The notes beneath the pieces were generated by a model. That model saw only the letters and a list, made by a program, of their open reading frames with translations. It did no database searches and was not told the origin of the DNA. 64,000 bases of DNA from Atractiella rhizophila (Eukaryota): the NCBI GenBank assembly GCA_021432655.1, contig MU271195.1, forward strand, positions 124,001 to 188,000, read 5' to 3'. The position numbers and the translations under genes are program-made. This document shows positions 1 through 64,000 of the stretch, one piece after another (position 1 is the first letter of the stretch; the number at the start of each line of letters is the position of its first letter).

Positions 1-1379
1 AAGGAAGACAGGACATTTGGTTCCTCGAAATATGGACGATTCGTTTGAGGGTTTATATCCTCTGCATAGATCGCAGGAGCGTTGCCTTCTTCGAACACCT
101 TGATCACGTATGCGTTTGCATTCGCACGGGGGAGGTCGATACCGTATTTCTTGAATTCTCGAACGAGGGAGTCTACTTGCTGGTGCTTCTGAAGTGTGCA
201 CTCTCTACCCCAGTGCCCCTCTTGCCCACAGTGATAGCACTGGTTCATAGATATCCTGAAATACCCCTTCGGAGACGTTCCATGCGGCCACTCTCCCCAA
301 TTCTTCAACGCACGAGCATTAGGCGCCATCCGATTTATCAACGGAGTCGAGGGAGGGGACTTAGTCGTGGACGAAGGCGTTGTCGGGGGAGAGTTGATTG
401 GAGTTCTCGCGTTTCGCCGATTTGATGGAGAAGAGATCCTCGATGCCAGACTTGGGGTTTGCGTCTTCTTAGGAGTTACGTTCGTCTTGCTCGTGTCCAT
501 CCTCGCCAACAGTGATACACCACCTTCTTCCATAGTTCCTCCCCTATTTCTCCTCGCTTGCTCTTCAGCAGTCAACTTCTGGACAACAGTTGCAAGATCT
601 GTCTGTACGACTCCTGTTGATGACAGCCATCTCCTAAGGGATTCGTCCAATCCGTTGATCAGGATTAAGGAAAGGAAAGCATCGGAGATGTTGATGGTCG
701 ACTGGGACTCGTTGAATTTCCTTCTCTTATCGTGCAGCTTGGCAATCCAATCTGAAAGGGCGAGATTACTGATGGAGTGCGAAAAATCGAGGAGATCTTT
801 GAGGAGATGCGCTGTATCAATGTACTGGGTTGTGTCGAATTTTTCTTTCAAAATCCTAAGCGCCTCTACCGGATCCTCCGTACTCTCAATAAACACCTTC
901 GCCGTGCTTCCCACTCCTTTCCTCAACAGCGCCATCGCAATCGCAGATTTTTGTTGATAGACCGTCAACGACCTCATGAAATTTTCGAGATCTTCCGCAG
1001 AGGCATTTATCGCAGGCACCGTTTCCCTTCTCTTCATCCTTGCTCATTGTTCAGTAAGCGTTATTCCCGTCTTTGGGTTCAACGGTTCTGTCAGGACACC
1101 CTCTGTGACCAGAGAAACTCCATAGGCTCGAAACCATTGGTCAATGAGGCGAAAGAAGGTCTGAGCGTTGTTATAATCGAGTTCGGGCAACGGATCATTT
1201 CCGATAAGGGATTGAATCGCGCTATTCATGTTGATCTCTCCTCCTCTCGCTGACGAAGAGACAGTAAAAGGAATTGACAACGAAGTTGTATCGAGAAGTG
1301 GAGGAGTTACGGTAGTTCTCGTAGGTATGTTAAGAGAATTGTCGGAGAGTTCTGGAGTGATTTCTTCTCTTTGAGACAT
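1..1379 (-). mobile_element. Ty1/copia-like LTR retrotransposon gag region (runs off the left edge; one in-frame stop)
   Basis: Minus-strand frame from ATG 1379 has one TGA at 1044-1046, then stays open to base 1. It encodes a CCHC zinc knuckle CYHCGQEGHWGREC (198-239) and a copia-like gag N-terminus (LDYNNAQTFFRLIDQWF). A PBS lies just upstream. Confidence 0.85.
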
Positions 1380-1428
1380 TCGCGCACGATAATTTTTCGC
1401 TGAAGGATAATCGCAGGACGTAACGGAC

Positions 1429-1440
1429 CTCTCGCTACCA
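1429..1440 (-). other. Primer-binding site TGGTAGCGAGAG (initiator tRNA-Met type)
   Basis: Same 12-mer as the PBS directly after the LTR at 58502-58513. TGGTAGCG matches the iMet-type PBS of Ty1/copia elements. Confidence 0.85.
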
Positions 1441-1486
1441 AAATAGAAATTGTGTGATTGATTTTGTATCACTGTCACTCAGTTCG

Positions 1487-1618
1487 CTGGTTTCCCCAAT
1501 CACGCGTAAGCAGCGAAATAAGAAACAAAGTGATTTATTACGGAGATTATGTGAAAACATACCTGGTTTCCCCAATCACGCGTAAGCAGCGAAATAAGAA
1601 ACAAAGTGATTGGGGAAA
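1487..1618 (-). repeat. 49-bp direct repeat pair plus 13-bp inverted repeat in the presumed 5' LTR; encloses a 76-nt GTATGT...CAG intron-like segment (1487-1562)
   Basis: Identical copies at 1487-1535 and 1563-1611. TTTCCCCAATCAC (1567-1579) pairs with GTGATTGGGGAAA (1606-1618). The LTR boundaries themselves are not resolved. Confidence 0.85.
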
Positions 1619-2276
1619 ATCTGAAATGGACCTGATGAGAGCTTTTATAGTCCCGGCTAAGTGGCGAAGTGTCCACATGAAAATAAACAGACCAAAACAC
1701 CGAACGCCATGCAAACAATGGGAAGGCTGCCAATACCAGTCAACTTCTAACAGTTTCGAGTCAAGGGGGTAATTGCCATAGTAACTTTATGATGAGCTTG
1801 ATCCCTACCTGAAAAAAAAAAATTTGTTAAAGAAGTGAAACAGCAGGATATTGCCTGAATGTTTCGCAGTGCGGACTCAGTACCATGATATTTTGTAAGC
1901 ATGAGGTAAGCCGCATCGTCGTTTGCAAAATCCTTCCTATTAGACAAGCCTAGACCTCACATAATCCTGTACCAAGACTCAGACCGAGCTCGGTGTCGGA
2001 AACTAGATGTCAACGTCTCCATTGCTGCATTGCGCTTTGAACTCTTCGAAAAGAGCCGTTCCTTAGTCCGGCAACACCACTCCAACGAGTGGAGCATCCT
2101 GGACAGCTTACACAGTCAATGTTCCTGATGCTATGCTATGGTTATGACACAGCGGCTGGGGAGAACTGAATACCTTCTCGAGGTATATAAGAGACGATAG
2201 TTGGCATTGGAGCCACAGCAATCAACCGACCAGCACCTTACATTCAAAAATCCCCTAAGAGCAAAACATCAGCAAC

Positions 2277-2996
2277 ATGTCTGCACCTACATTCGTCAAC
2301 GATCTGCGTGGCATTCGAAGGGTCGTCACTGGCCACAATGCGGAGGGAAAAGCCGTCTTTGTTGGCGATGAAGAATTCAGGATGGAATCCTTGAATGGCT
2401 CAACGACTTTTGGGCTGAAGGTACAACCTCTCTTCGTTTCATAAACTTTTTTTAACAAATTGACGAAACAGGTCCTGTACGAGACGGAAAAAACGCCTGC
2501 CAGCAACGATGAGCCCTTCCAAGACCCCATGTTCAACGATGTTGCCGACATCACGAATAAAGAAGGGACGAATGTTCGAGTCCTCGATTTCGCACCCAAT
2601 CAGAAATGGGAGTCGGGCAAGGGTTTCATGCATAGGACCGAGAGCAAAGATTATGCCATTGTCGTCAAAGGAGAAGTCACATGCTATCTTGACTCGGGAG
2701 AGAAAAAGACCTTGAAAGTTGGGGACTTGATTGTCCAGCGAGGTAATGTCAATTTTGTCGACATCTCACAAACTAAAACCTGTGATAAAGGAACCATGCA
2801 CGAATGGGTAAATGAAAGCTCGGAATGGTGCCGAGCCATTGCCATCGTTGTTGGTAAGAAGACTGCTCCTTTTACGCTCGGAAGCCGTTCTAACAATCAG
2901 ACAGCCGCGCATCCGGCAAAGGTGGGAGACAAAGTTTTGGGAAGAGAAGGATACGAGCCAGAATGGGTGGCGACGAAAGGACATGTTAGAGCGTAA
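2277..2996 (+). CDS. Cupin_2-domain protein (about 3 introns)
   Basis: RRVVTGHNAEGKAV N-terminus, MHRTESKDYAIVVKGE and DLIVQRG-TMHEWVN cupin motifs; TATATAA at 2184-2190. Confidence 0.85.
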
Positions 2997-3718
2997 TCAA
3001 AGCCAATGTCTCAGTCAACTATGTCATACTTTTCTGAGGTTGTACGTGTGCACTGCAAAGTCATAAAAGTATTGCAGATTTGAGCGAGCACAGTTCTTAG
3101 CCAACTAGGTCTACTGCTACTTTCACAACAACGTCAGCTTTTTATTAATTGAGCAAAGATTGCTAACGAAAGCATGGACGGCATGGTAGGTTAGGCTTAA
3201 ACTACTGAGGATCTTAATTACGCGGAATGATGAACGAAGGTCGAGGGTCATAACTGTCAGAACAAGGTGTGAGTGACAGTGGTAAAGCCATGAATTTGAA
3301 AAGATTAGTTCAAGAAAGACTAGTGCTCTTCCATAAGCTGGTAGTATATTGTAACTTCTCTTCGATTATACCATCTGGCGAAAGAAAGGTCCGAAAAAAA
3401 ATAAAGAACTGATAACAGAAACCTCAGAGTCTTAAACTACTCTTCGCACAATCGAGACATCAGAGAAATCAGAGAGACATTCAACATACTGGCCTCATAT
3501 GAATCTATTGTACCATCCCAGGAGCAGGAGGCGGAGCTCCCTCTGCAGTTACATCTCACTTGTTTCTCTTCGTGAGTATCTGGTCCTTGTCTTTGGCAAA
3601 CAAGGACGCACAGTGAAGAAGCACAACCAACTTTTTTCTTACTCCCATCCAAGGACTAATCAGTGAAAGCCGGTTTATATTAGTCCAAGGAGCTACTCAG
3701 CTCAGCGCCAACGCCCAA

Positions 3719-5825
3719 ATGGCCACATTCTCGAGCCTGACCCCTTCGCTCCATCCGACACTCCTCTCCAAGTTGTCCCAACTGCGTCTCACCACTCCAA
3801 CCTCGATCCAGTCCACGCTGATACAACATCTGCTGTCTTCCCACCGTGATATCCTCGCACGGTCTCGAACAGGGAGTGGGAAGACTTTGGCTTATCTGTT
3901 GCCCATTTTACATTCGCTGCTCAGTGAGCGACATGAAGGGAAAGGGAGCGATGCTGGCACCAAGGTTTTGATACTTGTGCCGACGAGGGAGCTCGGTGAG
4001 CAAGTGGAAGGGGTTGTTAGAGGGCTATGGGGCGAAGAAGACTCTGTAGTCAATGCTTGCCACTCCTCCGAAGGCGGAGGTGATCGTGTTCAAAAGTTTG
4101 TCTTCTTCCCTCTACTTTTTCTAGAGCAATGCTCAATGGGGTCGCGCATAGGCAAATACTCAATCAAAAACCAGCCCTAGTTATCTCTACTCCTTCCCGC
4201 GGTCTATCTCTCCTGCGCACATCTGTTCTCTCCCTCGCCCACCTGCGATACCTCGTGATCGACGAAGCCGACCTTCTCCTTTCTTACGGTCATTCCGCGG
4301 CTGATATCTCCTCCCTCCTTTCTGGAGGGTGGGACATTAGCCCCTCGTATCAGGCAGTCGTTCTCAGTGCGACCATCACGGAGGAACTGGAGAGTTTAAA
4401 GGGAGGTGTGTTGAGGGATCCCCTGCTTGTGGATGTGAACGATGAGAAAGAGGGGTTGAAAGATTTGACGCAGTACTGTGTGCGGTATGTTCCCGTCACG
4501 TCTCATTCTGGCCAATCTCTCTTTACTTTCTGTCAAGAGTGCGGTGTTGATGGTGGCAGGGTGACAGATGCACGGAAGAAGACAAATTCCTCCTCCTCTA
4601 TGTGATTCTCAAACTCAAACTCATCAAAGGCAAATCCCTCATCTTCGTCAACACTACCGACCGCTCCTACAAGGTCAAATTGTTCTTAGAAAAGTTCGGG
4701 ATTAAGAGTGGAATCCTAAATGCAGAACTTCCGTTTAATTCAAGGTGCAACTCTCTCTGTCTCTGTCATATGTCCGTTAAACGATGCTATAGATACCATG
4801 CGGTGCAGGAATTCAACAAAGGTTCTTTCGATTACCTGATCGCTACAGACGAGAGCGGTTTACAAGGAATCGAGACTGATACGAACATTACAACTGACGA
4901 AGTAACGGACGATACCCTTGCCTCCGAACCATTGTCCGGCCTTATTTCCACTCAAGCTCCTGCCGACGACACTGAGGAGGCAGAAGCCGAGGAGCCGCCT
5001 TCTAACCCGAAGAAGCGGAAAAGGAAAGAGAATTCCGAAAACCAACAACCACAGACGAAGAAGGCGAAGAAGGCAATCTCTGCCCCATCCGATTACGGTG
5101 TTTCTAGAGGGATAGACTTTGTCGATGTATCCTGCGTCCTCAACTTTGATCTGCCGCCTTCCTCTCGCTCGTACACGCATCGTGTTGGGCGGACTGCACG
5201 AGCTGGGAGAACGGGGATCTCGCTGTCTTTTGTTGTGCCGAAGGAAAAATGGGGATTGAAGAAGCAGGGAGATATATCGCTGGAGAGTGCTAAGATGGAT
5301 GAGGAGATATGGAAAAGGATCGAGGGAGATCAGGGAAGGAGAGGGGGGACAGTCAAGGAATATGGGTTCGATTGGAAAGCTGTTGAAGGCTTTAGGTATC
5401 GGATGGAGGATGCATTGAAGAGTGTGACACGTGCGAGGGTCAGGGAGGCTCGAGTGGTTGAGTTGAGGAAGGAGGCGGTCAATAGCGTTAAGCTGAAGGT
5501 AAATTTCCGTTTCGAATTACAATGACTGTCAACACTGAACCATTTTTCGTAGGCACACTTCGCAGAGAACCCTTCGGACCTTGCCTTCCTAAAACACGAC
5601 CAAACCCTTCACCCGTCCCGGATTCAGCAGCACATGAAACATGTGCCGTCTTATCTTATGCCGAGAATATCAAAGGTGGACAATACGAATGCAGAGAGTG
5701 CGAGTGATGTGAGGATAAATCGTGATGGGGGAAAGAATGCTGCCAGAGGTCGTGGGAAGGGAGGACGTGGTCGTGGAAGAGGAAGGGGAAAGGTGGACCC
5801 ACTGAAGAAGTTTTCGAAGCGGTGA
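3719..5825 (+). CDS. DBP9: ATP-dependent DEAD-box RNA helicase Dbp9 (DDX56)
   Basis: ARSRTGSGKT, LVPTREL, VIDEAD, SAT, GILNAELPFNSR, YGVSRGIDF, YTHRVGRTARAG, FRYRMEDAL and C-terminal DPLKKF. Confidence 0.93.
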
Positions 5826-5986
5826 TAGAGAGTAGCAGAGAAATACTCATGCTCGAATATCAATATTTCCTTCCAAAGTTCACCAAAGAAACCAGATCAC
5901 GTGCTACAATCCTTCGTGAAAACACCAGACCTAACGCGCTGACGACCGCAAGCTACTTAACGTTTATAAATCAGAAGACATAGAAA

Positions 5987-8780
5987 ATGTCACGAAAGTC
6001 TGCGCGAGGCAAACAAGCAGTGTCATATAGCGACTTCCTGGCACCAGCAGATCATCAGGCAGGCAGCGATTTTGAACCAGCTGAGGAACCTGATAAGCGA
6101 TCGAAAAAGCAAGGAGAGAAAGGAAAGAAGCGCTCTCGTGCAGTAAGCGATGATTCCGAAGAATTCGAGGACGACGATGTTTCTGACGATGGCATCCGGA
6201 AACGCACATCAAAATCAGCCAGCGTTGCACCGACTCGTCGCGCTCAGGCTGCCTCCTCTTCCCAAGCTCTAAAACCCAAGGGCTCCGAGACAGCAGCCGT
6301 GGATCGTCTCTCTGCCCTTACGTTCCTCCAACCGCCTCATAACCTCACTCTACGCGCCAGAGCAACCGTACTCCTCAAGAAAAACACCGTTGTCCAACTC
6401 TACCCTCTCAAAGCCGAGAATCTGGGCCTCACAACCCCTCACCTGACCAATTACGGACCAGTGTCGTACCCTCCCGTCAAAGTATCGCTTGGAGAGAGTC
6501 TAGACGAGGGGTTGACAGTCAACAAAGAGCAAACGGACGCGTTTACGTTTTCAAGAACAGCTGGTGTCTGGAGTTCATGTCCCTTTGGACCTATCCGGGA
6601 GTTTGTGGAGGATATGGGGTGGGACAAAGGGAAATGGCATGCTGAAGGTCTGAACGAGGAGTGGGAAGGACTTGGTTCTGTTGTGGAGCAAGAGGCAGAA
6701 TGGAGTATTTTAACTAGTCAAGAGTATTTTTTCTATTTGCTTGTGGTAAAGCTGACGATACAAAGGGAGCTAGAGCGATACCTCCCACACCAATTACATG
6801 GCGTCCGCCGCAAACAGCAGGACGTACCATCTCAGCCTAGCGTCGACGGTATGAATACGGATACGGATCAACCGTTTCAAGACACAGATTTTGACATCGA
6901 ATCCTTCCTCGATCCTTCTGCTTTGGCCACAGTCTCCGAAGAAGAAGAAAAGGTCTCAGTATGGATGGGAATCCCAAAACCAGATGAAGATGAGGACAAC
7001 CTGGGGCAACAGCTAGTCACATTCAGTCGTTGGGACAGTGCACGATTGGGTATGCATTCTGTCTCCTCATGGAGCTTGACGAAGCTGATGCAGTGAATAG
7101 ACGTGTATATCCCCCAAAAGCCAGGATGGATCTTCAACGCTGGTGCATCAGTCACGGCCGTGGAATGGTGTCCCCTTCCAGATCACAAAGAACCTCAACC
7201 CATCGAGTATCTCCTTGTTGCAACCCAATCCACCGTAAACACACTCTCGCCTACACCCAACGCGCTCGGAATGCTGCAGCTGTGGTCTCTTCCGTGTTCT
7301 GCGCCGTCTGATTTCTCCCCATCAACGGACAGCAGCGAAGAAGGCCGAGAAATGCGTCTTGAGGTCGGATTGATCTTGGACGGCGTTGAGGGAGAACCTT
7401 TCAAAATCAAGTGGCGTCCTTTCGGCACGAAGGAGAAGAGAGTTGGCCTCGGAATGGTTGCTGCGGCGTGGACGGATGGGAGCACGTACCTGCTCCATGT
7501 ACCGCGCCCGGAGAGGGTGAAGGAAGTTGGAAAGGTGAAGGAGGAGGACAGCGTTTTCTGTAATTCGTCTTGCTCTTCTGATACGGAGGCTTAGCTGAGT
7601 TAACAATATTCTTCTAGTGAAAATTAAACCAGCGTTGAAACTTCGAATAAACGACTCGACAGCTAAGTGTCTCTGCGTCGACTGGGCGTCTAGCGATACA
7701 CTTGCCATTGGTCTTACAAATGGTTCGTTTTTACCAATTTTGAGAGGTTTATAGTTATTGTGATAGGTTGGGTCGCCGTTTATGCTATTTCGGCATTACT
7801 TTCGTCGCAGCCATCTGTCCCTCTTCCGACGCATTACTTTCCCCTCCACGAGGGACCAATACGTGCCATCAAATGGCAGAAATATGCAGACATTAATGGA
7901 GAGGGCGAAGAGACGCTTGACGAGGATCCAACCACTCTCGTCACAGCAAGCACGGATGGAGCGCACAAGTTGGTAGACATCAGGGACCCTGTTCCAATTC
8001 CAATTCTCGTTGAACGGGGTTAAGATTTCTTCGACACGTTGGAAGGCTTGACTGACGAGGAGGCGTTAGTTACCCATCAGAGCGCGACCTGGTCGAGCTG
8101 GCTAGGATCGCCGCTGATGGATGATGCGGATGCACACACTCGACAAGCGTCTATCAGACCCGTTCACTTCGTCCTTAACAGAGTCGTGTCATCGCATCGG
8201 GGCAGTATCTGGGTGCGACAATTTTTCATTCTGTTAGCTCTAGCTATACCTAATCTTGCACAGGAACTGGCGGCGAGCGATTGTCAACCTTTCATCGCCA
8301 GTGCGAGCGCTGATGGGACGCTGTCGATATTCAACACGCTTAGAGATCTCAAGCGACATCATCACGTTGTCAGTCCAAACAGATTCGAATAGAGTAAACA
8401 TTGTGTGTTCAAAGTGATTTACAGGTTCGGTACATCAAGAAGGTCTATAGAATCGACTTCAATCGACTGACGTTAGAGTATCGGATGCTCGACAACATTC
8501 TACCAGAGGTGCGCTCTTGTTGCTAGCCTGCGATGCAACACTGACTATCATCGGGGGATGTAAATAGGAGAGGCAAGACCAGCGTGCGGTGGGGAGGAAA
8601 ATGGCGAAGAAGAAGGAAGAAGAACAACGGGCTGGAGTGCAAGATGTGTCTATGACAGGCGCTTGGCCGGAACAGATTGGTGTCACGGCTTGCGCCTGGC
8701 ACCCCAGCTTGAGGAGGTTCGCCCTCGTCGCGAGCGGCATGGCTTGTGGCCTCGTGAGAGTCGATTGGACTGAGATATAG
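5987..8780 (+). CDS. TFC6: WD40 protein, likely TFIIIC subunit Tfc6/Sfc6 (GTF3C2-like)
   Basis: Basic/acidic N-terminus; GWIFNAGASVTAVEWCP; HEGPIRAIKW; HRGSIW..ASASADGT; C-terminal WHP...LVASGMACGLVRVDW. Confidence 0.7.
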
Positions 8781-9583
8781 TGGCGGCAGGTGGAGCTCTG
8801 TCCTGTGTGCGGAGTTCACGGGACCACGACGACATTGCATTCCACTTGGGCAAAACCAGTTGATCCCGAGTCGAACGTTGGAAGTTGTCGATAATGTTTC
8901 GTTCGCTATTTGTGTCCTTGGTGGGTCCAAGGTCGAGGTAGGGGAATGGCGGGAGGAATGACACGTTCTTCTTCACCTACCCATGACAGCACACAGCACC
9001 ACTTTGACCAATGGTGTTTCCTCGAGAATCAACTCATCGATAGGTGTGCTTCTCACCTGGCTTCGAGACGTCAACCTGTCGACATCCAAGGTTCTTCCAC
9101 GCTTCTCTAGGTTAACTGTTGAGATATGGTGTTCCAAATCACCGGAACCTGGGGTAATTTGGAAATGTTTAAGTTCCATGATTCTGCCTCCGACCCTGTG
9201 TGTAAAACTCAGCTCCGCCACCAAGGCATTAAGAACTGCATCTGAGCATCAGGGCGCTGACATTGAGGTGGGTCAACGACTGCCAGGATCCGCGAAGACT
9301 GCCACTTGAGAAATATCACAAACCAGCCAGGACACGGGAGTGTGCGTGCGGAGGTAATATAGTTTCCGGTCAGATGTTCATCAACCCCAGACAGCACTAA
9401 TAACGACGACCAGCTGATCGCCCGCTCATCTTCATCTTCAACAAAAAGGACTCTCTCACTCCATCAGCCAGCGCCCCCTCGCTGCCCCGCCAGAGTGAAA
9501 GCGCTTTTATACGCGAAACCGCACTACCCCGCACCCAGCCACAGTCGAATCGAGTTTTTTTGTGGGGTAAAAGGAACGTAAAA

Positions 9584-11540
9584 ATGGGTAACAGAACGGG
9601 CCCCAAGCCTCCAACGCAGTGTTCTTACTGCCCTATGGTCGGTCCTTTCGTCATTTGAGCGAAAGAAGTAATTTTTACGGGTCGGAAATCGTCAGACTTT
9701 CAAAAAGCTCGAACATGCTCAGAGGCACGAGAGAACCCGTAAGCCTGCTTCCTCCCGATTGACAAGAAATATCGATCGCGGGGATCGCATAGATACACTC
9801 GATAGACCGTTCGCTTGCTCTGTCTGCGGGAAAGCGTTTGCCAGACAGTGAGTCCTTTCCTTCTGAGTCGAACAAGGGACAGGGTTTCGGGATGAATTTT
9901 TTACTATTTTGTTTTACGTTGCCGGAGACGGAACAAGAAAACAACCATTCTTGCGTCTAGCAGGTTGATCATCTGGCATCCTCGAAGACGTTTGCCGGAC
10001 ACACATATAGGCATCGTCATGCCTTCTCACGCAAGAGTACTGACTTACTTTGGGAGCTTCACGCTCGTTGATTTTTTCACTTCCGTATGCCGGAAAAGAT
10101 GTAATGCAGCATCCCATCCAAGAAAGCTGCCGCAGTCGTCGACTGTTGGAGCCAAACACTCTCCTCGATCGAGCATTTGCAATCGGCGTTTGACTGGATT
10201 AACCTAAAATTTGACTTACGTTTATTAGTGGGATTCAATGCTGATAGGGCTGTCTATCCAGGGACACTCTTAACCGACATGCCAGATTGCATAACCGCAC
10301 TGAGGAAGAGCTGGCCCAAAAGTCGCGACGTCGCCGAAAGACCAATCCGGATGCCAAATCTCCCACAGATGCCAACAATGCCAAGGCTCCTCCTGCCACT
10401 ACCATCGCATCGACTGCTTCGATTTTCATTTCTCATGAGCCTCCAAGGAGAAGGTTCAGCGATGTAGGATACGGTTCGACCCGCCCCACTTTCCTCGATG
10501 CTCTGCCATCCCCGGGTCAAGGGTTTACGAATGCCGGAAGCTATTCTGCGAAGAGTTCCACGATCCCATTGCCTCGGTTGGATCATTTCGAAGGCGGTTC
10601 AGATCCTTCGTTCCCATTCCATCGCAGGCCCAGCATGGATGTCTATGATCCGACTTTCGTTGCTAGCCTGCCGACCTATGCCCATTCCTTCCCGTCGCCG
10701 GTGTCTACATGTTCACTGGACCTGCTCAATTTGAGCCTCCATTCGCCACACCTCTTACCCGCTCCTCCCTCCATGTTGCAGCCTCATCCTCACCATGTTG
10801 ACATGGGCCTGGATGCCATGTTCATGCCACATCCGTTCCCACCCCAACCTCAACAAACGCCAGCCACTCAGTTTGCGTCTCTGCATTTGGACGCTCAACA
10901 TTGGGCGAACAAGGCCGAGCTTCCCCCATTGGATCTTGATATTCTTCAGGCTCCTTCACCCTCCAATCAGTCCGATTCGTCCTCCAGCTCTCATCCCTCG
11001 TCCGGCCTGTCGCACAAGTCGTCCCTCACGGAGTTTACTCAGTATTCTCCTCACCCAGCGGCCCATCATCAACTTCCCAAGTCCGACCCCACCCAAGAAC
11101 TGCTCAAACTCCTCGGTAGTTCGAGCGCGCACTCACAGCCCACTCAGTTGCAATGGGAGCAGGCTCAACAGAGCTTGATGTTTCCCGTTGGACAGAACAT
11201 GCCGCCTGCCTCCAATGGAGGATCCTTTGAAGCCTTTCCCAGTCTGTCAATCATCTCTCGCGCCAACGGCCTCGGACTCGAGGGGATGGGTCCCATCGAG
11301 CAGCCCAAGGTGCAAGTCGCAGAGCGAGACAAGTCTCCGCCCGGAGCGAACGCAAATTCGCCAACCGAGAAATGGCAAAATAAACTTGAGACTGTCGTGG
11401 AGGAAGTACACCAGGAGACGCAGGATGAGAAACCGGTCAAGTTTTTCACCAAGGTCGTCATGGGTGAAGAGAAAGAACCTACCGAAATTCAACACATCGA
11501 ACACGCCACCGAAGAAGGCATCGCGACTCCATCTTCATGA
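9584..11540 (+). CDS. C2H2 zinc-finger transcription factor (two N-terminal fingers split over small exons)
   Basis: Exons 9584-9637, 9696-9738, 9793-9847 and 10262-11540 splice to CSYCPMTFKKLEHAQRHERTH-TLDRPFA-CSVCGKAFARQDTLNRHARLH, followed by a P/Q/S-rich tail. Confidence 0.88.
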
Positions 11541-12071
11541 TTCTTTAGCCAAAAGCATTCCGTCCGTAATCTTATTTCCAATCAAAGTTGAACAAATTGC
11601 CTCCCTTCTCCTTTCGACACTGTAATTATGCCAATAACTTTTGTATTGCTCTCGTTGTTTCTCCCTTCTCCTTTTCTTTCCCCTCGAAGTCCCTTGGTGT
11701 ATTATCTCAGCCCCAATACCCAATCGAAGTTTGACACATGTGTTATCGCCATCCCAATCGCAAACTTCTTTCTCCTTCGCCGTTGTTTATTCTACCGAAT
11801 GATTGCCTGGCATCCAAAACTTGGAGGATTGTCCGCTGTCTTTTGATTTGGAAAAATCGAACTTCCATGAATGATCGGAACTTTCCCTTTCGTCGCTGCT
11901 ATGACTTCTCCTTGTTTGCGTTTCCCACTGGTTTGTTTACAATCTTAGGTTTGTGAACTCTTTCGAACTGAACCGGGTTGCTTTTTATCGTCGATTTTTT
12001 TGGTGCTGGACCTGATCTTGACTGAGAAGTTCGAATGGCTTGAGGCGCGCCCTGTGTGTACTAACACTCGT

Positions 12072-13000
12072 CTAACGATAATCACGAATGAAAGTATGAA
12101 GGTTGAAAACTCTTTCCGGGTCCAGTTCACTCTTAGCGCAGATCTTCTGAAAGAATTGAGGGCAGGGTCTGTTGGAAAATATGAAATAATACAACAAGTG
12201 AGCTATTCTACACAAATCACCGTCCCACAGACTAGAAAAGTGTTTCTTCCTGTCACACAGGATGAGCTGAGAAATTGATGACAAGGGAACGACATACTTC
12301 TCGAAGATACTCTCCCACATCACTATTCACCAAACAAAATTCAGCTAAAATGCTCCGCAAACAGCTAAAGACTTACGCTTGGTTAAATACAACGATCGCT
12401 GTTGGCTCCAATTTCCTCGTATCGATTGTGGAGCGTGCTGTGACTCCAAATCCCTGGCAGCCTGTCAACTTGAGCGGCAGGATGAAGAGAAGGCACAAAC
12501 GAGAGGAACGTCCGCCATATTGTAGATCACCACTCCTTGATGCTCTGGGGTATCCTCAGATATTCGTCCCAGGTGGGCTTTGACGACATGGTTGCCGTAC
12601 AAGAAGGGCATCTCCCCGTTGGGTTTGATCCACACCTGTCATCACACTCGTCCCTTTGACCTCACAAAATGGAGAAGAGCGTACTTTGTATTTTGAGAGG
12701 CTTTCTATGCAATCTAGTGCAGTGATGTGTAGCCTGAACTTCCCTGTCTTTGAGAATTTGCCAAAGCAGGTACCTGCTGAGACGAGATTTGGACGAGCTA
12801 CAGAAGTGGAGAATCCGAGTAGAGATGTCGGCATGTAGTCTGCGATACTGCGTAAGAAATGGAAGTTACTGATGAGGGGAAGCCACCCACACACTCTGTC
12901 TTTGTGCAGACGAAATACATGGGGGTCATCTTCACGGTCAATGAGCTTGACCAGGTTGTTTCCTACATAATTCGCGAGCTTGGAGAAAAGTGACTGCGGC
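12072..13000 (-). CDS. Possible multi-exon hypothetical gene or relic
   Basis: Short minus-strand ORF pieces separated by GT..AG segments; no recognisable motif. Confidence 0.2.
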
Positions 13001-13208
13001 TAAGTATTAGGATATTAGGATACGATTCGTGATAGCAATGCAAGTAGCTGACCTTTGTTTCCTCTTCTGTTAAAGGCCTCATCTCGTCTCGTCTTCAGTT
13101 GTTGCTTTCCGCTTTCCACAAAAATTTTCCTTCTTGACTCACAGTTACACGTGATCAGTTTGGATGCAACGAAGATGAATTGCGTATATGTAATGTCAAT
13201 GCCACATA

Positions 13209-14170
13209 TTAAAAGAACTTCTGTGTATTCTTCTTCTCTGGAGCCTTCTTCTTCCCCTTCTGTGTCACGGCAGCAGGCCGTGGTGTTTCCGGTGAAGCGG
13301 TTGGAGTTTCGCCTGCAGCCTCCTTCCGTTCCCTCCTCTCCTGCGCCAACTTAGCCTTCTTCTCCCTTGCCTCCGCCAACACCTCAGCTTTCTTACGCTC
13401 CTCTTTATCCTTGCGCCTCTGGTCCCTCAACCGCTGCTGGGTCCTAACGACACCTTCCACGTTCACAAGCCTGTCTGGACGTTTTCGGAAGTAGTAAAGC
13501 TTGACTCTCCGCTCTCTCCTGAGAAGCTGCAGCCCATGGCTCCTAGCTCGTCCTTTCGCCGTCGGTCTCAAGACGACGTGGATGTGCTTGATCGTGGGAG
13601 AAAGAAGCTCGAAACGTATTTCGACGCCAGCTTTGTCGATTACGTTTCGAAGGCGGAAGGAAGTCCCCATCCCATCGCCTTTCCGGTATATCCCCATCAA
13701 AACGCCGCTGAAGGTAGTGAACGGTGGCTCTGGATTCTCGGCTGTTGGGAGTTGCGTCCAGGTGTCGACGGTGAGAACGCTGCCTGGCAGAATTCGCTGA
13801 GGATGCCGTCGCGCAAAGTAGGGGACGATTCGTGCCAAGTGAGGAGGCACAAAAGCGCTTAAACGGCTGTTGACCTCTGAAAGGACGTTGTTTTGAGTCT
13901 TGCGGTATTTGGAAAGTGGCACTTTTGGCGCTTCAGCGGGATAAACTGCGATGTTTCGAGCGAAGGGGTAATAGGGAGGAGGTGCGACAGGGGCTTCTGG
14001 AGTCTGGACTGCTTCTGATACACCGCAACTCCTTAACTTTGCAGAGAGAACTAGGAGATCTCACCTGTATTGGAAGCTGCAGCTGAGCTGGAGAATGCTC
14101 GCAAGCTTCCCAGAGGTCGTTTGAGTCCATTTCTCGCACAATTCCAAGCTAAACGGCTCTCCATTTGACG
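13209..14170 (-). CDS. IMG1: Mitochondrial ribosomal protein bL19m (start approximate)
   Basis: ILPGSVLTV...FSGVLMGIYRKG..GTSFRLRNVI..GVEIRFELLSPTIKHI...RRVKLYYFR, the L19 signature; Arg/Ser-rich presequence-like upstream exon. Confidence 0.8.
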
Positions 14171-14453
14171 CAAATAGCTATAAGACCTCCTTCAAAGAGA
14201 GACTAATCCAGCACTGAAATGCTGGAAACTCCAATATTGTCCTTTGGCTGTTGGTCAATGTGTTTGCTGTTTGCTGTTCGCCTTTGCCTGAAAATGAAGG
14301 TGTGAACAAACTCAGCCCGAACCCGAAGTCGGAGCAGCGGCACGCACGGCCGCCAAGCATCAACAGGTTTAAGACCACCACCAAGACCCTCCAGCCACTC
14401 AGCACTCTCGTCTCGCTTAGCCAACGATTAAATATATCCAGCCAGCACTTCGA

Positions 14454-17429
14454 ATGGTCCAGGCTTTACGCGCCACTTGCAACGATGAACCACCGCTTAC
14501 CCTCCAGCTGCCGCCCGCTCAGCGCCACCAGCCTCACTTGCGTCACCACAGAAAGGCCTTCAGGATAAATCCCGCCATTGGGTCCCTCTTCGGTATCGTC
14601 ATAGTCTTGCTGGGACTGCTCCCAGCTGCCACACATGCGAAGCCGACCGCGACGGAATACTCCTACCTGGAGTATTTTCCAACGCTTTCGAGGAGAGCGG
14701 AACCAGTCGCTTCCACGTGTGCTTGCAAGGACGGTGGGGAGAAACACGATGGAACGTTCATTGCGGAAGCCATCATGATACCTGTCCTCGTTTTGCTCTC
14801 TGGCGTGTTCGCAGGCTTGTGAGTAATACGTTGCTTAGTGTCGGACGGGTGGTGACCAGGACGTAGAACGCTCGGGTACATGAGCTTGGACCCCACCCAG
14901 CTGAAGTATGTCCCCTTGCTTGTACAATTGGCCGAGTTTTTGAGCTTTTGTCGCTGTCAGAGTGCTCATGAAGACCGGAACGCCAACACAGATGGCACAA
15001 GCGAAGAAGATAGCACCCATCGTTGCCGATAAGCATTTATTGCTTACCACCTTGCTTCTCGCAAGTAAGTCTTTTCTGTTTACCATGGAGCATTTAGCTT
15101 AATGACATGAGTGTAGACATGATTGTGCGTCCGGCGTTTGCAAATTACATCATTTGACTTGGTTGACGCTACGGATAGGTCAATGAAACACTCCCAGTTG
15201 TGGCAGATCCCGTGCTCGGAGGTGGAATTCAAGCCGTAGGTTCGTGTGCCAAAACACCTACAGCAAACCTGTCCTGACGGCTACTTCACTAGTTGCCTCT
15301 ACAGCTTTAATTGTCATCTTCTCCGAAATCATTCCCCAGTCCGTTTGTACCAGGTTCGGGTTACAAATTGGCGCAAAGTGCGCCTTTCTAGTCAGATTCC
15401 TCATATACCTATTGTAAGCCTTTAGCTCCGTTTTCTTCACATTCTTTCTGACGCTTGGACACAGTTATATCATTGCGTGGCCCGTAGCAAAATTGCTGCA
15501 TTTCGTCCTTGGACCGCATTGTGGGTTTACTCTATCACTCGTGCTGTGAGAAAGAGGGCTAAACTGTTTGAAGCTGGAATTGTCTATAGGCGAGCTGAGT
15601 TAAAGGAACTAATCGCTCTGCATGAAGAGACGGCCAACGGAGCGGGAGATCTGAATAAAGATACGGTCACCATCGTTGGAGGAGCCTTGGATCTTCAAGG
15701 AGTATGTCCTTGTTACCATTTCGGATTAAGCTGAGACATCCGTTTCAGAAAAGCGTCAAAGATGCAATGACTCCCATTGATAAGGTAAGAATCATTCCAG
15801 CTTACAATTTTCCAGCTGATAGTGAATTTCTTAAAGGTGTTCATGCTAAACATTAACTCAAAGCTCGATTTTGAGACGCTTGGAGCGGTTCTTAAAAGCG
15901 GTCACTCGCGGGTTCCTGTTTATGAAGAGACGGTCAATGAAGACACGAAGACAGTGAAAAAGACCATCAAAGGCGTTCTTCTAGTCAAGGTAAGGCATTA
16001 TGTTTCATTGTCACGGGGACTGTTAAATAACCCGATTGCAGAACCTCGTGCTTCTTGACCCCGAAGATGCTCTTCCACTCTCTCAGGTCCCAATATCCCC
16101 TCTGCCTGTTTGTTCGGACAGCGTGCCTCTCCTTTCGATCATCAACGTTTTCCAGGACAAGCGATCGCACATGGCCATTTGCTATCCTACGGCGAGATTG
16201 ATGTCCCCTCAATCGACCGAGACGGATATGACAGTTTTGGATGACGAAAAGCGGAGCAAACGGAGAAGGGGAAGCTCGGCTTCACCTGACAAGGAGAAAT
16301 CTCTCCTTAAATCCATCTTCAAACGCAGATATGACGATCATTTGGATGATGAAGAGAAGGCTGCTGAAATTGGACTGCGAAAGACGGATAGCGAGGTCTG
16401 GAGACCAAGTCTGATTGACGAGCCTTGCGGAATCATTACGCTCGAAGACGTTCTGGAGGAGCTCATTGGGGGTTCGTCTCTCCGTGTATTCTGGAATTGT
16501 ACTGATGACTGTATTCAGAGGAGATCTACGATGAAACAGACATTGATCCCACCGGTCAACCAGCTCCGATGCAAATGTTTATTCCCCCCGAGGCTGCAGT
16601 CCATCTTGCTCCAGGCATCGCGAAGGAGCAGAAGAAGTCTCGCAGCTCCCCACTGTCCAATCCGTTCAAGCTGTCTAAGGGCTCTTCCGAATCCAAAGTC
16701 AAATTCGGTGATCAAACTCCCCCTGCTGGCGCTCCAGCTACAGGAGGGAAGGATACGCCTACGAAGTCTATGAGTGCAGATGATGCTGGTACCACTGGTG
16801 GAGGCGGTTTCCTTCAGTATCCTCTCAAAATCGCCAGGTCGCTCTCGCAACCAAGACATACTCCTCCTTCCGCAGACAAAGCGGATAAACAGGTAGTCGA
16901 CGATAATCTGGCTTTTGTCTCTGAAGGAAAAGACGACGATGGTTCTGCGACCGAGCCAGATTTAGACGCTACAATCGAGAAGGAGGATGTTGAACCCAGA
17001 AGGAAGTCAATGGATGACGCCATATCTTCAGAGCGCGCCAGAGGCAGGTCAACGTCACCTGCGATCGTGTCTCCCACACCGCAACCACTGCATCCACTTC
17101 TGTCTGACGCCGTTCTGTTGGAGAGAGGGAGGAGGAGGTTAGCGCATCAAGGCGTCGATCCTAATGCTGTGAACCTCAGAATTGCTCCAAGGACTTCGCC
17201 TTCGTCTTCGGCCCCTGGTTCTCCAAGCGTTTCGAGAACACCGAGCAAATTACTCGTCATCCCTCCCTCGGCGACGGCGTCAAAAGGGAAAAAGACGTTC
17301 AAGACTCCGCCAACTCAACCGTTGCCTCTCAGGACTGGAGCGAGACCTCCTGGATTACCATCTGGTGATGTCGGAGAAGAAGGAGAAAAGTCTCCCGAAG
17401 TTGGAAAGGACGAAAGTGACAACATGTAA
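14454..17429 (+). CDS. MAM3: CNNM/DUF21 plus CBS-pair membrane protein (Mam3-like)
   Basis: LVLLSGVFAGLTLGYMSLD, HLLLTTLLLANMIVNETLP, FSEIIPQSVC, GHSRVPVYE, RSHMAI, GIITLEDVLEELI; 8-nt microexon 15117-15124. Confidence 0.88.
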
Positions 17430-17913
17430 ATATGTGTACTTGTTCTGTAACTGACATAAGCCAATGGCTGCATGAGCTCTCAATGACGATCCCAAACCTT
17501 CATGCTCTGCTCAGCCCACTGAGCGCTTTGGCAATGCAGAACTTCGGAACCTGCTGCTAACCTGTTACTCAAGGAGTGCATATATCATTTTACCAATTGA
17601 GCCAGAACAGGATTGGACTTCCGTCTGGACTGCCTGTTTCTCGTAGAATTCTGATCGTCCGAGAGTTTCTGTGCGATCGTCAAGGGAATTGAGTTTGCGG
17701 ACGAGGGAGAGACCCGGTTCCGCTTTGCGACCCCTTCTATCTTCAAAGTTGGCAAATCGACGACGTCTCTCAACATTCGCCTTGAATCAGTTTTTACGCC
17801 CTCTCCTCGACTGTACACCTGTATCCAATATTCGAACGTCATCGGCTTATACTTAATTTCTTCCTTTTAGTAATATTCACTGTGGGATACCTAATTACCT
17901 CTGCTTCCCCGTC

Positions 17914-20756
17914 ATGGAGTCTTCATCCTGGCATGCACCCGATTTTGAGCTCAAACCTGGCCCAGAGAGGGAAACAATGGTCCAACTCGGAAGAGAGGGG
18001 CGTCAGAGCGAAGCTTTCGAAGTTCTGGAGCAGCAGGTTCTATCACGATCTTCTTCAATTCACGAACAGGTTCTCAATCAAACGACGAGCGATGAACTCA
18101 TTCAGACCACCAGTGCGACGCCGATAACTTCCATTTTGTCGAATTCTAGCACCTCTCCTCCAGTGCCTCCAGCCCAGGAGCAACTTGATACGAGCACGAA
18201 TCTCAATTTGCAAGCCAAACCTTTCGTACCTCGATCCTTCGACTCTACCTCATCGTCATCACCATCCAACAATGGCTCTCCAACATTCCTCCAGCTTCAA
18301 TCGACGTTGAGGTCGAATCCAAGTCTCAATACCATCAAGGAAAGCCCTATACCTTCTGCTCTTGCGACATCTACTGCGAACACATCAACTAATGATGAAC
18401 GAATGATTCCACTATCTGCCATAAACCCCCTCCTGCAACGTCTCAACGCTCTCGAAGCCACAGCTCTGACGATCCGAAATTTCATTGACGATGTGGCATC
18501 CCTGAAAGCAGAGTTACTTTCCATCATCGACACGGACTCCGCCGACGATGTTTCAGCAGCTCCCAGATCTCATATCGCCGCGCCATCTCCGTCCTATTCT
18601 CCACAAAGGCAATTCCAGAACCTCAAATCGCAACGATCACGCGAGCAGTTTACACCTGACAATGCCTCACAGTCTTCTTCCCCGGTCCAGACGCTTCTTT
18701 CCAATTTCCAACCGCAACTCCCCAACATGCAGCATCGACATTCCTTACCCGGACCGTCCTCGTCCCTCTCGACTTCACTCCGTTACGCTCAACCATCGAC
18801 ATCTTCAATCCCCGAGCTTCCAACCTCATTCTCAAGACGGAAGAGCGACTCCCCAGACCTTTTCCTTCCGTCTCAACAGATAATTGCAGATACGTCATCG
18901 TCATTTACCCCGCTCGCCAATACAGCTCTCCAGAATTTGCAGAACCTTGCCAGTATACAAAGTCTGCAACTTCAAGCAAACTCGGCATCTGGTGGACTAA
19001 ATCCTGGCCGCTTTGCCCTTCAAGGCGTCGGGATGAGGGATGAAAGGAGAGGGAGCTTACCCTTCGGCGCTATCGGCAGTTCGCCTCTTGGATCCAGCGG
19101 CTCTTGGGATTCGAATAGGAGACAGTCTGTCATTGGTGTAACGCTTCATTTCTCCTTCCACACCTCTGCATTGATTAACCCTGCCTACAGTCCATGGAAC
19201 AACGGCCTTCTACGAGCGGCGATTCCATCATCAGTACTCGACTACCAACCGCGGCACAGGATTACAGCTTCCCTGCTTCCAACAACACTTTTGCACCTCC
19301 TGCCCCCATGGTAGCCACCCCAAGCGGCTCTTTGTTCAGCAAGTGGGAAGCTCTTGGTCTCGATGCAACTGTGGTCAAATCTCTCGTTCGATACGGGATT
19401 GGTCCTCCATCTAAGATCCAACAAAAGAGCATTCCTGCTTTGTTAAAGCAGAACGATATCGTCGCTCAGGCTGCAGCGATTTCCGAGAGAATACAAAGCT
19501 ACATCATACCATCGATCCACATGGTCCTTCACTCTGCATCCTTCAATCTACCGCGACCTGGAAACATCCAGATCCTCATGATTACGTGCACAATTGATGA
19601 GGCTTCGCAATGCCATCGACTGGCTGTCGGACTTGGGGCGGGTTTAGGTATCCGAGCGTCGATATCTGTAGGAAATGGGGATCTGAACCAAGAGCTGCAA
19701 ACCATCCAGGGGAATATGCCACATATCCTGATTGGAACTCCGGCACGGATACTCGACATCGTATCGACGCGGATACTCAACATGAACGAACTCCGTCTCG
19801 TCGTTCTCGACGAAGGTGATCAACTTGTCGCACGCAACCTCACAGATCTCGTCACCGGTATTTTCAAGCACATTCCTCAGAACATGGAACGCCAGACCGC
19901 AATTTACAGTTGTACGATACCACAAGAAGTGTTGACTTTCGCTTCTTCGAGTCTCAATTTGAGGGAACCTGTCAGGGTGCTCGTACGGAGAGAACAATCA
20001 GATAGTGGGAGCCCTAGCATGCGTGGTCTGAAGCAGTATTACCTCTACATTGCCGTAGGCAGCAATGCCACAACCAAGCTGGGAAATGTGAATCTCAGTG
20101 CGAGAGAGTGGAAGCTGGAGGCCCTGATTGACCTCTGTGAGGACTATGATTTCACACAGTCCGTCTCTTCCCCCCTCTCTCGCGAACAGAGTTGACAAAA
20201 TCGTTGTAGAGCCGTCATCTACTGCGCTTCTGTGGATTCGACAGAAGCTGTGACATACAAACTCGCTTCTAGGGGCATTGATGCGCTCGCTTTGCATCAA
20301 GATATGGGAGGACCAGCGCGACACTCAGTACTTTCCAAATTCCGTTCCTCCGCCGCCTCTACACCAGGAATGAAGGCGTCAAAGAAATGCCTTGTCGTTT
20401 ATGATGCCTTGTGTCGAAGTCTCAACGATGTCCATCAGGTCCCCCTGGTAATTAGTGAGTTAGAGTCTTACCAACACAAGCGCTAAATACTGATGAGCTC
20501 ACGTAGATTTTGATTTACCGAGAGCACCAGAAGACTACGTTCATCGGGTTGCTTGTGCCACATCCGCTGGCCATGTAAGGCCCGGAGTCGCGATCAATTT
20601 CTTGGTCGACAATCGAGACATTGACATGCTTCGACAGATTGAGGGCATGCATCGCACCAGGATATCAGAATTACCACCGTACGCCTGTCCTTCCTTTTCC
20701 TCCACAAGAGACTGAGTCAAATGATGATCAGCTCCTATACTTCATTGGTCTCCTAA
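17914..20756 (+). CDS. eIF4A-like DEAD-box fold protein with degenerate catalytic motifs, long low-complexity N-terminus and a PAM2-like motif
   Basis: Q-motif PSKIQQKSI, GTPAR, LDEGD, YSCT, ALHQDM, FDLP..EDYVHR and GVAINF resemble eIF4A, but Walker A and motif VI are replaced. Confidence 0.8.
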
Positions 20757-21306
20757 TTCTCCGTAACAAGAAAGCTCAGCGCTTAACCGTTATCAAGATA
20801 CCCGTTGCAGGAAACACTCTGTGGCGTGTTTTCTAATCGAAATATGTGCCAACTCAGTCGTCGTATTCGTTATAGGTCTAAATTTTCTTGCTAATATCTT
20901 TTTTCGCTGTCCGATTCAATATACCGTGTCCTGTTCTTTTATGGTTGGTTCAAAAGTCGCTGCTTTAAGTGGTTCGCATACTGACAAAGAAATGTCTTTG
21001 CTTGCTATCCCCTACTCATGATGAATACCCAAAGTTGTTGCAATTTCTCGAATCTTTGGCATGACGTTTCAGTGTCAACCTTTCTACTACGATAATACCT
21101 TCCTATAGTTCCTAATACCTACGTGAAACGAATTGCCATGCCTTACGCCTTTGATTTTGGACAACTGGACTGCATTTTAGTTCCCAAGTGTTGTTCCAGC
21201 TGGTGAGAGTTGACGAGTAGTACGTACATGTTCGCCAATCTAATCACGACGCGTCAGTTCAGGCGAACGATTCGCTTTCCATCCTTTGCCCACCAAAACA
21301 GCCAAC

Positions 21307-22428
21307 ATGTTCAGGAACAAGTGAGTGCATCTCAGCCCGGTAGATACTGCTGATTCGATAACTGCAGCTACGATTCCGAGTAAGCGTCTCATCTAGTTTA
21401 TGCATCAACCCTCACTTCGCCCAGCAACACCGTCTTCTCCCCACAAGGCCGTCTGCATCAGGTTGAATATGCGCTCGAAGCAGTAAAGCTGGGGTCTGCA
21501 GCCGTAGGCCTGCGCTCAAAGAAACACGTAGTTCTCCTCGCTCTCAAGGTGCGTCTTGGATCGAATCTCAGTGAGCTTGGGTTAAGCGTGTGGGAGGCAG
21601 CGTTCTCCCGGCTCTCTCGCGAGCTACCAGCAAAAAATTCTGCGGATCGATGACCACATTGGCCTCGCTCTCGCTGGCCTGACTAGCGACGCGAGAGTGT
21701 TGTCCAACTTCATGAGGCAGCAGGCGATGGGCAGCCGCATGCTCTATGGCCGTCCCTTGCCTGTCAATCGCGTTGTCGGTGGGATTGCAGACAGTATGTA
21801 CAATCTCTGTGCTTGGGTTGACGGAACTCAGTGGAGCAGAGGCGCAGGTTAACACTCAGTTCTACGGTGCGCACCGCGTCATTGTCGAAGCTAGGAACTC
21901 TGACTAAATCTTAATCTTTACAGGACGACGGCCCTACGGTGTCGGTTTCCTTGTGGCTGGACACGACGTCAGTCTTCCCTCCCTAACCCTTCTTTGTCTC
22001 ACAACTGAGAGATGGTGAACAGGAGACGGGACCACATCTGTTTGAATTCGCACCGACTGGAACTTGCTTCGAGTTCTACGCCATGTCCATCGGGGCTCGT
22101 TCACAATCAGCCAAGACGTATCTCGAAACCCATTATGAGTCCTTTGAGTCATGTGGGTCTGCTTCTCCATTCCTCGCTTGAGTAACTTATGGACCGGACA
22201 GGCGACTTAAATGGGTTGATCAAGCATGGCTTGCATGCCTTACGCGATACCCTGCAACAGGACAAGGAATTGAACACCCAAAACACGAGCATAGCTATCG
22301 TTGGGGAGGGAGAGAAGTTTAGGATCGTGGAGGGGGACGATTTGAACGAGTATCTCGCACTGATGGATCCCAAAGAGGGAGCTGGCGGAGACGATGTGGA
22401 GATGTCGGAGAGTAGTGAAGTGAAGTGA
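21307..22428 (+). CDS. PRE5: 20S proteasome subunit alpha6 (PSMA1)
   Basis: Spliced [29 protein letters not shown] (12-nt microexon 21368-21379), [31 protein letters not shown]. Confidence 0.93.
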
Positions 22429-22580
22429 AGTGAATAAAATATGCAATGCAGTCTATACTCTTTGTTCCGCGGAATGGGGAATGGCAATGGACACGACCAA
22501 GACCAAGACTAATGAGTGGTGATAAAAATACAAATGAGCTGAGCACTTCCTTGATCCTTTCCAAGACAAGGCAGAAATAT

Positions 22581-24014
22581 TTATTGAGGAGGGACCGATC
22601 GTTGACTTTTGAGCACTTTTCGTAGAGGCATCGAAGTCCGTCCTGGGGTGAAGCCTTGGAGAGCTTGAATGTACTCCCGGACGTTCTTCGTCGGTTTTTT
22701 CAGTGTGGTGCCGGCGAATACCAGAGTGGCGAGAAGGACGCAGCTTCCGAGCTGGTGAGCGGCGGCAAGAGGTACAGGGACGAGGTAGATGAGGGTCGAG
22801 ATGCCTAATGTGACTTGGGCGATGAGAGCGTAGGCTGCGTAGTTGAGAGCTTTAAGGGTCTGCTTTGAAAGTGGTTTGAAGAAACGCATGTGAGGAAGGT
22901 GTTTGAGTACGGCCACTGCGATGAAGGAGGAGGTCGCCTTGACTCATTCTCAGCACTAGCAATCGTTGTGGAGGATTGAACTCACGAGGACGCGATGGTC
23001 GAATTGCACGAGAGTCGGGTTATCGAAGAAATTCCTCCAAGTCTCTCCCCTCCCTCGCTCATAGCGCGGATCGAACAGTTCCTTTGTCGGAGGCACGATA
23101 CCTTCTCCCATCTTTGGAAACTCGTTGTATATAAGACCTGCATCCAAGCCAGCGACGAAAGCACCAGACATGGCTGTGGTGAATACGAGGCCGGTGCACG
23201 CAGCCACAGCTATTCGCATTCTGCGCACCGAAGGCTCTGGAGACAGCGAAGGAGGTGCACGAGCGTTGGTGATGATGGCGCGTTCCATTTGAGCGACGAG
23301 GCCGCCACGGAATGCAAGGAGACCGACCAGGAATGCTAACCCCATGTGGGCTGCGAGACGGTATTGGGAAACGCGAGGTGTGGGATTGGACGGATTGGCG
23401 GTTCGAAGGTCGTCGTATGTCAGGCCGGATTTGACCATGTACCATCCGAGAGCGCCTTGAGCTCCTATCAACGCGCCGATGCCTAAGAGCGGCAGGAAAT
23501 TTCTTCGAAATCGTGCGGCAGACGATGTGAAGTAAGGGTGTCTGAGGTAAAAAGGAAGCGGGAGAAGAAAGGTGAGTCCGATCACTCGTCCCAGCAATCG
23601 ATGCCCCCACTCCATGTAATAAATACGCTTGAAATCGTCCACTCCCATCCATTTGTTGAGAATCTCAAACTCTGGCGTACCCTTGTACTTTTCGAACTCC
23701 TCCTGCCACGCCTTTGCGCCTATCGGCGGCAAGGTCCCCGTGACGAGATTCCACTCTGTGATGCTCAGCCCGCTCTCTGTGAGCCTCGTTAAGCCACCGA
23801 CGAGCACGATGCTGAGCGTGAGCGCAGAGGTCACGTAGAGGTGCCTGTGCAGGAACTTTGGCGGGGCGGGCGGCGGCGGAGGGAGGGAGTGCAGGCGCCG
23901 CGTGGGCGTGAAGAAGTGAGACCGCGGGCGGGTGAATCTGGTGAAGGTGGAGTGGAGGCGGAGGCCATGGCGAAGGGGCATGCACTGGGCAAAGGCCTGG
24001 AAAGGGGAGCACAT
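22581..24014 (-). CDS. COX15: Heme A synthase
   Basis: GGLTRLTESGLSITEW, EWGHRLLGRVIG, QGALGWYMVKSGL, PRVSQYRLAAH, GAFVAGLDAG, VQFDHR, LAAAHQ. Confidence 0.95.
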
Positions 24015-24216
24015 CGTCAGTCCGCGGGTACGTCGCTTGGAGCTACAGCAAGCGTGATGGATCCGACTCGCGAGGCTGAACAGCAACTGGGCAAGCGGCA
24101 AAAGTGGCCTAATACGATAACAAAAGAAGCAAGCGAGAAGGGGAACAGAAACGGAAGTGGGTCGGAAGAGGGATATCTTTTGCTTACAATGTACTCTCCC
24201 AGACAGAATCATATCG

Positions 24217-24300
24217 GCTCTCGTGGCCAAGTTGGCTAAGGCGCTCCCCTAGTATTCACGCTTCAGGGAGAGATCGCCGGTTCGAATCCGGTCGAGAGCA
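24217..24300 (+). tRNA. tRNA-Thr(AGT) with 10-nt intron (24255-24264)
   Basis: Acceptor GCTCTCG/CGAGAGC, D arm GCC..GGC, anticodon stem CTCCC/GGGAG with CT-AGT-A, T arm GCCGG-TTCGAAT-CCGGT, then TTTTT Pol III terminator at 24305-24309. Confidence 0.93.
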
Positions 24301-25895
24301 TTACTTTTTGTTGTTTTTGATCCACAGTCCAAAGGATTCTAAATCCCCAGCTCCAGTGCTCGAGCTCGATAAGGTGACGAGGATACCACTGTCACACTTT
24401 TTTCCTTCGCCCGTCAACTTTCTGTCAGCGGATCCCATATCCCGTCCCTGACTATAGGTTATTGGATGGAAATGTTAAGTGGCCAGAGCTGCTTCGTAGT
24501 TCACGGTTCCAAGCACAAGCAATGAGAGAAGTCTTCATTACTCCTCTTAAGCCTTTGTTTACATTTAAATTCCATTCTATCATTATCATCACTCTCTGGT
24601 CTCTTAGCTGGCGCTGTTCAATACCACTCCATCCAACTTATTAACTTTGATGTGTTGAAAGGAAGGCCCATTCCTCTAGTTTACTACCTCTGTGAAGACT
24701 AATCTCTTTTTGGGATGAACAAGTCGAAGGATTTTTGGTGAACAAGTCGGAGAGGAAACGCTTGACTTTCTCCAAAAGGCTGTTCCAACATTAGTTTCGC
24801 TTCCACAAAGTATGAGAAGAAACATACCATCAGACATGGCTTTCAAGTCATCAGGCACTGTTGCTCCACTGGGGGGGGGGACTTCACCATTTTGATGACG
24901 AGATTTGTTGGGAAACTTGAATTCAAGTTCGTCGGAGGATGACTTTTCCAAACCGTGGAGCGCAATATTAAAATATGTTGCTAGCGGAGGCTTGGAATCT
25001 TTTTCAACTTTTTTTGTGACAGTGGCGGTTAGTTGGAGAGCCATCCCCACCTCATCTGCGCGAGAGTTGGGATCTTGTAATTCTGCTCCTCTCAGGGCTT
25101 ACTTGGAAGTCCAGGTTCGCCTTTTTCAACGAAGATAACCTCAGTCACCAAGACTCTCAGCGAACGCCTGACTAGATTTAGGATCGAGAAGTTCACGGAG
25201 GGAGCGGAGGCGCGCTGAATTGCACATCATGTCCAGTGTGACAGAATATTGTGCTTCCCATCAATTCGCACACATCCAAAATACATTACCGAGTTCAAGT
25301 CCACACCGTTTTCGAGTGCGATGCGTCGAAGGTCATTCGACCTGGCTCGTAGCGCCAATAACCGAGGAACTGCATTGAAGATTGCTGAATTTGGAGAGAA
25401 AGATGAAAGGCTCATCATGTTTAACGTCGGTATCATCAGTCCAGAGATTGTCTCCCTTCTCTTTCCCTCATTTAACTCGGCGCAAAGCTGATCCACGTGA
25501 AACTAGATTTGCCTTACTGTTCGACAGTCGCAAGGCATAGTCTCCGAGAGGTGCAGCCTTCAAGATGAAGAAACAAACGCCCGGTTCTATCTCACTTGCT
25601 CCGATATCTATCACCTCGTAAATACACCTTTTCTCAAGTTGCTGTTTGGGCTCTCCCTATGAAATGACCTTCCCATCCATCCATGGAAAGACAGTCTCGT
25701 TCTGCCCATCCCTGCGCGAGTCTTCACACCAGAAACGATTCAAACACCGGCGGAGGCTTCAGCACAACCAGATACCTCCCATTCGCCTTACAATGTAAGT
25801 CCTGACCCTTCAAACTAACACGTTCCCGATTCTACCTTTCACGGAATAAGCACGGCTAAATTCTAGTATCATGTTGTCTTCAGCGCGTCTTCCAA

Positions 25896-26402
25896 TTGAA
25901 CACCATTTGGATCAGTCAACGCTGCATTCCTCTTGGAGGTTTCCCTACTCAACTCGAAGGTGGTGATTTCTTGCTGGTGGCCTCGGCGGAACATTGGAGA
26001 GCGACGGTCGACGTCAAGTACTTTAACAGAAGAAACGAGCCCATTTTGAACGCGAGTCCACAGCATATCGCCTTTTCGATCGCCATGGGGGAAGCCGGAA
26101 CAAAAAATTATGGCGTTTACATCTACCATGAAGATAGGGGATTGATCGTGATGGAATTTTGGAAGGACTTCGAAATGCCAGCTGATGCGCAGGCTGTTAC
26201 GCTGCAAAGGAGGTCTGTACCCATGGCCACAGCAAAATGCCACAAATCATGATTGGGTCAGAGACTAGATCTCGTGGCTGCGATCAAGAAAATTCACGCC
26301 TGTGGTGTTCTTCGTGGTGATGTGGAACTGCGACAAGTGTACTTGGGAGAAACAAAGAGGTACTTATATGATTTCTCACATTCCTCGACGACGAACGGGT
26401 AG
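25896..26402 (+). pseudogene. Small protein-kinase-like gene, apparently degenerate
   Basis: In order: VDVK (VAIK-like), YGVY..LIVMEF (hinge), IHACGVLRGDVELRQV (HxD loop-like), YLYDFS (DFG-like), then an early TAG at 26400-26402. Confidence 0.55.
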
Positions 26403-26991
26403 TCATGGTGTCTACGATGTTGCGAGAGGCAAACAGGTTGATGACTGTGCTGGAATTACAGGATATTGAATGAGAGGGAAGTAACCAACTCGCTGTGATC
26501 GGTCTGGTTAATGAACGCAAGCCTTGGGAACAGGCCCTTGAGGAGGCATATGCCCATTTCTCTTCAAATTTTGTTTTGATAGGGGTCAATCGACTGTGGC
26601 GTGCAATTGTCGCTGTTTAAGCACAATTTTCCATGCCACGATTACAAGGAAGAAGCTGCAGATTTAGAGCTCCACAAAAAAACAGATTTGGTACTCTCAT
26701 TCAGCTTTAGAGGTGAAATAATTCAGATGTGCAACCATGCAATTATTATTGGTACATCTAGAGCTGTTGTTACACTGCAATATTGCTCGCAGGTTCGCCA
26801 GAGCTGATTTTCAAGTATTGTCTGTGTTGAATCAGTCCAAGTAGCTTAGTTAGTTCGGCCAACCCGTACTGATATCAAAATCGGGCTCGACGTGGGTGGG
26901 CAAAGGTTCGCATAAGGAAGCATACATAACTTCCACACAAAAGGCTAGCATCGCATAACGCATGGATATGAACATGTGCTTTCAACCTATG

Positions 26992-28572
26992 CTACCATAA
27001 ACTACGGTTCTTCCTTGCCACTGTCGAACCACTCTCAAACAACTCTAGACTATGTGACTCCTGCCACTCCGAATTCCTCGTGTACCTCCGTACTCGTTCC
27101 AATTCTTCCTCAGACCATTCTCCGAAGAGTAATGTCAGAGTCACGGTTCGTGGAGAAGACTTTGCTCTGAACATCCAGTCGAGGAAATTGACAAAATTCT
27201 CGAAGGAAAGGGAGCAATAATTCAGGGACAGGTACGAAAGTTTTAAATCTGTGCCAGTCTCTAGGAAGGATGAAAAAAAGTTGGTGGGAAGCAATCCAGC
27301 CGCCTCTTCTCCCCCATCGAGCGTCAAATCAGTGAGACTCTTGAGTTGGCTGATATCCAACGGCCGAATCATCTTGTAGGCCCCAAAATGCTCAAATGTC
27401 TTCTCCTCGTCGATTGCAGGCAATAGTGTGAGGTGGAGTAGTTCTACTCGTTTAATCGACGGCTCTTGCGAGAAAGAGTCGAAATCAATAAAAGGCCAAC
27501 AGTTGGCGACGATCAGCTTTTCTACCTTCTCCTGGTGGATGAGATCTTTGACAAAGGGATATCGGTCCTTAACCTGCCGGAGAAAAAGTCTTTGCAGCGA
27601 ATTAAACGGTCGCGGTCGAGGTACCCCACAATTCGAAGGGATTACTTTGGCCACAACGACTTCCTTGATGACTTGGTGCGATTCGGTGTATGAGAGGAAA
27701 GAGAAAACAAAATCCGAAAGGCAGTTTGTTAGGTCAATCCATGTAAGGTTTCGCAATTTGAGCACGGAGGTCAGGATTTGTGAGGAAGCACCAGAGAACC
27801 ATCCAGAAAGCTGGAGACTAGTCATTCTCGCCATTGCAGAAATCAAGTCGCTTGTTCTTGTATCTCTGAAAGTATCGCCCTCGTCCGAAATACGCAAGCT
27901 TGTCCAATGTGCTGCTGCTCTCGGGAAGCGGCGGAACATCTCCCTTTTATTCTCCCATTTACGTGGCTCAAAATACCGTGACAGTACCATCTCCCGCCAG
28001 AATACACAAGCCATGCCGCACGCCCGCAATGATTCTGCGGCATCGGAACCGGTATATAGAGGTATGAAAGAAAATATGTCATAAAGCAATTCCGTGGGCA
28101 GGTTAGAAATGGGCGATGTGGGAGGAAAAGTTGTCCATTGAAGCATACAACCGTTCCTGTAGTCAATTTGGCCGTCGGGCTTACTTTGAACCCAAACTCT
28201 GTCCACCAATTGCGCCGCGATTTGGGTACAGGGTTTCGAAGGGACTTGTACAGTAAGGTGCAGCTCTTGAACGATTTCTTTCAGCGGAATAGTTAGAGGC
28301 TCTGGAGCGGTCTCCTTCGCCGAAACTCGCAGTTGACGGTGATATGGATCGTATGTGAAATGTAGCCAAAAGGGTTGTGGGATGTTGGCAACAGCGAAGA
28401 CAGGACTACGACTGAAGCCGTTATCCATCCGTTCAACGTCGGACCCCCAAGCATAATAGTGATGTAGAACGACTGTGAAGGTTTGAAGCTGGCATACCTC
28501 GAGGAAACTCTGTGTGAAGCTGAAAGCTATCTGAGATGGCGTCTCCGAAGGAGTCAAGGCGGCATAACACAA
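26992..28572 (-). CDS. F-box / LRR-like protein, intronless (start uncertain)
   Basis: Long ORF with internal F-box ISNLPTELLYDIFSF...SLRACGMACVFWRE followed by LxxLxL repeats. Confidence 0.75.
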   Translation of the reverse strand: MCYAALTPSETPSQIAFSFTQSFLEVCQLQTFTVVLHHYYAWGSDVERMDNGFSRSPVFAVANIPQPFWLHFTYDPYHRQLRVSAKETAPEPLTIPLKEIVQELHLTVQVPSKPCTQIAAQLVDRVWVQSKPDGQIDYRNGCMLQWTTFPPTSPISNLPTELLYDIFSFIPLYTGSDAAESLRACGMACVFWREMVLSRYFEPRKWENKREMFRRFPRAAAHWTSLRISDEGDTFRDTRTSDLISAMARMTSLQLSGWFSGASSQILTSVLKLRNLTWIDLTNCLSDFVFSFLSYTESHQVIKEVVVAKVIPSNCGVPRPRPFNSLQRLFLRQVKDRYPFVKDLIHQEKVEKLIVANCWPFIDFDSFSQEPSIKRVELLHLTLLPAIDEEKTFEHFGAYKMIRPLDISQLKSLTDLTLDGGEEAAGLLPTNFFSSFLETGTDLKLSYLSLNYCSLSFENFVNFLDWMFRAKSSPRTVTLTLLFGEWSEEELERVRRYTRNSEWQESHSLELFESGSTVARKNRSLW

Positions 28573-29066
28573 AAGAGTTGATGCTTCGCTATCGAAGTCA
28601 CATTAGCAATACTCCGAGAGATACTAATCACTCGCGCAAAGTCCACTCTAGAAAGTCGCTGGTGCAAGGTAGAAAGGAATAACCTCGGATCCAGAAGAAG
28701 CGGTGGGGAACATATTAAGTGCCCGTGAATAGTGGAATAGTGGAATAATTCGGTACGCAAAATGAAGCTCCAAACTGTAAATCTCAGTCTGACTGAGATG
28801 AGCCAGCTCTGCAACAATGCCAATGGATGGTGCCTCGTGACAACAGCGACGGAAGAAATGAAAATGACGAAACCGACCCACTTCATGATCAGGTAACAGC
28901 CGTTAGATACCAGTATAGATACCCATCCTCAGACTCCTACAAAATTTCTCTAAAATACATGCTTTTAAATATTCTGTTGTAGATTGTCGATCAGTACTTT
29001 GAACAAGGTTTGAGAAGCAGTTGAAATGCGTGATGGTCCGAAGTAGTGTGAGGTGAACTGTTGACA

Positions 29067-32000
29067 ATGACCTCCATGGCTGAGCAAGATTGGGCCACCA
29101 TCGCGACTTCCTTTAATGGTTTAGGTGAGTTCTCTCCACTTAGGCTAGATCTCTGGGTAAGGGGTGCTGGGCAGATAACGACCGCAAGGTGCAGACACTT
29201 CAAAAGCTCACGGACTTTCTCACGTCTATCGCTCTATCCTCTTTGGAAGACCCAGATCCCATACTGAATATCCTCAAAACAGCTCTTAAGTCGTCTAATT
29301 CTCAAATTTACGCTGCAGGACTCGCATGCATACCTCACTATTTACCCGTCCTTGTTCCACTCAGGAACAGGACCCGACCTGCGCTCTCTGCAAACGGTGC
29401 CACATCTCCTAGTCCTAGCGTGTCTTCGTCCTCATCCTCGTTTCCATTAAACAAGTCAACATCATCGGGGCCTGGCTCTCAAGCCCTGTTGAAGTCTTCA
29501 ATGAATGCTCTATTGGTCACGGTTCTGGACCGCATGGGTGATCCCAAAGAGAAGGTGAGGGACCTCGCGAAACAATCAGTGGTGGCTGCTGCCCGAGCAT
29601 CTCTTTGTTTTGGGATCGGTTCGTCAACAGCTCCATCGAAACTGCAGCGATCGCAAGGCTCGTCTGCATCGATTTCAAGCAGCAAGATGCTGTCTGCCAA
29701 TGAGGATCGGAACGAAGCACCATACCAGCTCTTTGATAAGCTCTTCCTTTCGACTGGTTTGCAGTCCAAAGTCGCCAGAACTCGAGCTACTTGCATCCAA
29801 GCGCTAATGGAAATACGACAAGAACACTCCAAGCCTCCCCTGCCTTTACGATCACTCACGCCGACGCTGGTCACCCTGTTGGAGGATCAGGATGCAGGTG
29901 TCCGCGAGGCAGCCAAGAGGGCTGTGATGGAGATTTTCGGTGGGAGGGATGTCAGTGATGCTGCCAGGGTAGACCTTAAGAAGGAGCTGACCCTTAAAGG
30001 CGTGCGCAAGAATACTCTGGAGAGTATCTTGGACCATCTAGTTAACGCGACCCAAAGTAACGTTACGTCCCCTCCGTTGCCTTCATCACCTTTGGCAAAG
30101 GATGAAGCAGAAGCTCCGACGTCAAGACATCATCCAGGCCGACCTCCTTCTCGTACAGGTGGCCCGAGTCATTTGCCACGACCGGCAAGTCGCGCAGGCT
30201 CCAGTCGCGGTGTTGGAACTTCTGCGGGCTCAAGCGCGCTCCCTCCTCCGGTGCCTTCTGAGCCTTCTGGTGGTAATAGTGAAGGGTTCACGCCTGCGTC
30301 TGCCTCAGAGCCTTCGCCGGTTTTCATCGCATCGGCAAAAGACTTGGATAACGAGATTGCGAAGATGCTACCAGCTTGGGAAGGAAAGGAGACAGAACAC
30401 AACTGGATGCACCGTGACAGTCATATTGCTCGACTGAGAGGGATGATTAAGGGTGGAGTATACCAGAAATTTCCGGATACCTTTATTCAAGCCCTGCGTC
30501 AGGTCGAGCCAGGCGTCCTGAAAACTCTATTCTCTCTGCGGACGATTCTATGCATTGCAACATGTCGACTTATCAGCGAGATGTCGGAAATGATGAAACA
30601 AGCTTTTGACCCATTCGTCGAAAGTTACTTGATCAATCTGCTTGGGATGGCTGGTCAGACCAAGAAGATTGCCGCTCAAGCTTCTCAGGTCGCCGTCACG
30701 TCGATATTGAAAAACAGCTCTTATCACACCAAACAACTGCAGCATTTGTGGAACCTCATGGGCGAAAAGAACGTTCAAGCGCGGCAATACGCCATCGCGC
30801 ACGTCAAAACTGTCGTTGAAGTGCACGCAAGAAAGCATCGTGGAGCCATCGAGTCCGGTGGAGGTCTTGACTTCCTGCAAAAGCTGCTGAAAAAAGGGAT
30901 CGCTGACGCCAATGCTGGGGTGCGAGAGACTGCGAGGGCTTCTTTTTGGTTAGCCCATGAAATATTTCCTGCCATGACCGCGCAACTTCTTTCTACATTG
31001 GACTCCGCAACACAGAAGCAGCTCGAAAAAGCGAATCCTAACAAAAATGCTGGGCCTACATCAGTTGTTACAGCTCTTGCTGCTCCTCCAAAACGGCCGT
31101 CAGTTCGCGACATGATCAACAAATCGAAGATTAATGGACCCGCACGAACAACCTCATCTTCGTTGAAGAAAGCCGTTGCCGTGCCCCTTCCTCCTTCCCC
31201 GAGTGCCTCATCTCCACCGCCACCAGCCAGTCCACCCCAATCCCCCAAAAGTGCCGTCTCTGTAACCTCTTCCAGAGCTGCAGCTGCAGCTACATTCAAC
31301 ATCACTCCGATCAAAAAAAGGAACGCCTCTTCGCCGGCCGTGTCGCCGAATAGTAAGAATCGCACCCGCGTGCCAGACAATCAAAAATTCGCAGGCTCCC
31401 CGTCTCCTCTGAGGCCGAGATCAAGCCCAAAGGCTGCGACTGTGGCGACCCCGTCATCTATTTTGACAGTTGCCGCTGCTCTAGCTCAAGGGCCAAGTTC
31501 TCCCAAGTCTCCGCAGAGCGTTAGCCACGATCAGAACTCGCTTGTAGGCGGCAGTATCAGTCGCGAAGAGTCTGTGGGCTCATTGAACTCCCTGTCCTTT
31601 GGGACAACAGCTGCACCGGAACGACCTCGAAATCTCATGGATTTATCCATAGATGAACCAATCGTAGCAGATGCTCTCCAAGCACAGGCCGAACAAGCCG
31701 AACAGACTGCTGAACGATTGCTGGAGCTCGTGGACCCTGATGAGGATGAAGGATTCTTTCCGCGCAGTGGTCGCGGCGAACCTCCAGCCGGTGCATTGCC
31801 TAATTTTCATTCCAAGAGACACGGAGGTTCGCGGTCGGGTTCAATACCGCCAGAATATGAGATGGATTTTGAGGACAGCTTGCTAGACGAGAAACCCATA
31901 AACACGGGGGCAAGGAACGATTGGTGGGAGAAATGTGCGTGAAACATCGGCATATCTTGTCATCTGACTGAAGTTTAGCCATTGCCACTCGTAACTCTTC

Positions 32001-32935
32001 ACCTGCAACATCACCGACCCATGCACCCCAGAAAGCAGACATTGACATCTTGTTACAAGATCTCAAAACCCCGCGACCCCAACTTGCAACCCTATCCACT
32101 CTAGGTCGAATATCGATGGACTTCCCGTACCCAGATTCGGGTCAAGCAAATGATGCCCGAGAGCAGGAAAGCATTAATCTTTGGGACGATGGACGATGTT
32201 TCTTAAGACTTTTCGAAGGTCTAAGTCACGTCTTACGATCGACGCAGGTACGTTTCTTAGACGCCGCAATGCTGAGCACTCAAACTCACTATTTGTCAAA
32301 GGATCGAGATTTGAAGCAAAGCTCCTTAAGCGTCCTGAAGAAGCTGGTCCTCTATCAATTTTCCTGCTTTTCCGGGTATGAGATGGAGCTTTTTGCTCTT
32401 TTGCTGCAAGTTCAGCTGGATGACAACAAAGCGGCAAGATTTCATCTTCGCGGTCAAGGGATCTTGGCTCTAACCTTGAGGGTGTAGATCCTAGCAGGCG
32501 TAGAATCCGTTACCGATTCCGTCCTGGACAAAATCGAGCCACTTTACGGCTTGAGCGCTCTTCGAAGTAGCCTTCAGAATCTACTCAAGCTTTATGCCCA
32601 ATCTCCGGATGTCACACGATCTTACTCCCTTGCTCTCAAAGGTCTCGGCAGCTTGTTCACCAGGTTGCCAGCAGAAGTTCTCGAAGAGGAAATACCTCGA
32701 GTGCGAGCACTAATATCTCAGGTAAATGTGTCATGCTTCACATCCAACTGTGCTGAACATGTGTAAGGCATTGAACGACACTGGGCATCCCGACCTTCGC
32801 CTCAGTGCAGTAAACTGCATCGTGGCTGCTCACACTGTCCTTCAGGATGATAACAAACTTTTCTCCATCTTTCAAGGTTTAACGAAACATCAGGAGCAGC
32901 TGCTGACTTACTACTTTGCAAGGGCTGCAGCTTGA
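29067..32935 (+). CDS. STU1: CLASP/Stu1 microtubule-associated TOG-domain protein
   Basis: HEAT repeats (DRMGDPKEKVRD, LLEDQDAGVREAAK), CLASP_N motif GKETEHNW..R and SLRT, S/P-rich linker, C-terminal QLLTYYF. Confidence 0.88.
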
Positions 32936-33066
32936 AGTGCTTCTATTACCATTTAATACCGTTGACTGATGTATCTGTTTTTCCCGTGATGGGTTATATA
33001 TTTGCTTCAATCTGTTCGGTTCCACATTGCTGGAGTGAGTACGATTCTTAGTTGTAGCAATCAGTA

Positions 33067-33473
33067 TCATGATGAGTCCCCCGCTGCTCGTAGAAACAAG
33101 ACCTGCATGAAGTGAACAAGTCAGTGTCCGCAAGCGACAGTGGCGCAAAAATGCTGACGTTGTTACATCGAATGAAAACCTCCCCAAGAGAGCCTACTGA
33201 CTTCCCATCCTGGAGCTCCTCGGTATTTGCCAACTATCACGGGTGTGAGTATCCCGAGCAGCGAGAGGATAGAGGGAGCTGCACCTGCAGATTCATGTAG
33301 TTGTCTGAACTGACGAGATACCCCTTGTACTCCATTCCCCACTTCAGCCGCACCACCACTTCCTTCCCAACCTGATCTTGCAAAAATGGTTTGGGGTTTA
33401 TGGGCGTGAACTGTGTCCATAAGTGAGATTGAGTCGATGTAATGAGAGTGGCAAGAAAACTTACCGTGGACAT
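33067..33473 (-). CDS. SMX3: Sm protein F
   Basis: PINPKPFL...[29 protein letters not shown]...[12 protein letters not shown]. Confidence 0.93.
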
Positions 33474-33567
33474 GGTCGTTGTTTGACAAAGAGATCGCGT
33501 TCCAGACAGCCAACTCGAAAGCAGGACCCGTGTTTTGTTGGTTCTAAGCGCGACTTACAAGTACCAG

Positions 33568-34254
33568 ATGTCTGGTGAGTTGCTATCTTGCACGATGCTT
33601 GCGAGTAATGGAACAACGCAGACGACGAACAGGGAAGAGCCGGAGACGATGAAGTCGGACTGCCAAAAGCTACGATTCAGAAGCTCATTCAAGGTGAACT
33701 CCCCGGCCATTGACTAATGGATGTGATTTCTGAAGATATGGTGCAGAGATGCTTCCGGGCGACTTTTCGTGTACCAAGGACACCAGGGACTTGATTGCAG
33801 AATGCTGCAAAGGTTCGTCTTTCCTTTCCATATTCTCCGCGCCAATGGGACAAGTGTAGAATTCGTTCTTGCGATATCTTCTGAGGCAAACGAAATTTGC
33901 GAAAAGGATTCAAAGAAGACTATATCACCCGAGCACATTGTAGCAGCGTTGAAGGTGCGTCGCGTTACGCTCCATCCGTTGGCATTCTGCTGATGGCGCC
34001 GTAGGCCTTGGGGTTCAACTACTACGTGGAGGAGGTGGAAGAGTGCCTTAAAGACCACAAGCAGACGACCAAGGTGCGTTTTTGGACGGTTCACCTTTTG
34101 TGCTAAGGGAGCGCTTCTGCAGGAACGGGCAAAACGGAACGTGAACCGCTTAGAAGCATCAGGTTTGACGCAGGAGGAACTGGAGAAGCAACAGGAAGCT
34201 TTATTCGCTGCCGCTAGGCTGAAATATGACAATAACCAGGGATTTGCTGAATGA
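33568..34254 (+). CDS. NCB2: Negative cofactor 2 beta (DR1), histone fold
   Basis: LPKATIQKLI..., ISSEANEICEKDSKKTISPEHIVAALK, SGLTQEELEKQQEALF. Confidence 0.9.
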
Positions 34255-34415
34255 TAAACCTGTCTGTTGCTTGTTGTACTTTTAAGGTGGTATTTCAGTG
34301 AATGAGTGACTTGGATTGTTGTAGATAGGTGTCAACAAGTAACGATGACGCAGAATAAGGAGGAATATTACGTCCTCTTGAAAGGATACAGAATAATAGA
34401 GCAGAAAGTGAACGT

Positions 34416-35560
34416 TTAGAAGTTGTGAGCGAGATCGTCGCCATCCCTCCTAGGAGGTGCTTGTCTTCCAGACGAGTGCGTTCGTTGTCTTCGCATGCTG
34501 CTGGCTGGTGCAGAGATGGAGCTGCCTGTATTACTCCTCTGTAAACCGTCTCGCGTCTCCGGGACGGCGGCGTCGTCGTACTGTTCAAGGACATCATCAG
34601 AGCATTCGAGAAGTAGAAGGAAGGCATGCTTGATTGTAGCCTGTGTTCTCCTGTTCATATCGATTTGCCCTAGCATAAGTCAAGTTAGTTGGCGCGAGTG
34701 ATGCTAACAGAATGACGAACCAAGCTCGCTGTTTCTTCTTGCTGGCTTCTTGATCTTTCACTAAACCACTCTGACTGTATATCGCATGAGAAACAGTCAG
34801 TATAACGTCCAAAATCTTACACAACCCATTTCGGAGTCCGACCCTTCTTGTCTGGTAATATCTGGGTGAGCAAGATTGCAGAGCAACTGGAAAAAGATGG
34901 CGCACCATTGTTTCGCACGTTCTGTAGGTAGAAATTGCTGCAATAAACATGAACACTGACACGAAGCGAAGTGATAGAGAACAAACTGGACATGTCCTTC
35001 AGTCAGAAAGTCATTAGCTTGCTATGCGCTCGCTTGTGTGGGCTTACCGGGTATATATCCTGCAACAACATCAGCTCATTTTAATTAGAAGATAAGGACG
35101 GCGTACCAGCGATCGTGAGGACCAAGTTGATGAAAAAGTCCTATTTCCAAGTGTTAACAAATTTGGTTATTCAATGCAGCGTGCTTACCTTGCCGATGCC
35201 AAAACGGACACCACTGAAGCTGATGTCAGATACAACTTAGTAATTGATAACTTCGCTTACACGCTGCTCGACACAGTCAAAATCTATTATGTGTGATCAG
35301 AGGAGGAAGAAAGACGAACGCAAGAGGTGGCAGGAGGAAACCTGGCGCGTTAACTCAGATCACAACTTCTGTGTAGTTATAATTAGCAGGATTCTGACCT
35401 AATATCGCAATGACGATCCAAAATCCTGTATATCTATGGTCTACAAAGGGGAATTGTCATTCGGCGAGAAGCTTACCTCCCCGCTTTGCATGCTTGGCCT
35501 TCACCTGGAGAGCGAATCAGCAGGACTGCAAGACGACAGTGCGCTTACCTGTTTCGCCAT
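34416..35560 (-). CDS. Pmp3/YqaE (UPF0057) membrane domain protein with C-terminal extension, many microexons
   Basis: Splices to GFWIVIAILGFLLPPLAVGVRFGIGKDFFINLVLTIAGYIPGHVHNFYLQNVRNN. Confidence 0.8.
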
Positions 35561-35795
35561 ATTAATTTAGTGACCACTTTTCCTTTCCTCAAGATAATTT
35601 CTTGAAGGTGTTAGAGGAAACTGTCAACAACAGCACTGCCAGGAGTCGCAAGGATTTGATGCATGCTCGGCAATATCACGCCGCAAAGTCCGCTCTCGGC
35701 GATCTGATCTAGTGAACCTTGTTTGAAACCACGAAAGAGTCAACCCATAATAAAACGAACGACTCTCGTCCTCCTCTCCACTCAGTCTCTCCAAA

Positions 35796-36500
35796 ATGCT
35801 CTCACGCTCAACAAGACTCGCTACCTCCCTCGCCCGCCTCCCCGTCTCCCGAGTCGCCCAGGTGCAATCGAGAGCGTATCATGAAAAGGTCATCGACCAC
35901 TACAACAATCCCAGGAACGTTGGCGCAATGCCAAAGACGGATATCGATGTCGGAACTGGTCTCGTTGGTTTGTCCTCTTCTCTGCTCTCTTTCGAAGTTG
36001 TCCTGATGGGATTTCTACCATGAAGGCGCGCCAGCTTGCGGTGATGGTAGGTGGCGTCAACCCTCGGCACGCAGGTTCTGACCGTGCAACCCGTCCAACA
36101 GTCATGAAGCTTCAAATCAGAGTCGATGATCGCGGGGTCATCGCAGATGTCAAGTTCAAGACGTTTGGATGCGGATCTGCCATCGCTTCTTCGAGTTATA
36201 TGACCGAAAGGGTGAAGGGTATGACGCTGGAGGAGGCTGGAAAGATAAGGAACACGGAAATTGCGAAAGAGCTTTCGCTGCCGCCTGTCAAACTGCATTG
36301 CTCAAGTAGGTTCTCTCGTTCTTGGAAGCAGTGGGAGTTTGACACGTCTCGTTTCAGTGTTGGCAGAGGACGCAATCAAGGCTGCTATCCGCGATTACCA
36401 AAAGAAGCGTGAGGCTGGTGACAAGAGGGCTGGTGCTATTAACATTTCTCAAAGTGTACTTGATGGCAAGACGGTTGCCGAAGCCGTCCCTGGTGCTTGA
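35796..36500 (+). CDS. ISU1: Mitochondrial Fe-S cluster scaffold IscU
   Basis: YHEKVIDHYNNPRNVG, GLVGAPACGDVMKLQI, FKTFGCGSAIASSS, LPPVKLHCS. Confidence 0.96.
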
Positions 36501-36631
36501 CCGTTGATCTAGCTTTTCTATCCGTACCTGTATCATAGTTTTTAACAAAATTCATGCCTAGTATTACTGGACCTGGAACATAGTGCTTTCTGATGCTTTA
36601 TTATGAACTGAATATGAATAATTAGGTGACA

Positions 36632-37093
36632 TCAAGAAGAGGGTACTGAGGTTCTGAGCTGTTAGGAATGGAACATGTCAGTGGCAGAGGCATGACGCGG
36701 AAGATGTCGCACCTGAATCCCATGCAAGTTGGTAATGTCTTCTTTGAGCACTTCTTGTACCATGCGATGCTGTTTCACGGTAGGGAGTCCTTTGAACGAA
36801 GGGTGCTCAATTGCAACCGCGTAAAAAGTCCCACATCCGCCTTTTACTCTTCATTCCCTGAAAGCTCTCAGAATGTAATACGACGCACCCGAGATATCAG
36901 CAACCTGAACTGTAGCTCCCTGAAAGTTTTCTCTCAGCTTGTTCCCGATGGCCAGCTCACCCTCTGACAACTGGGTGCTGGCTGATTCCGCTGTTGACTG
37001 AGTGGTACCCGTCGAGTGCCACCGCACAGAGGGTCGCAGGGACGAAGAAGTAATGCGAAACCCAGGCTGTAATAGCTGACGGAGGACTCTCAT
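36632..37093 (-). CDS. BOL3: Mitochondrial BolA-family protein (Bol3/BOLA3)
   Basis: Presequence, then VADISGGCGTFY, FKGLPTVKQHRMV and LHGIQ; the SGGCG motif is typical of BOLA3. Confidence 0.88.
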
Positions 37094-37291
37094 GGTGACT
37101 GCTGAAGTTGTGTTGGGTTGTTTGTTTGGAAGGCAGCTTTAGTAATTTAGTAAATAATAAGTTAGTGATATCGAACCAGAACTAGAACAGCACAAAGAAA
37201 GAATTCAACCACGAAATTCTTCGTTCTTTTCTGTTGGGGTCGCTGATAGACTGCTGGAGGACTCGGGAAGGAGTGGCCAAGGACACACAAG

Positions 37292-38503
37292 ATGGAGCAG
37301 GGTTTATCTTCTCAGTACTACGAATTCTCGTTTCACCACCCTTACCCGCCGTTCTACCCCCATCCCCAAATGCCCCCGTCAGCGTTTGAGAGACCTGCCC
37401 TACCGCGGACGAAATTAACCGTGCTTCGATGGGACCGTCCCGAGTGCGCTTCAATCGAGATTTTCCAGGTTGAAAGCAGAAACGGCATAGTCGTTAGTCG
37501 GTGGGTTATTTCCGGTTTGTGTGGATGGTCGAGGATATTTATTGATTGGGACAATAGACGAGCGGACAATGACATGGTAAATGGGACCAAGCTTCTGAAT
37601 GTGGGAGGATTCACCCGGGGCCGTCGAGACGGGATTGTGAGTGTTCCTTACCTCTTCTCCGGCATTGGGGATGGTTGGAGGCTTCTTCCCACTAGTCATG
37701 CTAATCGGATTTTCTTAGCTGAAAAACATCAAAGATCATCGGTTCGTTAATCTCCAGCGATTTGTTGACCCATTATTTACTCAGTCACTCTACTAGGGAT
37801 GTGGTAAAATCCGGACCGATGAATCTTAAGGGCGTTTACATTTCTCTCGAGAAGGCTCGACAGCTGGCGGCTACTCATGAGCTGTTGGATGAGCTCTGTA
37901 TGTTGTTTTCTCTTGTTGAATCGGTTTTCGATGCTAAATCGGTTCGGACAGTCCCATTATTTGGTCAGTGTCATTTCAAATTGCTTCCACACGCGACGTT
38001 TACCTTAGTCCATTCCAGAAACCGACATTAGCAAATATGCGCCCAAGTTCGACACCTCGTCATCAGGGCCGCCTCATGAAACTTTCATGTTACACAATCC
38101 CATGCTAGGACAGACTTCAGCTGTTCCTCACCCAACTTCTTTTTCCAATGCGTACGCAGACGCTCTCGTAAACGCCGGAGTGTCCGCCCCAACTTCATAT
38201 CACAATGCTCAGTACCCCTTTCTATGCCATCAGAATCAAGCTCAGTTCGCATATTACCTACCTAATCCTAATCCTACCACCATTCCAGAGGCTACTCGAT
38301 CCCTAAAGCGTTCTCGCGATCACGATGGGACCGTATCCTCTGAGGAAAGTTTTTACCAACAACCCTTGCCAAAAAGAGCTCGATTTTCGGCCTCTCCAGA
38401 ATTCGGTTTTCAGGCTCCGCAACAATATGCTCCGGTTCTCTCTCCTTCAGTTTCCACACTGAGCAGTTCTAGCGACCAATCTTACGGCGTACCAATGCTC
38501 TGA
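37292..38503 (+). CDS. APSES transcription factor, StuA/Sok2/Efg1 class
   Basis: FQVE..[34 protein letters not shown]...VVKSGPMNLKGVYI. Confidence 0.85.
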
Positions 38504-38900
38504 AGTTTCAAATCAGTCCGCAATCAGTTACGAACCTTTGTTCATGCAATTTTTCATCAATTTGTGGTGGTTCAGTCCTCCTCATCCGTTTCCGACGACT
38601 CAAAAAATCTTCATTTCGTGCCTTAGTTCAAAACGTCGGTTGCTCTAAGTTCTCTTCACTTTCCATCTCCGTTGTGCATTCGGATTACTTCGTCACTGAA
38701 TTCCTTTTCTTTTTGGTGGTAGACTTTTCCGTTACTTTTTTGGGACGCACAAATTCAGCATTCTAGTCAAGTGTATAGTCAGCATTCGTCTTGGTGTCGA
38801 GTCTCTCTCGCTGTTCTCTACCCTCATTAAAGCCCCATGTTCACCCTCTAAGATTGATGTAGTGCAATGATTATAATCGATTAGCCAGAGCATTTACATT

Positions 38901-40610
38901 CTAGTCTTCTTCATCACTCATAATGACCATCTTTTTAACTTGAGTTCCCTGGCTGGCCACATCTGTTTTCGGAAGTGACGGCGCTTGCCTGTCAACCACA
39001 TCAGTCAAAACAGTCCAAGGAAACTGGAGCCCAGCGTACCCATATCTCTTCGCCATCCTTTTCTGGCGCTGCTGATTTTCTCTGTATATTTGATCAGCTG
39101 CGTCTTCACCAAGAACAGAATAACGCACAGTTCAGCTTCAGCATGCTCGATGTCGTCCATCTCTACATCCCCTTCCTGTGTCGGCCGCTTGTGATGTTTC
39201 TTCGGCCTGCGTTTTCGCTTTGAGCCGTCTTTTTCTTCCCCAGATGTACCTCCTTCCTCCTCCTCTCCGTCGCCTTCGTCTTCTTCCTCTGAGGATGGGT
39301 CAGGCACAACAAATCCATCATCATCTTCGTAATCTGCTTCTCGCGTGGAGCGCTGCTGCTTTCGCGATCGCCCCTTCAAAAACCAATGAGCAACTCAGGT
39401 AGAGGAAGAGGAAAGCCAACCTCTTCTCCGTCTACGTCATCGTCGTCATCAGCCTCTTCAGATTGCAGTCTCAAACTTCTACCGTTTCTTCTGCTGCCCT
39501 TTTTAGAGATCTGCACTATTTTCCGTGGACTTGTGGCGGCAGCTCCTCCGATCCTAATACCACGCTTCCCCTTCTCTCTTTCTTCTCTCTCTCGTTCCTC
39601 CCTTTGCCTCTCTGGATCGATATCCACTCTCAAAACCGCCACTTTCGCCTTCTTTCGCGCCTCAGCGGCAGTAGCAGCCATATATCGCTTATGGGCGGGC
39701 TGATTCGCCTCGTTGGTGCCGAGATGAAGGTTTTGGATAACTCCAGAGATGGATTGATAGCCGTTGTAAGGATGTTGCGCGCTGAGATAAGAAAGTGGGA
39801 GCTTTGGGATGGACGGTGTGGTTGAGTTTGGATTGAGCTGCGGCGAGGAGTCGGATTCTGCGAAGGGGGACATGGAAAACCCGGTCCTGAACTGCTCGTC
39901 CCCAATTTGTAATGTTACGCTGCCGTCTGACCAGCGTACGAATCGGGCGTTAGACTCTTTTTTCTATTAAGTAGTTTAATGAAATTCGGGCATTCGAATA
40001 AAGACAAACTATGTTTCCAGCAGCATCTTTGGTCCATTGCCATCGAATGACATTTTCATCCGGCATCATTTTGTCCTTCTCTTCCTCTTCGTCTGGAGGT
40101 AAAAACATGCTTCGCCTCCTCGCAGGTGTGGGTCTCGGCGCTTGCGATTGTTCTTTATGGGACTTTTCGAAATCTGAAGGGTCAAATGGTCTTGCTTCCA
40201 TTGCCAAAAAGCCAGGTAGCTTGAGGTGGAAGAACTGTGCTGAGATGTCAAGAAGAAGAAGCAAAATTGAAGAAAGCAACGTACTCCGCCGCTTCCTTTC
40301 CCAGGTTTCCAAGTGCCGAAATTGGCCAGCTCGATGTCGCCTCGTCGCGTCGACTGAAGCGGAGGCTGCACCTGTCCTCCTCCTTCTTCGTATTCAAGGT
40401 CCCTCCTTCGACTAGACTCCTCTTGAAACGCCCCTGAACCTGCATCTTCGTCTTCACCCTGCACATTGGATTGGTATTGGCGGCAGTCCATTTAGCAGAA
40501 AGGTAGCTCACAAACAGGTCGAGATTGGCTTGGTCAGCCCCGTCTTCATCATATTCCTCACCAGGCACTTCTTCACCACCAAACATGTCGTCATCTGCCA
40601 CAGAATCCAT
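38901..40610 (-). CDS. LEO1: Paf1 complex subunit Leo1
   Basis: Acidic termini; LKLPGFLAMEARPFDP, ENVIRW, ESNARFVRWSDGSVTLQIG. Confidence 0.9.
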
Positions 40611-40721
40611 CTTGTTGCCTTCTACTCTGCTTGCAGTTCGTGCTGGTTGGTTGCACACTAACCTGTAGTTTCTTGTGTAGTTACATCCAATTTCAACCAC
40701 CCTTCCACGACATTCTACGCC

Positions 40722-43700
40722 ATGTCCTCTGGCTCACATTCTCCTACCAGCCATACTACCCCAGATGAGCCTCTAGAACCTACCAACGGAGCTGTTGAGG
40801 AACCCACAGCGACCGAGCCGGCTCCCATCGAAATATCACCGCAACAGGCAGAGGAGGAAGTGCACGGCGTGGCGGCTGAGGCTGACGGCACAAAGATTAG
40901 TGCGGAAGTGCCAGCAGAAGAGTTTACAGATGTTAGTATGGAGGATAACCAATCTGCACTGTCACAGCGGCCAGAGGAGGTGAAGTCGGACCGTGAGTGT
41001 TACGTCTGTAGACCGCCTTCATGTCTGAAAGAAAGGGCGAGAAGAAACAACTCCAGCTGTGGCTGCTCCAACATCTGTAGAAGACCTTACGCCGTCGACT
41101 CCGTCACAAACAACTCCCGCTGTAGCTCCGCCCTCTGTGGAACAGGACCCTGCACCGTCGACTCCGTCCCGAACAACTGCGCCAACCGCTTCAGACACAA
41201 CTTCAGGACGTTCCTCCGCCGTGGCGTCCACCGTTCTCCTCTTGGTATCCTCCCTGGAATCTATCTCCAATGCTAAAGAAGGTCGCAACAACAACGCGCT
41301 CAAGGAGTCGGTCTCCAACGCCTTACTTCAGCTACGAAATGTTCCCTCCCCAGACAACATTAAGCCGCATACGATCTTTGAACCTCTGAAGCTCGCATGC
41401 GAGACGAAGTCAATTCCCCTCATGATAACGTCGCTTGACTGCATTGGAAAAGTTGTGACTTATGCGTTCTTTGCGGATCCTACGCCGCCGCACAAGTTTC
41501 TAAACCTGACCAAGGACGACCCCGAGGGAGCTCAGTCCAGTGGCGGATTGACCGACGAAGTCGTTGCTACAGTCTGTGATTGCTTCATCGAGACTGCGCC
41601 TGATGCTGTTCAGCTACAAATTGTCAAAGCTATCTTGGCCATCGTTCTTTCGCCCAAACTTCACGTTCATCAATCCAGCCTTCTCAAAGCCGTACGAACA
41701 GTCTACAACATCTTTCTACTCTCCAAAAGCCCCATGATACAAACTGTAGCTCAAGGGTCTCTCACCCAAATTGTCGACCATGTTTTTGCACGGGTCACCA
41801 CTGTTGGCGAACACATTCTGCAGCCAAATGATGGAAATCTGCCATTCAGCGCAGAACCTTCCTCTGCTTCTCTCAACGGGTTCGACACCGCAAAAGGCGT
41901 CCAGGCACACTCCAACGCTTCGACGGATGCGATTCCAGGAGGAAGCACGTCGAGGATCTCGAATGGGTCGGCCTTTGAGGGCAAATCTACTGAGCAACTA
42001 GCTGAAGAGTCAGACGGCGTACGAGCCGGGATCGATCCCTCAACTAGCACGGACGGTGAGGAGCAACTCAATACAAAGCCAATGGAACCTGAAAATGTTC
42101 CTTCGAGTGTTCCGAATGAGCCACAGTCTTCATCCGCAGGCTCATCTCAACAAGACGAAAACCAGGCAGACACACTACCAAATGGTGCACCAGCTGGCGA
42201 GCAGGAGGAGCCGCCATTTTTCACTGTCCGAGATTACTACGTCAAGGACGCATTCCTCGTGTTTCGTGCATTGTGCAAGCTATCCATGAAGCCGCTGGGA
42301 TCAGAAAGGTGAGATTTCGAAGTAGTCTTTCATGTGACTGAGTACAGTGTAGTGAGAAGGATCTGCGGTCACATGCCATGCGCTCCAAGTTGTTGGCGCT
42401 CCAACTTATCCTTAACATCCTAAAAACCACAATGCCCCTTTTCGTTGATCCCTCCGCAATCATTCATTCAGCTTCAACAAGAGAGCAGACGCCTTTCATT
42501 CAAGCAGTCAAACAGTACCTTTGCCTCAGCTTGAGCCGAAATGGTGTTTCGCCCGTTATCGCCGTATTTGAGTTGAGTTGCGAGATGTTTTGGCTTACCA
42601 TTTCTGGTCTCCGGACCAAGCTAAAAGTGAGTGCTACTGCCATCCGTACTGCGGCTTATTTTAGCGTTCAGAAAGAGATCGAAGTGCTTCTAAACGAAAT
42701 ATTCCTGCCTATTTTGGAAATGAAGAACTCTAGCGTCCGTCAGAAGTCCATCCTCCTACGGACAATGTCACGGTTATGCCACGATCCGCAAACGTTAGTA
42801 GATATCTACCTCAATTACGACTGCGATCGATCTTCTCTGGACAATATTTACGAGCGTCTAATCAATATAATCTCCAAGGTTGGCACTCAATATTACCAGG
42901 CACATTCCCAGAATCAGAAGGTATCAGAAGACGCGGCTTCGGATGCACACTTGAAGAAAGAATGTCTCGACTGCCTAGTCGCCGTTCTCCGATCTCTCGT
43001 CGCGTGGGCTGGTAAAGGTGTTACTCTCTCCTTACCCGAACCTTCAAGTCGCCCACCACCGTCTCATCGCCCCAGCGTCAGTGAGGAAGTGCATGGGAGC
43101 GACACTGAGCTAGCAGCCTCCTCCTCGTCCAACTCTATGTCATACGAACCTACCGATGATCCTGGTCGTTTTGGCAATGCCAAGCAGCGGAAGACCACAT
43201 TACTAGAGGGTATCAAGAAGTTCAACTTTAAGCCAAAACGGGTTAGTCTCTCAGATTATGTACTACCGTCACTTATCCTTTCTTTGACAGGGCATTGACT
43301 TTCTCATCCAAAATGGCTTCATTCGAAGTGCAGAGCCCGCTGCCATAGCACATTTTCTACTACACGCAGATGGCTTAAACAAGGCTGTTATCGGGGAGTA
43401 CCTTGGGGAGGGGTAGGTTTCAGTGTAGGTGAAGCCTTTGCTGACTTGTGACTCAGAGAGACGGAAAATATCGCAATTATGCATGCGTTTGTGGACATGA
43501 TGGACTTTACGACTATGCAGTTCGTGGATGCCGTCCGACTTTTCTTGCAGTCATTCCGCCTCCCTGGCGAAGCACAGAAGATCGACAGATTTATGCTTAA
43601 ATTTGCTGAGAGATATTTGACCGGAAACCCAACCTCTTTTGCAAATGCTGGTCAGCATCTCCTCTATTGCCCCGCCTACAAGCTGACAATCTTGCAGACA

Positions 43701-46700
43701 CGGCTTACGTTCTTGCTTTCTCTGTTATCATGCTCAACACGGACGCACATAATCCTGTCGTCAAACATCGTATGACAAAGCAAGATTTCATCAAGAACAA
43801 CCGAGGCATTAACGATGGACAGGATCTACCGGAGGAGCTTTTGGGCTCCATTTTTGACGAAATCTGCGAGCATGAGATTAAGATGAAAGATGAAGAAGAG
43901 GCTGTCGTTACTGCTCAACCTATAAGTGGTTTAGCTGGTGCCTTAGCTACTGTGGGACGAGATCTGCAACGAGAAGCATATGTCCTACTTTCTGAGGGCA
44001 TGGCTACAAAAACCGAGGTTCGTTTGATTGACGGATTGCCTCCTGACTAACGAAAACAAAGGCGCTCTTTCGTACCATGCTCAGGTCTCAGAAGCGAAGC
44101 GCGACCAGTCAATCTACCGACCAATTCTATATTGCATCCCACTTTGAACACGTCAAGCCAATGTTTCAAGTTGTTTGGACTCCTCTACTAGCTGGCATAT
44201 CTGCTCCGCTACAATACTCAAGTGATATTGAACTAGTCGGACTTTCCTTGGATGGATTCAAGCAGGCCATCAAAATTGTCTGTCTCTTCGACTTGGAGCT
44301 AGAGCGGAATGCATTTGTCACCACTTTGGCCAAATTTACGTTTTTAAACAACTTGGGCGAGATGAAACCGAAGAACGTGGAGGCTATTAAAGCTCTTCTA
44401 GATGTGGCTATGGTTGACGGGAACTACCTGAAGTCATCGTGGCGCGAGGTTATCGTTTGTGTCAGCCATTTAGAACGATTTCAGCTCATTTCGCAAGGTG
44501 TTGATGCCAGGGTTGTACCAGAGCTGGGGAGGAATCCGTGCGTTCCCTGGACTGTGATTAAACCACACCTGAGTATCCCTGCTATAGGAGCTCTGCATCT
44601 CAGAGAGGATCGGCGACCAAGATTACCAGACCACCTGAGGAAGTCGCTCGCGAAACCCAATCGGCTCATATTACCATCGCAGCGGACATGATTTTCTCCT
44701 CCAGTAAAAACCTTTCTGGAGTTAGTTCGACTTGTCCTTGCCTCCACTGTCGTCTGATGGATTCTAGGTTGCCATTGTGGATTTTGTGCAAGCCTTGAGC
44801 GACGTATCGTGGAAAGAAATTCAGTCATCCGGTCTGTCAGAGCATCCGAGAGTTTTTTGTCTTCAGAAGCTGGTGGAAATCTCATACTACAACATGGCTC
44901 GAATTCGTATGGAATGGTCAAACATTTGGGTTGTTTTAGGAGAGCATTTTAACCAGGTATAACCTCTTCAATCAATGCCGTTGCCTTAGGTAACCTTGAT
45001 GGTCTAGGTTTGCTGCCACACTAGCCAAAGTGTCAGCTTTTTCGCCCTCGATTCTTTGCGTCAATTGGCGATGCGATTTTTGGAAAAAGAGGAATTACCT
45101 CATTTCAAGTTTCAGAAGGATTTCCTTGCACCGTTCGAATACGCCATGGTAAACAACCATAACACAGACGCACGTGATATGGTGCTGCAATGTCTGCAGC
45201 AAATGATTGCTGCTCGTGCGCACAATATGCGGTCAGGTTGGCGGACGATGTTCGGTGTTTTTTCAGCTGCCTCCAAAGTTTCGATTGGTAGGTACTCAAC
45301 TCTCATGGTTGGGGTCTGACGCTAACTCTGGCCAAAGAACGAATAGCTGCAGGCGCTTTCGAAATTGTCCTGAGAATCAAAACAGATCACTTCCTCGCAA
45401 TTGTCACACATGCGTCGTTTGCCGATTTGACCGTATGTCTCACAGACTTCTGCAAGATTTCCAAGTTCCAGAAAATCAGTGTGCGTCTTGCTTGCCTATG
45501 TTGCAGTGACGCTTTTAATGTGACGCATAATAATAGCTTCACGCTATCGAGGTCCTTAAATCTCTGATCCCACAGATGCTCTCGACTCCAGAGTGTCGCC
45601 TTGACTCGTCTCAAAAAGCTGAGGATGAAGGTACTCTTGACTCCGCGGCTAAATTTTGGTTTCCCGTGCTTTTCGGATTTTACGATGTCATTATGAATGG
45701 CGAGGATCTTGAAGTCCGGAAAAGGTAAGGTGTACCATCGAAGTGCTGTTGACTAATAAAACTTTAGAGCCTTAGATTACCTGTTCGAGGTTTTGAAGCA
45801 GCACGGGAAGGGATTTCCTCGAAATCTCTGGAATTCTGTTTGCAAAGAAGTTCTCTTCCCGATCTTTGCCGTCCTTCGCTCGAGATCCGATGTCACTCGG
45901 TTTAGCACTCATGAAGATATGAGCGTCTGGCTATCGACAACAATGATACAAGCGTTGAGGAATCTGGTCGATCTGTTCTCTTTTTACTTCGACGCTCTTG
46001 GTCACCTCCTAGATGAGCTTTTGGAGCTACTTTGCGAATGCATTTTACAGGGTATGCAACCCTGCGTTCCGGTGATGATCACTCACCATATGGGGCAGAG
46101 AATGATACTTTAGCACGAATAGGAACATCTTGTCTACAACAGCTTCTAGAGCAAAACGTGCAGAAGCTCAAAGCAGGAAGCTGGGAAAAGATAGTTTCGA
46201 CGTTCATCCATCTTTTTCGGACAACCACTGCCTATCAGCTGTTTGATGACACACTTCGCCTTCCTCCGTCGCCAACTTCAGAGTCCCCATCGCGTAAGTC
46301 AAAATAAAGGCATGTACATTTCATAACAAACTGTTAGCACCAGGTCAGGCCGGTTTTATTTTCCCGTTACCACTCAGTCCTGCACCAGCCAACGGCGCAA
46401 ATAATCCACCATCAGGACAGAACGGGCAAGCTCGACATGACAACCCTGCCACAGATCGTCGGAGGGCCTTTCGTCAAATCATAGTAAAATGCGTCTTGCA
46501 GCTGCTCTTGATCGAGACTTCCCATGAACTCCTTCGAAATAATGATGTCTACTCCACCATTCCAGCGGCAGAACTACTCAAACTCATGGCCGCTCTAGAA
46601 GACAGCTATCGTTTTGCTAAGCGATTCAATGCCGACAAGGAGTTACGAATGGCATTGTGGAAAGTTGGCAAGTCACCCAATAGATCAGCATGATTCAGTC

Positions 46701-47260
46701 TGACCAGACGTAGGCTTTATGAAGCAACTACCAAATCTCTTAAAACAAGAATCCAGTAGTGCAGCAACATTAGTCGCCGTGCTCGTGCGGATGTATTCAG
46801 ATGAACGAGCGGATCATGTTGCGAAAAGAAGAGAAACCGTTCACGCCTTCGTTCCGTAAGTGTTGCCTCATTATCGTTCAGTCTCTCGAACTGTGACTGC
46901 CTAGACTGGGGCTCGACATCCTTTCATCATACGCTTCATTGGATCCTGAGACACAAAGCCGAAATATTGCTGCGTGGACTCCGGTCGTCGCCAATGTTCT
47001 ACATGGATTTTCTGCCTTAGAAGCCGACACAGTATGTCCCTTTGTTGCTCTCCTGCATGTCAGCTGTTGACATGGCAAAAAGTTCGCTACTCATGTATCA
47101 TCCCTATACCCGATCACAACAGACATCCTATCAAAAGACATCGCTCCGGAAGTGCGAGAGGGGTTACGGGAAGTGTTCATAAGTACGTCCAGCTACATGG
47201 CTTTTGTGACAGTCTCCTAATATCGGAGCAGAGACCGGCAAAGTCAAGGGATTATTATAG
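40722..47260 (+). CDS. SEC7: Arf guanine-nucleotide exchange factor Sec7/BIG
   Basis: DCB and HUS domains ([23 protein letters not shown]), Sec7 catalytic [26 protein letters not shown] domains, [10 protein letters not shown]. Confidence 0.95.
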
Positions 47261-47487
47261 TGCCAGACTCTAATTTATCACTCTCAGCCTTGAAGTCATC
47301 ATGTAAGGCATATATTTCAGGAATATGACGTCTGTTCGTCTATCCACGCTACAAGTAACTGTAGCTCTGTGGGATATGTAAGGCGGCTCTCGAGTCAACC
47401 TGATCTTTTTTAACAGCAACGGCGTTGCAATTCTCCGATTTAGATCCTGCATTCTGTCATATCTGAGAACAAGTCATCCTTATGAAG

Positions 47488-48720
47488 CTACATGGACAGA
47501 TAATCGTTGATTTCCGCTTCCGTCAGTTTCCTAAATGTTGGTGGAGCAAGCGGTCCAACAGCTTTGCCTTGAGGTAACCCAACAATGCCCATCTCCAGTT
47601 TCGACGCGGTTAATTCGCCCTCGAATCCCTGACAGCATATAAGTTAACCAGTTTGCACGGAAGAGCTATGTTCTACCTCTTTCAGGGTGAGCAGTGCTAC
47701 ATGAGCCGCATCCACCAATGAAATATCGTCATCTAGGCACAAGCCTGAGCGTGATCGTGATGGTATAGAAGTGTGGTGAGGCTCACTGTAGCGTTTTTCC
47801 AGGAACGTCTTTGCGTTCACCATATTTTTACCGATTGCACTACAACGTTACAGCTGAGCAAGCAAAAATTGAAGGCAACGTTCCTAACCTTGCTTTCCAC
47901 GCCCCTATGTAAATTTCAGACGTGCTGCAGCTGGCGAAGAGGAGGAGAACGTACAGAAGCTACCGCTGGGATCTATCTGCCAGAGCGAGGGTCCGGTAAG
48001 CTCGTCGTATCCCGCTACCAGTAAGCTAACTCCATAAGGACGAACACCCCTATGCTCCCAAGTCATCAAATAAATGAAGACGACTGACAAGCAACGAACC
48101 CTGATTGCGTGGCATCTTGCATTGCTGTAGCGATCTCGCTGACCAGAACACGCGTCGGGGGATACTCTGCGTAAATCTTCCAATATGCCTGAGCAGACTT
48201 TCTAGCTTTATTGACAAGGACCCGGAAATCGGGACCCATTCCCGAATAAACCATGCCGATATTCGGGCAGACCAGTGCCACCTATAGTTTGTCAGGCTAG
48301 AACTGCAGCAGATTCGACGTACCTTCTCAATCATTGAATCGTCCACCAATGGAGACGGTGACTTTTTCTCAGTTGCTATCACGATGCCATCCTTAGCTAA
48401 ATGCTTGATCCATCAGCGTTGTTGGGGTAGCACAGGGAACATCCAATTTCACCTTTGATGCCCAGGCTAGTAGCGCCAGCTGAAACTGCCTGTACGCGTG
48501 TCAAAAAAGAAAGCTACAACAGATAAATGAGGTACCTGGAGGGCATGCTCAATCTGGACGAGTCTGGCAGTCAAGTCAGCATGATCAGTCAATAATGTTG
48601 ACGGACTAGTGTGCATACTTTCCGGATGGTGAGAAAGTCGTTAGAGAGAAAGAATAGCTAAAACACAGTTCATTAGCAGCACAGTTTACGAATTAGCACA
48701 CACCTGCTTGTTCCTGCCAT
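47488..48720 (-). CDS. PRE8: 20S proteasome subunit alpha2 (PSMA2)
   Basis: [48 protein letters not shown]. Confidence 0.93.
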
Positions 48721-48881
48721 GACGCTGCTGCACTGCTGTTGTCGTGGTTGTCCTCGAATTGAGCTGAATTGGGCTGCAAGACGCGTCACCTGTTTCAACT
48801 TCTACGCATTTGCTCATCGCGTCTTGCAGCATTTGATTAAGTGTCCAATCCACCAGCTAACTGTTCCATTATTTCCAACCA

Positions 48882-51800
48882 ATGAAGCTCTTGCCTTATC
48901 AACTGGAGATCCGCAACCTCCTCTTTCCGACCTTGCCGAGCAACGACTCACTGCTAATCCTCGCGCCAGGATTAGGGTTGAGGAAAGTCATTGTCGCGTT
49001 TCTGCAAGCCCAAGTCGAGCTCGATTCCAACAATCCTGCCGTCGAAGGTGGAAAAACTGTGATCGTGAATGCCACAGAATCAGATATTGATGGCATTCGC
49101 GAAGAAGTTGGTTTAAGTCTGGTCGACCTGGATGGTCTTAACGGTGTGGAAGAAAGGTAGAGACCCAAATTTTTAACGGAAACCGCTGACACAAGTGGTC
49201 CAAGATATCATGCCTATCTAGAGGAGTCTTGCAAACTTATCGCTGTGACTTCTAGAGTCTTTATTACCGACCTTTTGACTTCTAAGATACCCCTGAACAA
49301 GTTAAGCGGGATTGTGCTCCTGCACGCAGAGGAGTACGAATCGGAGCTTTGAAGTCTCTGTCTCTCACTAATAACGGCTGCTGTCAGGGTGACACCTAAC
49401 TCAACGGAAGCCTTTATAGCAAAATTGTATCGCGATGGCAATAAGGTGTGTCTTGAGCAAACTAAAGACACTGTCTTACGTGCAGAAAGACCGGGTTTTT
49501 GAAAGCGTTCTCGGACGCTCCGGAAGCCTTTACTCACGGAATCTCTCCACTCCAGTCTGTCCTCAGATGTATGAAACTGCGAAAGGTGTTGCTCTGGCCA
49601 AGGTGAAGGGACTTCTGCCCCACCTGTAGTTTCTCATGACCCCGCACTGGTAGGTTCCATGAACTAGTACAAACATGCCTTTCGACGGAGCATCGGGTGG
49701 ATGTTATCGAGCTGCACCAACATTTGAGCGCAAACATGGATCAGATTCAGACCGCCATCATTGAGTGCATGGATGCCACACTTGCAGAAGTTCGTAAAGC
49801 GACCGCAGATGTGAGTTAACTTTACACATTGCCATCAAATCTGAATCCTGCTCAGGTCGACCCTGAAAATCTGGACATGGAAAACGCTCTGTTTCGTTCC
49901 TTTGACTCGATTCTGCGCAATTATTTGGACCCAGTGTGGAACAAAATCTCTCCACGAACGCGGCAGCTTATCGGAGACCTCGCAATGTTGCGGAGATTGC
50001 TACGGTGAGGCGTCCCTTCACTTTGAACTAGGTATCACTCATGAGGGTGCAGTTACCTCCTATCTTACGATTGCGTCTCGTTTAATACACTAATTGAGAC
50101 TATTATCCAGTCGAACACGACAAATCAGTTTACGGGAAACTTGAGACAGAATCAAAGTCCATGGTTGTTCTTGCAAGCTGCGGAAACAATCATTCAAACA
50201 TCCCGAAGACGAGTCTATGAGAGACGAGATCCAGTGTCCCAATCGTTGCGGAAAACTCAGCCGCGAGAGGGAACACTGTTACCAGACGAAGACGAAGAAG
50301 CCGCTTTTGAGGCATCAGTGCAAACAACAGAGGAAACAGATGCCCATGCTGACTTGGATTGGCTGCCAGAAAATGTCGAGCTGATTCTAGAGGAACAACC
50401 AAAGTGGGATGAACTGTTCCTTCTGATACAAGAGATCGAAAGGGAAATTTTCCTAAACCAACACGGGCAGTCAGCAAGTACTCATTCCATTTGAGTCGTC
50501 ACCAAAAATGTTCATTTTTGTCATGAAAAGCTTCACGCAACACAATCCTCATCATGTGTTCCTCGGCGTCGACCTGTGCCGCCCTCCGCGAGTACATTTG
50601 CGACCGACACGATGAAGACCACAGGCAACCACAACGGTTTCACAAAATGATGCTGCGTCGTTTCAGAGAATATCTGTTAGGGATGAAGGATTTGTCCAGT
50701 TCAAAGAAGGTCTCCGGTCAGGCGGTGGACTCGACCCAAATGGAGACATCTACGACAGATGACCATCTCAGTGCTGGACTCAAGAGAAAAGCAGAATGGA
50801 GTCGTGGCAGAGCACCAGCGAACAAGAGACGCAGAACTCGCGGAGGTTCTGTAACCGCTGCATCATCGCAGGATATGAATGGTCGCCAAGTTGCAGACGG
50901 ATTTGCACTGAACACTGCGTACACGGCCCCGTCTCTATTTGGGTGGCTAAATTTTCATCAGGTTACTGGAGAAATTAAGTCTCGAGACGATGCCACAGCC
51001 CCTTACAAGTACAAGTCTTCTTGACGGGTCATCCTTGGAAGACAACTTTTGCCTCCTGGAACCGGACAACGAGGTTGTCATACAGTCCTACTCTGGGGAT
51101 GATGATGACTACTTACTCGAGGAATTGCGGCCTCGCTTCATTATCATGTTTGAGCCAGATCCTGCATTCATACGCAGAGTAGAGGTAGGTGAATACGCAT
51201 CTCCGCTGGTTACATTTGTTGATCTGGGACACAGGTCTTCCGTGCCAGCTATACCCATATAGCAATCCGTGTTTATTTCATGATATATTCGAACTCGACA
51301 GAAGAACAGGTCTATTTGAGCACGATTCGAAAAGAGAAAGATGCTTTCGAACGTCTCGTGCGAGAGAATGCGGTATTTCGATCGACTTTCGTCCAACACA
51401 GCTTATTTATTGCTATCTAGAATATGGTCATCCCTCTGGAAGCAGAACACAGAGGCTCCCAATCTACCGAAGCAGATATCTCGCGCACAGTGAGCTCTCG
51501 CAAAGCAGGTGGCGGAATGGTGTCTGCTGTCCCACAACAGGTTTGTGCATGTCCAGCTTGTCGACGTGACTTGAACCAGCGCCAAGATCATCGTGGACCA
51601 TCGCGAGTTTAGGTCTACGCTCCCATTCATGCTATACAGCTCAGGGCTCAAAGTCATACCCATGACGCTTTTAGTTGGTGACTACGTCCTTAGCCCAACC
51701 ATCTGCGTCGAACGGAAAAGCATTCCCGATCTGATACAAAGCTTGAGTTCTGGTCGGCTATACCAACAATGCGAATTGATGGTGGCTCAGTGAGATTGTT

Positions 51801-52428
51801 CTGTGTATTCCAAGTTGTGATGTGATTGACGGATGACACTCCTCCAGCTATCAAACACCTATCTTGCTAATCGAATTTTCTGAAAACAAATCTTTTAGTT
51901 TAGATGTATGTTCCTCGTCCCTATCAGACAACATCGCGCTCAGGCGGTCACAAGACATACACCAATTCTAATTCTAATCAGCCCGCGCGACCAACAGAAA
52001 GTGTTTACACTGATTTGGAGTCGCTCCAATCGAAAATTGTCCTTCTCACGATGTCGTTCCAAAAGTTGCGAATTATATGGAGCTCGTCGGCACACGAAAC
52101 GACGCTTATTTTTCAAGACCTGAAACAAAGAGAAGAGGAGCCTGATGCGAAGACTGCTGTTGCCGTCGGAGAACAGCTGGAATCAGTGACGCGATTTGAT
52201 CCAGGTGCCGAGAACTGGAATCAATCAGGGCAAGAAGCCCTCCTCTCACTGCCAGGTATTGATAACAAAAACTTTCGATATTTAATGGAGAAGGCTGTCA
52301 ACTTTCAGGAAGTGTGTGCCATGTCGAATGGAGGATTAGAGGATTGTATTGGGGCTGAACAAGGCCAAAAATTATGGAAGTTCCTGAACAGGTCAATTGA
52401 ACAACCCCATACACATAATTCTGCCTAA
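48882..52428 (+). CDS. RAD1: XPF/ERCC4 structure-specific endonuclease
   Basis: LLILAPGLG, LEEQPKW, LEELRPRFIIMFEPDPAFIRRVE, VDHREFRS, GDYVLS..CVERKS..DL..SL..GRL, C-terminal HhH LPGI. Confidence 0.94.
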
Positions 52429-53115
52429 TGACATTGAAATGTATCACAGCCATTGTAACTATCACATCCAATGACAGCAGACTAACATTTTATAGGCAAG
52501 CCTCCTTACCATAGGAAAGTGATACTTTGTTGAGCACTACCCACATCTCACATCGTTTGATATCTGATAACATCATATACTCAATGTTTTTCAATTCAGC
52601 AGGCTCAAGATGGCTCCTCACCATTTCTCTTTTCTCCGTTCCATTCTTATACCACTCCGCTTCTTCAACCAGCCATTTTTTGCTTGATGACACACTAACA
52701 GTTATCAATACAGGTGTCTCTTCACCTTCAATGCCATTGCAGTTCTCACTCCACCTTTATCTCACTAGGTCCAATTCTCCTACCTTGATAAGTCTACAGC
52801 CTTCCTCTGTTCCCTCTTAATGTGCTGTTCTGCACTGTCTACACTCCTCCATGCAAGCTTTGTCAGATGCTCACTTGAGCTTCTAGGAGCATTAGATGGA
52901 AATATTAAATATTGGATATATTTTTATTCCTACTCATATTGTAAAATATAATATGTGATCATATTTTATTATGTAGATGTCAGGGCTGACACACTATAAG
53001 GCCCTTGATCTTCTTAGACACAGGTACTAGAAATCCCAGTTTTAGCATTGTTAAAGTAACCCATAGGGGACATCTGCATATATGGGATGCCAAACTATGG
53101 CTTTCCTCATTCTTT

Positions 53116-53184
53116 CAACTTCAGACATACCAGAAGAGCAACTTCAAACATACCGGTAGAGCAACTTCGGACATACCAGTAGAG
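53116..53184. repeat. Three tandem 23-bp repeats
   Basis: CAACTTCAGACATACCAGAAGAG / CAACTTCAAACATACCGGTAGAG / CAACTTCGGACATACCAGTAGAG. Confidence 0.8.
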
Positions 53185-54197
53185 GATAAGGCTCCTTGAT
53201 CTGAGGAATTAAATTGCCAAGTCTCCACCATCACATGATCATCGCAATAGACCATTATATCCCTTTCTCTATCACATCAGTGGACCTTAGGACTCAACCA
53301 CACGCTCTAGGAAGATGTTTCAGATGGAAATGGCTCCTAGTGGGTTGGAATTTGCTGGATTGAACAGTCTTGCTGCAGCAAATGATGCCACTATGGCTCA
53401 AGCAAGCCCTTGAGTGGATGGCAGACACTGGTGCAACTTCCTACATGTCTCCCCATTGTCACTGTTCAGAACCTACCAGAAGAAGGTTATTCCTATCAGG
53501 GTAGCAAGTGGAGAAGTTGATTTGGAGTGCTATTGGGAGCTTGATCTTTGAAGCCAAGCTGGGGGAGAAGAAGACCATCACTATCACCATTTCAGATGTC
53601 CTGCATGTCCCCAAGCTCTATGACAACCTCCTATCAGTCTTCAAGCTCACCATCTACAAGGAAATGAGGGTCTCCATCAGGCACAACAAGTTTCTCTTCT
53701 TGCAGGATCAAAAACTCTCCCTCACTGCCTGTAGACTACAAGAACGGAAGCATGGCTGGAATACTCAATGGGAACACCCTCCCTGCTCCAGAATTCGCTG
53801 GAAATACTTCTACACTGCCCATGGATGCTTCTCTATGGCATAGGAGACTTGGACACCTGAATTATGAGGACATTGAGCGTCTGAAGAGGAAGGCACTTGT
53901 GAATGGGATGATTTTTGACCTGGAGGATGACCCTATTTGCGAGCCATGCCTAGCTGGGAAGCAGCATAGGGTCTTCAACAAGTCAGCAGAGACTAGGGAG
54001 AAGGAAGTATTGGGTAGGATTAGCTCATATCTGCATGGACTTCTTCCAGTCACATCCAGAGAAGGATATCATTATTGGGTCAGCTTCATTGACGAAGCAC
54101 AAATCATTGCACAATTGTCTTCCTCAAGAAGAAATCAGAGGCCCCAGAACTCTTCAAGACCTTCAAGAATTGGGTAGAGAATTTCACTGGGAAGAAG

Positions 54198-54276
54198 TGC
54201 TGGATTTAGCCAATTGCACTAAAATGACCAGTCATCCCAACATTGCAGATTAACCCTTTATACCCAAGGTTCAACA
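54198..54276 (+). mobile_element. 79-bp TG...CA mini solo-LTR-like insertion with AGAAG TSD
   Basis: TGCTGGA...TTCAACA flanked by AGAAG (54193-54197, 54277-54281). Removal restores the integrase sequence TGKKIKKFREDKEG. Confidence 0.88.
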
Positions 54277-54737
54277 AGAAGATCAAGAAGTTTAGAGAGG
54301 ACAAGGAAGGCGCTTATTCCTCCAAGGAATTTGATCAATATCTTAAGGCCTGTGGTATCCAGCGCGAACAGACGAGCAAGAACTCTCCTCACCAGAATAG
54401 CAGGGCAGAACAAAGCAATAGGACGATTCAGGAGACTATGGTTGCCATGTTTGAAGAATCTGGGCTTCCGCTCTTTCTCTGGCCATCTGTCGCTTCAGCG
54501 GTTGTCCACATTCGCAACAGACAGCTTCAAGCTTCAATCAACCATGCTATTCCCCACACAAAACTCACTGGACTTACTCCAACCATCTCCAGATTCAGAA
54601 TCATTGGATGCACTGCCTATGTTCAAGATCCTAAGCTCCTTCTGAACTTGTACTCGAAAATGCGCATTTCTAGGCTATTCCCTTGCAGCGAAAGGGTGGG
54701 AGTTCTGGGATCCCATTAGAAAGAAGGTCTACGTTCG

Positions 54738-55328
54738 TGTTAGGGCTGACACTATGTGCGGTCACCGACGGGCGATGCGTCTGTAGTGGAGATAAACCTA
54801 AGTGCATAATATGACATGAAGACTAACCTGTAGTGGAGATAAACCTAAGAGAATACTCTAAGGTCACCTCCACTACTCTCTGATCTATATATACAAGCGG
54901 AATAACACTGCCACAGAGCGTAGGGGAGAGCAGATGAAACATATAAGAGAACTAAAGGAGAAGTTGAGAGAATCTGATGCTGGATGGAGCTAGGGGACAG
55001 AGATTGGTGGTCAAAGATGATGATATTGATAGGGAAACACATACCTAGGGGACAGAGATTGGTGGTCAAAGATGATGACCGCCTAACCTGCCCCCTAGGG
55101 GGCTAAAACTCCGAAATGAAGCAAACACAACAAAGGTGGCTGACCACACAACACAAGACCACAAAATATAACACCTAATCCAACAGAAGTGACAGTGGGA
55201 TTACATGGAGTTAATAAGAGGAGGATAGGCACAATTGGGCTAAGTGGTAATGTAGGTGCAAATGGGCGAACGGGTGCCAATTCGCAGGGAACGCAAATGG
55301 GCAATTTGCGTAAGATGCAAACCTGACA
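54738..55328 (-). mobile_element. Solo LTR (365 bp without the nested insert), TSD GTTCG
   Basis: TGTTAGG...CCTGACA termini; GTTCG at 54733-54737 and 55329-55333; splits KKVYVR|DVARFDE of element A. Strand inferred from the splice module. Confidence 0.88.
54965..55185 (-). mobile_element. 221-bp solo LTR of the element-B family nested in the previous LTR, TSD GAAGT
   Basis: TGAGAG...TCCAACA with GAAGT on both sides; reverse complement of the LTR at 58335-58501 plus 55 nt. Confidence 0.92.
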
Positions 55329-56745
55329 GTTCGAGATGTTGCCAGATTTGATGAGAGAGAGATGCTCTGCAAGGTGAGAAAGGAGAAAATTATGTTGGAA
55401 GAGCCACAGGGACAACTTGATGAGTGGAAGCAGCATCAGGATCAGGTGGGAGATGGACAGAACAATGCTCCAGCCGCTCCTCCAGTCAGGATTTCGCTAG
55501 ACAACGACGAGGAAGATGAAGATGCATGGATTCAACAGCCAGGAGGAGCACCGCCTACACCTCAGGAACAACACAGACCACTTGGAATACAGTCTCCAAA
55601 TCGATTTCAGCCCCTGCAGGTCGTCAAAGAAGAAGAAAGAGAGGCGTCTCCAGACCCACTACAGCTTGTGCCTGAACGCTTTAGGACACCACCTCGTCAG
55701 TACACCATGCAGAGAGATCCTTGGACAGGAGTTCACATGCCTACATTCTCAGAGTCTCCAGATCCACTCCAGATCATCCCAACAATGCCAGATCGACCTC
55801 CTCCAGCAGCTACAACACCTCCTCCTGTCACCAGGTCTTCAAGAATTTATTCTACAAGTAGAGGACGTCCTGTCGACAGATTTAGGACCCTAGAAGCGCC
55901 TCAAAACAACGACAAAGGGTCAACAGACGAGCTTGGGATGTTGGTATAGGAATGTGACATCCTCACTGAGCCAGAGGCGATGGAATATGGCTATATGCTT
56001 GTCACAGAACATGCCATGAGTGCAGCAACAGGAGTAGAGGTCCCTCAGTCATATTCAAGAGCGATGGCAAGCCCAAATGCGAAGGAATGGCATGAAGCGA
56101 CAGTGAAGGAGATTCAATCTCACTTGGACAACAAGAGTTGGATTCTGGTCAAACCGCCTAAAGGAGCAAAAATCGTTGGTTCTCGATGGGTGTTTGCGGT
56201 TAAGAAGAAGTCGGATGGTTCTATCGAGCGCTTCAAGGCCAGATTCGTCATCAAGGGGTTCTCTCAACGCTCTGGATTCAACTACTTTGATACTTTTGCA
56301 TCAACGGTCAAATGGGCGACACTTAGGACGATTCTTTCGCTCGCTTGTGTCTTGGACATGGAGCTGGAGTCAGTGGATATCTCTACGGCATTAACGGCGA
56401 TATGGATGCAGAGGTCTATGCACAACAACCAGAAGGTCATCCACAGGGTCCTCCAGAGTACGTTCTCAAGGTAATCAAGGCCATCTATGGCACAAGGTAA
56501 GGAGGACGTCAATGGCAGAAGAAACTCGATAAGGAACTCGTTGATATGGGATTTAAGAAGATCAAGAGCGACTCTAGTCTGTGGATTTACTCGAAGGCGG
56601 ACATCAAAGTACTTGTCCCGGTCTTTGTGGATGATATTACGATCGCTAGCACATCAAAGGGTGCTGTAGAGGACTTCAAGAGGGAGTTAGGAAAGCGATT
56701 CAAACTCAGAGACCTTGGACCAACGGAATTCCTACTTGGGGTTCG

Positions 56746-56954
56746 TGAGAGAATCTGATGCTGGATGGAGCTAGGGGACAGTGATTGGTGGTCAAAGATG
56801 ATGACATTGATAGGGAAACACATACCTAGGGGACAGTGATTGGTGGTCAAAGATGATGACCGCCTAAACTGCCCCCTAGGGGGCTAAAACTCCGAAGTGA
56901 AGCAAACAAAACAGAGGTGGCTGACCACACAAACATATAACACCTAATCCAACA
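56746..56954 (-). mobile_element. 209-bp solo LTR of the element-B family inserted in the RT of element A, TSD GTTCG
   Basis: GTTCG at 56741-56745 and 56955-56959; splits FLLGVR|IRRDR. Confidence 0.92.
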
Positions 56955-58031
56955 GTTCGTATTAGGAGAGATAGAAAGCGAAGAATGATGTGGTTGGATC
57001 AAGAACAGTATGTCAAGGACCTTCTGGAACGCCAACAGATGGATGACTGCAACCCTGTCCTCACTCCTCTCAACATTGGACACGGTCTCAGCAAGCAGGA
57101 CTGCCCTCAGAAAAAGGAAGAACAAGAAGAAATGCGCACAATCCCTTACAGCAACGTTGTTGGCTCCATGATGTACTTGGCCATCTCCACTCGTCTGGAT
57201 ATTGCTCACGCAGTCTCTGTCCTTGGAAAGTACCTCTCTAATCCTGGAAAGAAGCACTGGGAAGCGGCCAAGCATCTTCTATGGTACCTCAAAGGCACTC
57301 AGAACTTAGGAATTGAGTATTCTGCAACTGGTTTTGACCTCAAGCAACCTTTTCACACTTTCTGCGATGCAGATTTTGCTGGGTGCAAGGATACTGGACG
57401 TTCTACGGGAGGCTATCTCCTCAAGATAGGCAATGGAGTGGTCAGTTGGAGCAGCAAACTACAATCCCTCGTTGCCCTTTCCACAACTGAAGCAGAATAT
57501 GTCTCAGGAGTCTCAGCTGGCCAAGAAGTCGTCTGGCTAAGGAATCTTTTAGAAGAAATTGGCTTCGCTCCTCAAGGTCCTACTCCCCTCTTCACAGACA
57601 GTAGCAGCGCTCTCCAGGTATCCAAGAACCCTGAGCACCATGGTCGAATGAAACACCTGGACCTTTGCTTTTATTGGCTCAGAGATGTTGTTGAGATGGG
57701 CAAGATCAGTCCAGTCTTCTGTCGGGGTGTCGATATGCCAGCAGACCTCCTCACCAAGACACTTCCAGTAGCTAGCGTGGATAAGTTTCGACTTATGATG
57801 GGTTTGCGCCCCTACCCAAGTGTATGAGGCAGTTATGGGGCGCAATAAAAAAATCCTTTCCCCCTCTGTGGAGTTATAAGACGCCGCTTTTAGCGGTACG
57901 AAGACTTTTCATCTTCTTTTCATGCAAAACTAATATGCTTTCTGCTTTATATCGAGTATACATTGTATGAATTTGGTGGGAGATTCTCTGGATGTGGTGG
58001 GAGCGTCAAGAGACAGCTGCCCAGGTGGTAG

Positions 58032-58166
58032 TGTTAGTTGTAGTGTGTTGTTTTGGTCATCTGCCTCTTATGACTCATATGAGTCATCACTATGTAGTTT
58101 AGTTTTGCCTAGGGGTGTTGGTGCTCATTATTGACCACCAACTACTCCTAGCCTTAGATCCTTACA
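58032..58166 (+). repeat. 3' LTR of element A (135 bp)
   Basis: TGTTAG...CCTTACA after a purine-rich tract; homologous copies at 60880-61026 and 62371-62510 (reverse). Confidence 0.85.
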
Positions 58167-58334
58167 CATTTTGGCTATGCAAAGACAGTGGCTTTGGTTT
58201 CTCAGTCATTACTGGAAGAACCTTACAAAAGATGTCAGAAGATATGTTGACTCCTGTCCGAGCTGCCAGAGAAATAAAGCTGTAAATCAGAACCCATTGG
58301 AGCTTTCAGACCCTCATGTATACCACCATCAAGA
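58167..58334 (+). mobile_element. Ty3/gypsy integrase zinc-binding (H2C2) fragment
   Basis: HFGYAKT...YWKNLTKDVRRYVDSCPSCQRNK, with a frameshift. Confidence 0.8.
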
Positions 58335-60879
58335 TGTTGGATTAGGTGTTATATTTCATGGTGTTATGTTTGTGTGGTCAGCCACCTCTGTTTTGTTTGC
58401 TTCACTTCGGAGTTTTAGCCCCCTAGGGGGCAGTTTAGGCGGTCATCATTTTTGACCACCAATCTCTGTCCCCTAGCTCCATCCAGCATCAGATTCTCTC
58501 ATGGTAGCGAGAGAGGTGGCTAGTGATTGACAGATCAGTTTTGCCACCCACTTGGTTGAAAATTTTGATCACTCAGCCATCCGTTGTCCAATCGGTTTGA
58601 AACGTTGGGATCATAAACGAGACCCCCTTACGCCTATATCCACCCATTTCTACGAAGATCGGACGATCCAAACTCGAATTTTATCACCATGGCCGAAGAA
58701 AGTAAAATTTTGATTACCCCCCTTGGAGAGAAGAACTATGGCACCTGGTGCATTGATATGCAGGAGGAATTGATGCGAAAGGGGTTATGGGAGATAGTCT
58801 CTGGAGTGGAGACAAAACCAGAAGATTTGAAGGAACAAAAACAGTGGCAAAAGGACAGCTCCAAAGCGGCTGGGATCCTGTTCCTTAGCCTAGAAGCGAC
58901 CCAGAAAGCCCATGTGGTCTCTGTCCTTCAAGATCCAGTCAAGATCTGGTCTACCCTTCAAGAAATCCACCAACAGAAGCGCTCCTCAACTCGTTTCACT
59001 GCCCTCAACACCCTCCTTGCCATCCAGAAGAAGGAAAACGAATCTCTCATCACCCTGTGTGCCAGAAGCGACCAGCTGCTTCTAGACTTCACCAACACGC
59101 TTTCCAAAGACTATTCCCTTGATGATTTGAAGGAAGATCTCCAATCCTTCGCTCTCATTCGCTCCTTAGGCCCAGAATACACTAGTTTTGTCCAGAACTT
59201 AACCCTGATGACATCCACCGACCTCCAATCGATCAAACAAGCATTCTACTCGATCCAAGCCACCAAGAACTCGGAGGAAGCCATCTCCAACACTCAAATG
59301 GCAAATCAGGAGATCCAAGCCACCAAGAACTCGGAGGAAGCCATCTCCAACACTCAAATGGCAAATCAGGCATCCAGCAGCAACAGAGGACGAGGAGGAT
59401 GGCATCCCAGAGGTGGCAGAGGTGGTGGAAGAGGAGGAACTCGAGATTTTTCGCAATCTGTGTGCAACTACTGCCACAGAAAAGGCCACTTCATCTCCCA
59501 CTGCCCAGAAACTGCTTCTGGACGCAATAGGATCGAGTTGGAGAAGTACAGATCGAAGTATGGCAAGCTGGAAGTGGTGAAGGAAGCCAAAGTCGAAGGG
59601 GGAAAGCCAGAATTCGCTGGAGAGACAAGTTATGCAGCGGTAGATGATACCATTAGTCGCCAGAAAGCTGGGACTGACTAGATTATTGATACAGGAGCAA
59701 CTTCATCAATGACTCCACATTCCCACTTCTTCAAATCCTATCAAAAACACGTTGTACCCATCAGAGTTGCAAATGGAGAAGTGATCTGGTCTACTGGGAT
59801 AGGAGAAGTGGTGATTGAGGCGAAATTGGAGGATAAAAAGTCGAAGAAGGTCACCATTCACAATGTCCTACACGTCCCCAAATTGTGCAGCAATCTCCTA
59901 TCTGTTTTCAAGCTCACAATCTTCGAAGGTGTAACTGTGACCATCATTGGGAGCAGAGTACGCTTCCTCAAGGCTGGAAATCCCTGTTTCACAGCGACAG
60001 TTGATCACAGGAGAGGAAGCATGAATGCCATCATTGATGGAAGAACACTCATGGCCTCAGAATTCGTTGCACACGCCTCCTCTCCCCTCTAAACGCTTCC
60101 CTGTGGCACAGGAGACTTGCCCACTTAAATCATGAAGATGTAAAGCGAATGCTGAAGAAAGGACTCGTGAAAGGAATGATTCTGGACTCAGAGGACCCTC
60201 CTGACCCCATCTGTGAGCCCTGCATCGCTGGGAAGCAGCATAGGATCTACAACAAGGCTGCAGAGAATAGGGAGACGGAAATTTTAGGGAGGATCAGCTC
60301 AGATCTTCATGGACCGCTCCCAGTTGCCTCAAGAGAAGGATTTCGCTATTGGGTGACGTTTATAGACGAGGCAACAAGTCACTGGACGATTGCTTTTCTC
60401 AGGAAGAAGTCAGAAGCACCTCAACGCTTTAAGGAGTACAAAGCTGTGATGGAGACCTTGACTGGAAGGAAAATCAAGAGATTCAGGGAGGACAAAGAAG
60501 GCGCCTACTCCTCAACAGATTCGAAATTGTGGCATCCAGCATGAGCAAACGATTAGAAACTCTCCTCATCAAAATGGGAAAGCAGAGAGAGCAAATAGGA
60601 CGATTCAGGAGGGTATGGTGGCGATACTGGAGGAATCTGGTTTGCCACTATTCCTCTGGCCTCACCTTGCTTCGGCTGTTGTTCACATCAGGAACAGATC
60701 CCCCTCTTCCTCCATCCATCACTCCATTCCCTACACAAAATTAACAGGACAATTGGTCGATATTTCACATTTCAGAGCTCCACTGCCTATGTCCAAGTTC
60801 AGAAGGAAGAAAGACAGCACAGTCTGGCATCCCATACACGCAGATGTGCCTTTATAGGTTACTCTACCAACGCTAAAGG
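58335..60879 (+). mobile_element. Decayed, 3'-truncated Ty1/copia element B: 167-bp 5' LTR (58335-58501), PBS (58502-58513), gag (58689-59681), PR, INT
   Basis: TGTTGG...CTCTCA then TGGTAGCGAGAG; gag NYGTW, CNYCHRKGHFISHC knuckle, 60-bp tandem duplication in gag; IIDTGATSSMT; LWHRRLAH; SDLHGP; stops and frameshifts. Confidence 0.93.
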
Positions 60880-61026
60880 TGTAAGGATCTAAGGCTAGGA
60901 GTGTTTGGTGGTCAATAATAAGCACATTGGAGAAGTATAGAGAGACATACCTAGGAGTGGTTGGTGGTCAATAATGAGCACCAACACTCCTAGGCAGAAC
61001 TAAACTACATAGTGATGACTCATACG
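60880..61026 (-). mobile_element. Truncated LTR of the A/C family abutting element B integrase
   Basis: Begins TGTAAGGATCTAAGG, the reverse complement of the 58166 end; 56 nt longer internally than the 135-bp copy. Confidence 0.85.
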
Positions 61027-62079
61027 AAATTGATCAACATCTGGTACTTTCCCATCCTTGATATCTGTGAAAAACTTCTTTACCACATTCTCATCTATGC
61101 TTCACTTCCCCAACATATTCTTGCGAAGTGGGACATTGTTTAAGTTGGTCTTTGGCAGTGGGTACGGGACCTTGGACCAATACAGAAAGTTGTTGTCACA
61201 TATGTTGCGCTTGTGATTGTTTGTATTCTTCTCACCATACCCATCCTTTTGCTTCTTGCATTGACCACAAGTCTTTTCAGCTCCAAGGTTGCCCTTCTTT
61301 GTTGGCTTTGTGTGCGTCACTTTCACTGGTGGAAGAAGTGTCATTTAGAGTGTCCAGAATACTTTGATTGCTGCTCAACACATTGTTAGTAAATTCCTTT
61401 TCTTTTTAATAAAATTGTTCAAACTCACAGTCTCCTCTGGCTACTCTCTGAATATGACGAGCAATCTCCTTCTCAATTGCAAATAAACTATTTTTGTGTA
61501 TCAAAGATTTGGGGGCTCTGAAAGGGCTAGATTATCGTGAGGCGATATCAGTGAACCTAGGCGTAAACAACCTCAACCTTCTACAGTGTTGAGGTTGAGA
61601 TGACGATTCCAGAGTTGAGAAGGATGGGATGGTTTTGGTGAATCCCAGGATGGAGTAGATAGTTGAGAGGTTGGAGTACGCGATGAGATGTTGCTTGAAT
61701 GAGTGAGAAAGTCGAAGTTTGATGACGGTACACCTAAATCAATGCCTTTAATACCCATTCCACAGTGAAACAAGAACAAGAAAGAACGGACCGGCTGCAA
61801 AATCAAGACTACTTTTGCGCTTACTGAAAGAAGCTTCTATCCCCTTGCTATTTCCAAGTGCAAAATCCAGATCCTTCTGTGAATGCTCGCTTTCCTGATC
61901 ATCTGATGAATAATCTCCAGAAACCATTACACCTTCAGTTTGAAAAAGAGAAATGTGATGTTTAAAGAGGTTATTGTTTATGTAGAATATACTTAACTGA
62001 GAAGTTAGTTGGACGTATTTGGTTATATTGTCGGTAACAGCTCAGAAACAGAGATAGAGGATTATTATGATGGAGAGTA

Positions 62080-62157
62080 TGTTGAACTTAGGTACAAAGG
62101 GTTAATCTGCACTGTTGGTAAATGACAAGTCATTTTAGCCCAGTGGTTAATCCAACA
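62080..62157 (-). mobile_element. 78-bp TG...CA mini solo-LTR-like element, TSD GAGTA
   Basis: TGTTGAA...TCCAACA with GAGTA at 62075-62079 and 62158-62162; reverse-complement homolog of 54198-54276. Confidence 0.88.
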
Positions 62158-62370
62158 GAGTAGACCAATGCGCCCTTCTAAGAACTATTGATGGTGTACT
62201 TGTAATAGATGCAGGAAGGATTCCCACAGTGGGAAATGGGTGCATCGTCATATGTTTCGAAAACATCAGGTCAATCAGCAAGATAAAGGGCCTACGACGG
62301 AGACTTCAGTCAGGATGATACAGCAGATTAATGGAGAAAGTCATATCAGCATTATTTCTATATTCGGGCC

Positions 62371-64000
62371 TTTAAGGATCTAAGGTTGGTGGTCGTAATA
62401 ATGAGGCATTGATGACTTCTAGAGGCAGAACTAAACTACATAGTGATGACTCATACGCGTCATAAGAGTCATAAGAGGCAGATGACCAAAACAACACGCT
62501 ACAACTAACACTCCCACCTGGGCAGCTGTCTCTTGATGCTCCCACCAAATCCAGAGAATCTCCCACCGAATTCACACAATGTATACTCAATATAAAGCAG
62601 AAAGCATATTAGTTTTGCAATGAAAAGAAGAGGAAAAGTCCTCGTACCGCTTAAAGCGACGTCTTATAACCCCACAGAGGAGGAAAGGGATTTTATTGCG
62701 CCACATAACTGCCTCAGACACTTGGGTAGGGGCGCAAACCCATCATAACTCGAAACTTGTCCACGCTGGTGACTGGAAGTGCCTTGGTAAGGAGGTCTGC
62801 TGGCATATCGACACCCGGACAGAAGACTGGACTGATCTTGCCCATCTCAACAACATCCCTGAGCCAATAAAAGTGAAGGTCCAGGTGTTTCATTCGACCA
62901 TGGTGCTCAGGGTTCTTGGATACCTGGAGAGCGCTGCTGCTGTCTGTGAAGAGGGGAGTAGGACCTTGAGGAGTGAAGCCAATCTCTTCTAAAAGATTCC
63001 TTAGCCAGACAACTTCTTGACCTGCTGAGACTCCTGAGACATATTCTGCTTCGGTAGTAGAAAGGGCAACGAGGGTTTGCAGTTTGCTGCTCCAACTGAC
63101 TGCTCCGTTGCCTATCTTGAGGAGATAGCTGTAATACGAATAACATAAATGAGCTTCTTCGTACTTTATGAGTCATTTTCTTTTGTCGCAGTCTTGCTTC
63201 CGTGACCTCGTTTCTCTCCCTCACACACAACCACCATCTTCTCTGAGCTTGCCTGTATTGAGGTATAGCTAGTGCTGTGTGTGAGGTGAGTACTCGTTAA
63301 TTTCTACCTTTATTGTGCTTTGCTCATCGGGCACTTGTTTAAGGGCACATTTCATCTCCCTTTCCGAGTTCGAGGTATTTTATTGTTCTAGAACACTCAA
63401 AGAGGGTGTGTTATTTCCTTTTCACCCTCTTCTCGCTTATTCATGTCCGTTCTCTTTCGTAGGGCTGTGCCAACAGCCTTGTCCGCTCTCTGTTAGCCCT
63501 CGCGGACTCTTTGGGTGTTTTAGGTACGCATACTTCATTGTTACTTATGCTTCTATGTTCCTTTTCTTATACTATGCAAACCATGTTTTAGAACCCATTA
63601 TTTCGAACTCACCGCCGCTAAACGAGTCTTGCCAGCTTTCACTTAGTCGCATTATAATAGCCTCCCGTAGAACGTGCAGTATCCTTGCACCCAGCAAAAT
63701 CTGCATCGCAGAAGGCGTGAAAAGGTTGCATGAGGTCAAAACCAGCTGCACAATACTCGATTCCTAAGTTCTGAGTGCCTTTGAGGTATCGTAGAAGATG
63801 CTTGGCCGCTTCCCAGTGCTTCTTTCCTGGGTTAGAGAGGTACTTTCCGAGGACAGAGACTGCATGAGCGATATCTGGACGAGTGGAGATGGCCAAGTAC
63901 ATCGTGGAGCCAACAACGTTGCTGTGAGGGATTGTGCGCATTTCTTCTTGTTCTTCCTTTGTCTGAGGGCAGTCCTGCTTGCTGAGACCGTGTCCAACAT
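62371..64000 (-). mobile_element. Ty1/copia element C (RT-RNase H, 3' UTR and 3' LTR 62371-62510), same family as A; runs off the right edge
   Basis: Closely similar, inverted, to 57080-58166 (MRTIP..NVVGS.MYLAIST..DIAHAVS, CDADFAG). Confidence 0.93.
63130..63656 (+). mobile_element. 527-bp solo LTR inserted in element C RNase H, TSD ATAGC
   Basis: TGTAATACGA...TCGCATTATA inverted termini (terminal CA apparently mutated to TA); ATAGC at 63125-63129 and 63657-63661. Confidence 0.85.

Follow-up and report, generated by a model that had tools for sequence, protein, structure and literature searches.

Intron-like duplicated modules beside hairpins in Ty1/copia LTRs: candidate self-regenerating mini-introns in a fungus-like host

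Introduction

R-region hairpins of the HIV-1 type assist strand transfer. In HIV-1, U1 binding together with these hairpins tells the LTRs apart and guides the first strand transfer, as may also happen in the LTRs described here; in contrast to these LTRs, HIV-1 has its donor beyond the LTR, owes the asymmetry to position rather than, as proposed here, to a hairpin completed by U3, and has no LTR-internal intron. The 5′ poly(A) site of HIV-1 is suppressed by the major splice donor, which lies downstream of the 5′ LTR (PMC3694450, in the part cited).

In foamy virus, the RNA is refolded by 13 nt of U3, so that the donor in R is masked and polyadenylation can take place at the 3′ end (Schrom et al. 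2013, PMC3694450, same part). The predicted resemblance extends to a strong donor a few tens of nucleotides past the start of R in both LTRs, which in foamy virus is upstream of the poly(A) signal. As is predicted here, a stretch of ~13 nt at the end of U3 that only 3′-LTR transcripts contain pairs so as to mask this donor, and the expected outcome is that the 5′ poly(A) site is suppressed and the 3′ one used. In contrast, the foamy virus acceptors are far inside the genome, and the cited part of the paper describes neither an LTR-internal intron nor a duplicate of the first exon. Foamy virus is, moreover, a retrovirus in a mammal host, whereas the copia LTR module presented here is prediction throughout.

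In split-intron retroviral vectors (Ismail et al. 2000, as described in PMC3182074, in the part cited), the 5′ LTR acquires a copy of the donor that was placed in the 3′ LTR, and the intron exists only because reverse transcription copies parts of the LTR, as would be the case here. Unlike our LTRs, these vectors are engineered, their acceptor is outside the LTR and, within that part of the source, they have no exon duplicate or homology-guided landing. The Arabidopsis element EVD, of the same Ty1/copia superfamily, produces a spliced subgenomic gag RNA, and U1 snRNP blocks its premature termination (PMC5580714, in the part cited); introns thus work in copia elements and U1 controls RNA 3′ ends. 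The EVD intron differs in lying in the protease region, not in the LTR, and is kept because the unspliced RNA is the genome (same part). The original prediction made on the present DNA was aware of no description of the scheme it proposed, and a literature search for such a layout found no description.

Results

A repeated, intron-like unit in Ty1/copia LTRs

The window, the whole 64-kb stretch of DNA analyzed, carries Ty1/copia retrotransposon LTRs; the host is intron-rich and fungus-like. The LTRs have TG..CA ends and 5-bp target-site duplications (TSDs) GAAGT, GTTCG and GTTCG. The sequence TGGTAGCGAGAG stands after the LTR at 1440 and 58502 as well as in the metagenome contig L001, and is a primer-binding site (PBS) of the TGGTAGCG.. 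type, which we take to match initiator tRNA-Met. Pfam identified Retrotran_gag_2, gag_pre-integrs and RVT_2 in the elements, with gag and then integrase before reverse transcriptase; the left-edge gag ORF (6–1043) contains zf-CCHC and Retrotran_gag_2.

Five LTR copies, representing four LTR families, contain a module that reads in element sense C1(..AG)|GTATGT or GTTAGT, spacer S, and C2(..AG), with 15–46 nt remaining to the LTR end. C1 and C2 are the two repeat copies, and S plus C2 constitutes the candidate intron. The features are:

1441–1752, minus strand: left-edge Ty1/copia 5′ LTR, starting TGTTAG at 1752; PBS and gag follow
1440–1427, minus: PBS-like TGGTAGCGAGAGGT after the left-edge LTR
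1642–1649, minus: TATAAAAG box of the left-edge LTR, read directly, 38 nt upstream of the first base of C1
1567–1618, minus: left-edge hairpin, -20.1 kcal/mol
1563–1611, minus: left-edge C1, 49 nt, ending in AG, 100% identical to C2 (copies at 1487/1563, period 76); proposed R and first exon
1487–1562, minus: left-edge candidate 76-nt intron; S 1562–1536 (GTATGT start), C2 1535–1487 (CAG end)
54738–55328, minus: solo 365-bp LTR, TSD GTTCG, split by a B solo LTR; orientation inferred only from the TATA–hairpin–donor order
54886–54893, minus: TATATATA of the 365-bp LTR
54830–54876, minus: hairpin of the 365-bp LTR, -29.1 kcal/mol; 5′ arm upstream of C1, 3′ arm C1 itself
54849–54828, minus: C1 of the 365-bp LTR (22-nt copies at 54781/54828, period 47)
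54781–54827, minus: candidate 47-nt intron of the 365-bp LTR; S 54827–54803 (GTTAGT start), C2 54802–54781 (CAG end)
54965–55185, minus: B-family solo LTR, TSD GAAGT, nested in the 365-bp LTR
55044–55099, minus: B hairpin, -34.9 kcal/mol
55078–55045, minus: C1 of this first B solo LTR
54990–55044, minus: B candidate 55-nt intron; S 55044–55024 (GTATGT start), C2 55023–54990 (TAG end)
56746–56954, minus: second B-family solo LTR, TSD GTTCG, within a copia pol gene; candidate intron 56771–56825, C1 56826–56860, hairpin 56825–56880 (34/35-nt copies at 54990/55045 and 56771/56826 in the B family, period 55)
58095–58166, plus: 3′ end of an A/C-family 3′ LTR, one-copy form; hairpin, one C (about 58121–58151), then 15 nt to the LTR end
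58335–58501, plus: B-family 5′ LTR, one-copy form, with C joined directly to the U5 part
58502–58513, plus: PBS-like TGGTAGCGAGAG after the B 5′ LTR; gag ORF from 58689
60880–61026, minus: truncated A/C-family LTR, two-copy form; C1 60981–60951, candidate 56-nt intron 60950–60895 (31-nt copies at 60895/60951, 29/31 identical, period 56)
60996–60948, minus: A/C hairpin, -32.6 kcal/mol

The one-copy B and A/C LTRs (58335–58501, and ending at 58166) both lie inside the span named in the original prediction.

Repeats were recovered wherever they had been predicted in the B, A/C, 365-bp and left-edge LTRs. As anticipated, copy 1 ended in AG at all five loci (minus strand), followed by GTATGT in four and GTTAGT in one, and copy 2 ended in AG followed by non-GT sequence (5/5). 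Between copy 2 and the LTR end or PBS, 15–46 nt were expected, and 15, 25, 43 and 46 nt were measured. The families had been thought to share little or no similarity; B and A/C are instead sisters, with internal regions 73–80% identical and an 11-nt core plus CCTAG in common, and three independent lineages remain. The left-edge and B elements have gag proteins with no BLASTP similarity to each other, and the module therefore extends across deep copia lineages.

Direct repeats spaced by up to 120 nt fell into six families across the window. Four of these (five loci) are the module, and they alone have a spacer; the other two (59252/59312 and 41045/41108) are coding duplications arranged back-to-back. 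S is 21–27 nt long and specific to each LTR family. Homology between the copies breaks off precisely at AG|GT, and C2|U5 corresponds to an exon–exon joint. It is this break that argues against a plain tandem duplication, the earlier argument, that GT follows only copy 1, being circular as worded.

The candidate introns measure 47, 55, 55, 56 and 76 nt, and all five have GT..AG ends and a near-consensus 5′ splice site. In the host part of the window, GTNNGT hexamers of any kind occurred at 302 of 100,000 strand positions, and we estimate the probability that the spacer would start with one by chance in all three independent lineages at about 3e-8. The YTRAY-like motifs TTGAC, CTTAC and TTTAT, seen by eye in C2, are candidate branch sites, which would be expected 10–25 nt before the AG. 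Judged in silico, the unit appears to bear all the sequence marks of a short intron.

The module was not seen in other copia LTRs: L004 and L008, which were read, showed no donor-like site after the TATA box, and L003 and L005–L007, checked for short-range direct repeats only, showed none of the module type. L002 breaks off too early to show it.

A predicted hairpin at the first copy

The 13–17 nt just upstream of C1 are predicted to pair with the 3′ half of C1 up to AG|GT (z -2.2 to -6.8). For B, A/C, the 365-bp LTR, the left edge and a fifth context, the C1 contexts gave z = -5.28, -6.61, -6.11, -2.23 and -6.84, with 0, 0, 0, 6 and 0 of 200 shuffles folding as well. C2 contexts of the same length did not fold (z = +0.45, -0.37, +2.01, -0.83 and -0.09, same order). 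In the B hairpin, a 13-bp outer stem joins the U3 end to the final 12 nt of C1 and the G of GT. At the left edge, the 5′ arm is 13 nt (7 nt upstream of C1 and its first 6 nt); it pairs with the 3′ part of C1 and pairing stops 4 nt before AG|GT. The donor adjoins the stem, rather than lying within it, in two of the four families. One-copy LTRs keep the hairpin (z -3.25 for B, -4.11 for A/C).

Covariation was assessed on two two-copy LTRs per family. In the B alignment, a G/T change in the 5′ arm (column 109) faces a T/A change in C1 (column 140), the pair being G.U in one LTR and U-A in the other. This one compensatory change favors a structure at the RNA level. The hairpin had been noted in the original prediction, its relation to C1 had not; that relation points to a donor-masking switch like that of foamy virus (PMC3694450, in the part cited).

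TATA boxes stand upstream of C1 in two families, by 38 nt at the left edge and 44 nt in the 365-bp LTR, and in these the transcription start is likely to be near the left edge of C1. The donor would then be 22–49 nt past the presumed start. A canonical AATAAA occurs in one of the four families (left edge, 1539–1534), across the S/C2 junction and downstream of the donor.

Proposed mechanism

The reading that we put forward, tentatively and as something short of probable, is that C1 is R and first exon, S plus C2 is a mini-intron, the U3 end masks the donor only in 3′-LTR transcripts, and C2 is the landing site of strong-stop DNA. The U3 end would supply the TATA box and then the 5′ arm of the hairpin. 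C1 would begin near the cap site and end at a strong 5′ splice site. The 47–76-nt intron would derive its branch site and AG from a 3′ part that copies C1, and a short U5 (15–46 nt) would follow.

Transcripts from the 5′ LTR would lack the 5′ arm, leaving the donor open to U1, and the mini-intron, with its uATGs and probably a poly(A) signal, would be neutralized or spliced out (step 1). At the 3′ LTR the U3 end would be transcribed, the hairpin would hide C1 and the donor, and the RNA would stay unspliced there and be polyadenylated in or just past C2 (step 2). Minus-strand strong-stop DNA, which would end with the complement of C1, would meet a hairpin-locked C1 and a free C2 and land on C2, rebuilding C1–S–C2 in both new LTRs and overwriting C2 with C1 (step 3). 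Landing on C1 instead would give one-copy LTRs (step 4).

We infer all four steps. Steps 1 and 2 would be, by analogy, the foamy virus answer to the problem of two identical LTRs, and steps 3 and 4 develop the idea of the original prediction, in which the putative self-regenerating step is plausible. Should transcription start upstream of the 5′ arm, both LTR transcripts would contain the hairpin and the asymmetry would fail.

Splice-like signals and a possible switch without splicing

Six of six host introns joined in contigs of the RNA-like run X3 measured 41–56 nt. The predicted match to host introns holds only in part. The sizes are compatible, the 76-nt candidate being longer, but none of these six RNA-supported introns opens with GTATGT, and host DNA shows no enrichment of this hexamer (16 occurrences against 11.6 expected). 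Among the joints listed (15 of 107), none was at a module GT/AG pair; one-copy DNA loci would mimic junction reads. Contigs of X3 cover position 54803, within S, so that unspliced RNA or DNA carry-over exists.

This coverage of S, like the geometry of a hairpin beside a donor, would suit a foamy-virus-like switch without productive splicing. GTATGT or GTTAGT would then be a U1 snRNP site only, suppressing premature polyadenylation in 5′-LTR transcripts, the hairpin would mask the site in the 3′ LTR, and C2, unused as an acceptor, would be a by-product of misaligned strand transfers in R. We regard this as unlikely. It leaves three things unexplained: that in all four families the duplication stops precisely on the exon side of AG|GT, that YAG and branch-like motifs always occur in C2 at an intron-like distance (47–76 nt), and that C1 and C2 change in parallel.

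Parallel change of C1 and C2, and one-copy LTRs

The B-family T/A change in column 140 (C1) recurs in column 195 (C2), and the A/C change at column 317 (C1, T/C) is mirrored at column 373 in C2; both mirrored changes would arise by chance with an estimated probability of about 3e-4. C1 and C2 are identical in four of six two-copy LTRs (49/49, 22/22, 34/34 and 35/35), the other two being 29/31 identical and one position apart. C1 and C2 also have substitutions in common when LTR copies are compared whose alignment shows differences at 8 of 207 sites. In silico, C1 and C2 appear to evolve in concert, as expected if strand transfer rewrites C2 from C1.

In the one-copy LTRs of B and A/C, C is joined exactly to U5, which is the exact "spliced" product; the alignments support reading them as an alternative landing product or a spliced product. 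The two-copy A/C form was also found in independent data, namely L001 and a DNA contig of run X1 at 58150. Contigs of X1 DNA further contained variant arrays, one of which lacks C2, while another, of the 365 family, has an additional C–S′ unit.

One-copy LTRs and such arrays are compatible with a real intron in elements that package their RNA in unspliced form only, as retroviruses and plant Ty1/copia elements do. The exon-1 copy would then be a fossil, left in each lineage by a single aberrant end-to-end strand transfer, one-copy LTRs would be dead ends from occasionally packaged spliced RNA, and nothing would be regenerated. This is the standard route of intron retention in retroelements: retroviruses and Ty1/copia elements keep introns because their genome is the unspliced RNA (PMC5580714, in the part cited). 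The premise of the original prediction, that an intron in a retroelement must be lost at reverse transcription, is accordingly wrong, and no regeneration is strictly needed; otherwise that interpretation is partly supported in silico by the intron marks, the TATA boxes, AATAAA, the concerted change of C1 and C2 and the one-copy LTRs. Nevertheless, retention alone is in our view an improbable account. It requires the same rare accident in three independent lineages and predicts drift between C1 and C2, yet most pairs are identical and substitutions are shared.

Readings without a role in splicing

The absence of GTATGT from the six host introns and its lack of enrichment mean that the motif may serve another purpose. 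The module could in that case consist of R-region tandem duplications left by reverse-transcriptase slippage, the TAG..TATGT..T-rich stretch being a protein site or a 3′-end or termination signal, presumably of yeast type, and the hairpin a promoter-proximal palindrome such as a bZIP site. GGTATGT also occurs in another LTR relic (52976–53303), in a plain 3 x 23-nt tandem array with neither C–S–C layout nor hairpin. The A/C U3 has palindromic TGACTCA-like sites, which we assume to be meaningful in this sense, and sense and antisense folds are about equally stable in four of the six distinct LTR families folded (in the 365-bp LTR the sense fold is better by 5.8 kcal/mol). Even so, we consider this explanation very unlikely. 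Slippage has an arbitrary phase, yet the phase is AG|GT at all five loci with C2 ending in AG; the 365 family has GTTAGT, not TATGT; and the G.U to U-A change in the stem argues for structure in RNA.

In the Rogers model, an intron is reportedly gained by tandem duplication of an AGGT-containing segment, and its 5′ end must also repeat the start of the downstream exon. The module is similar in that the candidate intron closes with a repeat of the upstream exon's end, and in that splicing would restore the unduplicated sequence. It departs from the model in S, of which the window, including 50 kb of host genes, contains no second copy at up to 5 mismatches, and which is unlike the U5 part. Introner-type introns, which are borne by transposons, are dispersed through genes in many copies and have terminal repeats and a short target-site duplication; here the duplicated block is 22–49 nt and S is family-specific and absent from the host genes.

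Implications

The mini-intron reading has a fuller form that we hold to be doubtful: a retroelement would keep a promoter-proximal spliceosomal intron within its LTR, the 3′ half of which is a copy of the first exon. Even cDNA of spliced RNA would then land on this copy and rebuild the intron in both LTRs in each cycle, and the U3-completed hairpin would set both the choice of poly(A) site and the landing site. With such a layout, the element could govern its RNA ends and restore its intron at every round of copying. If true, this would be a new, replication-coupled way of intron maintenance, and a mechanism of concerted evolution within the LTR that is convergent or ancient in at least three copia lineages.

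Repeat modules in the Ty1/copia LTRs

According to Pfam scans of 44 long ORFs, ordinary eukaryotic genes occupy the stretch between about 2.4 and 47 kb (among them DEAD-box helicases, COX15, a CLASP protein and a Sec7/BIG protein), and Ty1/copia pieces lie at both window ends. For the RNase H region of the copia element, relatives with up to about 55% identity were found among Agaricomycete fungi and many metagenome proteins. The only Rfam match in the window was a tRNA, a possibly intron-bearing 84-nt tRNA-Gly(CCC) gene (24217-24300, plus strand) that abuts the end of an opposite-strand COX15-like ORF.

Ty1/copia features of the window
1-1043, minus strand: gag, left end (Pfam)
1752-1441: left-edge 5' LTR, then a TGGTAGCG-type primer-binding site and gag
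53.6-64 kb: gag, pre-integrase and RVT_2 domains, right end (Pfam)
54738-55328: solo 365-bp LTR, TSD GTTCG, interrupted by a B solo LTR
54965-55185: B solo LTR inside the 365-bp LTR, TSD GAAGT
56746-56954: second B solo LTR, TSD GTTCG
End at 58166: A/C 3' LTR
58335-58501: B 5' LTR, with primer-binding site and gag
60880-61026: A/C LTR, truncated

Direct repeats spaced by up to 120 nt formed six families in the 64 kb; two were back-to-back coding duplications and four, at five loci, were LTR modules. All five loci and four repeat families of the original prediction proved to be present where it had placed them. Read along the minus strand, a module consists of repeat copy 1 (C1), a unique spacer (S) and repeat copy 2 (C2), in that order, with S and C2 forming the candidate mini-intron. 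C1 ends in AG at 5/5 loci. S is 21-27 nt long and starts with GTATGT at four loci and GTTAGT at one, and C2 ends in AG with 15-46 nt left to the LTR end.

Since GTNNGT hexamers of any kind fill only 302/100,000 strand positions in the host part of the window, chance was excluded as the origin of the spacer starts and dropped as the source of the module. An assembly artefact was dropped because independent contigs carry the module. A Rogers-type duplication, a transposon-borne intron and the copying of S from another place in the window were considered and dropped. The LTR module is real, non-random and structured.

The modules had been assigned to four unlike families. B and A/C are instead sister families, with a common 11-nt core in the repeat and integrase regions 73-80% identical, and gag shows no similarity between the left-edge and B elements; the independent lineages are therefore three. 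For the solo 365-bp LTR, the orientation is probable from its architecture, the one other support being a sense fold better by 5.8 kcal/mol; sense versus antisense folding gave a small difference except for this LTR and L002, an unrelated copia contig. The gag ORF of the B element holds a perfect in-frame 60-nt tandem duplication (59252-59370, plus strand; 2.0 copies, 100% identical), which resembles the outcome of recent slippage or template switching. The A/C U3 has inverted palindromes of the TGACTCA/TGAGTCA type immediately upstream of the hairpin described below (58057-58095, plus strand; 62440-62480, minus strand), which we take to be possible bZIP (Gcn4/AP-1-like) sites.

A predicted hairpin tied to copy 1

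In the predicted folds of every family, a stem forms between the 3' half of C1 and the 13-17 nt directly upstream of C1 (the 5' arm, at the end of U3), and it reaches or adjoins the AG/GT boundary. L001, a metagenome contig with an A/C LTR, was folded alongside the window copies. The hairpin is retained in folds of one-copy LTRs.

Predicted hairpins at C1, with the z-score of a C2 window of the same length
B: -34.9 kcal/mol, z -5.28; C2 window, z +0.45
A/C: -32.6 kcal/mol, z -6.61; C2 window, z -0.37
365: -29.1 kcal/mol, z -6.11; C2 window, z +2.01
Left edge: -20.1 kcal/mol, z -2.23; C2 window, z -0.83
L001: -32.6 kcal/mol, z -6.84; C2 window, z -0.09

In the left-edge and 365 LTRs, a TATA box precedes C1 by 38 nt and 44 nt, respectively; from this spacing, transcription would likely begin close to the left end of the duplicated block, within the 5' arm or past it. 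The left-edge LTR has an AATAAA across its S/C2 junction, and no canonical poly(A) hexamer was found in the other LTR families.

Seven contaminant Ty1/copia loci (L002-L008) were found among prokaryote genome contigs; as eukaryotic contigs in bacterial- or archaeal-labelled MAGs, they represent eukaryote contamination of the bins. L002, filed under a bacterial MAG and with 51% protein identity, carries at 1493-1567 a TATA box followed by a hairpin (z -3.03) ending at CAG/GCAAGT, a GC-type donor-like site; the contig ends 12 nt further on, before any repeat could be visible, and no second copy was found in its source genome. The repeat layout was not found in L004 and L008, which were read, or in L003 and L005-L007, which were scanned for repeats. 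Queries with the pol protein and a 15-sequence alignment found no relatives in viral contigs.

An LTR relic at about 52976-53303, similar at its end to the 365-bp LTR, contains a simple tandem array of 3 x 23 nt (53116-53184, minus sense) about 75 nt downstream of TATAAT. Each unit carries GGTATGT, and the relic has neither the C1-S-C2 layout nor a significant fold (z +1.18). The motif may thus have another or an additional role.

Donor sites and transcripts

Joined contigs of X3, a sequencing run that behaves as RNA, spanned six short GT..AG segments (41-56 nt) in host genes, which shows the host to be intron-rich with very short introns. The LTR donors had been thought to match those of host introns. 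This did not stand for the donors: none of the six confirmed introns starts with GTATGT, their donors are heterogeneous, and GTATGT is unenriched (16 seen versus 11.6 expected). Judged by sequence, the LTR donors are near-perfect predicted U1 matches, unlike typical host donors.

Among the 15 of 107 joints listed, none fell at an LTR module, a count that covers contigs only and is uninformative either way. S is covered by X3 contigs, which fits unspliced 3' LTR RNA and also DNA carry-over.

One-copy forms and concerted change

In the B 5' LTR and the A/C 3' LTR, exactly S and C2 are absent and the single repeat is joined to the U5 part. Such an LTR would be the expected product of splicing, of landing on C1 or of inter-repeat deletion, the DNA being alike for all three. 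The two-copy A/C form is independently present in L001 and in a DNA contig of run X1; X1 contigs of the abundant 365 family also include a form with an extra repeat-spacer unit and one lacking C2. A 24-nt A/C anchor retrieved at least one locus from the metagenomes. In L001, positions 180-320 (minus sense) read pol C-terminus, A/C LTR and primer-binding site, representing either two elements with one common LTR or an assembly collapse of 3' and 5' LTRs.

Of 207 aligned sites, 8 are unlike between the B solo LTRs. One difference in C1 and one in C2 occupy the homologous position with the same bases, and a third, in the 5' arm, pairs with the variable C1 site, changing G.U to U-A. Likewise, in A/C, the C1 of L001 departs from that of the window copy at a single position, and C2 shows the mirrored change. 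As S is homologous between copies, the duplication is older than their divergence. Taken with the parallel changes, this indicates that C2 must have been re-copied from C1, or C1 from C2, as far as such small numbers of aligned differences allow.

Discussion

We tentatively favor, as the most likely reading, an RNA switch that masks the donor and includes a mini-intron inside the LTR, although we would put it at somewhat below even odds. The layout agrees with the experimentally shown logic of foamy virus. There, both LTRs carry the major donor within R, and U1 binding to it blocks the 5' poly(A) site, while 13 nt of U3 refold the 3' RNA, mask the donor and let polyadenylation proceed (PMC3694450). 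The modules here add to this a candidate complete mini-intron within the LTR and a copy of exon 1 at the intron 3' end.

In the self-regenerating step, strong-stop DNA would land on C2 rather than C1. Such landing would fit the homology break exactly at AG/GT, the parallel C1/C2 changes and the free C2. The step is plausible and testable, if rather doubtful. The original premise, that an intron is lost at reverse transcription, was wrong: copia elements and retroviruses retain introns since the unspliced RNA is the genome (PMC5580714), so regeneration is possible but not required. Engineered split-intron vectors (PMC3182074) are the nearest analog of an intron made by LTR copying. The original prediction was aware of no precedent for such a module, and a search of the openly available literature found no account of an intron inside an LTR that carries a duplicated exon.

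An LTR element has two long-standing difficulties: of its identical LTRs only the 3' one should direct polyadenylation, and in hosts that depend on introns a transcript lacking them is expressed poorly or treated as foreign. An example comes from Cryptococcus, in which RNAi is recruited where the spliceosome stalls on transposon RNAs (PMC6232588). If the module works as proposed, it would solve both difficulties in about 100 nt. It is directly testable, with clear predictions on the TSS, poly(A) site, junction reads and marker transfer, and could be a compact design for intron-keeping retroviral or retrotransposon vectors. If true, the proposal would extend the donor-masking principle of foamy virus to fungal retrotransposons, and the rebuilding of an intron through strand transfer would have its first natural example.

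Follow-up and report, generated by a model that had tools for sequence, protein, structure and literature searches.

A hairpin over one repeat copy beside an intron-like insert in the LTRs of fungal-type copia elements

Retroelements replicate through RNA, and introns that are spliced from their genomic RNA should therefore be lost. In many fungi, intron-bearing transcripts are expressed better, and odd transcripts are treated as foreign. Retroelements such as Ty1, MLV and HIV-1 commonly carry stem-loops close to their RNA's 5' end. In addition, retroviral reverse transcriptase deletes direct repeats by template switching, an error process on artificial or accidental repeats. Introns are also said to be created through tandem duplication of a segment containing AGGT, as in the model of Rogers.

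The SD hairpin in the HIV-1 5' leader folds locally around the major 5' splice site, which it masks, and has been proposed to determine how much RNA is spliced and how much stays unspliced (PMC4974535). It covers all 11 nt of this site and lies downstream of the primer-binding site (PBS), outside the LTR. TAR/cTAR is a stable hairpin in the LTR part used for minus-strand transfer; its stability governs annealing, and making the hairpin in R more stable impairs first-strand transfer (PMC13185573). Moreover, spliced transcripts contained within LTRs have been found in maize, presented by the authors as the first evidence, to their knowledge, of introns in LTRs themselves; these introns average 1303 bp and occur in long LTRs yielding lncRNA-like transcripts, and the available text mentions neither an exon-end duplicate nor a donor hairpin (bioRxiv 10.64898/2026.05.08.723830).

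We analysed a stretch of 64,000 nt from Atractiella rhizophila (GCA_021432655.1, contig MU271195.1, positions 124,001 to 188,000; hereafter the window), which holds four families of fungal-type Ty1/copia LTRs with a hairpin near a small intron-like insert. On the sense strand, the order is the same in all four: a 5' arm, a loop and a 3' arm, the last being the end of a repeat copy (A1); then GTATGT or GTTAGT, 21–27 unique nt and a second copy (A2) ending in YAG; and finally a tail of 15–46 nt, followed by the PBS.

Like the SD hairpin, this stem lies at a donor, here a putative one. Unlike it, the copia stem covers the exon side, with +1 to +3 at most, and lies within the LTR, its 3' arm is duplicated in the candidate intron, and in the predicted folds it does not mask the whole U1-binding 5' splice site. 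As with TAR/cTAR, folding is predicted in both RNA and cDNA; TAR, however, is the transfer homology itself, whereas the role proposed for the copia stem is to conceal one of a pair of alternative homologies. Loss of one copy together with the spacer, as in retroviral direct-repeat deletion, gives exactly the short allele described below, but the copia layout is kept in four families and the edge of copy 1 is a donor consensus. As in the Rogers model, the putative exon end equals the intron end and removal of the intron would restore the unduplicated sequence; unlike in that model, the unique part duplicates neither flank and the short allele has no GT after AG. For fungal copia elements, the literature searched describes no intron of an LTR in which the exon end is duplicated or a hairpin flanks the donor. 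Three things are linked in these LTRs, as the 3' end of the insert copies the putative exon end, the two copies evolve together, and one of them is held in a conserved stem. The hairpin over one repeat copy hints at how the elements keep or lose the insert when copying themselves.

Layout of the LTR module

As judged from their sequences, the elements are Ty1/copia (Pseudoviridae-type), with a copia-type gag and with protease/integrase before reverse transcriptase. Retrotran_gag_2 is matched at 58617–59681 (E 6e-18) and at 3–1043 on the minus strand (E 1e-4, under Pfam's cut-off), and the domain order is gag_pre-integrs (53668–54177), a weak rve_3 (54228–54719) and then RVT_2 (55950–56474). 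The LTRs have TG...CA ends and target duplications of 5 bp, and a PBS of tRNA type adjoins the 5' LTR. This PBS, TGGTAGCGAGAG, directly follows the LTR at two places in the window (58502, and 1440 on the minus strand) and also in L003, an independent copy from a metagenome in which a long-allele A/C 5' LTR is directly joined to the PBS. A 60-nt tandem duplication is present within an element's own gag. The sample comprises eight LTR copies in the window, seven of them with the hairpin, and one copy outside.

In the B family, the 5' LTR of the short allele (58335–58501, plus strand) is followed by the PBS at 58502–58513 and the copia gag ORF at 58617–59681. Its hairpin (58423–58476; dG -30.4, z -6.7) consists of an 11-bp outer stem with one G-U pair, CTAGGGGGCAG (58423–58433) with CTGTCCCCTAG (58466–58476), and an inner stem with one C-A mismatch, GGCGGTCA/TGACCACC (58438–58445/58453–58460). 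Two solo LTRs on the minus strand represent the long allele. One of them (56746–56954, TSD GTTCG) has a hairpin at 56826–56880, the 3' arm of which is the end of A1 (56826–56860); with a dG of -31.6, or -34.6 when intron position +1 is included, it is the most stable 56-nt fold in the window. Its insert (56771–56825) is 55 nt long, runs GTATGT...CCCCTAG and is made up of a unique part (56806–56825) and A2 (56771–56805), which is identical to A1 at 35/35 positions. The other (54965–55185, TSD GAAGT) is nested within the 365-bp LTR and has a hairpin at 55045–55099 and a 55-nt insert at 54990–55044 (unique part 55024–55044, A2 54990–55023), with A2 identical to A1 (55045–55078) at 34/34.

The A/C family also has both alleles. 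The short one, on the plus strand, has its hairpin at 58108–58151 in an LTR at 58032–58166, and the LTR end at 58166 is backed by a DNA contig of run X3 that runs on into the PBS. In the long one, on the minus strand (LTR end 60880), the hairpin at 60951–60994 has a dG of -25.8, or -32.6 when extended over the putative donor GTA, and the insert at 60895–60950 is 56 nt long (GTATGT...CTCCTAG), with a unique part at 60926–60950 and A2 at 60895–60925, identical to A1 at 29/31. At the base of the stems of the B and A/C families, CCTAGG palindromes occur.

Both remaining families lie on the minus strand. The 365-bp solo LTR (54739–54964 plus about 55191–55329) has a hairpin at 54828–54876 with arms at 54830–54838 and 54868–54876 (dG -29.1 sense, -23.3 antisense), and its stem stops 2 nt before the putative donor CAG/GTTAGT. 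The insert (54781–54827; 47 nt, GTTAGT...CTACAG) consists of a unique part at 54803–54827 and A2 at 54781–54802, identical to A1 (54828–54849) at 22/22. The copia element at the left of the window (the Left element) has a 5' LTR at about 1441–1752, a PBS at 1429–1440 and a hairpin at 1563–1618 (dG -19.5, z -4.8), whose perfect 13-bp stem (1567–1579/1606–1618) stops 4 nt before CCAG/GTATGT. In its 76-nt insert (1487–1562; unique part 1536–1562), A2 (1487–1535) is identical to A1 (1563–1611) at 49/49.

All hairpins that the first-pass annotation had listed for the B, A/C (60951–60994, minus), 365-bp and Left LTRs were found where it had placed them. Its wider statement, that every LTR family has one, holds for the four families as such, but not every copy has the hairpin: an A/C-type 3' LTR at 62383–62510 (minus) has neither hairpin nor insert (MFE -2.3, z +1.6). 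Across families, A1 and A2 measure 22–49 nt and the insert 47–76 nt. The insert is the only segment missing from the short alleles, in which the hairpin is unchanged; the difference from the long alleles amounts to exactly one repeat period. Copy 1 lies in the stem and copy 2 lacks most of the partner arm, as had been claimed: A2 repeats the loop and the 3' arm, together with just 0–6 nt of the 5' arm.

Fold stability and the choice between A1 and A2

The hairpins are clearly more stable than shuffled sequence. All seven in the window fold at -19.5 to -31.6 kcal/mol with z between -4.8 and -7.4, and the sense-strand value was reached by none of 300 dinucleotide shuffles. Of 31,972 overlapping 56-nt segments taken from both strands, LTR hairpins account for the top five loci in stability, and the level of the weakest hairpin (-19.5) is reached by just 1.26%.

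In the predicted folds of all six long LTRs, the 5' arm pairs with A1 (P 0.84–0.998), the mean probability of pairing with A2 is 0.000–0.065, and forcing the A1 arm open would cost 7.1–12.2 kcal/mol. The predicted unpaired probability of the last 12 nt is 0.00–0.20 in A1 versus 0.19–0.68 in A2. Because the single 5' arm is paired with A1, A2 would be the accessible copy, and the modelling thus bears out the structural half of the earlier proposal that the stem hides copy 1.

We tentatively favour, with a probability of roughly 35%, the reading that the stem masks A1 and so leaves A2 as the accessible copy for strand transfer and splicing. The hairpin would be a selected single-strand structure, common to one clade of fungal-type Ty1/copia elements, and its job would be to sequester A1, the first of the two identical segments. 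In this arrangement, A1 would be the last part of 'exon 1', abutting a GTATGT-type 5' splice site, and A2 the 3' end of the intron-like insert, adjoining the U5 tail and the PBS. A2 would be accessible both to the spliceosome, for which it would supply branch point, pyrimidine tract and YAG, and to nascent minus-strand cDNA. The cDNA from an insert-less 5' end would land on A2 of an insert-bearing 3' copy and rebuild an insert-bearing LTR, A2 being overwritten by A1; landing on A1 would produce the short allele. Splicing of the insert, the active strand (RNA or cDNA), the transcript ends and the use of A2 in transfer are what we infer here. If true, the mechanism would provide a testable route to keep, or deliberately shed, an intron across retrotransposition and would tie RNA structure to the choice of the strand-transfer site. 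At a minimum, the hairpin and its repeats form a conserved structural module of one copia clade, usable for LTR annotation and for typing of long and short alleles.

The landing site imposes a condition, namely that the 3' end of the cDNA would have to be within the repeat at transfer. A full-length strong-stop cDNA that includes the 5' arm would not be extendable on A2, so that transcription would have to start near the left edge of A, or transfer would have to be premature. TATA boxes 38 nt (Left) and 44 nt (365-bp LTR) upstream of A1 fit a start near A only loosely, and no clear TATA was found in the corresponding region of the B and A/C LTRs. Deletion between direct repeats in the course of reverse transcription would account for the short allele just as well.

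A further step, which we consider doubtful, is a self-restoring LTR intron, spliced out and regained in each cycle by cDNA landing on A2. The intron-borne duplicate of the exon end would then be a second, R-like landing pad for strong-stop cDNA, and, should transcription begin at A's left edge, the arm that masks A1 may occur solely in the transcript's 3' copy. With A1 masked, the cDNA would land on A2 of an unspliced 3' copy and thereby rebuild the intron-bearing LTR, and in the progeny A1 would overwrite A2 every cycle. If true, this would be a hitherto undescribed means by which a retroelement retains an intron despite reverse transcription.

The stem may instead only attenuate splicing, although we regard this as unlikely. 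It would hold the exon side of the 5' splice site and cause part of the transcripts to keep the insert, in likeness to the repressive HIV-1 splice-donor hairpin, and the A1/A2 duplication would be a separate matter. The first-pass annotation had rightly described the hairpin as ending at or next to the donor: in all four families, the stem end is 0 to 4 nt before the putative donor GTATGT/GTTAGT. Since the stem holds positions -11 to -1, plus +1 to +3 in some families, U1 would bind less well. In the long B and A/C alleles, the stem also covers intron +1, or +1 and +2 (+1 to +3 at most), and this extension adds about 4–6 kcal/mol; in HIV-1, the SD hairpin does mask the 5' splice site (PMC4974535). 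However, most of the U1 target (+1 to +6) is outside the stem, and the predicted accessibility of the donor (-3 to +6) is similar with and without the 5' arm (0.41/0.34, 0.31/0.34, 0.29/0.35, 0.28/0.26, 0.76/0.51 and 0.18/0.60), so that in the model it is not clearly changed by the arm. Attenuation would also leave unexplained why A2 repeats A1 and why the two evolve in concert.

It is likewise unlikely that the hairpin is a generic, TAR-like stem-loop of the R region or 5' end, with a role in RNA stability, translation control, packaging, dimerisation or reverse-transcriptase pausing, in which case the nearness of the donor would be incidental and A2 would keep the sequence beside the tail and PBS the same in spliced and unspliced RNA. 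Such stem-loops are frequent among retroelements, as noted above, and the stem is the same in short and long alleles. In the Left LTR, the 5' arm begins 31 nt after the start of a TATAAAAG box, a spacing that would make the stem the first feature of the RNA, at its extreme 5' end. In the 365-bp LTR, however, the TATA box starts just 17 nt before the 5' arm, and a start about 30 nt downstream would therefore cut into the arm. Moreover, this reading would explain neither why the stem abuts so exactly on the donor in all four families, diverged as they are, nor the homogenisation of A1 and A2.

The insert as a candidate intron

On the sense strand, all five direct repeats of the LTRs are directly followed by GTNNGT and end in AG, versus 0/3 for the other direct repeats in the window, and AGGTATGT occurs five times in the window, four of them at the A1 edge. 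The borders in all four families are CAG or TAG followed by GTATGT or GTTAGT at one end and YAG at the other. The insert length falls within the 44–99 nt of crudely predicted host introns, a set of 31 crude candidates that had been pre-selected for GTNNGT. The insert therefore has, by sequence, the host-like donor consensus, the GT...AG borders and the length of a spliceosomal intron. Branch-point-like motifs are TTGAC about 21–25 nt upstream of YAG (B, A/C) and CTTAC (Left), and the insert of the 365-bp LTR has no clear one. The splice sites, the transcription start and the poly(A) site are all putative.

Two other roles for parts of the module were considered. That GTATGT is a UAUGU-type poly(A) efficiency element was rated low, given that GTTAGT takes its place in the 365-bp LTR and that the segment is absent from short alleles. 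Pairing of the A/tail junction with the leader after the PBS, as a U5-leader stem, reaches 8 nt in L003 and about 5 nt in B but is absent from Left; this unevenness indicates that it is not general.

In both long B LTRs, A1 equals A2 at 34/34, but the identity of the segment is only 58–66% when the B family is compared with A/C. A single site distinguishes the two long B LTRs, and each LTR has its own variant there in both A1 and A2. Concerted evolution of this kind requires repeated transfer of sequence between A1 and A2, and it lends indirect support to the proposal that they act as homology for template switching.

The long form of the A/C short-LTR locus is present in run X1 DNA contigs, and for the two B solo LTRs as well as the 365-bp LTR, DNA contigs of runs X1, X3, X4 and X9 include the empty site; among the joints listed for these runs, none showed a 55-nt skip at the long B LTRs. 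Joints of the 365 family in run X1 contigs (54853/54854 to 54818) are ambiguous and may represent a third unit or just a longer A2. A scan of metagenomes for the pattern yielded five loci, of which L003 is the one relative. The same pattern gave just two chance matches in bacterial MAGs and none in viral contigs, and no relatives of the B-element gag were confirmed in the viral contigs. The unique part has no other copy in the window at up to 3 mismatches and resembles neither flank.

Alternatively, the insert may never be spliced: the module could be an A-B-A partial tandem repeat that grows and shrinks via template switching of reverse transcriptase, with the hairpin as a pause site provoking the switches and GTATGT in another role, e.g. 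a UAUGU-type 3'-end signal; we judge this to be quite unlikely. Long and short alleles do differ by exactly one repeat period, some run X1 contigs of the 365 family may hold an extra or longer unit (ambiguous as they are), the gag duplication indicates that such events happen in these elements, and repeat turnover would homogenise the copies too. However, the unique part starts with GTATGT in three families or GTTAGT in the other although its remainder differs between them, the repeat invariably ends in YAG, and the unique part, found nowhere else in the window, could not be recovered by a short allele, yet long alleles persist in four families.

Strand preference and covariation

The first-pass annotation had also stated that G-U pairs favour the sense RNA, which was not borne out. 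In the MFE folds of eight hairpins, there are 10 G-U pairs in sense versus 3 in antisense, but the stabilities are about equal: the sense strand is the more stable in just 3/8 hairpins (ddG -5.8 to +1.1), or in 4/7 with slightly different ends, so that stability gives no basis for assigning the strand, and the strand argument is not significant. The C-A mismatch of the B inner stem would become G-U in antisense. Predicted folding energies are -19.5 to -35.6 kcal/mol for RNA and -12.4 to -20.3 kcal/mol for minus-strand DNA. As both strands fold with DNA parameters, the cDNA could form the stem too.

Covariation, one of the checks that had been suggested for the hairpin, turned out weak. In RNAalifold on a MAFFT alignment of six B and A/C hairpins, in which the stems of the two families are out of register, a double change occurs in 1 of 15 pairs (term -0.61). 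When the register of the stem base was set by eye, which is the author's own choice, three double changes emerged (G-C/A-U, G-U/U-A and C-G/G-C). A scan of 52500–64000 against Rfam found no family at the gathering score, the sole sub-threshold match being mir-4766 on the A/C hairpin (25.7 bits versus 72, E 0.19). The stem sequences are unrelated between families, and pairing is kept at the same place in all four. An inverted repeat acting at the DNA level, e.g. as a binding site for a dimeric factor or a cruciform in the LTR promoter, is very improbable: the similar stability of the two strands and the palindromes at the B and A/C stem base would suit it, but the arms are 17–32 nt apart, and between families with unrelated arm sequences the pairing is kept including G-U, which is a mismatch in duplex DNA.

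Arrangement of the LTR modules

The window is eukaryotic and seems fungal, with CLASP, COX15, Sec7-family, DEAD helicase and ribosomal L19 among its host genes, and the host intron candidates are short, 44–99 nt in a crude scan that required GTNNGT. A tRNA-Gly(CCC) called by ARAGORN at 24217-24300 (+) overlaps the end of an opposite-strand COX15-like ORF and may be genuine or a false positive. Fragments of Ty1/copia elements (copia gag, Pol_BBD, gag_pre-integrs, rve_3 and RVT_2) are nested at 52.9–64 kb, and the left window edge cuts through another copia element (gag 3-1478, minus strand; primer binding site, PBS, 1429-1440).

The LTR copies, delimited by self-BLAST of the window and reading of the sequence, fall into four families. 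The B family comprises a 5' LTR at 58335-58501 (+), whose element has the PBS TGGTAGCGAGAG as well as a gag ORF, and two minus-strand solo LTRs, at 56746-56954 (TSD GTTCG) and 54965-55185 (TSD GAAGT). A/C-family LTRs lie at 58032-58166 (+), 60880 to about 61045 (-) and 62383-62510 (-), the 365-bp solo LTR occupies 54739-54964 plus about 55191-55329 (-), where it is interrupted by a B solo LTR, and the Left 5' LTR lies at about 1441-1752 (-). By their TSDs, the GAAGT solo LTR sits within the 365-bp solo LTR (54739-55329), itself within a copia integrase region, and the GTTCG solo LTR lies within the RT region of the copia element hosting the 365-bp LTR. Within its gag ORF, the B element contains a near-perfect tandem duplication of 60 nt, or 20 codons (59252-59370, plus strand; period 60, with 59 nt matching exactly), so that this element has a further short tandem duplication outside its LTR.

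All four families share one sense-strand order: 5' arm, loop, 3' arm, donor-like hexamer, unique part, second repeat copy (A2), tail and PBS. The first repeat copy (A1), consisting of the loop and 3' arm, ends in TAG or CAG and is followed by GTATGT in the B, A/C and Left LTRs and by GTTAGT in the 365-bp LTR; after a unique part of 21–27 nt, A2 repeats the final 22–49 nt preceding the donor, ends in YAG and is separated from the PBS by a tail of 15–46 nt. The insert, from hexamer to A2, measures 55, 55, 56, 47 and 76 nt in the five long LTRs of the window, and the short alleles at 58335-58501 and 58032-58166 lack exactly this insert. Across the whole window, a scan for exact direct repeats (at least 14 nt, period 30–130) returned eight loci, five of them LTR modules; GTNNGT directly after copy 1 together with AG at the repeat end was present in all five and in none of the three other loci. 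Counting both window strands together, AGGTATGT occurs five times, four of them at the A1 edge. Because the donor hexamer is retained while the remainder of the unique part has diverged between families, and because the length of the insert fits the short host introns, the insert is best read as a putative intron. Elsewhere, at 53108-53177, donor-like hexamers recur in three tandem 23-nt units, each with GGTATGT on the minus strand (ACATACC on the plus); directly to their left is a leader-like segment (53041-53129), similar to sequence beside the long A/C LTR.

Hairpin stability and pairing of the two repeat copies

Every stem that the first-pass annotation had placed at the donor was found at the coordinates it gave, and the hairpin occurs in all four families, being present in seven of the eight LTR copies of the window and in one outside copy. 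The exception is the A/C-type 3' LTR at 62383-62510 (-), which is stemless (MFE -2.3, z +1.6); here the 5' arm, A1 and donor are absent and the remainder resembles the unique part and a truncated A2 joined to the tail. This copy could be a product of aberrant transfer or deletion. All structures are predictions. Folded as RNA over the stretch that begins with the 5' arm and closes with the final exon base, the seven copies reach MFEs of -19.5 to -31.6 kcal/mol (z -4.8 to -7.4), and stability equal to that in sense was clearly not found in shuffled sequence (0 of 300 dinucleotide shuffles for any of the seven). In a survey of both strands in 31,972 overlapping 56-nt windows (mean -9.4, sd 4.1), LTR hairpins took the top five places for stability across the 64 kb, namely three B, the long A/C and the 365-bp LTR, and even the weakest stem (Left, -19.5) was equalled or bettered by only 1.26% of windows. 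That such stems amount to a generic terminal stem-loop is an improbable reading.

A2 includes the loop and 3' arm but just 0–6 nt of the 5' arm, in line with the earlier claim that copy 1 lies in the stem and copy 2 mostly lacks its partner, so that A1 and A2 must compete for the one 5' arm. In partition-function calculations on six long LTRs (five from the window and L003, a metagenome contig), the mean pair probability of this arm was 0.84–0.998 with A1 and 0.000–0.065 with A2. Opening the A1 arm by constraint costs 7.1–12.2 kcal/mol, after which the 5' arm switches to A2 in most constrained folds. The final 12 nt are unpaired with a probability of 0.00–0.20 in A1 and 0.19–0.68 in A2, which is the more open copy in 6/6. 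Adding the 5' arm does not make the donor (-3 to +6) clearly less accessible in these predictions, and the stem therefore masks A1 more than the splice site. A pure splicing attenuator is, like the generic stem-loop, an unlikely account of a stem at this position.

The reading we prefer, at a probability of roughly 0.35, is that the stem holds A1 paired and leaves A2 as the accessible copy. The 5' insert would be spliced out, or skipped by reverse transcriptase, so that strong-stop cDNA would have the complement of A at its end. Transfer to A1 in the 3' copy would then yield a short LTR, and transfer to A2 in a 3' copy with the insert would rebuild the long LTR with A2 overwritten by A1. Such a scheme would work only with the 3' end of the cDNA inside A when transfer takes place, as it would be if transcription began near the left edge of A. 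A TATA box starts 38 nt before A1 in Left and 44 nt before it in the 365-bp LTR, and no clear TATA-type signal was seen upstream of A1 in the B and A/C LTRs. Because the TATA box of the 365-bp LTR starts only 17 nt before the 5' arm, that arm is probably upstream of the transcription start.

Concerted evolution, covariation and strand

Each of the two long B LTRs has an A1 and A2 that match completely (34/34), as they do in Left (49/49), in the 365-bp LTR (22/22) and over the final 28 nt in L003, and nearly so in the long A/C LTR (29/31); between the B and A/C families the same segment is only 58–66% identical. The two long B LTRs differ mutually at one site, each having its own variant in both A1 and A2, and the facing 5'-arm base differs too. 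Since the differences common to A1 and A2 include loop positions, selection on pairing alone is insufficient. Some process copies A1 and A2 one onto the other, or renews the duplication, on a time scale comparable to that of retrotransposition, with template switching by reverse transcriptase the natural candidate; masking of A1 would account for this concerted evolution through the overwriting of A2. A scheme in which nothing is spliced and reverse transcriptase simply turns the repeats over is less probable still than the attenuator.

Covariation, examined with RNAalifold on six hairpins of the B and A/C families aligned by MAFFT, is weak (double changes in 1 of 15 pairs). In that alignment the outer stems of the two families are shifted against each other; when pairs are numbered upwards from the base, with the register set by eye, three pairs change on both sides with pairing kept. 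A stable stem at the same site in four families with no common arm sequence is the stronger argument, compared with alignment covariation.

G-U pairs had been thought to favour the sense RNA, and their number agrees (10 sense against 3 antisense in the MFE structures of eight hairpins), as do three one-sided stem changes within families that are wobble-compatible in sense alone; a C-A mismatch in the B inner stem, which would be G-U in antisense, runs counter to this bias. The supposed preference did not extend to stability, which is about equal in antisense, the sense strand being more stable in just 3 of 8 hairpins (ddG -5.8 to +1.1), or 4 of 7 with different end points; on this point the first-pass annotation is refuted by its own test of antisense stability. 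Both strands fold under DNA parameters as well (-12 to -20 kcal/mol). The strand cannot be assigned from predicted thermodynamics. A palindrome acting at the DNA level is very improbable.

Known systems and copies outside the window

The hairpin works like two retroviral devices and is a member of neither. HIV-1 has a repressive splice-donor hairpin (PMC4974535), which it resembles in way of working, although the stem tested here does not cover the full 5'ss; the stability of the TAR/cTAR hairpin governs first-strand transfer (PMC13185573), a likeness again in way of working, the location of the LTR stem within R being putative. No Rfam family matched over 52500-64000, and nothing describing this module turned up in the literature searched. 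Spliced transcripts within maize LTRs are reported in a 2026 preprint, which terms them the first evidence that LTRs have introns; the maize introns are 1.3 kb long on average, and the portion of its text available mentions no exon-end repeat (bioRxiv 10.64898/2026.05.08.723830).

L003 carries an independent long-allele A/C 5' LTR adjoining the same PBS as the window elements. DNA contigs from four coded sequencing runs show that organism A has these families in very high abundance (5,784 contigs from run X1 alone), and they also contain empty sites for the 365-bp LTR and for each of the B solo LTRs. A long form at the locus of the short A/C LTR is likewise present among these contigs, and at 58114 nearly all other copies have A, so that A-U replaces the G-U pair of the window copy. 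The A/C U3 (58064-58092, plus strand) and L003 contain two or three TGACTCA/TGAGTCA (AP-1/Gcn4-like) sites, arranged palindromically, about 40–65 nt upstream of A1, a region with an extra 9-nt unit in contigs of other runs. Over 54700-61100, transitions dominate between the window and thousands of related contigs of run X1 (A>G at 72, T>C at 55, G>A at 43 and C>T at 33 places), each transversion type occurring at 7–15 places.
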